From Paraphysomonas bandaiensis (taxonomy: Eukaryota > Protista > Chrysophyceae), in contig CBFFRP010000397.1 of the NCBI GenBank assembly GCA_965644295.1, positions 136,617 through 200,616 on the forward strand: DNA of 64,000 nt, read 5' to 3'. The notes beneath the pieces are model-generated. The model was not told the DNA's origin and did no database searches. It was given only the letters and a program-made list of their open reading frames with translations. Positions 1-64,000 of this stretch are shown one piece after another; position 1 is the first letter of the stretch; each line of letters opens with the position of its first letter. The translations under genes and the position numbers were made by a program.

Positions 1-586
1 TTCCAACGCCGCTGCAACTCTTTCTTTGTCATTCAGCTGCTTGTTCACTAGCGAAGGAAATTACAAAACAGCATGCGCCAGTATAATATAGCATCTAACT
101 TACCAGCATCCTCAGATTGGTGGGTACCAGGTGTGATTAATATTGTAACTTTATACTTCTTGGACAAAGACCTCAAAAGTTTTACACGAATACATAAACC
201 GATGAGTGTAGCCATGCTGCAGTGAGGAATTGTCGGTGTAAAGTTTATAACAACAGATTTCATTTGTTCATCGACAGTGATGTTTTCCACCTTAAAAATC
301 AATTAGAATAACACACGACTATAATGATGAAATAACATACAGAAACAACTTTCAACTGCTCTAGAGTCAATGGATGCTCTGGATCATTAAGGTGCCTGAT
401 GTGATCTAATATATACATGACATAACATTCATAATACTATATACTCTACTAACCGAATATTTCATCTGGTGTAATATGCTCTCTCTCCTCTTCATCATCA
501 TATTCAAAGCTATCATCATCTCTTTTATCTGCTTTAATCTCATATACAACTGGATTCGCATTAATCAGTGGTGCGGATGTGTCCAT
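1..586 (-). CDS. CIA2: Cytosolic Fe-S assembly protein CIA2/MIP18/FAM96B homologue; multi-exon, 3' end outside window
   Basis: Spliced translation [16 protein letters not shown]...[17 protein letters not shown]...[26 protein letters not shown]...[25 protein letters not shown] matches the family hallmarks. Confidence 0.93.
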
Positions 587-1249
587 AGTATCAGATGGTC
601 TGATTATAAGAATGAAAAGTGTTAGAAGTAGAGTAGTCAGGTGGAATAAGGTGGTTTTGATTGAAGGGTTATTCCACTGTACAACAATAGAAGGTCCACA
701 AGAAATGTTTCCTCTCTCTCTCTATATATATATGTATATATATTCAGAAGGAGAATGTACAGGCAGCAGTGTGTATGGATGGTCACACACATACCAATAC
801 CATATTCTGCAGGAGTACATGTACACACCTACAGCAGTACAAGTGTACATCAGTACATATACATACAGCAGTACATGAACCTACATATAACATACAGAGC
901 ACTGTCCATGTACATACAGAGAGTACAAACATACGTGTGTACATGTATATATGTCCGTTTTTCTCAACATTTTTTTGTTATGTAGATATACGTGTATGAT
1001 ATCTGACACTTTAAAGTAGCACACACTCTAATTACGTTATAAGTGGACCTTATCACTGCTTTATTCTGTCAACGACAAGTGTTTCTCTCTTCACTACAAT
1101 TCAGAGTTCAGTGTGAAGATATTTCATGTGTCTGTGACTGTAGTTGAGCTATCAATCATTATATATACGTATATAATGCTATACAACTATAAACAATAAC
1201 ATAATTAAATGATACATCACTATTATCTATAGCGGTGTTGTAGTTCATT

Positions 1250-3109
1250 ATGGGAATCTGTTTCGGATCAATTGCAAGATCAATTTCAGAAATGTGTATG
1301 AGTCAACCTGAAAAATACTTTCAAACTACATATAGAAATCATCAGGCAGAGTTTAATGCATTACGAATGTATGAAAAAGAAATAAGAGAATTACTAGATG
1401 TGTTCAATAGTATTGACACGGAATTGTGTGGGTGGATTAAAATTAGTGCACTGTTCAATTTCGTGGGTATTGAGGAAAACAACTTTTCTCGAAGCGTTTT
1501 CAGCATGTATGATATGGAGAATACTGCACACTTGTGCTTTAGAGATTTTGTTGTGATCCTGTGGAATATTTGCACTTTGCCACCAGTTCCACTAGGTAAG
1601 TAACTATAATATGAAGTATTTCTTATAAGTGTCGCCTATATAGTGGAGTATGTGTTTAGTATGTACGATGCCGACGGTAGTAGAGATATTGATATTGACG
1701 AGGCAAGAGAGATGTGTAGAGATCTGTATGGTGATGAAGGTAGTATGTATGGGGAAGGTGCAAGGTATTCATATTCAAGTTTTTCTTATGGAACATTGAT
1801 CATTTTGAATACTGTACAGAGTGTTTCGTGACCTTGAAGTTTTGACTAGGAAAACGGTGGATTTGGAAATGTTTCAACACTTTATTAAAATGAACGATTC
1901 TATGATGAGAACTCCTAAAGAATTACAGTACCTCCTGCGTTGCCGACTTTTGGGTATGGACTTTTGGATACGTACGGGAAAGAAAAGAGTTGAGGCGTTT
2001 GGTCCTAAGCTATATATAAGTCCTGAACTAGTGTTCGAAAGATACAAGGCTTCAAGATACATACCTCAGATGCCTGCCCATGTGATCCTGAAGAAACAAA
2101 AGGAGAAGAGACGACTGGTAGATGACCAAAAGCAGGAAGTGATGCACATTTCACCACCAGAAAAAGGAAGCAAGGCGTGGAAAGAGATGAAGCTGTCGAA
2201 GAACAATCCTAATCAAATGTAAGCTTTCCCAATGACTCTGTACTGGATATGCCACTAGATCGATATTACTACTTCTTCTCTTAAAGAAAGATCTGTCATT
2301 TGCATTGTTGTTTTCATTCTTTACTTGCACACTAATGGTATGTTTTGTCTCGCAGTGGGCGAGGTCTGGATGGCATTACTATAGATCGGTAAGGCCTCTA
2401 TTTTGTTATTCTGTGGTATGTCCGACTTTGTTCAGGTCTGCAATGGAATTTCGGCGACAAGTAACTGAACAAGAAGTAGAAACTCCAGATACCGCACCCA
2501 AGAAAAAACGGAGTGCCCCAGGAAAAATGAATTCAAGGATCATTGAACAAAAGAGCTCATTTGCTGAACCATCTGAAACTTTGAATCGCTCTCTGAGCAA
2601 ATCATTAAGTAAATCTCAGAGTATATCGCTGAGTAAATCACCATCGAATGCAAGTATCAAGTCAAAGTCTCCGTGAGTGGAATAGCAGTATGCCATTCTT
2701 AGTGGTGACGATTATATTGTAGGGCTTTGTCATCAGAGTCGAGATCATATAGCAGAACACTAAGCAAATCACATAGTCAGCAGCAAGAGGTAACACCGAG
2801 CAAATCACCATCGAATGCAAGTATCAAGTCAAAGTCTCCGTGAGTGGAATAACAGTATGCCATTCCTAGTGGTGACGATTATATTGTAGGGCTTTGTCAT
2901 CAGAGTCGAGATCATATAGCAGAACACTAAGCAAATCACATAGCCAGCAGCAAGAGGTAACACCAAGCAAATCACCATCGAATGCAAGTATCAAGTCAAA
3001 ATCACCGTGAGTATTTTATTCAAAAGTTTCGTATTTTTAGCTCACAGCGTTGCTGTGCAGGGCATTATCTGACTCGGGAAAAAAGAAAGTCGTGGTGCCT
3101 GTTATTTAA
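1250..3109 (+). CDS. EF-hand Ca2+-binding protein (calcineurin-B/NCS-like) with Ser/Lys-rich tail; multi-exon
   Basis: MGIC N-terminus (possible myristoylation/palmitoylation); EF loops DMENTAHLCFRDF and DADGSRDIDIDEA; GT-AG introns join ORFs 1250, 1643, 1821 and 2305; last exon 3061-3109 ends VVVPVI*; middle exon boundaries uncertain. Confidence 0.7.
2635..3012 (+). repeat. 167-bp tandem repeat (50-nt intron + 117-nt exon), about 2.3 copies
   Basis: CCATCGAATGCAAGTATCAAGTCAAA recurs at 2641, 2808 and 2975. Confidence 0.95.
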
Positions 3110-4797
3110 TTGAAATAGCATATATCCAGACCTTGTGTGTTCATATCCTTAACCTATGTACTAATTGTTAATAGAAGTGGAGTTTCGATATCTTTCTCGT
3201 GCCCTTAACATTTCATGTTCTCAAAATGATTGTTTCTTCGTTCCGTCGTCTAGTGTTCTCTGAAAACACCTGGCGTCTACCTGGGTTTTGCGAAACGAGA
3301 ATAGTACCTTTAGTTATGATCTACACGTTCGTTTATAGTAAAGACTTTCATGTTTAAGAGCTTAAGTTATAAAATTAAATCATGCATGCCAACTGCAAAG
3401 CACATATATTGGACTGAAACTTGTAGACCTCTGTATTGCTTTTGGTAGCGCGTTGTCAAAATTCCTCGAAACAAAACTTGAACGGTACATGTATCTTTCT
3501 ACTGATATCTATCTCTTCTACAACTCTACGAATACTGCATGTACCCTGTACTACAAATCAGAATATATCGAGTAGTCTACCGGCTAGAACAAAATAGCAA
3601 TTCAAGCTATATTTATTCTCAAGCCAGTTCACAATATATTGATATATTGCAACAATACAATATATTCTACTAATACCGTATATCGTAGCTACTTCACACT
3701 TCACACCAAAAGTTTCTTAACTATATATATGTTACACAAGACGTAATCAGGTCATAGTGGCATTGATTAACGATTTACGCAGGCAACTACGGGTGTAGCA
3801 AACACTTATAGTCATTAACCACTTCTATTAAACAGCCTGGTACATGGATATATTACATAGAGTGGCACATTCGTGTCCCACACTAATGAAAATACGAAAC
3901 TATATGAGCTATTAGCACATCCTCAACAAAAAACATAAACTTGACCAGCAGCAGACACTTAATAGTAATAACAGCTATTAATAATAGTCTCATTACTATC
4001 ACTTAATTATAAAGATATACAGTGATCTGTATTGTCAACTGTATCCTCACATCACCCCTATATATACATACATATACATATATATACAGGCATGTGTCTG
4101 ATTACTAGACCCATTCCATCGTTTTCATTCGACAGCAAGTGTCGTTACTACAGCGCATCTTACTGGACATCTACTTGTTGATTACTTCCAGAGTACTCCC
4201 AGTCCTCTATACTATATACATATTCATATACATCCACTATAGGCTTCATCAGTTCTATATATCCTCCAATAGGACCGCAACAATCAATACAATCCCATGA
4301 TCTCGATGTGTCTATACATCTATACACTATATCTAGGTTGGTGATTGGACAACCACGTTTTTTTCGCGTTTTTTCAACACATGTCATGGACATACAGCAC
4401 ACGAGATATGGGAAAATTGTGTATCTAGACCTTATTTTTATACCTAAATATAGAAGACCACTTAAATACCTGGAATTTTATACTCCTGAAAATATCGAAA
4501 TCCAGTGGACGTAGACCTCAAGTAGCCCGCCTTTGTCTTGTTGTTCCATAGAATCCCTATGAGGGAAATGATAGGGAAAAGTTGGTTTGTCCCAATAAAT
4601 CCAGTACTGGAGGTGACGATGTGCATTCCTGATATAGATGGATGTACAGTAGAACCCTCATATATGCAGTGGATTTCATTGCATTCAATGCACTCATACC
4701 CCCCCATATACCCTCATCATACTTACTTCATATTCTTATAACTAATGAATCCATTCAGATAAGAGTGTAACATATACATATACATACATAAAGGACG

Positions 4798-6644
4798 ATG
4801 ATTAAGATTCTTGGAGCTGAGAAAGAAACGAATCAGCGAGCAGATGAAAAGCGATCACTACCTAAAGTACAAAATATTGCTAAAGCCATTATTAATATAG
4901 CCAGATTTACTGATATTGGGGGTAGATTACATGAGCAATCTATTCATAAGTCGCGTTTGGATGTGGCTGCAGCTAGAGCTCCTCGATATGCTTGGCAAGA
5001 GGTTGAACCTAGTTCTATTAGAGCTGATACTGATAAGCCTTCTCTACATCGGAAACATAGCAAAGATGATATTGATATTAGAATTTCATCGAAAAAAGAG
5101 AAAAAACATGTCAGTCTGAAGCCTCTTGATAATAGGTCGGATGCTCATGGATCACAGCGGAACTTACAAAGAATGCGTTCTCGAAGCATGGATGACATAC
5201 TCTCTCCCCGCTCTCCACGTCTACAGCCACTGAAAAGCACCCCGAATGCTAGCACGAAGTTTTTTCCGATTGTTGATCATATAGATAGCACAGACACCGA
5301 AACACAGTCTGCAAACGAGTCGCCCACTCAACAGCAAGGGTCTTCTAGCATATCACCGACCGACGTTCCATCCCCTGTACAAGGTAAACGTGTTACCAGT
5401 GCCCCGCTCTTATTTTGGAGGTGCCATTTAAATGCACAAGTATGCGTTTTCTATCACGAACACTGCGACACTTTTGAAGTGATTCCATACGACACAAAAA
5501 CAGGCATCGAATATAACCGCATCTACACTCCTGCTCCAAAGATATTTAATATCCTTGAGGAGAAAATAAAACAGAAAACCTCGAGTGAAGAATTTGAAAG
5601 TCCTGTTCAGCGTCTCAGGAAAATAAAACTGGCCAGTGACTATATTTTAGCCACCATAAATGCACAATATAAGGATTCATCGAAGACAGGTATTGAGGTC
5701 ATCATGCGACGCTTCAACGGTATGTCACATATCGAATTTACGAATACGTTACGCTTATGCTTCCTCTGTAATTCAGCTAAGACAAATGAAATTGAAAATT
5801 TGGACATGGAAAGACCAATAGCTTTGGATCCAGCTCATATTTCTGAGAAACGACGTAAATCTTGTGTGTAAGTAATACGATTCTAATATATGTTTGAACT
5901 TCAATTTTGTGTTGCTGCGAATTCTAATACGAGTGTTTTGTGTTCTTACATGTTTATTTGCAGTAACGTAGATGCTCTCACAAGTGGCATGAACGCCGAC
6001 CTTGTGGGTGCTACTACCAATGTTACGGATGCGCAGAAGTTTCAGCATGCTGCTGTAGCAGCCACTGGAAGTGCTATGCGACGACTTAATGAAGCAGCCA
6101 AATATAAAACTGACACCACAGTGAACCCTTCCCAGTACTCCCCTGTGCGATGGAGATGGATATGGGCTATTGATAAGGTCATTACTTTAAACAAAATCAA
6201 CCTCGCCGTGGGTTCCATGTTTGGAGGGTATGTTTTTGAGTATATGTATGCGACCTTATAGTGCGTTGTGATACGGAGTCGCGTGATATGCTTCGTATAT
6301 ATATATGTTGTAAGATTCTCTTTGTTTATAGTATGGTGGGGAAAGTCATTGAGTCGAATAAAGGACGTCTTGCTTGGGATGTGAAGGCCCGTCGTGGCTT
6401 TAACCTCAACCCATACCTCAATAATGGGGCTGGCTTAGATCTGAAAAGTCGTCGATCCAACGAAATTGAAAAGTTTCAGCACATATCTTCCTTTCGCCCG
6501 CTACGATATGAGACATCTATCAATGGTGCATGCACGGCAAGCAGTAACGACTTCAAAAAGATTGCCAAAATTCGACATCGTGCTACTGAGAAGAAAAAGA
6601 AAGGAAAAGACCCTAAAGGGCGACGTCACAGCTGTCGGGTATAG
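4798..6644 (+). CDS. Hypothetical protein, about 4 exons
   Basis: 357-aa ORF continued by ORFs 5890 and 6261 through plausible GT-AG introns (~5720-5777, 5868-5963, 6228-6331); no family recognised. Confidence 0.65.
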
Positions 6645-7249
6645 GTTGAATCTTGGTTTATGTTTTTTCTTTGCGTTTCGTTTCGTTTTATGTGTTGATA
6701 AATTTGTGTTACTTTATTTTGTGTCCCAAATATCAGATTTGTTTCAAGTATCTAACTTACTAGCAGTTGAGTCTAACAACGCAGTATATGGTTGATAATT
6801 TTGTTACAACAAATGCACTATAAACATTTTATAAAAAAGTGCATAAATAATATCAAGCGAACTTAAATGTGAAAACTGTTAGAATAGAGGAGTGAATAGC
6901 ACTACCTCAATAATGTATAAATCTGGAGAGTTGTTACATAATATTTCAATTTTTTAGAATCACTAATTCTACCATTATTGCTAGTGTTGTTGCATAATAG
7001 TTTAAATGCTTAAATATTTTCCAGAAGTTTGTAAATTATTGCCGTCTCGAAAGTCACTTACATTATCTTCTGCTTTTTCAAGCTTCAAAGAATAGCTCAT
7101 CGATTAGTTTATCCATGTTATGTATGTAATAACTAACTATATGGTTGTTTTTCATCCTGTGATATCTCCATTGTATGTGCCAAACTAGCATAAAAACTAA
7201 TCGATGACAGAGGTCCAACAATAATAATGGCAATTATTAATCAAGCATC

Positions 7250-7570
7250 CAATTATTGGCAATGCAATTATTTGGTAGCTTGCCTTTAATTATGTTGCTT
7301 GATGTTAGAAAACTTTCTGAACTAATCTCACCCCAAAGTTGCCGACTTTCAAGCAGTAACATCATCATTATTTATTTTAACATGATTTTTTTCACTCGCT
7401 TGCGAAAATCAGTCGTAGCAATCTTTGCTCTGCTAAACAACCTCTCACAAATATTGGTAATGCTATGCAATTGCTTGATGCGTGCTTTTTTGCGCTTTCG
7501 GTTGTCTTTAAATATACGTCTTCTTCTCCACATCATCTTTTTCTCTTCATCGATTTCACCTTCTTGTATC
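7250..7570 (-). pseudogene. hAT transposase C-terminal dimerisation-domain remnant
   Basis: Minus strand reads NICERLFSRAKIATTDFRKRVKKIMLK*IMMLLLESRQLWG; DNA similar to 37868-38160. Confidence 0.7.
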
Positions 7571-7714
7571 TGCTTGTAATATGCTTATGCTTCAACATAT
7601 ATATTATGAAAATAGTATATATATTCTATACTATTGGATTGTAAATAATATATTATATATTTATTGCATTTTCGATATATATGAAAAGATCTACAATATA
7701 TATATATGACAATC

Positions 7715-8125
7715 ATCACTCAACAAAGTCCGACTCACACCTTTTCATGGAGTTCTGGGGGATAAGTACCGGAGATATTTCTCCTGGAAACTAACTTGAG
7801 CCGCACATAGAGTCAGCAGATATTGTTCTGCCCACACTCATAGCCAAATGCTTGTGTGGTACATACATTAAATGTAAGTGTCACATGTGTAGACGGCTTT
7901 GGGCCTTGACGAATAAAAAGGCATTCGGGAATGAGCCCACCTCAAGGGCATCTGGGGTATTGTGTTGCCTGCTGAATGCTGAAGTCAAGCAGCTGGGTAT
8001 TCACCTTAAGGACTCAAATATCCTGAAGTCAGCAGATGCCAGGTGCATCAACATTCTGCTTGCTCACTGCGTTTGCTTTGAGTGATAGAGTGACAGTAGT
8101 TGAACCTTGGTGCATGCGGTGACGC
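7715..8125 (-). mobile_element. Dispersed repeat family R1, copy 1
   Basis: Shares TCAACAAAGTC..GATAAGTACCGGAGA..ATAGCCAAATGCTTGTGTGGTAC..CCTGAAGTCAGCAGAT with copies at 22957, 38655, 47995 (reverse) and 56768. Confidence 0.85.
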
Positions 8126-9036
8126 ATCGTGGCGAATCAAAGTTAAGTACTAAACTAATTCTGACTCTCAAATAATGCCTATTGCTAATGAGACATTTAC
8201 TACTGACAAAGATAAGAAGCGCTTGCTGCTGATATAAAATCGATTTAAACAGAAAAAGAGGATGATGAGAGCATTGATTAATAGTATGAAGAAAAATGAT
8301 ACACCAGGACAATATTCTCTTGTATTTTGAATAATATAAATCGAGATTATAAAATACTTTATATAAACTTTTCTGTACTTTGAAATATAAGAGAATATGA
8401 ATGCAACAGTTTTTCCACTTGAATCAGGAAGTATATTGTTCTATCACATGATATGCTTTTGGTTTGGTGTTGTTTTTATATCAGTCTTTAAACTGGCTGT
8501 AATTGCCGTTGTGTGTGTTACCTCCGCTTTCTGGTGTATCAAACGTGCCAGTGTCACTTCAGCTATAATTTGTACAGGTACAACATTATGCTACTATTAC
8601 TTTGAGTCTTTTCAAAACATGCTCAATATTTTAGGACAAGCCAATGAAAATTGATATATAGACACAGTATAACGTAAATTCCGGAACTCATGTCTCATGA
8701 CAATAATGTGTAAGGTACCAATGATTAGGGACGATTCTCTACATACCAATCAGGAATAGATTGAATACTTAATACATAGTGGTGGAGGAAATCGAAACGA
8801 ATTTTAAATTTTTGTTGTAAAGTACTGACAAGATACAAATTCACAGTAACCGATAGTGGTATTACCTTGTTTTATCATAGGTTATCTGTAATAATAATGA
8901 TTTTGCACTACAATTTGCCAAGTATTACAGACTACACTCTCATTTCATACATCAATACTTCTTCATTGATTTAAATTCCATACATTCATACAACACGTTG
9001 ATTTGTGCATATCCTGCACCGTACCGTATAATACAC

Positions 9037-9172
9037 CAGGGCTAGGGAACAATATATTGCAATACTATTGTTAGATAGTGCCTCACCAATAATATTGATG
9101 GAGTTTTTAAGCCGACCCAATTATACTATTGCAATAGTAGTATCATTATTCAGCAATTAAACACTTGTGTAG
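9037..9172. mobile_element. Partial hAT-type MITE (CAGGGCTAGG terminus)
   Basis: Same sequence as the MITE ends at 47640 and 49504 (reverse); second TIR not found. Confidence 0.75.
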
Positions 9173-10118
9173 ATGCCTTATTTAGTAATAATTACTAAGA
9201 TCGCATGACAATTAAACCACTACGCTGCTAGGCAAAGACTACCAATTGCATAGCTAGACTAACAATTCTCCTACTCATTCTCTGAACCATCATTGGTGAT
9301 TGTTATCACCACATTCATATTCAAAATTGATTGAAATATGAATTTGGCAACAAGTGTCGATTAGTTTCATAAGCAACAGCATAATATCAAGTGTAGTAGG
9401 ATGCATAGTTTTGCGCAGCACTGAGTTAATAATTGTAGCTGCACTCAACAGGCATTCACGTGTACGGCAAGGACATTTTTCAAGTAGTCGAGCAGTAGGA
9501 CGGTGATATAGGAATTCTGTCGAGCAGTAGGAATCATGTCAGTTACTATACTTTTGTATACTGCTCTCATATTGTAGCTAGCTGTTCACATTACCTACTG
9601 TATAGTGTAAATAGTGTATAGCTGTATAGTGCCGAATACAGCTGTACACTATAAAACCAAGCTTTGACTCCAATGTCAGCCACCTCCACTACAGTGATGA
9701 CAACATTCTTGCGAAGGAAAGTTTTCTTGAGGCGTAGTTACTAGATGATAGGTTCCTGCCTGCAAACCACGAAATTTTCCTTAGAAAATCTGTATCCTGA
9801 CGTCCTGACTACGAAATGATGTTGAAGAAGGTGCCAGCGTGTTCTTTACATTTCTTTATTCAACGTTAGAACTATTGATAATACTCTAGGATACGATTAC
9901 TTCATTGATACAGTACTTGTGTATACATTATACATATCGTCGACGCAACTGGCCATTAGTGTCATTACTTTATATACCTATGACAATAAATGGTTAAGGA
10001 AAATATACGCCACATTCCTCACAAATATTTGCAACTACTGAAAACCAAGAATTATTCTCTATTACAATATATAGTTAAAAATATACCGCTAAATATTATG
10101 ACAGGTGTTAAGTATAAA

Positions 10119-10637
10119 TCATGAGTCCTGATCACTTTCAGCTACCACGGCAATGCTTTTCTTGAAAGAATACTTATTCAAAATATCTGAAGCTTTTCTT
10201 TTCATACCACTATTCTCAATACCTCTATCCTCAGTTAGTTTTTCCGATCCTGAACCTTGTTGCCGAGCGGGAAGTGCACTCTTTGAGTGTAAAAATTTAC
10301 ACATAGCACCTTTCGTGCATTTGCCCCGCATATTGTAGACGCAGAGGACCTCAGAAGTTACAGTGGTGTTAGTATTAGAGTGATATGTAACAGCTTTTTC
10401 TGATGATGAATGCGGCATCGCAAGAGGATCCGCAGGATGTAAATACGGACATGAAATATCTGTGCAAGTGTAACTATCCCAGTTAGAACACTGTACAGTA
10501 GCATGTTTAGCTTGTATGCAGTGCCGATAATGACACTTGTCTCCATATCTACAATTACTAGTCATAAAAAAGTGACAGTCTGTTAGATGTTTCCATCCAT
10601 CTACACACTCTGTGCTGCCTCTCGACTGCATCTTCAT
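10119..10637 (-). CDS. CCCH zinc-finger protein (3 fingers)
   Basis: CHFFMTSNCRYGDKCHYRH, CSNWDSYTCTDISCPYLH, CVYNMRGKCTKGAMCKFLH. Confidence 0.85.
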   Translation of the reverse strand: MKMQSRGSTECVDGWKHLTDCHFFMTSNCRYGDKCHYRHCIQAKHATVQCSNWDSYTCTDISCPYLHPADPLAMPHSSSEKAVTYHSNTNTTVTSEVLCVYNMRGKCTKGAMCKFLHSKSALPARQQGSGSEKLTEDRGIENSGMKRKASDILNKYSFKKSIAVVAESDQDS

Positions 10638-10896
10638 ATGATTCAATCGTTAATGAGTGTTTGTGATAACTGAATTACAAGGAAAGATATTAAACACACT
10701 ACTATCTATTCCTTTTCCTTAAGTAACAATATACTCGATGTAGCTATCATATGTATGATATAGGGACAGTTTAGTGCATGTACCTCAAGTCCTAACAACT
10801 ATATGCATGGCTCATACTATACCGTATACCACACTATACTATACTATACTATACCAGTATACTACAATATACTATACTATACAACTCACATGTACT

Positions 10897-11027
10897 CTGG
10901 GGGTGGTTGTGCATATGATTTCATTGATCATTGTTTAAAAGTCATCGTTTTTTCAGTGAAAAGTGAAAAAAAGTGACTTTTCAATGAAATAAACGATGAA
11001 CAAATCGATATGCACAACCACCCCCTG
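10897..11027. mobile_element. ~130-bp MITE
   Basis: GGGGGTGGTTGTGCATAT at 10899 and its reverse complement ATATGCACAACCACCCCC ending at 11025. Confidence 0.65.
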
Positions 11028-11107
11028 TATATAAAACTATAATTTTAGGGTATACGGTAGAAATACCGTTATACTGTACCGACTTCTGACGTTCCTATTA
11101 CGTATTT

Positions 11108-14100
11108 CCTATAACGAAAGAAAATCGGCCCCCTCAAAAAAATCGGCCCCCCCTTTTCATCATCCATTTTCCCACCCCCCCTTGAACTGATATGCACATA
11201 CATACATGACATTAACTCCAACACCACAACTAACCACAACATACACCAATACAATCAGACACATACACGCTATCTTTACAATGGAGTATGTCAACATTAT
11301 ATGCAGCCATTTTTACCATCACACCCTGTGTCTCGAGTGATTAGACAGAGGAGCCCTGCGTCCTCAGGATGGCTATTGATCGCTATATGCAGAGCAGTGG
11401 GATACATTAACCACTACTGAGACTCTATATTCGACTTACTACTGCAGACAAAGTGTTTGGAGAGGTGAGAGGGTGTGGGGGGATCACGTATCATCTCTGT
11501 GGCTTGGATTCTGTGCCGGTCAGTATTTGTCCATAGGGAGGAGGGGTCCATACAGTGCACATCAGGTCATACATTCACCAGAAATTTGAAATGCGCCAAA
11601 ATAATATGCCATATCGATGGATGGAGGGCATTGATATGGCATATCAACCAATTTGATTAGATTTAAGTGCACCGCTGCCGTCCGTAGAAATTATGTGGAT
11701 ATGCTACCTTGTCACCATCCGAGTCAGCTTATCAGTGTCGGAACCGACTTATCGAATGGAAGATAAGCGATATTTATTTGGTAGAAAGAGATTTGGCACT
11801 TTATGGGCTTCCTTGTGCGTTGTACAATGATTAATGTTGCAAATACCCTTGACTAGCTTGTTGGTTGCAGGCACCCCATGTTAGGGTGCTGTAGGGTCAC
11901 AGCAAGCAGTGTTCACTCATGTCATATATGTAGGTTACCTAATATATTGCACTCATTCAGCTTTATTGGGGTCTTGTTACATCTACAATGCCATTGTTGC
12001 CATACTTGTCGATTTAAATGGGCTTTACGGCGAGTGCAGCTGATGATTGTTGAAAGTCTATACATGTCTAGTCTTTGTTGGCTATTCTCAAGACTTTGTC
12101 CCGAACTATCTCTCCACGCGACTTGTGTGAATGTGTATGTTTTATGTCTATACATATATATTACCTTTCTATGTACTTTATATGCACATGTGTGTACTAC
12201 GTTTCCCTTATGTTTACTAGGTTTATATGGGTGTACGAGGTTTATTATATATATTACCTACAATGCTTCATATAAGCGTCAGTGTTCGAATATATGGACT
12301 CTTGACTTATGTATGAGAATATGTTTTCTGTGTGTTTTTGTATGCATATATATACGAGCGTTCTGAATGTATGTGTATCTGTGTGTTGTCATGTAGATAT
12401 TTATAATAATAATAGGATATCGTTATAGTCGATGCGAACTTGCTTGTATAAGTACTAGTCATAGTAAAGTAGCTATACATATATGTAGATCTTAAATACA
12501 ACGATTGGCAGTATGTGTTTACAAGAAGTATAGGTATAAGGTATAAGTTTGCTTATCACACAAGTGTCTAAATCTAAACTACGAAGGAGTACAGTAGCTG
12601 ATTTATATTGACAGAAGTAGTGTACTATTCCAAGTTATATATGGGCTAGCATCGAAGTATTTGCTGGAATAATTACATGCATAACAAGACAGTATACTAT
12701 CAAACCACACATATACCGGCATGAATTTATAAGCAAATATTAGAATATTAGCCATGTGGTTATCTAGTTTCAAAATGGCAATCAATAGACGATAACAACC
12801 TAGGAATTATAAGCACACTACCAGTACTCTCGCCACTAAACATATTAGTTGGGAATATGTGCGAACAATAGCATACAACTACGCAATGTTTTAATGCTTT
12901 AAGTATTACGTTTTCAGTGATAATACTGGATGAAGTGGTAGATGTAATGTTTGACTGAATTTCTTGTGTTTTCGTTTATGTCACACTTCGTTGTCGCGCA
13001 GCACATAGAGAGTTGGTTGAGGGTGGTATTGAACCTGGTACTACCATCATTTGTCATAATAATCTCACGCATGTTGAACTTTAGTCGAAGAGTGTTAATC
13101 ATGAAGTAGTTGTTGAAAGATACAAAGCGTAGATGGCTGCTGGAGATCTTAAGTTCATTATAGAATACATGTGGATGAAGAAAATATTCGTATAAAGGTT
13201 TCAAGACAGCAACAGCTATAAAGCAGAAAGGAAAGATTAAAAAAGGCAGAAGATGCGCTGTAAAGAGCAACAAATGAAAGAACTTCACACTTAAAAAAGA
13301 AAATCAGAGTCTTAATCGAAACGTAGAGCTGATATTACTTTGATAGGCGGAGGCAAATTGTACATGCTCTATCAGTTCTAGCTGCTCCTAAAACCAGGAG
13401 CACTTGAACTTAAAATGACTAATTCAATTTAAGGACATTCAATAGTTCGTTGTACCATTGCGTAGTTGTATGCTATTGTTCGCACATATTCCCAACTAAT
13501 ATGTTTAGTGGCGAGAGTACTGGTAGTGTGCTTATAATTCCTAGGTTGTTATCGTCTATTGATTGCCATTTTGAAACTAGATAACCACATGGCTAATATT
13601 CTAATATTTGCTTATAAATTCATGCCGGTATATGTGTGGTTTGATAGTATACTGTCTTGTTATGCATGTAATTATTCCAGCAAATACTTCGATGCTAGCC
13701 CATATATAACTTGGAATAGTACACTACTTCTGTCAATATAAATCAGCTACTGTACTCCTTCGTAGTTTAGATTTAGACACTTGTGTGATAAGCAAACTTA
13801 TACCTTATACCTATACTTCTTGTAAACACATACTGCCAATCGTTGTATTTAAGATCTACATATATGTATAGCTACTTTACTATGACTAGTACTTATACAA
13901 GCAAGTTCACATCGACTATAACGATATCCTATTATTATTATAAATATCTACATGACAACACACAGATACACATACATTCAGAACGCTCGTATATATATGC
14001 ATACAAAAACACACAGAAAACATATTCTCATACATAAGTCAAGAGTCCATATATTCGAACACTGACGCTTATATGAAGCATTGTAGGTAATATATATAAT

Positions 14101-15236
14101 AAACCTCGTACACCCATATAAACCTAGTAAACATAAGGGAAACGTAGTACACACATGTGCATATAAAGTACATAGAAAGGTAATATATATGTATAGACAT
14201 AAAACATACACATTCACACAAGTCGCGTGGAGAGATAGTTCGGGACAAAGTCTTGAGAATAGCCAACAAAGACTAGACATGTATAGACTTTCAACAATCA
14301 TCAGCTGCACTCGCCGTAAAGCCCATTTAAATCGACAAGTATGGCAACAATGGCATTGTAGATGTAACAAGACCCCAATAAAGCTGAATGAGTGCAATAT
14401 ATTAGGTATCCTACATATATGACATGAGTGAACACTGCTTGCTGTGACCCTACAGCACCCTAACATGGGGTGCCTGCAACCAACAAGCTAGTCAAGGGTA
14501 TTTGCAACATTAATCATTGTACAACGCACAAGGAAGCCCATAAAGTGCCAAATCTCTTTCTACCAAATAAATATCGCTTATCTTCCATTCGATAAGTCGG
14601 TTCCGACACTGATAAGCTGACTCGGATGGTGACAAGGTAGCATATCCACATAATTTCTACGGACGGCAGCGGTGCACTTAAATCTAATCAAATTGGTTGA
14701 TATGCCATATCAATGCCCTCCATCCATCGATATGGCATATTATTTTGGCGCATTTCAAATTTCTGGTGAATGTATGACCTGATGTGCACTGTATGGACCC
14801 CTCCTCCCTATGGACAAATACTGACCGGCACAGAATCCAAGCCACAGAGATGATACGTGATCCCCCCACACCCTCTCACCTCTCCAAACACTTTGTCTGC
14901 AGTAGTAAGTCGAATATAGAGTCTCAGTAGTGGTTAATGTATCCCACTGCTCTGCATATAGCGATCAATAGCCATCCTGAGGACGCAGGGCTCCTCTGTC
15001 TAATCACTCGAGACACAGGGTGTGATGGTAAAAATGGCTGCATATAATGTTGACATACTCCATTGTAAAGATAGCGTGTATGTGTCTGATTGTATTGGTG
15101 TATGTTGTGGTTAGTTGTGGTGTTGGAGTTAATGTCATGTATGTATGTGCATATCAGTTCAAGGGGGGGTGGGAAAATGGATGATGAAAAGGGGGGGCCG
15201 ATTTTTTTGAGGGGGCCGATTTTCTTTCGTTATAGG
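11108..15236. mobile_element. Foldback-type element: 1781-bp inverted arms (11108-12888, 13456-15236), 567-bp spacer, ATTT duplication
   Basis: Mirror ORF pairs all sum to 26344; only two substitutions noticed between arms; ATTT at 11104-11107 and 15237-15240; termini CCTATAACG/CGTTATAGG. Confidence 0.85.
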
Positions 15237-15541
15237 ATTTCACGGAAATACGAATGAATTTCTTCCCTAGATTTCATTCCCCACTTCCATAGCCGGGTAG
15301 ACGGGTGAGATGGGACCGAGTGCATACAACGTATGAAATTTACCAAATAAAAAGTACGGATATCATATATACGATTTCTGATTGGTTATTGTCGTCGTAC
15401 GGAAGTGGAAAATTTGAAGAAGTGCGACTAATATGGTCATCTGAATAATGAGGCATATGCCCTCACTCGCATCTATTCGTATCTTGTCATATATTATATC
15501 TTCTCATATATCTGGCATTATATAACTTCATAATTACAACC

Positions 15542-16606
15542 ATGACTAATCCAGCCCCTTTTGATTTCGACCAGATGTTTGCGGAGCTCAACATCAGCAC
15601 TGACTCGTATTCCTCTGATGGATATGACGCCTATGACTCTCCTCCATATGAACCTATCGCACCCCTCTCTGATCATATCACCCCTCTCTCTGATCCCTAT
15701 CAGCAACCCTCTTCACCTATCAATTACGAGTATGAGGTGCGATTTAGGTGTACCAAAGACACGTTTGTCTTATCGGATGAGTGCATTCAGCAGAAGGTCA
15801 CCATCAACATAGGTGACTTGGTCATTGTAGAGACTGATTCAGGATTCGATGCTGGTGTTGTGCATGTCATTAATTCAAAGCGCGTCAACCCAATGTGCAA
15901 GTACATGCCCACACCTGTTCTACGTCGTATATTATGTCGTGCGTCCATGGAGCACTACAAATACCTTCGCGAGAACAGGGATGAAGAAGATCGTGCTGTA
16001 ATGCTGTGTGGTTATCTGGCCAAGCAGAAACGTGTTCCAATTAGCATTGTGGCTGCAGAAATGCAGTACGATAGGAAGAAATTGACCATAATTTATACTT
16101 CTGGTGAGCGTGTTGACTTCAGAGAACTTGTTAAGAATATGTACCAAGAGTTTCGTATGCGCATATGGATGCAGCGTGTTACCCCTTCTGAAGCGATGTA
16201 CTTGATATCAAGTACTACGAATTCGTCATCTGCTAATTTACCCCCTGGTTCTGGGTTTACTCCGTCGACTTTGTCAAGTGCTCGTGTGACTGCTCTCAAC
16301 ACGGAGCGAGCTGTTTATATGGTTGATCCCGCATCCACTATATCTCCAAGACGACATTCCCATCAGTCACTCGTATCCGCTGACTCTAATGGAGGTAAAT
16401 CCGTTAAACACTCACTCTACTCTCGATCACACTCAGATGGGGGATCCAGTCGATATGGAGTCGACCCGTACCAACCTGTGCCTCAAACTCGATCAACTAC
16501 CTCCCAACATTTTGACCAGAACAGCTTATGTTCTGACCCAGTAGTTCCTAAAATTTGGGCATATAACTCCTTAAATCCGTCTTCTAACATCACTAATATG
16601 CGGTAG
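15542..16606 (+). CDS. PSP1 C-terminal domain protein (YaaT/RicT-like domain)
   Basis: IGDLVIVETDSGFDAGVV...AEMQYDRKKLTIIYTSGERVDFRELVKNMYQEFRMRIWMQ. Confidence 0.9.
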   Translation: MTNPAPFDFDQMFAELNISTDSYSSDGYDAYDSPPYEPIAPLSDHITPLSDPYQQPSSPINYEYEVRFRCTKDTFVLSDECIQQKVTINIGDLVIVETDSGFDAGVVHVINSKRVNPMCKYMPTPVLRRILCRASMEHYKYLRENRDEEDRAVMLCGYLAKQKRVPISIVAAEMQYDRKKLTIIYTSGERVDFRELVKNMYQEFRMRIWMQRVTPSEAMYLISSTTNSSSANLPPGSGFTPSTLSSARVTALNTERAVYMVDPASTISPRRHSHQSLVSADSNGGKSVKHSLYSRSHSDGGSSRYGVDPYQPVPQTRSTTSQHFDQNSLCSDPVVPKIWAYNSLNPSSNITNMR

Positions 16607-17382
16607 ATGGATACGATGCGCGATACGTACTCGGTATTGTTGGCATTGTCGAACTTCTATGCTCTCAGCAGCTCTTCTATGTGACTGAAAGAATTTTATT
16701 GGTGTCTCTTATGCGAGAGACACATATCAGATCTCACCCGGAAATGGTTCGTATTGTCTGGGTCTTCTTGTTTTCATAAAATATATACCGGTATTCCCAC
16801 TTCTATCTTCTATGGTAGTTGTCCGTTGAATAGCATTTTTAACTTTAAATAACTAAAACGATTTACATGATGAAAATTGCTTCTTATTTAGTCAGCTGTG
16901 AGATATCCAGATATCGAGGATATCACTTCTCGACGTTACCTTTTTTACTTTTTTACAAACTACGCGTATAAATACTACATGCAGAGAAATCTCGAACAAA
17001 TCGGCTTGACACTGACTCCTCCTCGCTCTGTCAAAATTTGCTTGCAAGAAGCCATTAGGTTGCTCTCATAACACTAGGTGTCACCCCAAGAATATAGTTA
17101 GGAATTATGTCGAAATCCAGCGAATTGTAACTCGCCAGTGGAATAAACTGGTAGCAGACATCATTTGCTGCTATAAAGTGGCCAAACTAATCGCTATTAG
17201 CAAACCACTACCAGTAAAACAGAGAAACGATCACGACTTACACCGCAAGTACACCCCAGTATTCATTAGGCACTAACAAACACATAATAACACGTCACAT
17301 CATGTCAAAAATAACTAGATTATATAGATTCTCAGGAAAATACGATCCGTTTCATCGTTTTTCTCTTCGTAACTCCCTGATA

Positions 17383-18511
17383 CTACCAGGTGTTTGATCC
17401 CTGCATCATATACAACGGCACATGCGAAGTTCGACCCTGATGTTGTTGGTGCTGAGTGTAAGGTACGTAGTCCTGCGTATGAGACTTCGATTGTGCTGAT
17501 GGAAGTAGTGGGGTACCGGATGGCGCTGATGTATCCGACAGGTTCTTGAGAAGGTGCGTGAGCCATCGCTGCACGGCCTCCTCTGATCTTATTACTTCCC
17601 CGAACGACTGGTCAGTGAGTGCCTCCGGTAGACACTGGCGCAATGCCTCGCGTGCTCTGGGGTGCTCAGACAACCGTAGATAGCACCGAACAATATGCTT
17701 GAGGAGCCGTACGGAAGAATGTTCCAGTAGTTTGGTCACCATACCTGAGAGTACTGTGCTAACCGCATAAAACCGCTCGGCCGTAGAACAAATATATGTG
17801 AGTCCTGTGTCGTCTAACAGAATCTTCTGGACGATAAAAGTTGCAACAGTTTTAGAAAGCTCGGACCCTGTATCCATGATCCGCAAACACAAGGGGACTA
17901 TCTCAGTTTGCAGTAAAAAGCTAACAACATCCGGGTCATCAACCTTCGCGCAACGATTAAATGCGTAATGGACGACAGAAGTTATCCTTATACCTTCACA
18001 AGTGCACCGATAACACCTAAAGATGTTAGGCGTAAAAATTCAAAGGGGCGTTGTCTTGACACAGTATTTAGGAAGGGGTATAAGTACAACGGAACATGTG
18101 CTAAAATCAACGCCGTTAGTAGTTATCTTTCGATCAGGTATTGCAAGGAGATACCATTTATCAAACACAACTTCGTCTCAGAGTGAGAAGCAAGGCATTG
18201 CAAGAGGGCAAGCGCATTGCACACTCTGTTACTTGCATGTGGGGTCAGGGTTGGCGGAGAAAGCATAGGGTAAATGTTTATTATTTCTTGAATTAAAGCA
18301 GCAATAGTTCCGAAAGAGTGCCATAATACCGGCGCCAAATCTGGAAATGCTTCTCTCTTTTTACTTAACTCAAGCAATGCTGCTTCTCGCTAACGTACAT
18401 AACATAATAACATCATTCTCTATAAGAATAAGTTATAGTATCTATTACCTGTTCAACATTAGTGAGTTGTGAAACCAACGGATACAAGTCTTTAATATCC
18501 TCTTTACTCAT
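17383..18511 (-). CDS. CNOT9: CCR4-NOT subunit 9 (RCD1/CAF40); multi-exon
   Basis: [32 protein letters not shown]...[13 protein letters not shown]...[20 protein letters not shown]...[15 protein letters not shown]. Confidence 0.97.
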
Positions 18512-18938
18512 ACTTAACAACAGAAGATAATGCTACCGTCTCTGTTTAATATATGTACACACTACACTAATATATTGTCACACAACCCCACCCTTCAAGT
18601 CTCCTCAAATAACGTTACAATTTATCGAATAGTTCTATTAACACTGTCGAGATGCCATGATGAGCTCTACCCTCTACAGCAGCGCATATATTAATACACA
18701 GCAACAGCATGTATATAATACACAGAGCAACACACTGCACGATGTCAGATTCGCATATTTTTTTGCCTTTTCATCTAGATTTTTAGCTTTTTATGGTCAT
18801 GTTTCCGCAATTTCTCAAAATCATTCATTTCTAGAGTCCATGCATGGATTTCAGTGAACAATGTCCAACAGTGCACTGAGGTGGAATAGGATTCATAACG
18901 TCATCAATAACTCCTTCAATTCTATACTGTAGAGGTAA

Positions 18939-19541
18939 TTGATATTGCTTCTGCTCTTAATTCAAGGTAAGGGGATGGTAGATTCCTTTTTCGATGAGGT
19001 GTATCCAACGGCACACAGTATGACGCCTGTAGCTCTTGTTATTCTATGCAGCGCTCTATGTGGTGCAATGCTAATAAAATTAGCACATATTAGTTTTCAG
19101 CGCCCCCACGAAGAGCATGATATACGTCTAATACTCACGCGAGCTCAGCGGTTGCTGCTATGCTACGATACCTTGGTGAGCAATAATATATTGGATGCAA
19201 ATGCCAATTCCCTGCCAACCCTCATTGAAAGGTGCGAGGAGTTATTAAAAGCCTCCGGTAGACGAAAGGAACGGATTCAATGTTTGTGCGATGAAGTCAA
19301 TATGTTAGAGAAGGACTTGCAATTAAGTTTATCAATGCAACTGGCGATTCGACAATCACGATTACAGGCAACAATAGAAGCAACTAATAGTCGATTACAG
19401 CAACTCGCCACTTCCCTTCGATCCAAGTCACCTTATACATCAATGAATACTCAGATCTTAGAAGCCGATGGTGATGAGGATGATGCCACTATAAATTCCT
19501 ATTTGGTAAACAGATACATAGAGCAACAGATTTCGTCATGA
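18939..19541 (+). CDS. Hypothetical membrane-anchored coiled-coil protein; start uncertain
   Basis: 200-aa ORF with a hydrophobic segment (ALVILCSALCGAMLI) followed by a heptad-rich region. Confidence 0.5.
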   Translation: MILLLLLIQGKGMVDSFFDEVYPTAHSMTPVALVILCSALCGAMLIKLAHISFQRPHEEHDIRLILTRAQRLLLCYDTLVSNNILDANANSLPTLIERCEELLKASGRRKERIQCLCDEVNMLEKDLQLSLSMQLAIRQSRLQATIEATNSRLQQLATSLRSKSPYTSMNTQILEADGDEDDATINSYLVNRYIEQQISS

Positions 19542-20796
19542 CAATTGTCGTGGTTATATATTGCATAGTATTAAGCATCACCATACTGTTTCTAAGTAAG
19601 TCAAATACCAATTTCCCTTAGAGTTAGTTAAGAGACAAGTTGGGAGTTTAGGTATGTCAGCATTACCCAACAAAAACGAGAGAAAAGCAACTGATATGTA
19701 GCATCACAGTTGCATTGTTAATTTTAAAATTTTCCTTTGTCTTCAGTCTTTGATAGTAAAGTGGAGTATATGATGAATTTATTCATGCCACGCAATTGTA
19801 CTCATAAATTAAATACAGTGGCGTCACAAGTTCTAGCTTAAAGAGACTAGACTAAGGTTAACGTCGTCATTTTGATTGGAATGACGTGATCATAAGTTTG
19901 CCACTTCCGTTGCTTATATCGTAGACAATGTTAGCTGCATTTTAAATACTAGCAATCAGAGGTACTAAAAATGTAGATTTAAAATATTCAAATAGCTTCT
20001 TGCAGTGACTATAGCTCGGTACAAGTAAATTCAAAGTATACTGTTAATTTGCAGCTACATCCGCGAGTATGCATATCAGTCGGTTTGGTACTTTATTGTA
20101 CACTCATATCTCTAATGACAAATATATCGGTTATTGAGCAATGCTCTAGTAAATTCTACAGGTGTCCATTTTGAGGGAATAGCAATCACTCGCACTCGGT
20201 GTAGAGATTTCATACTTCACTATTCAGAATATAAAGTATCCAAGGTTTAAGGTTACTGCAATTCTTCACTAATCGATAATCGAGACTTAATATATGACAA
20301 AATAATTGCATACATCTATTATCAGAGACACGATACATATTGTCAGTCACGTTCTAACATGAAGGTCAACGATATTTCGCAGTGTTTAATACCCGCCCAA
20401 ACATGTTTGAATATCTTTGATCACACAGTGTATTGTCGATTTCACTAATCCGCAGTGCTGAAGCTCGATCATATATCAGAGAACTTAATGATTGCACTAA
20501 TCATGTCCAAAACCATAGGTGTTGGAATTGTTATAATCCACATGATTCAAAGTGCTACGAGATCCAACTGCTGTCTGGACTGCAATTACCATTCAAACTA
20601 CATACCGATTTTACTTAATCAATACTGTCCAATATGTTGACATTACATAAGTTTTAAGATATTATGATTTTAGCCACTTGTGATGTCCATAATGGATGTG
20701 GTGGCCATTCCCACATATATCCGTGCATAGCATAATTATAGATGCCACCCCAAGAAGACGGAGCATTATTTACATACATAGTCAAAAATTGACAAA

Positions 20797-20916
20797 AACG
20801 GACAGTACCCGGACTTCGCACGTGGTCACCCACCGTACTACTAACCGGGCCAGATGCAACTTAACTTCCGCGAGCGGAACGAGAGCGGGTGCGGTTTGCA
20901 TTGTATGACCGTCCAT
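20797..20916 (-). rRNA. 5S: 5S rRNA
   Basis: 120 nt; helix I ATGGACGG/CTGTCCGT, GGTCATAC, box A-like GAAGTTAAG, TTAGTAGTAC, box C-like GGTGGGTGACC, oligo-T terminator. Confidence 0.95.
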
Positions 20917-21105
20917 ACTGAGTCGACTTGATTACAGAAATATAAATGCAAAAATATATACTGGAGATGTGTGTGTATCAGAAGTGGAGTTAGATTCAGA
21001 GTATATGATTAGAACACATACAGCATTAAGCACAGCACTATCTTTACCTCACTTACAACATATACACATTACTATATATTGAAACTAATCTATACATACA
21101 TCAAT

Positions 21106-22569
21106 ATGAAGCTATTCACATCTCTTCTATTATCACTTTGTTGTTATATTGCCATATCAAAGAAATCTCCTCGTAGGCCTGGTAATACACAGATAGAGAA
21201 GAAACCACCCCTTGTAGTCCTTATCACTGGTTGTTCGAGTGGTATTGGTAAAAGTACAGCTATTGAATTTAGTAAATCCGATAAATATATTGTATGGGCT
21301 ACAATGAGGTCTACATCTGTATGGGATGTACCTGCTAGAGACAATCTGAGAACAGCAGTGATGGATGTAACATCTGAAGATAGCATTAACAGTGTGGTTC
21401 AAAATATAATTGAAACAGATGGTAAAATTGATATTGTTGTTAATAATGCTGGTTATGGTGTTGTTGGAACTGTTGAATCTGTCAAGTTATCAGAGGCTAA
21501 GGTAAGCGTTTCCTTTTTCTGTCCACTAAACCCTGAGATATTGCAGGATGTCTTTGATGTTAACTTTTGGGGAGTTGTGAGAGTATTGCAAGCAGGTAAA
21601 TCAGTTTACCACTAGTACTGCCTTAAGATTACGTTCCAAAATCGTCTAGTATTACCACATATGCGGAAGGCTGCTCGTGGTCATGTGATTAACCTCAGGT
21701 CTGTACACGTTACAGCGCCACACCACACAATGTTGATTTCCTATTATCAGTTCTACAAGTGGTCTTAGAGGACTACCTGCTGCCGAGTTCTATACTGGTA
21801 AAGGTGACTTACGAATACAACTTTTTGATGTTATTTTGCAGCGAGCAAATTTGCACTGGAGGGATTAGCGGACAGCATGAGGTGAGCAGCATGAGGGATT
21901 GAAACAGTGTGTGACAGAAACATTCATTGCAGGTACAGCCTGGCGCCTTTTAACATTGCGGTTACAAATGTAAATCCTGGCCCCGTTGCGTAAGTGTTGC
22001 TTTCTCTCACTTCTGTACACTTTTAAATGCACACTTTTACAGAACTTCCTTCGTCGATAAGTTTGGTAACGCGAATGTGGGGGGCCGGGGTACTCGAGAG
22101 CCCGAGGATCCCACCGGTTATCTAGCATCTCTTGCTGACCGTAATATCGCAAGCCTAGCTAGTCGCATTAGAAGCGATGAAGGGCAGTCCAGTGAAGAGG
22201 TTGCAAGAGTGAGTTATGCAACACCACTGTCGCTGCCTGCATATAATGAAGTATTAGGTTGTTGTGAATGTCGCTATACTCGGACAAGAAGCTAAAAAGC
22301 CCTCTGATGTCCCTCTTAACATTGGTACCAATCATAAGACCCAGGTAATAGTTGAGTGGGTGCAGTAATTGTAACCTCATTGCTGTGCAGGCACTCATTG
22401 ACACGGTGAAACGGCATCCAACAGGTTCGCAATACCCCCAATTACATTGTTGTTTTGACATTATTGAATCTTTGCGTTTTCAGGTTGGGGAGGACTGTAC
22501 AGTGATATCATGCTCAATATGCCACCGTTGACTCATACAGATGAAACTGCTCTGCAGGATGAGCTCTAG
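21106..22569 (+). CDS. Short-chain dehydrogenase/reductase (RDH8/17beta-HSD1-like) with signal peptide and C-terminal QDEL; many small exons
   Basis: ITGCSSGIG, NNAGYG, YT/ASKFALEG, NVNPGPV motifs; ends LQDEL*. Confidence 0.9.
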
Positions 22570-22956
22570 ACTGTTGCAAAACGCGAGATTAGATCATTGT
22601 TGTATGTCGCATTTGTTGACAATATAATTAATAATACAACCGATTGAAGTTATATTGGTGGGGTAGTGTTCAGCTCTGTGTTGTCGTGCTGTTATGATAT
22701 TTAGCGCTTTGAAAGCTGATTTGGCTCCTAGATCGTTCTCACCGATGTTGCTTGCTTGATTTGCACATTATATTTAGTTCCTTCTATTTTAAATTATAGT
22801 AAACTCAGAACAATTCAGTGTTTCATTCATCTTTTAAAACCTGATATATGAGGCTATAGATCTCGAAAGAAATTATCGATACAATGGCACCCTGCCCTGG
22901 ACGCTTTGTCAGCAACAGGACATCAAGCTCCATCATTAAGATTTGTCCTAGTAGTG

Positions 22957-23110
22957 AATCCTGAAGTCAGCAGATGTCAAGTATATTAACATTCTGCTTG
23001 CTCACTGGGTTACCATTGAGTGATAGAGCGAAAGTAGTTGCACCGTGGTGCCTGCGGTGACTCACAAGCAGCTTTTGAAGCGCAAGTAGTAGGATATCAG
23101 AGTTAAGTGC
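22957..23110 (-). mobile_element. Dispersed repeat R1, partial copy
   Basis: CCTGAAGTCAGCAGATG..AACATTCTGCTTGCTCACTG..GAGTGATAGAG matches 8020-8125. Confidence 0.75.
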
Positions 23111-23569
23111 TACTTAGTTACATTGCAATGCTACAATGGCTCTTACTCTTCACAGATCCATATTTCATATTTTCACCGATCTTAGTATTATTCATTATCA
23201 CACCTACGTCCCACTTTCCTAATCGCTTATGAGCACTATATGCATTGTAATAGACTCAAACTGTATGTAATGAAGTGTAAGAAAAGAGCACCTTTGGAAA
23301 TTTCATATCGTGATATCATAATGAAACTTGTATTATTACATGCTTTTAATCAGAACGTTTATGATCTGCACCACGCATATTCTAATTCGGACTTGCAAGC
23401 TAAAATGCCAGTGAACTGTATGTGCACACATCTTTCGCCCCAAGGTAGTGGTATCATTACAAAAATCCACATTGAATAATTTCACACCACGGTGCAGAAA
23501 CGTATTGAATTTTTATTCCAAATCGCCACAACATATATACGCCTCATGTCGGAACACATATTTAAGTAT

Positions 23570-24673
23570 TTATTTTCCTGGCTGTCGAAACAATGTTGAC
23601 CTTGTGTACATTGCTTTCGGAGGGCTGCTGGGAGCCCATGCACGCCTATCTTTAATTTTCTCGTCCAACCTACGTTGTCGTGAAGTTAACCCATAATAAG
23701 AACATATAGCAGTACATGGTCCTGTACATACATGTCTTCTTGTTGCACCATCGGTAACAAGCGTGTGGAGAGCATCGCAGTCCGAATCTTCTTCTCATCA
23801 TAAGGATCCGCGAGATGGGCAGGATATTCACTAAACGTGCCGTAGAGTGGCCCACCAGCTTTAGACGGGCTGGAGGGGCGGAACGCTTTACTCTCACCGT
23901 CTCCCTTGGCGGTTTGTGTAGTGTGAGGTCGACTTATGGGGGACGTGAAGGGTTTCGTGCTCACCGCAGGCTACAGCAGTAAGATTACAACACCAACACA
24001 TGCATAAATAACCTACCTTGTCTTCATCAGACAAGGGCTTTCCCAGTATATCTTCAACGGAAACTTTGAACGGGGGCTTGCCGTCCATTAACTCACGAGA
24101 AGTTCTATGGAGTTCCTACTCAACTGTTACATACATAAAAAGCCAATACACTACAAAACTTACCCTCTCTTTGTTTTCATATGCGTCATATTCACTGGCA
24201 ACGTATTCTGTCTCAGTGAAATGTATTTTCGGGGTTGAAGCTTGTCCACCAGTAGCCTTCCGTGGAGGATTTGTATATATTTTCCGTGGTGCAATTTCCT
24301 TTTTTGCTTCACGGGGTTTATTCCTTGGTTCATGTCTTCCTTCCGGCATATGTTGATAGGGTTTTGTAAATGTTCCATTATAATCCCCTACACTTGATGA
24401 TTTTTTTAATGAAGATGGATGAGAGAATCCATTCGGTGTTAAGAATCCTTGTCTACCCTTTAAACGTTGTGCTGCTAATACTTTAGCATTATCAATATGT
24501 GTTTCTCCCTCATATAATCTATTAAACTTTCCAGGTATACCTTTACCTACACCAAATTGACGTAATCCTTTAGATGATCCATGTGAGCTAAGAGAATGTT
24601 TCGCTTTATCATAATATGGATCCCCAACACTATTTGTTATAGGTGGGGAGAATAATCCACCTTGATATGGCAT
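23570..24673 (-). CDS. CFAP96: Cilia- and flagella-associated protein 96 (C4orf47/DUF4586) homologue; multi-exon
   Basis: GLFS..SVGDPY, RLYEGE, GDYNGTF, IYTNPPRK, PFK, FRPSSPSKAGG..GTFSEYPAHLADPY, PSSPPK occur in family order. Confidence 0.8.
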
Positions 24674-25427
24674 TAGTAGAAAGATAGACTATAGAATAGT
24701 AATGTGTTTGTAATGTATGTTATGTATGTATGGTGATATGAATCAATCTATAGAACATCATACAACTATATGAGCTTATTATGCTTGTATTAGTAAGTGA
24801 AATTTCAATGACTTTTCAATGATGATAATTTTGCTTGAGGATATATACCCACTTCGACTCTTCGCTTATACATGTATGTCTGGACTAGTCACGTTTACTG
24901 GGTGCCCATCTTCACCGTTTCACATAATATTATTGACCAATCATATAGGATTGATTGGATATGGACAACTACTAGCGAATATGTAGGGAGGTGAATACAT
25001 GAGTGGATGGTGTGTATAAAAACTACGTATACCATATACCAGTATACCTAACCGTATACCAGATACCACATATCTTCATATCCTCATATCTTATATCTAG
25101 ATAACTACATATACATGTATATAGCAATTGCCCACTCCGCTCATGTTATTGTTATGTCATTTTACTGTTGAATGAATCTATTTGTCTATGTTTAACTCTG
25201 ATGTATTCCTCAGTTCTTGTCTTCCAGACATGGTAGAGCACAGTGCGGTGTATAGGTTCATGTGTAGATCTATAGAGACATGTGGCTCTGTACATTGGAT
25301 TGACTGAATTATATTCCCTATTTATTAGTTTTAATCTTTGATAATGAAGTATGTCAATGTGTTATGTGAAAACAGTTGTTATTACTTTTATCTATGTCAA
25401 TAGATGTGCTACGGTCATCCTTTCACT

Positions 25428-26114
25428 CAGGGCTAGGAAACAATATATTGAATTGCAATACATTGTACAATATATTGCGGCCAAAAGTCCCATCAATGTT
25501 GTTTCTGTTAAAGTATCTCACAATATATTGCACTCAATATTATGATAGTCTTATAAGAGAAGATTATCAACTGTAGGGTGCAAAATGGATATAAATAACC
25601 GAGAAATTGATTACAACATTGCAGAGGATGATGAAACTGATGTTGACTATGCAAATAAAAATATTCAGTCAGCTCAAAAACTTAAGAAACGTACAGGTCC
25701 ACGAGTCATTAACGGTTACCAGGCTCTGGTATGTACTTCCAACACATGGGAGCGTCTGTTCAGCGCAGCTAAACATATTATATCAGTGTCTCCCAAAAGT
25801 ATCCATCCTACTTAATATACTGTTGTTTCTGAAAGCGATTCGACAGTTGTGGCCGAATACTAGCATATTTTAATAAATTTTGTGGATGAATATGGCGATG
25901 TTGACGTCACCGATGATGGCTCAGAGGGTGAGGACGAGGTGGATTTTTATTAGCTATAAGCAGTAGTTGGTTTGGTTGTCATGTGATCTTAATGACTAAT
26001 ACTAAAAATGAAATCTATGGATGTGTTTACTTACTGATTAGTCATACTAATATATTGCAATAGTATTGATTGAACGCTCTCTAACAATAGTATTGCAATA
26101 TATTGTTTCCTAGA
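25428..26114 (+). mobile_element. Non-autonomous hAT element with transposase C-terminal remnant and 8-bp TSD
   Basis: Left TIR CAGGGCTAGGAAACAATATATTG; right CAATATATTGTTTCCTAG (last bases eroded); TSD CTTTCACT at 25420-25427 and 26115-26122; internal TSNTWERLFSAAKHII...LLFLKAIRQLW. Confidence 0.88.
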
Positions 26115-26567
26115 CTTTCACTTGTGTCGTAGGTCACGTGGTCCTCCCCAACTATAGCAATCTAGTCGTCAACTTTTCCGACTTTGTAACTGCTAGATTT
26201 TAAAGTCATGAATTTGTTATATATGATTTCGACTGATCATCTGTCTATAACGCTATAACGTATGTCCTCGATCACAATTTTCCTGTAAGAAGGTCAATTC
26301 CCCCTCAGAACGAGACATACTTAGCCCCTAATTGCACATAGCTAACTTACATGTTTTGAAAGTTTATGACGCCATGAAATAACCCTACCTAGTATATAGT
26401 AATATTTAACCACGAGCGTAATACGCACCCATATCTCAATGAAAGATGGGTGGCGATATCAATTATTAGTGAGATAATTACACATACTACGACGTTATAA
26501 GTCTATACAACAGTTCGACCACGAATAATAGTGACACTAGCATGTACCCACGTAGAACTATACACTA

Positions 26568-27545
26568 TTAACAGCATTTGGACGACTTTTTCTTAGAAGG
26601 CAAATCAAATACAACTGCAGAATCTTGCGACTCGGACTCTCGTAGCTCAGCAAGTCCGCCGCGATTATTATCAAAAACTAACTGAGCAACGGCCTTGAAT
26701 ACCTAAATTGAAGTAACACGAAAACAGTTATAAGAAATCTTCGAAAGCTTATGCAGTGAGCGCAATATAATACGCATTAATGCAGGTATAATTATACCTC
26801 CTCGACATTGCTCCCGCTGGACGCGCTTGTTTCGAACACTGGTAGATTATTCTCTTGAGCGAACAGGGTGAACTGTTCCCGACTGACTTCCCACATCTCA
26901 ACCGGGAGATCTGTTTTGTTCGCACACAGGACAATCTCACAATCTCTTGGGGCGTCCTGTTTATATACCGTTAAAATAATGAAATGATACAGCTCTATGT
27001 ACACGTGCACAAGATAGGCGCGGTAAATACCCTTTTAATATCTCTGATCCAAGCTGGCAATGAACGAAATGACTCTTCCAGGGATACATCAAACACAAGT
27101 ATTATGCCGTGTCCCTTGTTGTAAAACGCAGCTGTCATTGATTTAAATCTCTCCTGACCTGATAGGCATTTCACATGCGTACTACAGCTTACCACAACAT
27201 ACCTGCTGTGTCCCAGATCTATACAGTACAAATCATTAATATGAACGAATTTATATATTTTGTAACTGACCTGTAACTTAACGTTTTCACCATCAATTTC
27301 CACCTCTTTGGCTTTGTAATCCACTCCTGTATTTAAAATGAGAGGTGTTGCTGTAATATTATTCAAGCAATAAAAATACCTATTGTGGTTTTCTGATGCA
27401 CAATGAATTGACCCTCATGAAATCTGATAAGCAAACTCGTCTTCCCGACACCTAACACGACATATATGACCTGTCAAATATAACATCCACCAGGAGCATG
27501 TAACTCACCTGTATCACCAACAATAAGCAGTCGGAGTAGATACAT
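26568..27545 (-). CDS. Rab-family small GTPase (Rab1/8/18-like); multi-exon
   Basis: LLIVGDTGVGKTS, TTIGVDYK, IWDTAGQERF, NKTD, ETSAS, C-terminal CC prenylation motif. Confidence 0.95.
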
Positions 27546-27804
27546 AACTAATAAGTAGAGAAAATTAAAAGACCACTACTAAACTACCAGTTGTAAAATT
27601 GAGTCGATTAATATTAACACCGACACAATGTGATCGTGATGATATGATTATATATATATAGCCACAAGGAGGATTCAATGCCCTCAAAGCATATACCTTT
27701 ACACTGTATATACCATACTACATACAGCAGTAGGAATTCCTATACAGATGAGGGGCTACTGCGATACAAGTGTATTTGTATAGTCAAAAACAAGTCGACT
27801 CGGT

Positions 27805-27924
27805 ATGGACGGTCATACAATGCAAACCGCACCCGCTCTCGTTCCGCTCGCGGAAGTTAAGTTGCATCTGGCCCGGTTAGTAGTACGGTGGGTGACCACG
27901 TGCGAAGTCCGGGTACTGTCCGTT
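27805..27924 (+). rRNA. 5S: 5S rRNA (second copy)
   Basis: Reverse complement of 20797-20916, no differences noticed; TTTTT terminator. Confidence 0.95.
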
Positions 27925-28143
27925 TTTGACTATTTTTTGCTATCCACATTTTGACATCATCATCAGCAGATCCCTGTAGTATATTCACTGAATATTTGTT
28001 TTGAAATTTGAACCGAGAGATGTGTGTTGTTATCATATCCACGTCTAAGTGTGTCACTGTGTATGATATCAACCACAACTCTCATACCCCTCTATATTAA
28101 CCAACTTCTATAAGTAACTATCTTTAACTTCAATAATATTAAC

Positions 28144-29582
28144 ATGTCTGAAGAAGGGCAAGCAAATAATCAACAACATTTCTCTACAGATCTCTTACGT
28201 GTATATTATGGACGTCTCTTTCCATATGAATCTCTATTTAACTGGCTATCGTATGGAAATGATCCTAACAGAGATATTAATGTGATCGATAAGACATTTT
28301 TTTCACGTAGAGAGTTTTCTTTTACTATTGAAGATGATATATATATACGATATCAGAGTTATCGTGATTTATCAGAGTTCACTGCAGCCATACAGAAACG
28401 ACAGCCACATAAGATTGATATAGGAGCTGTATTTAATTTACCACCCAAAGATCATAATACTGTTAAAGCTGAAAATTTCAAAACTATGGAACGTGAGCTT
28501 GTGTTCGATATAGATATGACAGATTATGATGATATCAGAACCTGTTGCAGTGGAGCCAACATTTGTGCTAAATGTTGGCCCTACATGACTATGGCTTTGA
28601 AGGTGGTGGATCAAATACTTCGAGAGGACTTCGGGTTTCGACATATTCTCTGGATATACTCTGGACGACGTGGTATTCACTGCTGGGTTTGCGATAAGTC
28701 TGCTCGAGAGCTCGAGAATGATGCGCGCTCAGCTGTTGTCCAGTACATGTCTGTGGAGACGTCCGTTAATGATGACAGTAGTAAAAAGACCAAACAATTT
28801 AGCACTCCATTTCACCCAATGATCAGGCGTGCATATGAAACTCTAGAGCCTTTCTTCAGATCTTGCATTGCCGATGAGACCGGTCAAGGGCTTCTTGGCT
28901 CCAAAAACTCTTGCATTAGGGTACTCAACACCCTGCCATTTGAGGCTATTCGAAAGGAGCTGTATAATGCCTGGGAAAAAAATTCTGAATTGACTGGGGC
29001 TGAAAAATGGGATCAAATAAAAGAAGCTACAACTTTACGACATGATGACTCTAAGAAACACCGCAAGGTTAACTACTCTGAACTGGAAGCCTGGCGAGTG
29101 GAGCTCGTGTTACACCACTGTTACCCCAGACTGGATGCAAACGTGTCCAAAGCACAAAACCATTTGTTGAAAAGTCCATTCTGCGTGCATCCGAAGACAG
29201 GACGTGTGTGTGTTCCTATCGATCCGGAGAAGGCAGAGGAGTTCGACCCCACCCTCGTACCCACCGTGCGAGTGTTGTGCGACCAGGTCGACGCCTTCGA
29301 GAAGAACAACGAAGGTGGGGCGTCAGATACTCCTGACTACCAGAAAACTTCGCTGAGAGATGCCATTGAATGCTTTGAGAGGACATTCATGCAGTCACTC
29401 TGGGCGTCTATCAGGTAGGACGACATCGTGTGTTATATCTGTGTAGAAGAACATATCAGTGCATGAGTGATGTGTGTACGTAGAGAAGACCGTGAATTAT
29501 GTACTATATGTGATGTGGTTTCTGCAGGCGCGACTTTAGGAACGAGACAGAAAAAATATCAGCTTCAACTGGAGATTTTTAG
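28144..29582 (+). CDS. PRI1: DNA primase small (catalytic) subunit
   Basis: RREFSFT, KIDIGAV, ELVFDIDMTDYDDIRTCC, YSGRRGIHCWV, YPRLD, HLLKSPFCVHPKTGRVCVP; short last exon 29528-29582. Confidence 0.97.
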
Positions 29583-30128
29583 TGTGTGGAAGTTAGTTGT
29601 CAATGCGGTGGGTCCGCAATCTATATTTTTGTCATCCAATGTGGTGCCCTTGCTATGTAGTAGACGAATGTAAAATAATAAACCATTGCACACGACATCG
29701 GACTTCTAGAAAGCCGTATAAAAATTACTGATTCAAAACGTTGACTATGGCGTGAATGGTAAATGGTAGCATGGTAGCGCATGTGCACGGCAGATTCAAG
29801 TTGTTTTGCACTTCAGAATGAACTCATTGTGTGGTTGGGTATGCTGTAGTCTGTAGAATACACCAAACTCCATTTTTAAACAATATTTGAATTCGTATGG
29901 GAACTTCGTAGCATTGCGGATATTGTTCACTTGACTAGTGGCATTGGTAATACGAAGTAAAGCCTACGGCAGTGTTTCATTTGGCCGCAAAGAATAGACT
30001 TAAACCTCAACGTAACACAGAATATTGACACTAATCGGACCACTTATTATATGTATTATAAGATGATACAGTATTGAATAGTAAATCAATGATACAAATA
30101 GGAGAGCTGCCATTACACTACGTAACAA

Positions 30129-32585
30129 CTAGGGAAGCGCCATTCTCATCTTGCATCTCTGCCTAAATATGTCATCTCTGTTGTCCTCTCTATCGTGATC
30201 GTCGTCGTCATCATAGTCATCTATGTCACCAAACCCCCTTTTCGATCCTGCCATTAGTATATCCCCCGTTCCTTCGGTCTGCCGCAGGGTATCCTCACCA
30301 CCTGCTTGCCTGTCTTCGTCCGTAACAGGGCGTGGTGGAAGAACAGTCTTCTTAAGTTGGTCTAGGTAGGCATCGACATCGGGTGGTGGGCCAGTATGTG
30401 CCGGAAGACGGGAGAGAAGGTCACGGAGAAAAATAGGCACTCCCACCATGCCAGCATCGTGTGTATCCTGGTCCCTCCTTTTGCGCCTTCCTCCACCCCC
30501 AGCGGTTTCCATTAGATTAGACATGCGCTCATCCTCACGGCGAGAAACCTCTTCTAAATATGCTGTGCCACGACACCGGTTGCGTAGAGCAGCGTCTGCA
30601 CTAGGCAGACACGAGACAATTCCAGCACACCGCGAAAATATATCTTCTGCTGGATCAAATATATCGAAGGGAGGCTCTTCTGACCTATTACCACTGTGAT
30701 CTTCCAAAGCTCTTTGCAGAGCTCTGATGCGGTCCCGGAGAGAAGATAGTCGGGCAACATCACTCAAACCCAGTTGCAGTTCTGCTGCAAGTAGGTCCTC
30801 CCACAGAATCAGCTGCTCCTGTCCACTGAATCCACCCGCTGCTTTATGTCGCTGGCCGGATGACCCAATAGCGCTTCCCTCAATGGCCCCAGCCGCACCT
30901 AGAGCTGTTTGTACTACCCAACGGAGCTGCTGCAGATCTCCCAGTCGCACTAGAACGCGTATCATAAGCCGTAAGAAAGGAACAGAGTGGCAGTACGTAG
31001 GGTGTCGCTCTCGAGCAGCCTCTAGTACCCGCAAAGCTACATCCGGTTCGCCATTCACCTCCAGTTCGACTAGGGCATGCGCGGTGTACGCCTGCCACAA
31101 GCACCGGTCACAAAAGAAAGAAACCCACGAAGTTGACATACCCACCTCACAACCTAATACACCGTCTTTCCTCATAGAAAGTGTCTCGGAAAAGAGCCGG
31201 CGGGCCGCTACTTTGCCATCCCTCCTACGGGTCACTCGCTGTAAAAGAGCAAAGGTAAAGGCGCTCGGCACACGGTCGAAGGCACTCTTCAGCACTTCAT
31301 AAGCAGCATCAATGCTGTTATGCTGTTCCTCAAATTCAGCCATCTCCGCCCATAAGGTGGGAACCTGTGGAAGGACAGAGAGAGATTCTTTGAGCACGGC
31401 CCTTGCCTCTGTCTGTCCCGCCGTCCGCAACTCGTAGCTGTGCAAATAATGCATGTAAGACAAATTACATTAAAGAAAAAGCGATTACGTACCGTGCATA
31501 CGCCATCCACACCTCGGGGTGTAATCTAAAGCAGCAGAGAAAGCTACATAGCAACAGTGAGACAAAGAACCAAGACTAAAGTAGTACACATTCAAAAAGC
31601 CTCACCGATCGAACATCATTCTCATGTAGCTCCTATGTCGGTCATCTGAAAGACCATCTGGGTTACTCATTTCATACCTCACCCATCGATTCCAAAGGTC
31701 CAACTGCTGCAGCTCGGTAAGAGAGCCTTCCTCCACAGGAGGTATAGCAATACGATTTAGATCAATCTTGGAACTGGCTTTTTTCCTCGCTTTATACGTC
31801 TCTCTGGCGCTCTGGTTTCGCGGACGAAACTCAGGCAATAGCTGAGTGGCGAGATGCTCTCCTGCCCGCATCTCCAGTTCCTCATACTCCTTCCAGTACT
31901 GTTCCAGATCCTCCATTGGGTTACATATGGCGCGCTGATATATCTCACGCAAGGCTGTGAGTCTTCTGCCAGCATCAAGAGCACCGCCCTCAGGCCAAGA
32001 CTGCACGAACTCAATGTACCGCCGCCATATCGAGCTTGAGTCGGCACACATACCCACATTGTCTAAGGCACGCTCATAAGCGGCATCTAAATTCCGCTTC
32101 GCATTGCCATATTGCTCCGAATGGGGGGGGTTCAAATCTATAGTCCTTCGTTGAACGAAGGTGAGGTATATATTCCACAGGTCCACATTCCGACACTTCG
32201 GCAGACATTTACGGAACACCTCCTCACATGCCTGAACATCACCCGTCTCTATATGATATTCCACAAGTTTCTTCCATAAATTAGCTGCACGTGGAAATTG
32301 TGTAGTAGCTTGTGTGTATATCTCCAGTCTAGTGGCCTCACCACCACGCCCTTGTTCAATCTCTTGTATGAGCACTTGCCATGAACTCACATCCCAACAA
32401 TCATCTGATACAGCTTTTTTTGCATCTAAATAATCAGGTGATTCATATATTTGTTTGTTATTTGATGATAATGCATTATCTGTTTGTTGGGGTGGTAGGA
32501 AGGAGTTGCTATCAGGCCCCAGCTCTTCATCCTCTTCTGAGCTATCACTCTCTAAGTTAAGTAATACAGGTGCTCCTGTGTTCAT
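30129..32585 (-). CDS. CSTF3: Cleavage stimulation factor 77-kDa subunit (Rna14/Suf; HAT repeats); multi-exon
   Basis: HAT repeats, VDLWNIYL, REIYQRAICNPMEDLEQYWKEY, WVRYEMSNP, RRDGKVAARRLF, C-terminal DIFRQR. Confidence 0.88.
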
Positions 32586-33296
32586 ATGTATCGTTATAAT
32601 GCTCAAGTAATGAGAGTTATGCAATAGATTAACACTTGAAGAGGTGGAGACGGCTGTTTATATATAACTACTGAAGATTACAAGGTGCATATCGTGCATG
32701 CATATACATACACATACATACATACACACATACTGCTGTACCATACACACATACTGCTGTGTACAGCAGCTCATAGAGTGTGTGTGTGTTGTGATGGTGT
32801 ACATGGACAGCAGTATATTATCACAGAATACAGTGGAATACATACCCCACAAAATACATATACATAGAAAAAATTCGACCTTTTTTACATTTTTTACGAA
32901 ATTTTTAACAAAATTCAAAAAATATATGCAAAAAAAGAAAAGAAAATCTATATACACATCATCATCAGCAGTTCGTGGAGCAGATGTGCATATGTATGTA
33001 TGGAGTGTATCTGTACATATATTTTCAGTGCAAAGATGCTCTATTTAATTAATAATCTCACCTCATAGCAGTTCATAACAGTGTTGTGTATAAGTTAATC
33101 AAAGGAATAATATATTTAACGATCAAGTATATTTTACTACAAAGAAAAATCATTATTTCATTGCAGTGACACGTTGCATGTCTATCTACATTGATATATA
33201 TATTTCTTCTTGACAGTAGAAGTGCATATCGATATCAGTGTTTGTTAATCAAAGTTTTACTGTTCCACTAAATTAATATTTTGATTCGTGTTGTAA

Positions 33297-33761
33297 ATGA
33301 GCTCCTCATCTAGACCGAAGTCAAGTTTATTTAAAAATGGGGATATTCCGACCATTGATCTTCGCAATGTGCTTTTGAAGGGTTTCCTAACCAAAGAAGG
33401 TGGTAGTTGGAAAACATGGCGAAGGAGATTTTTCGTTCTTTCTGTAGATGGAGTATTAAATTATTTTGAAGATGAAACAATGGCCAAACCTAAAGGCTCA
33501 CTTAACTGTCGCGATGCTGAGGTACACCCTCTCACTGAACAAGGAGATTTATATTTTGAAATCGCGACTGAGGTGTTCAAGTCGGACTCTGGACGTCGTC
33601 TTAAGCTGTTAGCCGAAAGTGAAGAGCAAATTTTTGAATGGGTACAGGCTATTCGGGCTGTGTCTTGCTTATACGGAGATTCAACTCCTTCTACTTCTAA
33701 TGCTGGTGAGGGTACATCAATACCAGACTATAATGATGTGGATTCAGATCCTCTTTGCTGA
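33297..33761 (+). CDS. PH-domain protein
   Basis: LKGFLTKEGGSWKTWRRRFFVL...LNYF...PKGSL...AESEEQIFEWVQAI. Confidence 0.92.
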   Translation: MSSSSRPKSSLFKNGDIPTIDLRNVLLKGFLTKEGGSWKTWRRRFFVLSVDGVLNYFEDETMAKPKGSLNCRDAEVHPLTEQGDLYFEIATEVFKSDSGRRLKLLAESEEQIFEWVQAIRAVSCLYGDSTPSTSNAGEGTSIPDYNDVDSDPLC

Positions 33762-35481
33762 GTCGGATATATGTGTAAAGTGTATATGTAGTTTGGTACG
33801 TATGAACATAATAGCGTAGACTTAAGAGTATTCCAGCTAATATATCCTAAGCGCATGTCATAAGAGTCATAATAATACGACTATCAATGACAATTCATGA
33901 GTAATGAACAGTGCTGTGGGTCTTAAGATGAGAAGAGGTAGACTATTCTCTCTAGAATTAACGAATCAATTGTCGTATTTGTGGCTTGCAGGTCCATAAA
34001 CCTTTGTTCTGCGAATCAACCCTATATACGTATACACGTATACCCATACATACTGAGACCACATTACTATACTATCTACTATTCTAGACGAAAAATGTAA
34101 TATTCGTAAGGATTCGACTACGTCATATATATCGTACTGTTATAATGTACTGCGACATTCTGAACTGAAATAATTCTAACCGCTAAGTATAGCACGTTTT
34201 TTATTCCACCTCAGCCGTGTACTAAGTAGTCAGCATTCAGCATCGCCTAAGTACTAACAATCAGTATGCTACCTTGGATTTTAGCTACATTCTTTTCCAT
34301 CGCAACAAAAAAACTTATATGTGCTCTCTTGCTGTATCTAATTGGTACCATAACTTTTCTGCGTTCAAGAATTACAATATATTTGTATATTTATGACTCA
34401 ATCAACGGATTTCCCCGTGGCTTTTGTGGCTAATGAAAACTGATAGATTTCATAAAGCATTACAGCCATAGAAAAGACATTTTCCTACTGTAGTATAAAG
34501 AGGACTGCTGATTTGTACAAGAAATTGCAGTGCAAGGCCTTCAATAGAATAATATGGAACACTACATACACTAATTTACACTATAATAATACAAAGTTAC
34601 TTACATTTAAACATAATCATTACTATTTAAACAACAAAACTCTTGCATAAGTAAACTATACGATTAAACATTACTTCCTTCTGGTATGAATCCCATAATC
34701 TTTCGGAAGTTTTATCTTGTTATGCGCTCTAGGCTGAAGTTGTAGCAGCATACTCCGACTTCTTATTGTCGTCGTTATCGTCCTATTTAGTAATATCAAC
34801 CTGTTCGCGCTATTTTCAAGTCTAAGACATCATCGCACTCACAATGAGTGAATAGTATACGTCTTATGGATAGCTTTGCATCTTTACTACAATAGATAAA
34901 CACTATTTAATGACACCCAAATACGCTCAATGATATTTCTTAAAGTAACAAGCACCTCACTCTTTTGGTATGGTAACGCATTTCACGATAAAAGGTTAAA
35001 CCAAACCTACAGTACATAGAGCAATCTATGATATATCTGCACGGTCATATCTGCCTGTCTATAGATAGATACACATGGATATCTGCAGATCCGTTTCAGA
35101 TTTGGTATGAATATATCTGTATATGTACAGCAGTACAGGTAGACAGGTACATTATGGATATATCCTACAGCAGTACAGTATCCGTATATTGCATAGAGGA
35201 GTGGATAGTTTTTTTTTTGTATTTCTTTTGATTTTCTTGTTGCTACATACACACAGCAGCACTATATATACGCATACATACACATACACACAGCAGCATA
35301 TATACATATACGCATACATACACATACACACAGCAGCAGACAGCACTCGGTATATACTCCAACTCTACCACCCCAGCATTGCTAAACACATCTGAGTCAT
35401 CATAATCCAACTCAAACACAATAAGAGTGAAGGATATAATCATTACCTATTACTTCACATTCAATTTACTTATAAAACAAT

Positions 35482-37265
35482 ATGAGTCAAGAACAAAAAG
35501 AGAGTTTGAATGAACCTGCTAAACTATTGCTACTAGTAAGACGATTAGAATCTAGCATACATCCTTTAATCATAATTAAATAATAGGCTGCATTATTAGC
35601 AAAGGATCATATTATTAGCAATAATGCAAAAGCATTTTTGAAGGGTATATTCATGAGATAGACTATACATATATATATATACTGATTGTATGTATATACA
35701 GAATTGATATTGAGACGTGATACAAGAATTATTCAACTCTTAAAAAAATTTGAATCAAAAGAAGCAGGCGACACGACATTTCTGGATCATATTCACGATT
35801 TGATTGAAGACGAGGCACATGCAGTTTTTAATGAATTATTTTCTGATACCAGTTTGGAGGTTGGGAAAACTCTGTCGAAGGAAGAGCGCGATCAGAAATC
35901 CCTGCAAGACGAAAAGGTTAGATAAGCTTATGATTAGCGTGTATACAAACTGAGAGTGATATATTTACAGTCTCTTATTTATGGGGAGGTAGATTTTCAC
36001 TCTTTTTATCGCGTCTTACGTAAGATTAATCCCTCTCCGGGCGGCGTTTTTTACGACCTCGGAAGCGGTACTGGCAAGGCTGTTTTTGCCGCCAGATTCG
36101 TGTGTGATTTCTCACGGTGTATTGGTATTGAAGTACTGGAATCTTTACACCAGCAGGCGGCTGGGATTGTGCACAGGTAATACATTCCATGCCATATCTG
36201 TGGGCTATCTCGCGGATATTACTTCAGTGTGTTACTTTTGCAGTTTCTGACATGCTAACATAATTTTTGATGGGGTAGATACAATGAAGACTTCCAGGAG
36301 TATCTAACGGCAGGAATGCATCAGATGGCTAACGTTTATGCGGTAAATACTTCTTTTGTATTGTTATTTACAACTGTTTGCTTATTATTAACATAGGGCT
36401 CCTTTTTGGACTATGATTGGTCTGATGGAGATGTTGTGTTCGCAAATTCTACGTGTTATGATGATCAGCTTATGGCTGACATGGGCGAGGTAAATATTGT
36501 TGTGCTGCTGTGTGCAAGGTATTTTTGTGATGTATATATGAAGAAGTTGTATCCGGTGAAGTAGAAATGTTTATTTTCTGTGGAATATTGGAATGTGTCG
36601 GAGCACGTTGACTGATCTCTCACGTTTCTAATAAAATTATGCAGATGGCAAAGTCTTTGAAGCCGGGTGCTATATTCGTAACATTTACTAAAGGTCTGAA
36701 TCTTCCAGACTTTTTCGAGCTCGTCGAAAGAAAGAGGTATAGGATGAGTTGGGGACCTGCGACCGTATTCATCCATCGCCGACTGGGGGATGACGGCAGA
36801 CCCTGCGGACCTTTTAAATTAAATCTTCTCCCATCAGATGACAAGAACTACTCGGATGATGAGGGAGGCAATAAGTGGTCTAACGACGAGGACGACGAGG
36901 AAGAATCGGATGATGACTATGAAGATGATTACGAGGATGAGGACGATGGGATTGAAGCAGAGGACGAAGAAGAAGATGAGCCCTATGCGCCTCAGAGATC
37001 GTATTACGATACTTCATCTTCTAGTAATAATGGCACCGCTGCTGCAAACCCATTGGAACTCAAAGTTACCCCACTCATGAGTAAGTGAATTGCATATGTC
37101 TACTTTGTTACTACAGATGATATTAATGTTGCGTATTTGTGAATAGAATTTCAACAACGCCAGGCGGCTACTGCTGGACTTCCGTCTGGATTGGGCAGTC
37201 CTCAGGATGTTGCCCTGCTCAGACGAAAGAACCGCTCTGCAGCCAATCGTTCATCCAATATGTGA
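35482..37265 (+). CDS. Class I SAM-dependent methyltransferase (DOT1-like domain) with acidic tail; multi-exon
   Basis: LIYGEV, FYDLGSGTGKAVF, GIEVLESL, DWSDGDVVFANSTCY, LKPGAIFVT. Confidence 0.85.
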
Positions 37266-37867
37266 TCACTCAGTAGCAAGTGTCGAATTCAAGTGGCTGT
37301 TATTATTGTTGGGCGTTAGTGCTTAGAAGGTTAAGTTCTTATGTCTGGTGGATACGTTGACAGATTTCTTGTGAATGTCGTGAATGACCAAGTAATTATT
37401 AGGTATGATAGCTATTTAAACCATACGTTGCTGTTGTGGTTGGTCTTTAGTCCTTCTAAGCTGGAATTCTAATGTCTTTGTGACTGATCTTGTTTGCGTG
37501 TCTGAATGACTGTGTGCATTAGAAATAACGAAAACATTCATCAGTCTGTTACAGCCAGTATCATATTTAAAATTGAATGCCTAGTAGCTATTCAAAACCT
37601 GTTTCTGTCAGTAATGAGTGGTTTATGGAGTTATTAAATTACATAGTAACCAAGGATGAGAAGTAGCTAGCCGTCTTAGTTAGTAGTCGGGTAAGTCTAG
37701 CGTTGTAAAGTATCTGTGCAACTCCTCACTCAATATTACCTGTACAAATGGAAGATAACAGCTAATAGGTGAGAGTGATCCTCAACAGGCTGGCGTAGCA
37801 ATTAATTGGTGAGAGGTATCGAACAACGATAACAATTGAAACTATTAATCGTTAATCGGGCGTACGA

Positions 37868-38160
37868 TTATTGGCATTGTAAATAATTGATAATTGGCAA
37901 TAATAGCCAATAAAATGCCTTCAATTCTATTGCTGGCTTTTGAATAGCTTTCTGAACTACTATTTCATCCCAAAGATGCCTATTATGTGCACACAGAAAC
38001 ATTAATATTTCAAGTTGTCTAGGTTTTATTCGCATGCGATAATCAGTCATTACAATCATTGCACTGCTAAACAATTAGCAACCCGTCACAACCATTGGCA
38101 GTTTGTTGTGCGTGCTTTCCTGCACGTTCGGTCATCTTCATCGACTTCACCTTCGTCTGC
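37868..38160 (-). pseudogene. hAT transposase C-terminal remnant
   Basis: LFSSAMIVMTDYRMRIKPRQLEILMFLCAHNRHLWD. Confidence 0.7.
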
Positions 38161-38654
38161 AGGTACATCACATTTATCAAAAAGCATCTGTGATTTTCAG
38201 CGCGGTTCAATTCGTCGTCCATACCACGCTGAATCTTAACTACTGCTTACTCGAAGCTGAATTTTGAACAATGTCTGCATCTGTAGCCAGGTGGAATTTT
38301 ATCCCGGCATATTGACGAATTAAACCATCGAATTGTACCCGGGCATCAATCAGATTAAGCTATTTGACCACAAAAGTTAACAGACAATTCTAAACTATTC
38401 TGATGATACGAAAGTGCCCCTATATACTGACTGAAATTATCCACTTTGCTTAATCGCAAGACATCAAAAATAGAATCACACCCACGCAGATGCGTGTGGA
38501 CAATACCATATACCCCTGGATCGTATAATACAATAAACTCTATTGGGAGCTCTTTAGTTCAGCAGGTAATAGTTTGTTATTTCCACTGGCATAGATGGAC
38601 AGGGTTATCCACCAGTTGCAATAAACTTCATGACAGCTAGGTTTAAGTTGTGCG

Positions 38655-38860
38655 TCCTCAACAAAGTCGTTCTGCAGGATAAGTACCGGAGATATTTCTC
38701 CCATATATATATATATGTGAGCCTCATATATAATCAGCAGATATAGTTCTGCCCACTTATAGCCAAATGCTTGTGTGGTACTAAACAGCTTTGGACCATG
38801 ACAAATAAACAGGTATCCGGGAATGGGTCCACCGCAAGGGAACCCGTGGTTTTGGGCTGC
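38655..38860 (-). mobile_element. Dispersed repeat R1, degenerate copy
   Basis: TCAACAAAGTCG..GATAAGTACCGGAGATATTTCTC..ATAGCCAAATGCTTGTGTGGTAC. Confidence 0.8.
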
Positions 38861-39666
38861 ACTATAAATTTTTGTGTGGGCAACCAATTCAAGGTACTGT
38901 GCGCCACATAACTGTTCAATGAAAGATACGGATCACCAAAAACATCCAGTGCAGTAGAAGTTCAATTCCATTAACTATAACATTAACTATAACTCATCAA
39001 AAGAAAATATCTGTTGTTCTGCTGCAAAAAACTATATTGGAAATTCATTATCCGATCGTTGTGGAGATGCTCAGTTTGTTTCTTGACAACGATATTCAAC
39101 ATGATATTACTTTTGTGTGCTGAAGTTAAGGTGTATACTGATCCTTATACCTTATACTGTCACACAGTTATGATTTATAATGATGACGTGACTGTGCACA
39201 TACATACTAATTCTTCTACGCTCTCAAATAGTATCAATGATCAGATGATCAGTAGCTGCACAGCTCAGGGTGCTACGTATTTCAGTACTATAGGTATGTT
39301 TTCATTTACTATAGTTGGACGGATGTAACGTGGAGTTGACAAACCAAGCACAGAAGAATCAATAACAATTATGCTACTATAACCACCCCTGGAAAGAAAC
39401 TATTCGCGAAATTATGAAAGAAACACATCAAACCACAATTACTATCGTCAAAACTCTTTCGATTATATCATAATCTTATGAATAACTCTATCTTTATTCA
39501 CAATTGTGAATACACTGTGGCATTTTAGCCGATGCTAATAACGCACATCTATATGTGTACGATGCACGGTAGAATTATTCAACTCAACAAGATGTCAATA
39601 AATACATACCTACATAACTCTATATCATACTATACTAATCAAAAATAATCATCCTCATAATGCTGT

Positions 39667-39954
39667 CTATCTACTAGTTCGAAATCTCTTGGATGATCTG
39701 CCGTATGCAGGTTTGTGGAGATCATTCACCACATCAGTAAGAGCATAAACTTGTTTTTCGACAGGTGATGTTCTTCTTTTATTTGAAGAGAAACATGTAA
39801 AATATCTAGATATTCCTTTATCACGCTTACGTCGTTCATCATCGACTGGTTTCATCATATTCACATTTCGTGAATTAGGACACTGCTTCACTCCATGATT
39901 ACTGAAGAATGCAGGCTGTGGAAGTGGTGGATATTCAACAACAGTTATAGTCAT
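39667..39954 (-). CDS. Small basic orphan protein (95 aa), paralogue of 42346-42639
   Basis: Intact ATG-to-stop ORF sharing EY.P, MM.PV.D, I.R.F.C, KRRTSP.E and PAY motifs with the neighbouring ORF. Confidence 0.65.
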   Translation of the reverse strand: MTITVVEYPPLPQPAFFSNHGVKQCPNSRNVNMMKPVDDERRKRDKGISRYFTCFSSNKRRTSPVEKQVYALTDVVNDLHKPAYGRSSKRFRTSR

Positions 39955-41104
39955 GAATAAACTTGTGAATATAATAACACTACTCACAAGTCTCACTTGA
40001 AAATTGTGGTTGTCATTCTATTCTCTCTCTCTATGTATGTATGTATGTATGTATGTATGTATGTATGGTAATTGCATTCTGCATAGCAATATGGACACAG
40101 GCGTTTGTAGCCAATGAATGGTGGATATGACTACTTCATTTGTTATGAACAGATGGAAAAGTAGGTAAGAATATCGAATTCTATGAAATTTTTGTAAGTA
40201 TGTTCTGACTGGTACTGTGAGACGTGAATACTACAGCAGTACATACATGTATATACCATATATACTGTACCTTGTAGTACTGTAGTACATGACATGGAAG
40301 TGGACATGCAATTACATATTGTTGAAGTGGAGGTATGACAGCTTCCTCAACAGTTTCTAGTGCCTGTGTTGTGCACTATAGTTGCTATGACGCAGTCGCC
40401 AATGTGGATAGATAATGCAGAGATTGAACAGTTGTGATTAACTGGTTATTTACAATGATTTAAGATCAAACGAGAGATGTTAAACAGAATGGCGGCGAGG
40501 TTTACACTGTGGTAATATATGAAGTCACGTAGTTATTCTTAGTGCATAACGCAAACTCAAAGAAGCCTCACATGTCGTGCTTTTAAGCAGTAGAAAGGAG
40601 ATGTCAAGATCATATTAAGCCTGAACACAAGTATTATGTATTATAAAATTCATTTATCTGTTTTATTAATCATCGATAGGAATTATAGATTAATAACTGG
40701 ACACAATTTTTATCATTCGTTGACATACTATAGCTACTCCACAGTCGGATCACTACCGTAATCGTATACAGTTGCATTGCCCTACCTTCGCAATAATAGC
40801 CACTAGAAAATCAAATAGCTATTATCTCATTCAGCAAGATGTCTGGCATGTATAGTAATTGAAAAATGACTAGGTGATGGTGAAGTTGATAACAGTGCTA
40901 GAGCATTTAGTGAATCTACTTCGATTGTTTGGTCTACTACTTAATAGAACATCAAATAAAGTTAAAAACAGATATACTGTAATGAGAATCTACAATTCAC
41001 AATGAGGATATTCTGTCGACTGTACGTGCTCATAAATTGTTTACTTACTCTCACACAAATTTAATAAATAGTATAGTGAAACTAATGTCTTGTTGAATTT
41101 CGTG

Positions 41105-41290
41105 AGATGCTTTACACGGCAATGATACTAGTCATCAATTCGAGGTTACATGGAACTCTGTGTACAGTCAGGATTCACTTCAGGTACCATGGTATCTCTT
41201 GGCTGGAAATCACGACCACTATGGTAATGTATCTGCTGAGGTCGCCTTTACGGAGATCTCTGATCAGTGGAACTTTCCTAGTCCTTCAAG
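41105..41290 (+). pseudogene. Purple acid phosphatase (ACP5-like) fragment
   Basis: [48 protein letters not shown]; flanking exons not found. Confidence 0.7.
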
Positions 41291-41409
41291 TCTGAGGATG
41301 GTACAACTATGGGCGTTGTTTTCATTGACGTATGACAAGATGCAGTTGATATAATATATAAAATATAATGTATAGAGTAGCGTTGAGTGCGTCTAATATG
41401 CGCAATAAA

Positions 41410-41770
41410 TGCCCCATTCCGAGGACATGGCCATATTGTAGGCTGACTGGTGCACCACCTATAACACCGAGGTATAGTACTGGTTCTACCACCCGACTAC
41501 TTTGTAGCTGTCCGCATAGATAAGGCGCAGATTCTGTTTCCGCCCCACCGTATAGGTCCAGTGTGCTAGTGTGACATCGGCCGCTTCCCCCCCCTCACCT
41601 AGAATGCGTGGGGTTACTCGAAATCTCATATAGTGTAGATCTAGCTAGAGCTTTCTTGGTGTCAACACACAACGAATACGCTGAGATTTTTATTAATAAT
41701 CTATACGTTACTTAGCTTAGTCAACACTAGTACTTCATTATTCACTAGGGTACGCTCTCGGAATGGGGCA
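41410..41770. mobile_element. ~360-bp TIR element (MITE)
   Basis: Perfect 14-bp inverted termini TGCCCCATTCCGAG / CTCGGAATGGGGCA. Confidence 0.55.
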
Positions 41771-42345
41771 ATAATGAAGTAGCAATAACAAGTTGTTGTC
41801 TATTTTACGAGCGCATAAATCGAAGTTAGTCGTTCATTTACTTTCACACTTGCTAAGTCAATAGTAGCTCCTTTCGAATTTATTGGTACCGCATTGGACT
41901 ATAATATGCATGTAAGCGCGTATGTACTACATAAATGTACTCACAAAAATTGTTCTTGTTCATATACAGCACTTCTGTTAAAGATCTATGACGAATTACT
42001 TTCCAGAAATTCACATAAGAGAGAAATAGACTGCTTTACTTATTTTTAGATATTATTTGTTTTCTTGAAGCATACAGGAAGCATTGAGCTTTTCACTGCC
42101 TACTTTGCTTGGATGAATGAATTTCGACACCGATATGACATTTACAACCTACAATCTCGTTTCCGTATGACTAGTACAATTCTAGGCAATTCAGAAATTG
42201 AACACGCTTCATAAACCCGTAAGTACGTTATACATTATATTGAAAGGGACGTAAACACCGGCGATATACCTATACTCTATAAGAAAAAATGCGAAAACGT
42301 GACATTCAAAAGGTGGTCCTATACTGCGCTCATGATTAAAATATC

Positions 42346-42639
42346 CTATATTTCCGTATTATACGCTGGTTGTCGTCCAGAATTACATTTTCGGGTCGAA
42401 ACAGTAGGCGGTGTTTGACTGGCAGCTCTGCTGATCGTGCGCAAATGTGTCTCTGTTGGAGAAGTGCGGCGTTTGTGAGATGTTGAACAGCAAAACATAC
42501 GAGTTATCCAAGTTTTTCGGCGTCGTTTACTGTCAGCAACAGGTTGCATCATTCTTCTTTGTTGCAACACGTCATCATTACAGCATTCCACTGAGTTGAG
42601 TGGTTGTGGAGAATACTCGGCAATAGTAACCAAGGACAT
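42346..42639 (-). CDS. Small basic orphan protein (97 aa), paralogue of 39667-39954
   Basis: Intact ORF with the same ordered motifs. Confidence 0.65.
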   Translation of the reverse strand: MSLVTIAEYSPQPLNSVECCNDDVLQQRRMMQPVADSKRRRKTWITRMFCCSTSHKRRTSPTETHLRTISRAASQTPPTVSTRKCNSGRQPAYNTEI

Positions 42640-43414
42640 AGCTACTATGCCTTCAACACTGCCAGAAATTTAATATACCGCAACTTTTTATCACAATACT
42701 ACTTCAGATTGCGATTAGTTATGCACTTGTTTCCAATGCACCTTTCTGTCCAATGTAAGTATAGTTTTCGTCTCAATCTATATCCGTTTTCAAACCAAAA
42801 TCTGGTGACTTCTTGAATTGAACATTACGTTGAAAGAATTCAAATTAGCCAATCATGTATCTATATGATACAATGATATGTTGTGATTGGATGATTTTAT
42901 TGGAATGTCTTTCGAATATGAAAAATTATTTAGCCCGCACCGCAGGTGCGGGATCCCGCACCCTTGTTTTTACACAAAGGCCGCACAGCAAGTGCGCCCA
43001 TCGAGTGATCCAATCAGCAGAGTGCATCATAGCATAGTGCATCATATCACATGCATCGAGTATATGTATATAGTAATATGACGAGGCAGCCATATGCAGC
43101 AGATACACGTTAATGAGTGCTTGAATGATAGGTGATAACATGTTGCTACCATCTTATTTCATGAAACTGTGAGATGAGATATGCAGTTACTGGACGAGGT
43201 TTATAAGGCTGTATGGAGAGGAACTGTGAAGGGCTGTATATTATGGTATGAAGTGATTTGATATGGATATCAATGATTGAATTCCAGGTGGGAGCATCAT
43301 GCTCCCATCATCCTATTTAAAGTGTCAGGTATGTAGAGAGATGAGAAGTGGTACATTTGAAGGAATAGAAGGCTGTATATCATGCATGCACTATGTTGTG
43401 TGATGGTATATGAT

Positions 43415-44348
43415 ATGCTGAATGTTGTCATGGTTTATTATGCTGTTGTAGGCGCAATGACGTTTATACTTACCGGTGCAAGAGGGATGCCTAAGCGACA
43501 CAAGCGCCCGGCTGCCCCTGTACCATCTTGCAGTGAATATGTGTCATGTTGTGTAAGGGTATGCAGTATGGCTGTATGTGATAAGAATTCTGAACGGTGT
43601 GGAATAATAAAATGCTGAAGGCTGTGATGGTTTATTATGCTGTTGTAGGCGCAATGACGTTTATACTTACCGGTGCAAGAGGGATGCCTAAGCGACACAA
43701 GCGCCCGGCTGCCCCTGTTCCATCTTGCAGTGAATATGTGTCATGTTGTGTAAGGGTATGCAGTATGGCTGTATGTGATAAGAATTCTGAACGGTGTGGA
43801 ATAATAAAATGCTGAACGCTGTGATGGTTGATTATACTGTTGTATGCTCTGTAAATAATGATACGATGTATTCCAATTACTAATGAATCATTAATTATAA
43901 GGGTACAGTATAAAAAGTTGATGGAGTGGTTATAAATGAATACATATAGGCATTCTACAGATTACTAACATCAGACTGTGTCGAATAATAAAATGCTGCA
44001 CGCTGTAATGGTTGATTATACTGTTGTATGCTCTGTAAATAATGATACGATGTATTCCAATTACTAATGAATCATTAATTATAAGGGTACATTATAAAAA
44101 GTTGATGGAGTGGTTATAAATGAATACATATAGGCATTCTACAGATTACTAACATCAGACTGTGTCGAATAATAAAATGCTGAACGCTGTAATGGTTGAT
44201 TATACTGTTGTATGCTCTGTAAATAATGATACGATGTATTCCAATTACTAATGAATCATTAATTATAAGGGTACATTATAAAAAGTTGATGGAGTGGTTA
44301 TAAATGAATACATATATTGGCATTCTACAGATTACTAACATCAGACTG
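43415..44348. repeat. Composite tandem array: 2 x 197-bp unit A + 3 x 184-bp unit B sharing a ~55-bp motif
   Basis: ATGCTG(A/C)A.G.TGT.ATGGTT.ATTAT.CTGTTGTA starts at 43415, 43612, 43809, 43993 and 44177. Confidence 0.95.
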
Positions 44349-44425
44349 AAGTTTCCTTTTCTTTGTCCTTGGAATAATGTTACCATCACTGTCCCTTCGT
44401 GCACTCATTGCATCATATATACTGT

Positions 44426-46568
44426 TTATGTATTTCTTAGAGGCTTTTTTTTGGGGTGAAACTTGTCGTAATTTTCCTGACCAAATAAATCAACAATAAC
44501 ACGCAATTCAACCTTTTCAGCTATGCATTTTAAATTACTCTTCCATTCTCTGTACGAAGTAGACTGACTTGCCATACAGGGTTTCGGCTCATCAAGAAAA
44601 CGTTTCTCGTCATCGTACAATAGGCCGAGTCCTTTAGTCAATACTCGATTTAGTTTTTTCTGTTTGTTGACGTTGTCTACCATAGGGTATCTCTTTCCTA
44701 CAATTTCATGTAATTCATAATCAAAATAGTCAATAATAACTGTTGATAAGCATAATTTTTCGAGAGTTTTATATTGAATGAAGGATATATGGGGCATGCG
44801 CTGCATGTTAACTCTCATGTATTGAAAAACATTTGTCGTAGTAGTGGATGGACCTTTGGAAGGTCCTTCAGTAATCGGAGGCAAGACTGTAGGCGATGTA
44901 GGTATCCGTGATACAGTCTCTGAAGTTGGTATAGTGGTATCCGTTGGAATATTTTTCAAGCCTTCTAGAATATCAGCCACAGCAGTGTCTAATTTCTTGT
45001 GCAGATCAGCTATTGCAATAGTTTGGGTGTCACACTTTCTATGAAGCTGTTGTATTTGGTCTCGAAGAATGCGATTCTCCTGGTAAATTTCGTCTACATT
45101 TCTTGTGTCTACAAAATTAAGGCGAAGCCATTCCTCCTCAATCGCAGCACTCCATTGCATTATGTCATTCCAAGTGAAATGGTGGCGCATCATGTTGTGC
45201 TTGAATTTACAAACCACTGCATGTTGTGCCGTGTATTTAGAAACAAATGATGGTAACCTCATAAGGAATGTAGCAAACACAGAGAGTTTAAATTGAAATA
45301 GACAGCCATCAACCCCAAATTCTGGGTAAGTGAGTGGATAACATGTTTCGATTAACGCCATCACTTGTTCTCGGTTTCCATTGTTGATAAATACACACTC
45401 GGGTGGATATATCTTATTCCTGGGATTAGAGTAGCCACTTAAAATTTTTCCACCCACAGCAATAGTGACATCTAGTCCCATGATATACTCAAAAATGCTG
45501 CACTCTCCGGAGAAGTCCCATCCTCCACGCATAATCGCATGGAAGATGCCGCCTGACTGACTACTGGCTATGTCAGTTGCAGCCCCGACTCTAAGACCCT
45601 TGCCTGTTGTTTCCTTTGTAACTCCAGGTACCTTCCCGATCATTTGTTTTAGTAGCTTAGAAACAAATTGACTAGCGCTTGATGTAGTCAATGCTAGATC
45701 TGGAAAGACGAAGTCACCGTTGAGATCTGCTGCAGTACAGGACATCCAGTACATTGAATAAGCGAAGAAAACACAAGTCTCTAGACAAGAGTAGTCGGGA
45801 AAAAAGTTCATTGTTTTGATAGAAGCCACCTTCAATTCTGTCCAATCAAACGTTAAGTATCCATCGCAGTGCCACATTGCATTATTATACGAAGCAAACA
45901 TTGCTTCAGACACCCGACCAACAGCAGCAAACGTGAAAACCAAATAGAGATTGTACAATGAATACTTCTTCACTTCTAAATAAAGTTTATTAGCATACAG
46001 TAAATCATAGATATGTGAAGTATGTCCACTTACCGGAGAAATCAGATGCCCGATGTATAATGTATTCACCTATGCGCTTCATTAGTTCTTTCCCCACTGG
46101 ACTTGTTTTCTCTGATATACGCACTCCTTGTGCGATACACCGCTTGATAATATGCTTTGATACTGCCGCTCTCACATCTTTGTACCACAGCTCATTGGAG
46201 CTGCTTAATAACTCATTTCTTTTAAATCGCTTCGTCAGCGCAGTCTTCGTGTCTGACAAATACTGCCAAGCAGTACCTAGGGTCAAAGGCTTCTTCGTTG
46301 TTCCATGGACGGCGTGATCGATCAAAAAGCCACCGAAACATTGAAATAGTTCTACATTTATATCACTGTCTATGAGTTCCTTATACCTCTTCTTCCCGTC
46401 GAACCGCATCTCCAAGTACTTCGCAAACTGAGCTAACGCAGAGGAGTTACGATTTTTGGTTTCCCCATCACCGACTTTTCTAATGCCCCCTGTGGTAGTT
46501 GATTCCGTGGTAGTTGATTCCGTGGTAGTTGATTCCGTGGTAGTTGATTCCGTGGTAGTTGATTCCAT
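44426..46568 (-). CDS. Tyrosine recombinase, Crypton-like (~694 aa spliced from the ATG at 46568; one 58-nt intron 45976-46033)
   Basis: Intron GTAAGT..GCTAAT..TTTAG joins the two ORFs in frame (SDFS/EVKKY); motifs AVGRVSE (R), TGKGLRVGAAT (K-x-x-R), MRGGW (W), IFEY (Y); start codon uncertain. Confidence 0.85.
46492..46566 (-). repeat. 15-bp coding tandem repeat x5 (ESTTT)
   Basis: GTGGTAGTTGATTCC x5. Confidence 0.95.
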
Positions 46569-47639
46569 GCTACTATGATATGTTCTCGCTGTTATTATGT
46601 TCTGTATGTATGATACCATGCTGTGATGAGAGAGCTCCTCCTTCAACACCCACCTCCCTGGATCTATTACTCACCAGCAACACCATACATACCACTGGTC
46701 ACTCATCATCACCACTTATATAGTTCCACACCATTATGGTGCGGGCTTGAGTACGGTACCTTCCACATTTTACAGAAAAAATGCATTCAAACAGATTCGG
46801 ACAGATACCAAACTAAACTGAAAATCTATAGGAACAACAAAACTGAAATACTCCTCAATATAAAAATACCGAATATATAGAGAAGAGGACATCATTCCAC
46901 TCCACTTACTATAAATAATATAATTAATAGACACCAACAGAGAAGAGAACCATATGATAGCAGTTATATTCTTCATTGCTTAGATATATTGTATTCTTGT
47001 TTTGATTCCGTTTCAAGCGCATTCTATCTGTCATTTAGAGACTGTACTCCACATATTTTGGGACTGAGTGCATCCTACAGAAGCAACTATATGAATCATA
47101 TACAATCTTAATAATATTATAAGGAAAGCTAACATTACATTAATATGACAGCGATGTTATTGCAACTGAGACAGAAACAACGACAAACGACTTCCTTTTT
47201 ATTTATTGTCGTTCAGATACTCTTTTCGCGCAAATAGTGTTCATTATTTTTATTAAACACAACATTTACATGAAACTGCTTTATAAGTGTGAGCAACACA
47301 TATACTAGTTGTAGGTAGTCTACAATGATATATATGTTGCTATATATCAAGTTTCTTTCAATGATTGGCTAGGGGGGTGATTCAACTACTTACAACACTG
47401 ATGATGTATCCACTGCAAAGTTTATAACTGCTTGCATAAATGTAGATACATTGAAGTTGTTTTCTAGTTATTGTCTTCAAGAGTCGTATATAATACAAAG
47501 ACAGGTGGTGGATGGAGATGAGTCGGCATGATGGTATAAATAATGACATGCGTTCATATTCATTATGTTTATAGTAGCTAGTCCATACTATTATGTTTAT
47601 ATTAGCTAGCAGCAATATGCAATATATATAGTATAATAC

Positions 47640-47772
47640 CAGGGCTAGGAAATAATATATTGTAATAATATTGTTAGATAGCGCCTCACCAATGATACTG
47701 ATGGAGTTTTAAAACCGACCTAACAATACTATTGCAATATATTGCAATTCTATATATTATTCCCTAGCCCTG
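47640..47772. mobile_element. 133-bp hAT-type MITE
   Basis: CAGGGCTAGGAAATAATATAT ... ATATATTATTTCCCTAGCCCTG; TSD only partly matching. Confidence 0.85.
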
Positions 47773-47994
47773 AGCTATACAAAGTGTACTTCTGCAACAG
47801 GAATAATCAACATCATGTGCAACACAACTACAGTGATATATCATACATATACCCACTGCAAAATACATCACCCAAGGCCACATCAACGGTCCATCATGCA
47901 GCAGACGCAGCAACCATTACTGCTGGACCCTTAGCAGCAAGTGGCTAATAAGCAACATAGAGTTATTATATATATATATTGAAAGTCTTATTAT

Positions 47995-48434
47995 TACCAA
48001 TGGGCGTTAAAAACCTGCACCAACTTAGTAGCTAGATAAATACTAGACAAATTAGTTAGACCTCTACCTGTAACTAATCAGTACACACTTTTTTTATCCC
48101 ACTATTTAATGCTACGGAAGCTGCTTGTGCGTCGCCGCAAGCACCAAGGTGCGAATACATCCCGGATGCTTGCCTTCAGCAGGGAGCCCAATACCCCGGT
48201 TACCCTTGAGGTGGGCCCATTCCTGGATGCCTGCGTATTCGTCAGGACCCAATGATGTCTACACAAGTAACATTTATTGGTGTCCCTTGTACCACACAAG
48301 CATTTGGCTATGAGTGGGCAGAAGAATATCTGCTGACTGTATATGCGGCTCACGTTAGCTTCCCGGAGAAATATCTCCGGTACTTATCCCCCAGAACACC
48401 ACGAAAAGGTGCGAGTCCGACTTTGTTGAGGGAT
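47995..48434 (+). mobile_element. Dispersed repeat R1 with internal deletion, both ends present
   Basis: 3' part is the reverse complement of 56768-57075; 5' part is the reverse complement of 55228-55400. Confidence 0.8.
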
Positions 48435-48600
48435 AGAGTTGTTAACTCGGTTTTTCATTTTAAGCACCTACTTTCGCTTCACTTTTGTCAGTTGATGTAT
48501 GTGCACTGCGTATCTGTGGAATAAATTTCAACCAATTGTAAATACAAGTTTGAGAAGGACATTGGGAGAGCGAAAATAACCCTTAAGCTATAGTGTTATG

Positions 48601-49504
48601 CAGGGCTAGGGAACAATAAGTAAACAATATGCAAACGTGGGAAATTTTCAGAAATCTGGGAAATTCTAGTAGATTTTACTAGACTTTTAAGAATTGTTGT
48701 AGAATGGTTCTAAAAGTGCTTGAATGCAATAGTATAGTGCTAATAATTATTTTTATTAATATTTAGGTCCTATAGGACATACCAACAGCACGTTTCCTTT
48801 AACTTGTAACTACGTTGTATACCCTAATACTACTACTAATAGCCATCATAAAACGCCAATACACGTCGCGTCACACAAATCCTATGCTAGAGTATTCACT
48901 ACGTTCAATATATCCATCACTCAACCAATACAAGCCATACACTACTATCGCTCGGCGGTAAAACCTGAGCATACTAGAGTATTCACTCAGCTCAACGAGA
49001 GAACATACATAGCAGAATAACTGTACAACATATAGGCATCGCATATAACCAATACACGTAACGTCACACAATCTTATATTCGAGTATTCGCTCAGTTCAA
49101 CAAGTCCACCACTCAACCAATACACGTCACACATATCTTATACTCGAGTACTCACTCAGTGCAACATATTATATCCATCACACAACCAATACACGTCACA
49201 TCGCACAATCAATAATATTAATTTGCAATATTAGTCAGTAATATATCAATACAAATGCAGAGAACTATTTATTAGCACTCTAGTAACTAGCTAGCTTTAA
49301 CGAGGAATGTACGTCAAAAACGTGGGAAATTTTTTTCCCCACGTTTGCATATTGTTTACTTAATATATTGAGTCTACGCAAGTGTTTAATTGCTGAATAA
49401 CGATACTACTATATTGCAATAGTATCGCTGGGTTAGTTTTAAAACTCCATCAATATCGTTATCGCACTAACAATAATATTGCAATGTATTGTTCCCCAGC
49501 CCTG
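48601..49504. mobile_element. hAT-type MITE carrying a nested insertion
   Basis: CAGGGCTAGGGAACAATA ... TATTGTTCCCCAGCCCTG; 8-bp flanks GTGTTATG / GTGCTATG (7/8). Confidence 0.85.
48617..49362. mobile_element. Nested TIR element with internal imperfect repeats
   Basis: TAAGTAAACAATATGCAAACGTGGG / CCCACGTTTGCATATTGTTTACTTA; repeated CCAATACACGTCAC and GAGTATTCACTCAG motifs at 48855-49205. Confidence 0.8.
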
Positions 49505-49922
49505 GTGCTATGACGAAGAGGAGATGGTCAATGAAGATGTCGACTCAACTCTATGAATCTTCAAGACATCATTTGATCTTGATAAGTTAAAAACTAGATG
49601 TGAAAAATGCAACCTTTCAGGGCATTCGTCAAAAAAACACGTTCCTATGTACTACAGTATGAAGAAGTGTACTGTGCGCCTGAGTCAAAAGTCACAATAT
49701 CGATAGAGAAGTATTATTTAGAATAGCTATGAATAGACAGAGTTGTGAAAAACAAAGCACGTCTATAATTCATTTTCCCGCCAACAACACATTAATAACA
49801 ACACACAAGGTACAAAGAAAATTATTCCAGCCAAATTCAAAATAGGATACTACAATCACTCAAAATAATTCCATCAGTACTACAAGTCGTAAAACCCTAT
49901 AAGCAACAATTTAGAAGAGTCA

Positions 49923-50728
49923 TCATAAAAGTACACCCAATAGCTTTACTTCTTCATCACTGTGTAGAATAATTCGTACAAATATTTTAACGAATAATCC
50001 ACAGACAAACACCACGAAAAGATTTCGAGTGGTTTGCTGATTGCATACCGTGTGATAGGCGTGGTACTGGATAGAAATCACAAGCATGCCAACAAAAAGA
50101 AGAAGTATTGATTCCGAGTCCCAAGTCTGAAGCAGAATGGCAAACAGCTTACCGATTTCAGGAAATGCCAGAGACAAGTATAACTTCCGACAGAATTTAT
50201 TGAATAGTGCAGTGTGCATGCTAGGTATATAAGATTTCCATAAAGCAATATATATTGAAGCTATGAAGGCGACATGCTCAACTACACATGTCACAAATAT
50301 AACAGAGTGACTAGAATTGCCATTCCCCTCAGAGTTATGCAATACCACAGACTTCACCAAGAAATTAACAAACAAACAGCTCAACATAATTAACCGCGAA
50401 TCACTCTGCAAATGCCGTTAGTAAGTTCAACAATTAGTACAAAAAACACGAACCAGAGTGGCAGCACAAAAGGGAGGACGGTTAAAAAATAGATGTCGGT
50501 AGGCTTCTGTGTTGTGGAGAATCAGGTCAATGTACACCAATATAAGCTCATACTCGATGTATTTATCCGCCACATTCTTACATTTATCCTGAAAATGACA
50601 TAACAACAACACACATACCCTCAAACCACTCTTACACATCTCGTTAGCCGAATATTCGTGGGGCTGTATTCTGTGTATAGCGTCTCTGAGCCCTCCAGAG
50701 TATAGCCACACTCCACACAAACAGGCAT
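49923..50728 (-). CDS. ARV1: ARV1 sterol homeostasis protein; multi-exon
   Basis: MPVCVECG..LYTEYSPTNIRLTRC/DKCKNVADKYIEYELILVYIDLILHNTEAYRHLFFN followed by TM helices. Confidence 0.93.
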
Positions 50729-50890
50729 TCCGGTTTACTCAATTACACCTGACACCTCAGGCTTCGAATATTCATAGATCGAAAGCAGCACAACTAGGAG
50801 TGATGACAGTAACTTTTATTGATAATAGATCAGTAAACAATGCATGTACACCACTGCTAGTCTGTGTACAACAGTGTAAAAGGCTGTGAG

Positions 50891-51228
50891 TATGTACGTA
50901 TGTATGTATGTATGTATGTATGTATGTATGTATGTATGTATGTATGTATGTATGTATGTATGTATGTATGTATGTATGTATGTATGTATGTATGTATGTA
51001 TGTATGTATGTATGTATGTATGTATGTATGTATGTATGTATGTATGTATGTATGTATGTATGTATGTATGTATGTATGTATGTATGTATGTATGTATGTA
51101 TGTATGTATGCATGTATGTATGTATGTATGTATGTATGTATGTATGTATGTATGTATGTATGTATGTATGTATGTATGTATGTATGTATGTATGTATGTA
51201 TGTATGTATGTATGTATGTATGTATGTA
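50891..51228. repeat. (TATG)n microsatellite, about 84 units
   Basis: Nearly perfect, with two interruptions. Confidence 0.99.
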
Positions 51229-51304
51229 CAGTTTGTAGACAGGTATGCAGTATCTATGTGGTTTCTGCAAGAAGGTTGGATGCTTATAGGAATGCGTGGA
51301 CATA

Positions 51305-54122
51305 ATGACCACATCACCTTTCTTTTCTCTCTTTGTTCTTCTACAGGCTCTTCTTTTTCAAAGGATTTCTTCCTATCAGAGTCGATTCACGGGACACTTC
51401 ACAGACGATTCGATCGCCTACACGTCAATCACAGTGCCAGATAAAGCCACCCGTATCTCTCTATACATATGGGCAGATCCGCTAAAACATACACCAACGT
51501 ATGTTTTATTAGGTGCGGATCGTGTCCCGACTATTGATGACTATGATGCGGTGTTCACACTGCCATATGGAGGAGAGGTCCTGGAGCTGGTCGATAACAC
51601 TCCATCGAAATCTGTGCTGTATATAGGGATATGGGGTGGAGTGATGCTTCACAGCTATCGATACTTTGGAGGGTCTCCTGTGTATTACTCTACTGCAGTT
51701 ATATCTGAAATTGTCACTTGTGATAGCGTGTACCAGCGAGGTCCATCATGTGTACCAGTTCCACCTCTCCATCACAATTCTCTTACTTCAATTGCAACTT
51801 ATCTTGGCGAGAGGACAAGTAGAATACTTTATATTCCTAACGGCATTGAAAACGTAATATTGACAGCGTCTGTAACACTGTCAAGTGATATGATGAAAGA
51901 TATCTGCTCCCAGATTAGCCATACCATACGATTAGCAGTGTTCCTTTTTCTTGAGAGTTCTTCCGATATGCTCGACAATGCATTGGAGACCGACATTAAG
52001 AATATCTCTAACTTGTGTTCTCGAATTGAACAATCTCATCTATTTGTTGAAGTGGAATTGGTGAGACCCACCGTGGGTTACTGGACATTCCAGTCTGATG
52101 TTACTGTTGGCCACTGTGCGAATGTCACTCAAGTCGGTAATTTGGCGTCGCCAACAGCGCGCGAGCTAAAAAAGGGCGTCTCCAATTGTCTTTTTGCTGA
52201 TACTGATAGTCTCAAAGATCACTTTAAAATTAGTCGCGGCTGTGGAGAGGACCACTCGTTGGCGGCTGAATATGCTGTTGAAAGTATTGATACCGTAAAC
52301 TCTTCCATTAGGAGTGGCTTTTCAATAGATGTTTTCACGAATTTGTATTCCTGTCCGGCGGGATACACGAAAACACAGGAAGTTGTAGGTGCTAGTGCCT
52401 CGGACATTCATAGGTGCATTTTGCAAGTGAGAGAGATGTACAGAACTACCAGTCAAGATACTGCAACCACTCAATTTAGCTTATCTGGGCCGTCGTCGCG
52501 CATCATTAGTACAAATAACCCCGTTCAGAATACTGGTTTTGAATCTTATGCAGTTTTTAGAGGAGACCTTTCCGGACTCAGGTTTGATCCTGCCGGAGGA
52601 GTAATGATCGTTCGTCTGAGTAGCGCCTCCACTGATGGGATTGATAGTGAGCCGAATGCTGTTTTCTCTGTGTTATTGAGATATGGGGGCGTTCCTAACG
52701 AAGACACCATGACACAACTGACTGAGAATTATTATTCTCGGTTGGCTTCTCATCCAAAGCAGTCCATGGTGTCTCCTAACTTATATATGCTTAGCTCAGA
52801 CGACACACATGTGATGTGGAGAAAAACTAAGGTGTACGCCGAAAGCACAGAGCGTGTTGGGATTCAGTATACATGGATTATGGACAAACCTCGTCTGACG
52901 ATTATAAACCCTGGAGAGAGTCTCTACGTACGCGTCTCTGTTTCTGACTCAAACACAGATGATATCACCGCAGAATACGACCTAAAAATCAAAGTATTCT
53001 TTGCTATGTGCGCTGACAGGTCGCATTGTGTGCATGGTGATTGTGTAGTTCAGAATGGTGACGTGGTTGTATCTTCTTGCTCATGCAGGTCAGCAATATT
53101 TGAACGTAAATGCGCCGGTTATATAAATGCACTTGCAGATACCCTTGGGCCGGCGAGCGTTGTGATGAGCTTGCGGAATCATTTGGTTTCTATATATTCA
53201 AAGTACGTTTTGTAGTTAGAATATACTAACGTCTTGATATGGGTTATGGCGTTGTGTAGGTTTGTATTCTCGTTCTCAGTAACTGCGCAGCTGTGCCTTC
53301 TGTGATGCTCGCTATAAAGTACAACTTGCCTGTGGTGGCAGCTACGCTATTTTGTGCCGGTTTATCGAGTGGTCTTTACCATCTATGTGATAGCGATTTG
53401 TATTGTATTGGCGGACTGTCTTTCAGTGCATTGCAGGTACGTAGTCTTCGTTTTTTATAGATGAATAAATTGTAATATAGATATGTGATGTACTATTCGC
53501 AACATCCTCAATGGCTGCCATTGCTATTCATCATTGTCCGTGGAGCACGGATAGAAGGTCTGCTGCAGCCCTTGTTCTCCTTGCATTTCTCGTGTCTCCG
53601 GTTTCCAACAGTCCTACTAATGCGGTTGTTATAATCCTGGCGATATCACTAAGCATTATTGTCGTCATACTTTCGTGGGTTGGTATATACCTTCCCTATT
53701 CGTGTATATATAAGCGGTTGTCGCGTCAAGATGAGAATGGTGACAGTCACATTGAATTGACGGAAACTTCTATCTCCTCCCCAACTACCTCTCTCGAAGA
53801 AAATGATACTGAGACAAGTGAGGCCGAGAGTCTTCTTCCTACCGATAGCAGTGCAGTTGGAAGTCCGTTGAGCACGGGAGAATATGACGACAGAACATCG
53901 TCGTCATGCTGTAGAGAGTTTGGTTTGACCATTGCTGGAATTGTTATGGTTGTACTTGCATTTGCCTGCTATGTTGGGCAAAATAGAACAAACTATTGGA
54001 TATCACATAGCCTATGGCATACTCTGGCAATGGGATCGACGTATTGCTTTATTCAGAATAGAGACAGAGCCGTCAATAGAATGCACTCCTATCATACGCC
54101 CTTTGCAGTGCAACGTAGGTAG
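51305..54122 (+). CDS. TMEM8/PGAP6-like membrane protein (signal peptide, large ectodomain, EGF-like domain, DUF3522/CREST TM region)
   Basis: HCVHGDC..CSCR/YPWAGERCD; LSNCAAVP; SSGLYHLCD; YWISHSLWHTLAM. Confidence 0.85.
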
Positions 54123-54904
54123 AAATTTGTACTTCTACCGCTGTGTGCTTCTTTTTATTTGTACGTTTCAATTTCAAATAGAAATCGTAAATGATTTAAT
54201 GGTTAATGTTTTGAAACTGTTGAAATATGGCATGTATATAGTCAATTATAACTTATATGAGCATAGTACTAATCAGGGGGCGCAAATAATATACTGCCAG
54301 CAATAATAATAATAATATTTTAAAGACCAATAACAATTAATAAATATGTTGCTATATATTGATATATACTGGGCGCTAAGAAGAAGTATTAGCTCGATCG
54401 GTACCTTGTGTGCGATAAATACGAAAGAGATGACAGTCGAATAGTTAGGAATCGAATAATAGTTTTGGTGTTGTGACCAAAGTAAGGAATATTGAAGTCA
54501 TTCTACTGACATCTTGCCTAGTGACAGCTTTGTTGAGTTCTGCTATGTGAGAGCAATTGAAAGCTGTAGTTATAAGATATTTAAATTACAGTAGTATGCA
54601 GTTGTACTTATTGACTCTTGTTAATCGTACTGTGAGAATGAATGACCATAAGTACATATAGGTAAAACAGAATATAGTGATGCTGCAAGTTGTAGTGACG
54701 AAGTAAGATCGTATGAGAAATGAGTGCTAGTAGAGATATTCTCTGTATTGAGTATAAGTTTACCTTCTGTTGTGTTGAGTTGTTAATACTTCTCATATAT
54801 AAATCAAACTTTAATATGTTTATACTGGTATACTCTTTCAGATCATAAGAAAAATATAGTCTTCATACGAGAATTAGTGAATCTTGTTAGTAAATGTCTA
54901 TTTA

Positions 54905-55400
54905 GCAATAGGCGTTCAAGAGTCAGAACCAGATTAGTGGCTAGATGCAAGATGATAACTAGTCAAGCTAGATAAGCATCTACTATTTACTAACTACTCT
55001 GATATTCTACTATTTAATATTTAACGCTACAGAATTGCTTGTGCGTCGCCGCAAGCACCAAGGTGGGACCATTCTCGCCATATTCATAGATGATAGATGT
55101 GTATGCAGGGGACGTTGCACAACGAGCAGCATGATCTAGTGAATCTTGGTACAATGTTATTTTCACTGTAGAGTCCGATTTTAACAGAGCTAAAGACGTC
55201 ACTATTGAAATAACTCACACGGAGGTGGTCGCACCTTGGTGCTTGCAGCGACGCACAAACAGCTTCCGTAGCGTTAAATAATAGTAGGATAATGGAACTT
55301 GTGCTGATTAGTTATGGGTAGAGGTCTAACGTCTAACTAGTATGTCTAGCATTCAACTAGCTACTATATTGGTGCAGGTTTATAACGCCTATATTGACAA
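54905..55400. mobile_element. Inverted pair of R1 5'-end segments around a ~155-bp core
   Basis: TTTAACGCTAC..TTGTGCGTCGCCGCAAGCACCAAGGTG at ~55020-55067 and its near reverse complement at ~55226-55280. Confidence 0.65.
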
Positions 55401-55788
55401 TTGACCATTTTCAGATGATTAAGATCGTTGTAAGAGAAGTTTAAGTTAGTCAAACTAGATAGATTACTTTATTATGATTGTATACACAATTGTAACACAT
55501 GTCAACAACATGATAAATTATTTCGTTCATGTCAACCACTGCTCAACTTCCGTATCTTGAATCGTCATGATATAATACTTCAGTTTCACAGTTATAGCTA
55601 TATAGCACCTTTGACTATTGACTACGTATTACTGTTTTTCACATTGTATTTAACGTATTCTACAGTACTATCTTAGAGAACCATACGTATTCCAACACTC
55701 CTCCTCAATGTAGAAACGAGTAATCGTCATTATACTGCAGCTATATATATCATCTAGTCATCTTAGGATAAAACGGATGTGAAAATCT

Positions 55789-56767
55789 TCATAAAGATAC
55801 TGTAGTCTGCAGTTTGGACTGCCATGCGATTGCTCCAGCACATAAGAATACAATGTAACCGGTAGTTGAACGTCTCGTTAGTATATCACCTGCCCAGTCC
55901 GCATCACTAAATACATGTAAATCAAACTTACTCCCACTGAATTTGATTCCTTTGCTGGTGGTGCCTCTCAAATATTTCAATAAATGAATAGCTGTAAACG
56001 ACACGATGTGTATGTAGGATTACTGCTGTATCTCGATAGTAGTCCGATTGCATAGGCGAGATCTGGTCTTGTGTGGAGTGCGAGATACAGGATTGCTCCA
56101 ATAATACTACGATACGGAAATTTTGAGACCCAGTCCTCCTGTTCTGATGTAAGTTCCCGTTCTGCAGCTAGTAGTTCTTGTGCATTTGATGGCAACGGAG
56201 CTTCCTTATTCTTTCTACTGTTCCCCATGACATATTTGAACTTCTGAATCACTTTCTCCGCATACTTTGATTGATCTAGTTTGAACCAGTCTTCGCCTCT
56301 CGTGATTCGGATATTTAGAAAACTCTGGCACTCTCCCATGTCCCTCATCTCAAACGTTTGGCAGAACTTGTCCTTGACAAAAACAAGGAATTCAAAATCC
56401 ATAGATGCGATTATGATGTCATCTAGATACAGGAGTAATAGCGTAAGTCTGCCTTGGTGCCAACAATAATATAAGCAGGTATCTAACACGCATGATCTAA
56501 ACTGCATTGACTTTATGAATTTATCGATGTGGCGATTCCACTGATGACGCGGTGAGGCTCGTAAACCATATAGTGCTTTGATGAGTTTAAAACACCATCC
56601 GTTGCTGAGCTCCTCATCTGGAGGTGGGTACATGTAGACATCTTCATCTAAATTCGCATAACAAAATGCAGAACTGACATCAAGCTGGTGTACATGCATA
56701 TGAAACATAAAAGCAATTGCAATCACGAGCCTGATAGTTATCCCTTTGACAACCGGTGCAAATGTAG
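55789..56767 (-). mobile_element. Ty1/Copia RT and RNase H fragment (frameshifted, truncated)
   Basis: TFAPVVK, HQLDVSSAF, KALYGL, LLYLDD, PYRSIIGAILYL..TRPDLAYA, FSDADWAGD..RRSTTG. Confidence 0.95.
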
Positions 56768-57145
56768 ATCCCTCAACAAAGTCGGACTCGCACCTTTTCG
56801 TGGTATTCTGGGGGATAAGTACCGGAGAGATTCTCTCTGGGAAACTAACGTGAGCCGCAAACATAGTCAGCAGATATTGTTCTGCCCACTCATAGCCAAA
56901 TGCTTGTGTGGTACAAGGGACACTAATAAGTGTCACTTGTGTAGACGTCTTTGGGCCCTGACGAATAAACAGGCATCCGGGAATGGGCCCACCTCAAGGG
57001 CATCCGGGACAGGGCCCACCAGAAGGGTAACCGGGGTATTGGGCTGCCTGCTGAAGTTAAGCATCCGGGATGTTCACCTTTAGGACTCAAATACCTGAAG
57101 TTAGCATAATATGTCAGTGTGTCTGCCGGACCTGTATCATAAGTT

Positions 57146-57550
57146 TTACGGGGGATGGTTGGGGCTAGATGTATATGAGAGTGTAAGTCGGTGGTGAGAG
57201 TGTAAGTCGGTCAATTGTGTGGCAGTAATGTGGCCGGTCCAGTAGCGCTCAGCTTGGGGTGTGTGTGGATTCCATGCGGCTTTTGCTAGTTTGATTATGG
57301 CGGTGTGAAACCAGGGATTGGGGAGCGTGCGTGTGCAAAGTTTGTCGAACTTGTTGTGGTGTGCTTGGTGAACATCTTCACGTATGTGAGTGAGGTCCGG
57401 GTGTGTGCAGGTGAGAAGCATGTGTGCCATGTTGTCGAATGGGAGTGCACAGTCTGCGCATGCTGAGGCCGTTGTTATGTGATCAGGCCCGGTTTTTCCT
57501 TTGGCTTGGTTTCTGCCCATCGCGTATGATTTGTCCCAAACGTAGGTGTA
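57146..57550 (-). mobile_element. Non-LTR retrotransposon ORF2 C-terminal zinc-knuckle fragment
   Basis: CADCALPFDNMAHMLLTCTHPDLTHIR (C-x2-C...H-x4-C...R) and YWTG. Confidence 0.65.
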
Positions 57551-57960
57551 TAGTGAAATGGTATATGGGTGAATAGTGAGATAGTGTAGTGATGTATAGT
57601 TAGGTGGTATAGTGGTATACAGTAGATGGTATAGTGGTATAATATAGTGGGATGGTATAGTGATACATAGTAATATGGTATGAGTGTATAGTGTATAGTA
57701 GTGAGATGGTATATGGGTGTGAGATGGTATATGGGTGTATAGTGAGATAGTGTAGTGATGTATAGTTAGGTGGTATATAGTGGTATACAGTAGATGGTAT
57801 AGTGGTATAATATAGTGGGATGGTATAGTGATGCATAGTACTATGGTATGGGTGTATAGTGAGATGGTATATGGGTGTGAGATGGTATGTGGGTGTATTT
57901 TGAGATGGTATAGTGGTGTTTAGTGAGATGGTAAAGTGGTGTACAGTGAGATGGTTATAG
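57545..57960. repeat. G/T/A low-complexity minisatellite with an internal ~165-bp duplication
   Basis: Recurrent GTATAGTGAGATGGTATATGGG-like units. Confidence 0.85.
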
Positions 57961-59568
57961 TTCATACTTGTGAACTGTATGTAATATATATGTGTAGTCG
58001 GTGATTTTTATTGCTGTAAAACTGAAGTAATATGGAAGAAATTAGTAAAAAATATTATAAATAATACTTTTCATACTGTTATTATCTTCATAGTTACTTA
58101 TTGTGCATAGTTATACCCTTTTCCAACCATCATCAAAAATTTCACCAGGTTTTACATCAAAAGCCAGGTTTTGGTATTACCTCGACTTCTTAAGAACTCA
58201 AAACACCTGAAGTCAGCAGATGTCAGGTATATCAACATTCTGCTTGCTCCCTGCGTTTGCTTTGAGTGATTGATGCTGAGTATGAGTTCACATTATTCGG
58301 TATCTGTGTGGCCAATGACCGAGGTAATGCGTCAAACTTTCCTCATGGATGCATGGCAATGGCAATGATGTGATTAGACCTGTCATGTCTTCTCACACGT
58401 CTACTGCCTAGTCTTGGTTTCTCCTGACCCAGGTCATTGAGATTATATCAAGGCTCTGGCACTGTTCTCCAAGCAGTGTCAGGTACATTTGTGGTGCTTT
58501 TATGTTATTCTTGCTTAGTAGGTTTTCATCCGAGCGGGGAAGGTGCACGGTTTCCTACTAGTGTAAGTCACTCGGGAGAAGAGTGCAAGGTGGATGCATG
58601 TGCTGGACGAGTGCACACAATGGAGGGAAGACATTGGAGTCAGCTTGAATTTGTAACAGATTTTGGTAGATGTCTGTTTCATGCGTCAGTGTGCAAAATT
58701 GCACCAGTGAGACCGCTTCGTGACCGTGGGAGGACCCGGCGCTATAGAGCTACTTTATTCTCCCTTCCAGACTACCTGCTGCTGTGAACACCACCTTGAA
58801 GAGGGCCCTAAAGATCTGCCGCATATACAGGAGACATATGCCGAAGACACCGACCGCAAGTTGTTTGTGTTAGGACAAGTAGATTAGGCAGGAGCGTATG
58901 ATCCGGCTTAAACACGCAACTCGTCGTATGCCCATGTAGCTAACTAAATCGTGTTGTATAGTTGAGCACTTGTCGGTGCATGCAATAGTAACTAGATGAG
59001 AGTCATGTTATGCATAGTGTCGCGCGAGTTGTTAGGTTGGTCGCGGCAACGCACAAAAGCTTGCGCTTCTTAATAATCAGATTTTCAATGCAAATGTACG
59101 ATCTTACATCGTCACTGTCTTGTGCAATCCAATATATTTCAGATTCAGTACTACAATAGCTATCATATCATTGGTTCTCATAATACGGTTAGCTACTACT
59201 GTATTATTTGAGTAAAGGTTATAATTCAAAAATTCAAATATCTTAGAAACTACGGCTTTTAATTGCTCACAAACAGCAGAACTCAACATTACAGTTATAG
59301 CTATACTATTTTTGACTACGTATTACAGTTTCGCGCATCGTATTTAACGTATTCTACAGTTCCATCCTTTAGAGAAGCATACATATTCCAATATTTTGAG
59401 TTAGTTTACAGTTACCATTATTATCCCTTATGTAGATACGTTTGATTTGAATAAATACTATGATTTCTCATTATGAGGAATGAGTAAAAATCTATCTAGT
59501 CAAATAATTACACAAAGAAAGCGCAACACAAGCCTTCACAGCTAAATGTACCTCAGAAATAATACCTC

Positions 59569-60700
59569 TTAAATTGTGTATGTTGAAACTAGTTCACCAA
59601 CTGCGAATGTTGGTGACGAACGACAAACAATCTGATTCTGGGTCTGATACTTGTTCTTCAGCCTCAGAATGCTTTCTGTTAAACAGGTTGCATTGATACG
59701 CTCCTGCTCCTCCCTCTTCCTAGCAGCAGCATTCTTCCTGTTGACCTCACGTCGTGCTTTACTCGTCAATGTACGGTGCATTGAGCACACCTCTCGGTTC
59801 GTCGGGTAAAGATCCATCTGACTCTTGAATAACTTATCGTGGGAGGGATGCGCTTAATTGCGGCTGAGTTGTGCCCGCTGTATTGAACGTGAGTGGGTTG
59901 TGCTCTAACCGTCCATATACCTGGACGGCCACAAGACACTGACTTCTTGTTCCCCGTTCACGTGCTTCAACATGCATTTCTGATACACCTGTTCCACCAA
60001 AAAGTCTAGTTCTGAATGGAACATATACACCACCGCCCTCCAATACATACTGACTATGTATTCATACCCGGGTCTGGAATTATCCCACCACTTGTAGTTA
60101 TAAAATCTTGAGCATTGTCACTCTTGGGGGCTATTACGTCGCACCAATACCTCCACTCGGCTGCTACTTCAGGATTGTCGACTTCGTACGTTGTCTGCAT
60201 GAGCAATGAAAGTGTCTCTAATAAATTTCTTGAACCAGAAACAAAAGGCGCAGGAGCTGAAATCACACCATGGGGTAACCTGGGAAGGGGATCGAATGGA
60301 GGTTCGCCAGGCTGAGGGGTGTGAATCATTTTCACAGATCTGCGGGATTAGAAGCCACATATACTCTCTCCGCCTGTCCATCGTCAACAATTTCTATGTA
60401 ATTGTCACCAGCGTATGCTTTGTATGTAGTTTTGACGCCTAAAGGGTGATCCTCCGAAACAGTGACCTCTTTCGAAAAGCAGGATTGTAGCTGGGTCCAT
60501 TCTTCTTTAAAAGCATGCGCAAAGTGAGGATCCACACAGTTCTTGAAGAATTGTGCAATGTCAGAAGCGCAAATATATCAGTCACCCACACCTTAACCTT
60601 TGAAGACACTGCCTTCTTTATCATCGAAGCAAACTCTGAAGGACTTAAGCAGTACTGGTCTCTGAGGTAGCACCATATAAGAGGTGTAACTTTTCTGTGC
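59569..60700 (-). pseudogene. Disrupted ORF of unknown family (probably transposon-derived)
   Basis: Chain of abutting same-strand ORFs (60439, 60332, 60054, 59834, 59569) separated by stops and frameshifts, with protein-like composition. Confidence 0.45.
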
Positions 60701-61193
60701 CCGCAGATGACTCACAAACCGTGACTCAACTCTGAATGGACCAAGAAAAGATGATCTCTTGTCTAGACTCTACAACCCACCAAAATAGTATCCGCCAGCG
60801 GGCTGCGATACTGTCCAGGGCGCAACGACGGGCGCACTGCCAGAAACACTAACAAACCGTAGGTGCTCTTTAAGAAAAGTAAATTATAAAGTCAGTGACA
60901 AGAATGAGCAAACACCCATCTCGTTCAACGTAGATCAACACTACACTACGATCAACACTTCACACTCGAAAAACAATATTCACGTACTAAAACCAATATT
61001 CACATACGAAAACTTCGACTATCTACGAAATCACGTATTTTGTACTAAAACTTCGAAGTTCTGGACTTCAGTCCAAATCGAATGTGAATCGCCATCAGAA
61101 ACTGAAAAACGTATCTCAGCTACTAAACTAAAAACCTCGAATGTCGTAAACTGAAAAAGGTAAGTCCCAAATACAGTGAATATACCCTGTATA

Positions 61194-64000
61194 TGACAAC
61201 CTCTATATGCTTATGCATATCATATATATACCATATACTGCTCCAGATATATACGATATATACACACTATATACAGCACAGTATTCTATATACAAATACA
61301 CGCAGTGTATACTGCTGCGTGACACTACCCTCTTTTTCCTTCCAACGGATAAGAGATTCCGGAAATTAGGAAAATTCAAAATTAAGAGAGGATATTGGGA
61401 AATCTGGCACAGAAGGCGGAGTCTACCAGAACCATGGTGTCAGGGTTAAAATCTCGTGTAGTTCCATAGTTCTGGACATCATAGGCTGACCATTCAAAAG
61501 TAGAGTTAAAGAGAGAACAATACACATCAATAGTGATCCTTTTGCGGCCCGCCCAACGCTTATAGACACATTGAACTACATAAAGAGTATCATATGCATT
61601 AGGTAATTCTAAAGCGTCATAGAAGTCTGCACCCCACGCTCGAAGATTAACAAAGACAGCGTCTCCAGGTATGACAGTGGATATAACACACTTCTTGAGT
61701 TTAGTCTTCTGTTGCACTGCTTCCTTTGCAGAAAAACGTAAGGGAAACAATTCAGGGACACTGAAAATATATTCATGAAAAGCTTCACTTGTCGCAAGAT
61801 CAGTAGAGTATGGCATCCACAACAACGATTGATCGGAGAAGAGAACTCTGAAATCCATAGTAGTTCTTTTTTCGGGGTCCCCTCTATAAGCCACCACTTT
61901 GTCAAGAGAAAATTGCCTATAGTCAATCATTGCTATGCGAAAAGCCTCCTCCTTGCTACCAAAGAATGGCTTCAACCAGGACATATGTAACGTTACATCA
62001 AACCGCATTACAAAATGAGTACAAATAACATCGGCCTTGTACGTGGATACTACTTCATACGGTCCTTTGAATCGAGGATATAATTTGGACGGCTTATGTT
62101 TCGTTACATCCAGTTTAAACAAAACAAGCTGGCCTGGTTGATATTGAGTCATTTTCTCTGCTGGGGTTTTGGACATACGTTTATTCTGAATTTTCTTCTG
62201 AACTTCACACGCAATTTTCCTGATAGCTTTAAGGTTATCATTGAAATTGGAAATATAAGTCGAAGAAGCAAATTCATCTGAAGAACTGTCAGGGATATGA
62301 AAATACTTTGAATCCATTGTTCCAAACGTAAACTCAAAAGGTGAAAGACCCGTCTCACTTGAAATTTCATCGTTGAGAATGAATTGTATCAACAAATAGC
62401 ATTCTGGGTCACTCCAATTTTCTAATCTTTCGTCATGAACCAATGCACTAAGAAAACGCAATAATTCCCGATTACTTCGTTCCACCATGTTGGACTCATG
62501 TCTATTCACTAACGACATTCTAAAGCGGACTCCAAACCATTTCAGGAGTAACTGAACAACCCTAGCTGTGATATTCGAACCTGGATCCGATACCATCACT
62601 TCAGAAATTCCATATGTGACAAAGTAACTGAACAAAGCACGTGCCACTCCCTCTGCTGAGTAATTACGAGCTGGATATATTCCTACTAGGCGAGATGGTA
62701 ATTGTTTCACCACATGAATACAACAATAACCATTAGCATCTACCGGAGTAACAGTCAATGTATCGAAACCCACAAAATGTCTGCAATTATCAAGATTTAA
62801 TGCTCTTACTCGGCGCTTGCAACGATGTACTCATATCATAACCTAACTTTTGACAAATAGGACATCGATCAATAAAATCTTGGATAATTTCTGTTGTCAA
62901 GGTATGGCCCGGAAATACCTTACTAAGTTTCAACCATGTTCTCTTAGCTCCGTGATGACCCATTCTACCATTGTGTACTAGATCAAAAGCTTCTTTTAGA
63001 GACTTTGGCTGTAAATTCTGACTAGCTAACTCATCCAAGGCTTTGACTAGTTCCTCTGGGAATTCTGAAACACAAGCAAGATCATCTGCCTCCGCTGACA
63101 ACATACCACTCTCATCATACATAACAAAGTTGGTCTTCCGACGACAGACTAGAGATTCTCATGCTCACTCTCGAACCTGAATCCAATATCTAGACGTGAA
63201 TCTTGAAGACGCAGATCACTAACAACATGCAAGAAGCTGCTCTCTCCTGTCCCATTCTTGATAACCAATCCGCGAAACGATTTAGTTTACCTTTGAAATG
63301 TAACAAATCCATATCAAAGTTTTGCATGAACATTCTCATTCGAACTATTCGGTCAACTACTGAAATTTCCATCCACTTTAGATTTGCTTGATCCGTCATA
63401 ATCGTAAAGTGTTTTCCTCTCAAGTAGTACGACAACTTAAAGATAGAATAGAATATACCAAAACATTCCTTGTCTATAGTTGACCATTTGAAAGCAAGAT
63501 CTGAAAATTTTAGAAACCATAGAAAGAAATCAAGTACATTCTCTTGTTGAGATATTGACACACAGGCTCAATACCCACATCATAGATAGCCTTTTTTGTC
63601 GACTGGAAATCTGTAGAACACTTACATGGAAAAGGAAACCTGGAAATTATAAAAAAACATCAAGTTAACTGCAGAACTTCCATGTTGAACTTTGACTCAT
63701 TGATTCCCACATAGTTACTCAGAACAATGTATAACAACCAGTTTTGATACACTCATAGAATCAATTTTCAACTCAGGAGTACATAGCATCTGATAGTTCT
63801 CTGACATTAGAGTTCGAACAACAGACTTTCTATCACATCGCTGACACAGGATCTCACTCATTACCCTGAACTGTTTGAGAAGTGACAACCTCGAAAGAAT
63901 TTTACATTCCAAGAATATAATATAATATCATCAAACTCAAACAACTTATTTTGAATCAAGGAATTCAAAATTGTAGGTACATTTCAAATACCATCACAAT
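61194..64000 (-). mobile_element. Ty3/Gypsy LTR retrotransposon remnant: RNase H, integrase, chromo-like domain, PPT and 3' LTR
   Basis: WSTIDKEC..TDQANL..GKLNRFADWLSR; HHCC motif (HNGRMGHHG..CPICQK); DDE core (SDPGSN, VERSN); GPY; PPT GGAAGGAAAAAGAGGGTAG at 61325-61343 then TGTCACG at 61324; LTR left boundary (61194) tentative. Confidence 0.9.

Follow-up and report, generated by a model that had tools for sequence, protein, structure and literature searches.

Candidate recombinase-binding sites just inside the GAAAA ends of a probable Crypton-class transposon

A 64-kb window (the whole stretch of DNA that was analysed) contains a tyrosine-recombinase gene with a GC-rich dyad to either side, and the question that this locus raises is whether these dyads are the ends of a mobile element and the sites at which its recombinase exchanges strands, or whether they serve it in another way. 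The original prediction took the former position, proposing a recombinase-only mobile element of the Crypton kind with inverted, recombination-site-like ends. We find that positions 42920–46779 very probably represent a single integrated copy of a DNA transposon of the Crypton class, one that is young and multi-copy (Table 1), a judgement that covers Crypton identity, ends and crossover repeat jointly. The dyads are part of the element and plausible recombinase sites, as had been proposed, but they do not form its ends and are unlikely to be its crossover points.

Table 1. Coordinates of the element and its features in the window (strand: +, −, or a dot where none applies)
Feature	Position	Strand	Remarks
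Whole element, family A	42920–46779	−	3860 bp with both GAAAA; homology with 16 contigs stops here, unrelated flanks beyond
One unit of family A, as in head-to-tail junction	42920–46774		
Left terminal direct repeat GAAAA	42920–42924	+	Probable crossover sequence; six unrelated left flanks all abut GAAAAATTATTT
Left subterminal cluster, three CCCGCACC half-sites in alternating orientation	42932–42962	.	Begins 7 nt inside GAAAA
15-nt tandem repeat, ×2.9	43016–43057	.	
197-nt tandem repeat, ×2.2	43415–43844	.	
184-nt tandem repeat, ×3, 3' UTR	43794–44348	.	Copy number varies among copies
Recombinase exon 2	44426–45975	−	Early stop at 44426
Homopolymer of 8	44445–44452	−	9 in L001, L002 and L003
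Intron, 58 nt, GTAAGT...TAG (GT-AG), phase 1	45976–46033	−	
Recombinase exon 1	46034–46568	−	Includes ESTTT ×5 coding repeat at 46492–46566
Right subterminal dyad TTCCACACC-ATTAT-GGTGCGGGCT	46724–46747	.	Stops 27 nt inside GAAAA
Extra variant half-site TTCCACATT	46761–46769	+	5 nt from right GAAAA
Right terminal direct repeat GAAAA	46775–46779	+	Bases after repeat are target; five junctions read CAGAAAA, then differing bases

The spliced gene encodes 694 amino acids in total. Exactly the intron is missing from two transcript contigs (L001 and L002), while it is retained in a DNA contig (L003). The product is, as judged from its predicted structure, a Cre-fold tyrosine recombinase. An AlphaFold model of residues 30–480 has a pLDDT of 92, and its top 15 Foldseek matches are Cre (E 1.7e-4, probability 1.0, about 330 aligned columns spanning both domains), followed by Flp, lambda Int, XerA and Tn1549 Int; the family profile likewise aligns with the HxxR...W...Y segment of Cre. 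The catalytic residues lie in exon 2: R199 (45914–16), K227 (45830–32), K304xxR307 (45590–45601), W331 (45518–20) and Y342 (45485–87). Among 33 full-length relatives, R216, E219, K244, R324 and Y359 never vary, and W348 occurs in 32. There is no other open reading frame of more than 100 amino acids in the element, and no reverse transcriptase (RT) or capsid gene; Pfam searches of the window protein and 43 relatives gave no RT, DDE, GCR1_C or C48 domain. In these respects the predicted gene, spliced and with neither an RT nor a capsid neighbour, was borne out.

Searches of Pfam and of PDB sequences with the protein alone gave no match. DUF3504, a Pfam mark of CryptonA, had no match at E ≤ 0.01 in the 33 relatives, nor at E ≤ 1 in the window protein, and DUF3435 was found in neither the window protein nor the relatives. 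When exon 2 or the family profile served as query, word-indexed protein searches retrieved only P0001 and one Skeletonema protein, whose locus (L127, on a contig that begins 590 nt upstream of the gene) has no comparable ends. The family is visible only by exhaustive HMMER search. Its members in marine meta-omic data fall into 560 clusters at 50% identity, and no Pfam model covers the family. Among the sequences compared, the C-terminal 180 amino acids are conserved only in close relatives, and a structure model of the C-terminal 183 amino acids (pLDDT 49) is unusable. Weak bZIP matches of the coiled-coil region reflect zipper composition; a bZIP reading was dropped because the same region is acidic, not basic, in P0001.

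The extent of the element was mapped with 16 related contigs taken from other samples. At least six unrelated left flanks and five right flanks set the boundaries at 42920 and about 46779–46782, with GAAAA in direct orientation at both junctions; the shared length at the right junctions of other family-A copies is 5–6 nt, and the crossover position is resolved only to within GAAAA(A). The termini, GAAAAATTATTT... and ...CATTTTACAGAAAA, are not inverted copies of each other. [quoted passage not shown] The alignment of other copies had been set beforehand as the comparison that could refute dyad ends; in it, homology continues 12 nt past the left dyad and 32–35 nt past the right dyad before the flanks diverge, and the dyads are therefore not the element ends. 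Where the original prediction saw inverted ends, no target-site duplication (TSD) and very AT-rich DNA, the copies share sequence out to a direct 5-bp repeat, and the GC content of the region, 34–41%, is similar to that of the rest of the window. The alternative ends that it had considered, the ATTATGGT direct repeats at 43240 and 46733, do not apply either, as the copies end elsewhere. The left junctions rule out ATTATGGT or TATGG as terminal repeats, the latter lying inside the spacer of the right dyad (46735–46739) and not at a boundary, and equally CTGTAAA/GTGTAAA, tried by analogy with CryptonS-1_PTri.

One copy of the element lies in the window. Family-A copies differ from transcripts L001 and L002 by indels only, with no substitutions over about 2.6 kb; an internal-deletion derivative, non-autonomous, is present in two assemblies, and transcripts read into the element from flanking DNA. 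In two contigs from different assemblies (L138 and L142), right and left ends meet in one GAAAA, the junction reading TTTTACA-GAAAAA-TTATTT. As far as sequence can tell, these contigs indicate a circle or a tandem copy, and they fit both.

The dyads themselves were found as predicted. At the left end, AGCCCGCACC (42932–42941) is followed by GCA, GGTGCGGGA (42945–42953) and TCCCGCACC (42954–42962); at the right end, on the minus strand, AGCCCGCACC (46747–46738) is followed by ATAAT and GGTGTGGAA (46732–46724), such that GGTGCGGGCT repeats 42932–42941 in inverted orientation over 10 bp without mismatch. Within the 64-kb window, the motif CCCGCACC is confined to four positions, 42934, 42945, 42955 and 46738, against 0.39 occurrences expected; none of 100 shuffles reached four, and each of the four is no more than 60 nt from an element end (binomial 9e-7). 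All four matches to TTCCACAYY in the window are likewise inside the element. A metagenome scan with a degenerate dyad pattern gave 120 chance matches, mostly non-marine and none related to the element. Each of the 11 contigs covering that site retains the left cluster, L142 and L143 sharing a single A-to-C change in it. The cluster has a computed hairpin energy of −10.2 kcal/mol (z −3.0), while shuffled sequence folds as well as the right dyad does (z −0.3). That family-A copies agree in their dyads weighs little, because these copies are near-identical throughout. A diverged copy, L004, lacks 10 nt (CTCAAGCCCG) and with them the greater part of the right dyad's outer half; this half-site may be dispensable, or else L004 may be dead.

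A distant relative, family B, is about 28% identical to family A, measures 2813 bp and is found at three loci at 99.96% identity. Its junction repeats are also GAAA(A), with a shared junction length of 3–6 nt. Its half-site, GGGACC, is unlike that of family A and is clustered at both ends, six of seven copies lying within 60 nt of them (p 4e-8), four in alternation beside one GAAAA and two near the other. Dyad spacers are 3 and 5 nt in family A, and 3 and 4 nt in family B. To our knowledge, no tyrosine recombinase has an overlap region (6–8 bp) as short as 3 or 5 nt, which makes the dyads unlikely crossover sites. As family B also sits on GAAAA with its own half-site at both ends, we infer that the dyads are probably recombinase-binding sites. 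On balance, the sequence comparisons favour slightly the view that the GC-rich dyads are not crossover sites but subterminal recombinase-binding sites that bracket the crossover in joined ends. More tentatively, and with some doubt on our part, the half-site clusters flanking GAAAA could constitute a multi-site attachment region in which half-sites change with the recombinase and the pentamer stays constant. Measured against their similar terminal modules, families A and B carry the gene on opposite strands, and this would, under the same tentative reading, be a trace of inversion by the recombinase across the inverted half-sites near the ends. A heptamer, TACGGTA, is common to the ends of both families; anchoring on it was not reproduced by MAFFT, and the shared heptamer is only suggestive.

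A route of movement can be outlined from the Crypton model of Goodwin and Kojima and from observations in Chlamydomonas. By analogy, the recombinase would exchange strands within GAAAA; recombination of the two terminal GAAAA repeats would free a circle and leave one GAAAA behind, and the circle junction would recombine with another GAAAA in A/T-rich DNA. The joined ends would then present, in order, a 10-bp inverted repeat, 27 nt, GAAAA, 7 nt, a 10-bp inverted repeat and two more half-sites, and the dyads would serve synapse assembly. The right-to-left junction contigs, which would equally fit a tandem array, may point to such circle excision and integration, rather than to the inversion or hairpin processing that had been predicted.

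That the dyads might nevertheless be both termini and lox/FRT-like crossover sites, with their inverted layout driving inversion or hairpin processing, strikes us as very improbable. They are real and element-specific, the 10-bp inverted repeat shared by the two ends is perfect, the left cluster folds as a stable hairpin, and an ancient inversion could explain the opposite gene strands of families A and B. Against this stand the homology that runs past them, the direct GAAAA repeats at the junctions and the existence of head-to-tail junctions, together with spacers shorter than established overlap regions and a right dyad that does not fold; the inverted arrangement was seen in none of about 15 contigs. 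A stronger contender, though still an unlikely one, accepts the Crypton and regards the dyads as cis-regulatory or structural signals (promoter or enhancer, 3'-end, replication or host-factor sites). In family B and in joined family A, the cluster indeed precedes the recombinase ATG by about 205–250 nt, GGTGTGGAA half-sites also occur within the 3'-UTR repeats, and L004 has lost most of one half-site. In integrated family A, however, the cluster is at the far end from the promoter; moreover, the sites are 7–27 nt from the crossover, and each family has its own half-site, carried at both ends of the same element. An element-encoded factor fits better than a conserved host factor, because the half-site is family-specific and present at both ends.

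The head-to-tail contigs, which come from two independent samples, the unit of about 3.9 kb and the internal tandem repeats, which could act in maintenance, would also suit an element that persists mainly as a free circle, an episome comparable to the yeast 2-micron plasmid and its Flp, with chromosomal copies as by-products of occasional integration. We think this improbable. There are at least six different chromosomal junctions as against two junction contigs, transcripts enter from flanking DNA, a replication gene is absent from the element, and scans of viral and episomal contigs were without match (on viral contigs, with exact-end patterns and protein scans). The only diatom plasmids that our literature search brought up, pCf1 and pCf2, were rejected as relatives, as they have serine rather than tyrosine recombinases (PMC2873285). 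Of extremely low probability is a domesticated single-copy host recombinase gene with chance palindromes at its sides, domestication having been raised with the original prediction: the gene is transcribed and spliced and is single-copy in the window, but near-identical sequence occurs at many loci with unrelated flanks, a deletion derivative exists, and the motif statistics given above (four seen for 0.39 expected) speak against chance.

A recombinase as sole enzyme, a short terminal direct repeat and the lack of TIRs together make a Crypton pattern and not that of a lox-like or inverted-end element. In Cryptons at large, the terminal direct repeats measure 4–7 bp, one of the two is target sequence, and a fixed TSD is lacking. 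We conclude that the element is very probably an ordinary member of the known Crypton class with unusually clear candidate recombinase-binding sites; its assignment to a Crypton group is provisional and by motif only, the RGxW...Y motif resembling CryptonS sequences in Additional file 4 of PMC3212892 when compared by eye only. CryptonS elements have 5–6-bp terminal direct repeats and no TIRs (PMC3212892). Like Cryptons, and CryptonS among them, the element has a tyrosine recombinase as its only enzyme, an intron in the gene, a length within 3–5 kb, a 5-bp terminal direct repeat without TIRs or long direct repeats, and a non-autonomous deletion derivative. It differs from CryptonS in ending with GAAAA, where most members have TATGG, and in its family-specific GC-rich half-site clusters just inside both ends. 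The single diatom CryptonS, CryptonS-1_PTri of Phaeodactylum (4671 bp, terminal repeat CTGTAAG), is also without TATGG, and Kojima and Jurka reported no nucleotide sequence conservation across species among Cryptons (PMC3212892). As of 2011, no Crypton cis-acting sites had been defined and there was no Crypton biochemistry (PMC3212892); our literature search found no paper describing Crypton binding sites. In mutation-accumulation lines of Chlamydomonas, CryptonF-1_cRei is active; it has CACCG at one terminus, CAYCG as its target, and clean excision (PMC9977147). The logic is that of GAAAA, in that the terminal pentamer matches the target and excision leaves the target pentamer only, although that element belongs to another Crypton group and host and is active there, whereas ours is known from sequence alone.

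The closest solved folds to the recombinase, over both domains, are those of Cre and Flp, with which it shares the catalytic R-K-(H/K)xxR-W-Y. In lox as in FRT, strands are exchanged inside an 8-bp spacer that separates two inverted arms of 13 bp each. In contrast, the dyad spacers of the element are 3–5 nt, exchange would map to GAAAA, 7–27 nt outside the dyads, and the protein is twice as long, with a coiled coil and a C-terminal extension. The Tn916/Tn1549 Y-transposases excise as circles and have a short A/T-rich crossover, relaxed targets and recombinase sites near both ends, a mode similar to that proposed here. These are bacterial, however, have a separate arm-binding N-terminal domain and Xis, and tolerate heterologous coupling sequences; the presence of Tn1549 Int among the Foldseek matches is a similarity of fold only. 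DIRS/Ngaro elements and fungal Starships are, like this element, eukaryotic mobile elements that use a tyrosine recombinase, but the DIRS/Ngaro group carries RT and RNase H beside the recombinase and has split or inverted terminal repeats, whereas no RT open reading frame or domain is present here, and Starships are giant cargo elements with a DUF3435 ‘captain’, as compared with 3.9 kb and no DUF3435. TIR (DDE) transposons have end inverted repeats, a fixed-length TSD and a DDE transposase, none of which the element has.

Of all classes of eukaryotic DNA transposons, Cryptons are understood least. In this family, near-identical copies occupy many sites, the transcripts are spliced, the ends are exact, and both a head-to-tail junction and a deletion derivative are available; a second, distant family has the same crossover pentamer with different half-sites; taken together, this material makes the circle model, and the way in which the recombinase finds the ends, directly testable. 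As the recombinase family is large and without a Pfam model, such elements are probably under-annotated in protist genomes. If the attachment-region reading were true, the first minimal, reconstitutable Crypton recombination site would be to hand, along with eukaryote-native recombinase/site pairs of distinct specificities.

The window copy itself carries a 1-nt homopolymer frameshift that replaces the last 39 amino acids by 5; the intact reading frame would stop at 44325–44327, and a relative with 59% identity in this region, P0076, conserves the lost 39-amino-acid tail. Unless the homopolymer is an assembly error, this copy is probably crippled by the removal of a conserved basic C-terminal tail. 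The ESTTT repeat number is 3, 5 or 7, depending on the copy, and each full unit of the 197-nt tandem repeat bears a GGTGTGGAA half-site (43596–43604 and 43793–43801).

Both GC-rich dyads, the half-site cluster on the left and the dyad on the right, are present with the sequences and at the places reported in the original prediction, which took them to be the ends of the element. Copies from other samples share sequence beyond both, as far as GAAAA junctions. On the right, five independent junctions (the window, the related contigs L001/L002, L003 and L004, and a second copy in L134) match the window as far as ...TTTTACAGAAAA and then enter unrelated flanks, the bases 3' of GAAAA being AATGCA, AATTGA, TATACA, GAACAT and ACTGTG. 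On the left, a search using small ORFs of that part of the element returned 11 contigs (L134-L144), 10 of which reach the left end; eight of these 10 provide five further unrelated left flanks, six with the window, and all left flanks adjoin GAAAAATTATTT, followed by AGCCCGCACC. In L138 and L142, which come from different assemblies, the right end is fused directly to the left (...CCACATTTTACA-GAAAAA-TTATTTAGCCCGCACC...), an arrangement that, from these contigs alone, fits a circle or a tandem array. Because of the flank boundaries on both sides and the L138/L142 junctions, we place the element unit at 42920-46774, with a second GAAAA at 46775-46779. Copies thus end elsewhere than at the dyads, the very result that the original prediction had set as refuting the dyads as ends; its alternative boundary ATTATGGT proved to be no boundary either.

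The dyads lie just inside these ends, the left cluster starting 7 nt inward of its GAAAA and the right dyad stopping 27 nt inward of its own. The 64-kb window contains four copies of the octamer CCCGCACC, exclusively at the left cluster and the right dyad, against an expectation of 0.39; none of 100 shuffles gave four copies, and all four are within 60 nt of an element end (p 9e-7). A single scan of metagenome DNA gave chance matches. A TTCCACAYY variant also occurs four times in the window, every time within the element. Half-sites of the GGTGTGGAA form recur at 43596-43604 and 43793-43801, within 197-nt tandem repeats of the 3'-UTR. The element also contains a perfect palindrome, GGGAGCAT-C-ATGCTCCC, at 43290-43306, with no relation to the CCCGCACC half-sites.

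Features of the window element (family A), its copies and the distant relative, family B
Feature	Position	Strand	Sequence or remarks
Left half-site cluster	window 42932-42962		AGCCCGCACC-GCA-GGTGCGGGA-TCCCGCACC, read directly
Right dyad	window 46747-46724	minus	AGCCCGCACC-ATAAT-GGTGTGGAA, read directly
Recombinase exon 1	window 46568-46034	minus	
Recombinase intron	window 46033-45976	minus	58 nt, GT-AG, phase 1
Recombinase exon 2	window 45975-44426	minus	product 694 aa
Left-flank groups			L134; L135; L136; L139 and L141; L140, L143 and L144
Internal deletion sites	L003 1027-1060; L126 760-790		window 45799 and 44600
Family B unit	L128 876-3688; L131 4674-7486; L132 284-3096		recombinase-only, intronless
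Family B half-site cluster			AGGGACCC-GGCA-GGGTCCCT and GAGGGACC-GAA-GGTCCCTC

The protein encoded by the element is a tyrosine recombinase of Cre fold. With the window protein alone as query, neither Pfam nor the PDB gave a sequence match. In an exhaustive HMMER search, 560 cluster representatives passed E <= 1e-3, and 215 of them passed E <= 1e-10. This family, which no Pfam model covers, numbers at least 560 clusters (at 50% identity) in marine meta-omic data; the only relative with a name is a hypothetical protein from the diatom Skeletonema menzelii. Among the relatives, one matches the Pfam model Phage_integrase and another Phage_int_SAM_5. G215, R216, E219, K244, R324 and Y359 are invariant in 33 full-length relatives, W348 is present in 32 of them, and R, K, R, W and Y do not vary across the family alignments; the position of the His in HxxR can be H, K, T or R and is K in the window protein. 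At E 0.08, the family profile aligns with the part of Cre that contains HxxR, W and Y. Residues 30-480 were modelled with AlphaFold from 148 sequences (pLDDT 92, pTM 0.88); in a Foldseek search of the PDB the top matches of this model were Cre (E 1.7e-4, probability 1.0, ∼330 aligned columns, TM 0.57-0.63 on target), followed by Flp, lambda Int, XerA and Tn1549 Int.

The spliced 694-aa gene of the original prediction was confirmed: exactly the 58-nt intron is missing from L001 and L002 (one JGI sample, encoding the related proteins P0001 and P0006), which are therefore spliced transcripts. Over ∼2.6 kb these differ from the window solely by indels: one of 9 nt, and others in the number of 15-nt ESTTT coding repeats (3, 5 or 7 among copies) and of 184-nt 3'-UTR repeats. 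The 197-nt, 184-nt and 15-nt repeats vary in number among copies that are otherwise identical. Every catalytic residue is intact in the window copy. A homopolymer at 44445-44452 has eight bases in the window versus nine in L001, L002 and L003, and this one-base difference shifts the recombinase frame, removing the last 39 residues, including a basic PRTKKRK stretch. Because this tail is kept in the relative P0076 (59% identical over the region), the window copy is probably defective, the alternative to a real inactivating mutation being an assembly error in the homopolymer. The intact recombinase of the transcripts has 715-738 aa, depending on the number of ESTTT repeats.

A second family has the same layout. 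P0020 and P0162, ∼28% identical to P0001, come from a 2813-bp unit that has no intron. It sits at three or more loci whose flanks are unrelated (L128, L131, L132 and L133), with 99.96% identity between copies; judged from these copies, family B looks currently active. The direct repeats at its junctions are GAA, GAAA or GAAAAT, and its putative crossover pentamer is therefore that of the window element. One GAAAA has next to it a T run and then four alternating half-sites, unlike those of family A in sequence; the other GAAAA is preceded, at 16 and 38 nt, by two more half-sites, GGTCCCTCG. Of the unit's seven GGGACC/GGTCCC hexamers, six fall no more than 60 nt from an end (p 4e-8). The heptamer TACGGTA is common to both families (window 46752-46758, L128 3651-3657), in each between two half-sites and upstream of GAAAA. 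Relative to these colinear-looking terminal modules, the two families have their recombinase genes on opposite strands. Families A and B thus share a putative crossover pentamer, each with half-sites of its own clustered at both ends, and this is our main argument for regarding the dyads as putative sites for the element's own recombinase.

The dyads, with spacers of 3-5 nt, are unlikely crossover cores, given that tyrosine recombinases make their cuts 6-8 bp apart. A lox-like site system was accordingly rejected for this element, the spacers being too short and the junctions lying at GAAAA. Accessory or anchoring binding of the recombinase is a better candidate role for the dyads, similar to that of the end-binding sites in Tn916/Tn1549-type elements. 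Once the ends are joined, the order is GGTGCGGGCT, 27 nt, GAAAA, 7 nt, AGCCCGCACC, which sets the crossover between perfect 10-bp inverted repeats, with more half-sites on either side; no inverted core flanks GAAAA itself. The element has a single gene, for the Cre-fold recombinase, direct GAAAA at its junctions, many insertion sites and a head-to-tail junction. By analogy with the Crypton model (PMC3212892) and with the active CryptonF-1_cRei, which has terminus CACCG and target CAYCG and excises cleanly (PMC9977147), strand exchange would occur within GAAAA; recombination of the two terminal repeats would yield a circle and restore the target, and the circle junction could then recombine with another GAAAA in A/T-rich DNA.

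The element fits the structural definition of a Crypton: it is multi-copy, its only enzyme is the recombinase, its ends carry a short direct repeat, and TIRs and LTRs are absent. RT, DDE, GCR1_C and C48 domains were absent from the window protein and 43 relatives. A TIR transposon was rejected for lack of TIRs and of a DDE domain, and a DIRS/Ngaro element for lack of an RT domain; a Starship was likewise rejected as the identity of the element. The diatom plasmids pCf1 and pCf2 have serine recombinases and are unrelated to it. CryptonS is known from oomycetes and one diatom, CryptonS-1_PTri being 4671 bp long with terminal repeat CTGTAAG (PMC3212892); the usual CryptonS terminus is TATGG, whereas the window element does not use TATGG. 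We found no description of Crypton binding sites in the literature, and the half-site architecture and junction contigs are therefore a useful addition to knowledge of Cryptons.

Other copies point to a living family. L003 and L126, from independent assemblies, carry an identical 1.2-kb internal deletion and retain the intron; this form is a non-autonomous DNA derivative. Both endpoints are at TTTTC, the complement of GAAAA, oriented as the terminal repeats are, and the deletion may reflect recombinase acting on internal pseudo-sites or plain microhomology. In L134 (1-1492), two copies with the same orientation are separated by 1212 nt that include kinase-like host sequence, and the pair could excise or move together with that host segment. 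L004, at 88% identity, is an older copy in which the loss of 10 nt takes away most of the right dyad's outer half.

The window is nuclear DNA of a eukaryote other than human; 5S rRNA genes, a DNA primase, a CstF77-like gene and a Copia element are all present. The surrounding DNA had been called very AT-rich, which is overstated, since GC in the window is 34-50%. The 5S rRNA genes form an inverted pair ∼7 kb apart with equal Rfam scores (20797-20916, minus; 27805-27924, plus). Copia-type reverse transcriptase and integrase ORFs at 55977-62773 (minus) are probably a single LTR retrotransposon, and within their span lies a G-rich 23/46-nt minisatellite (57545-57961; GC skew 0.52). The window also contains a (GTAT)85 microsatellite at 50890-51228 and a 167-nt tandem repeat (x2.3) at 2631-3012.
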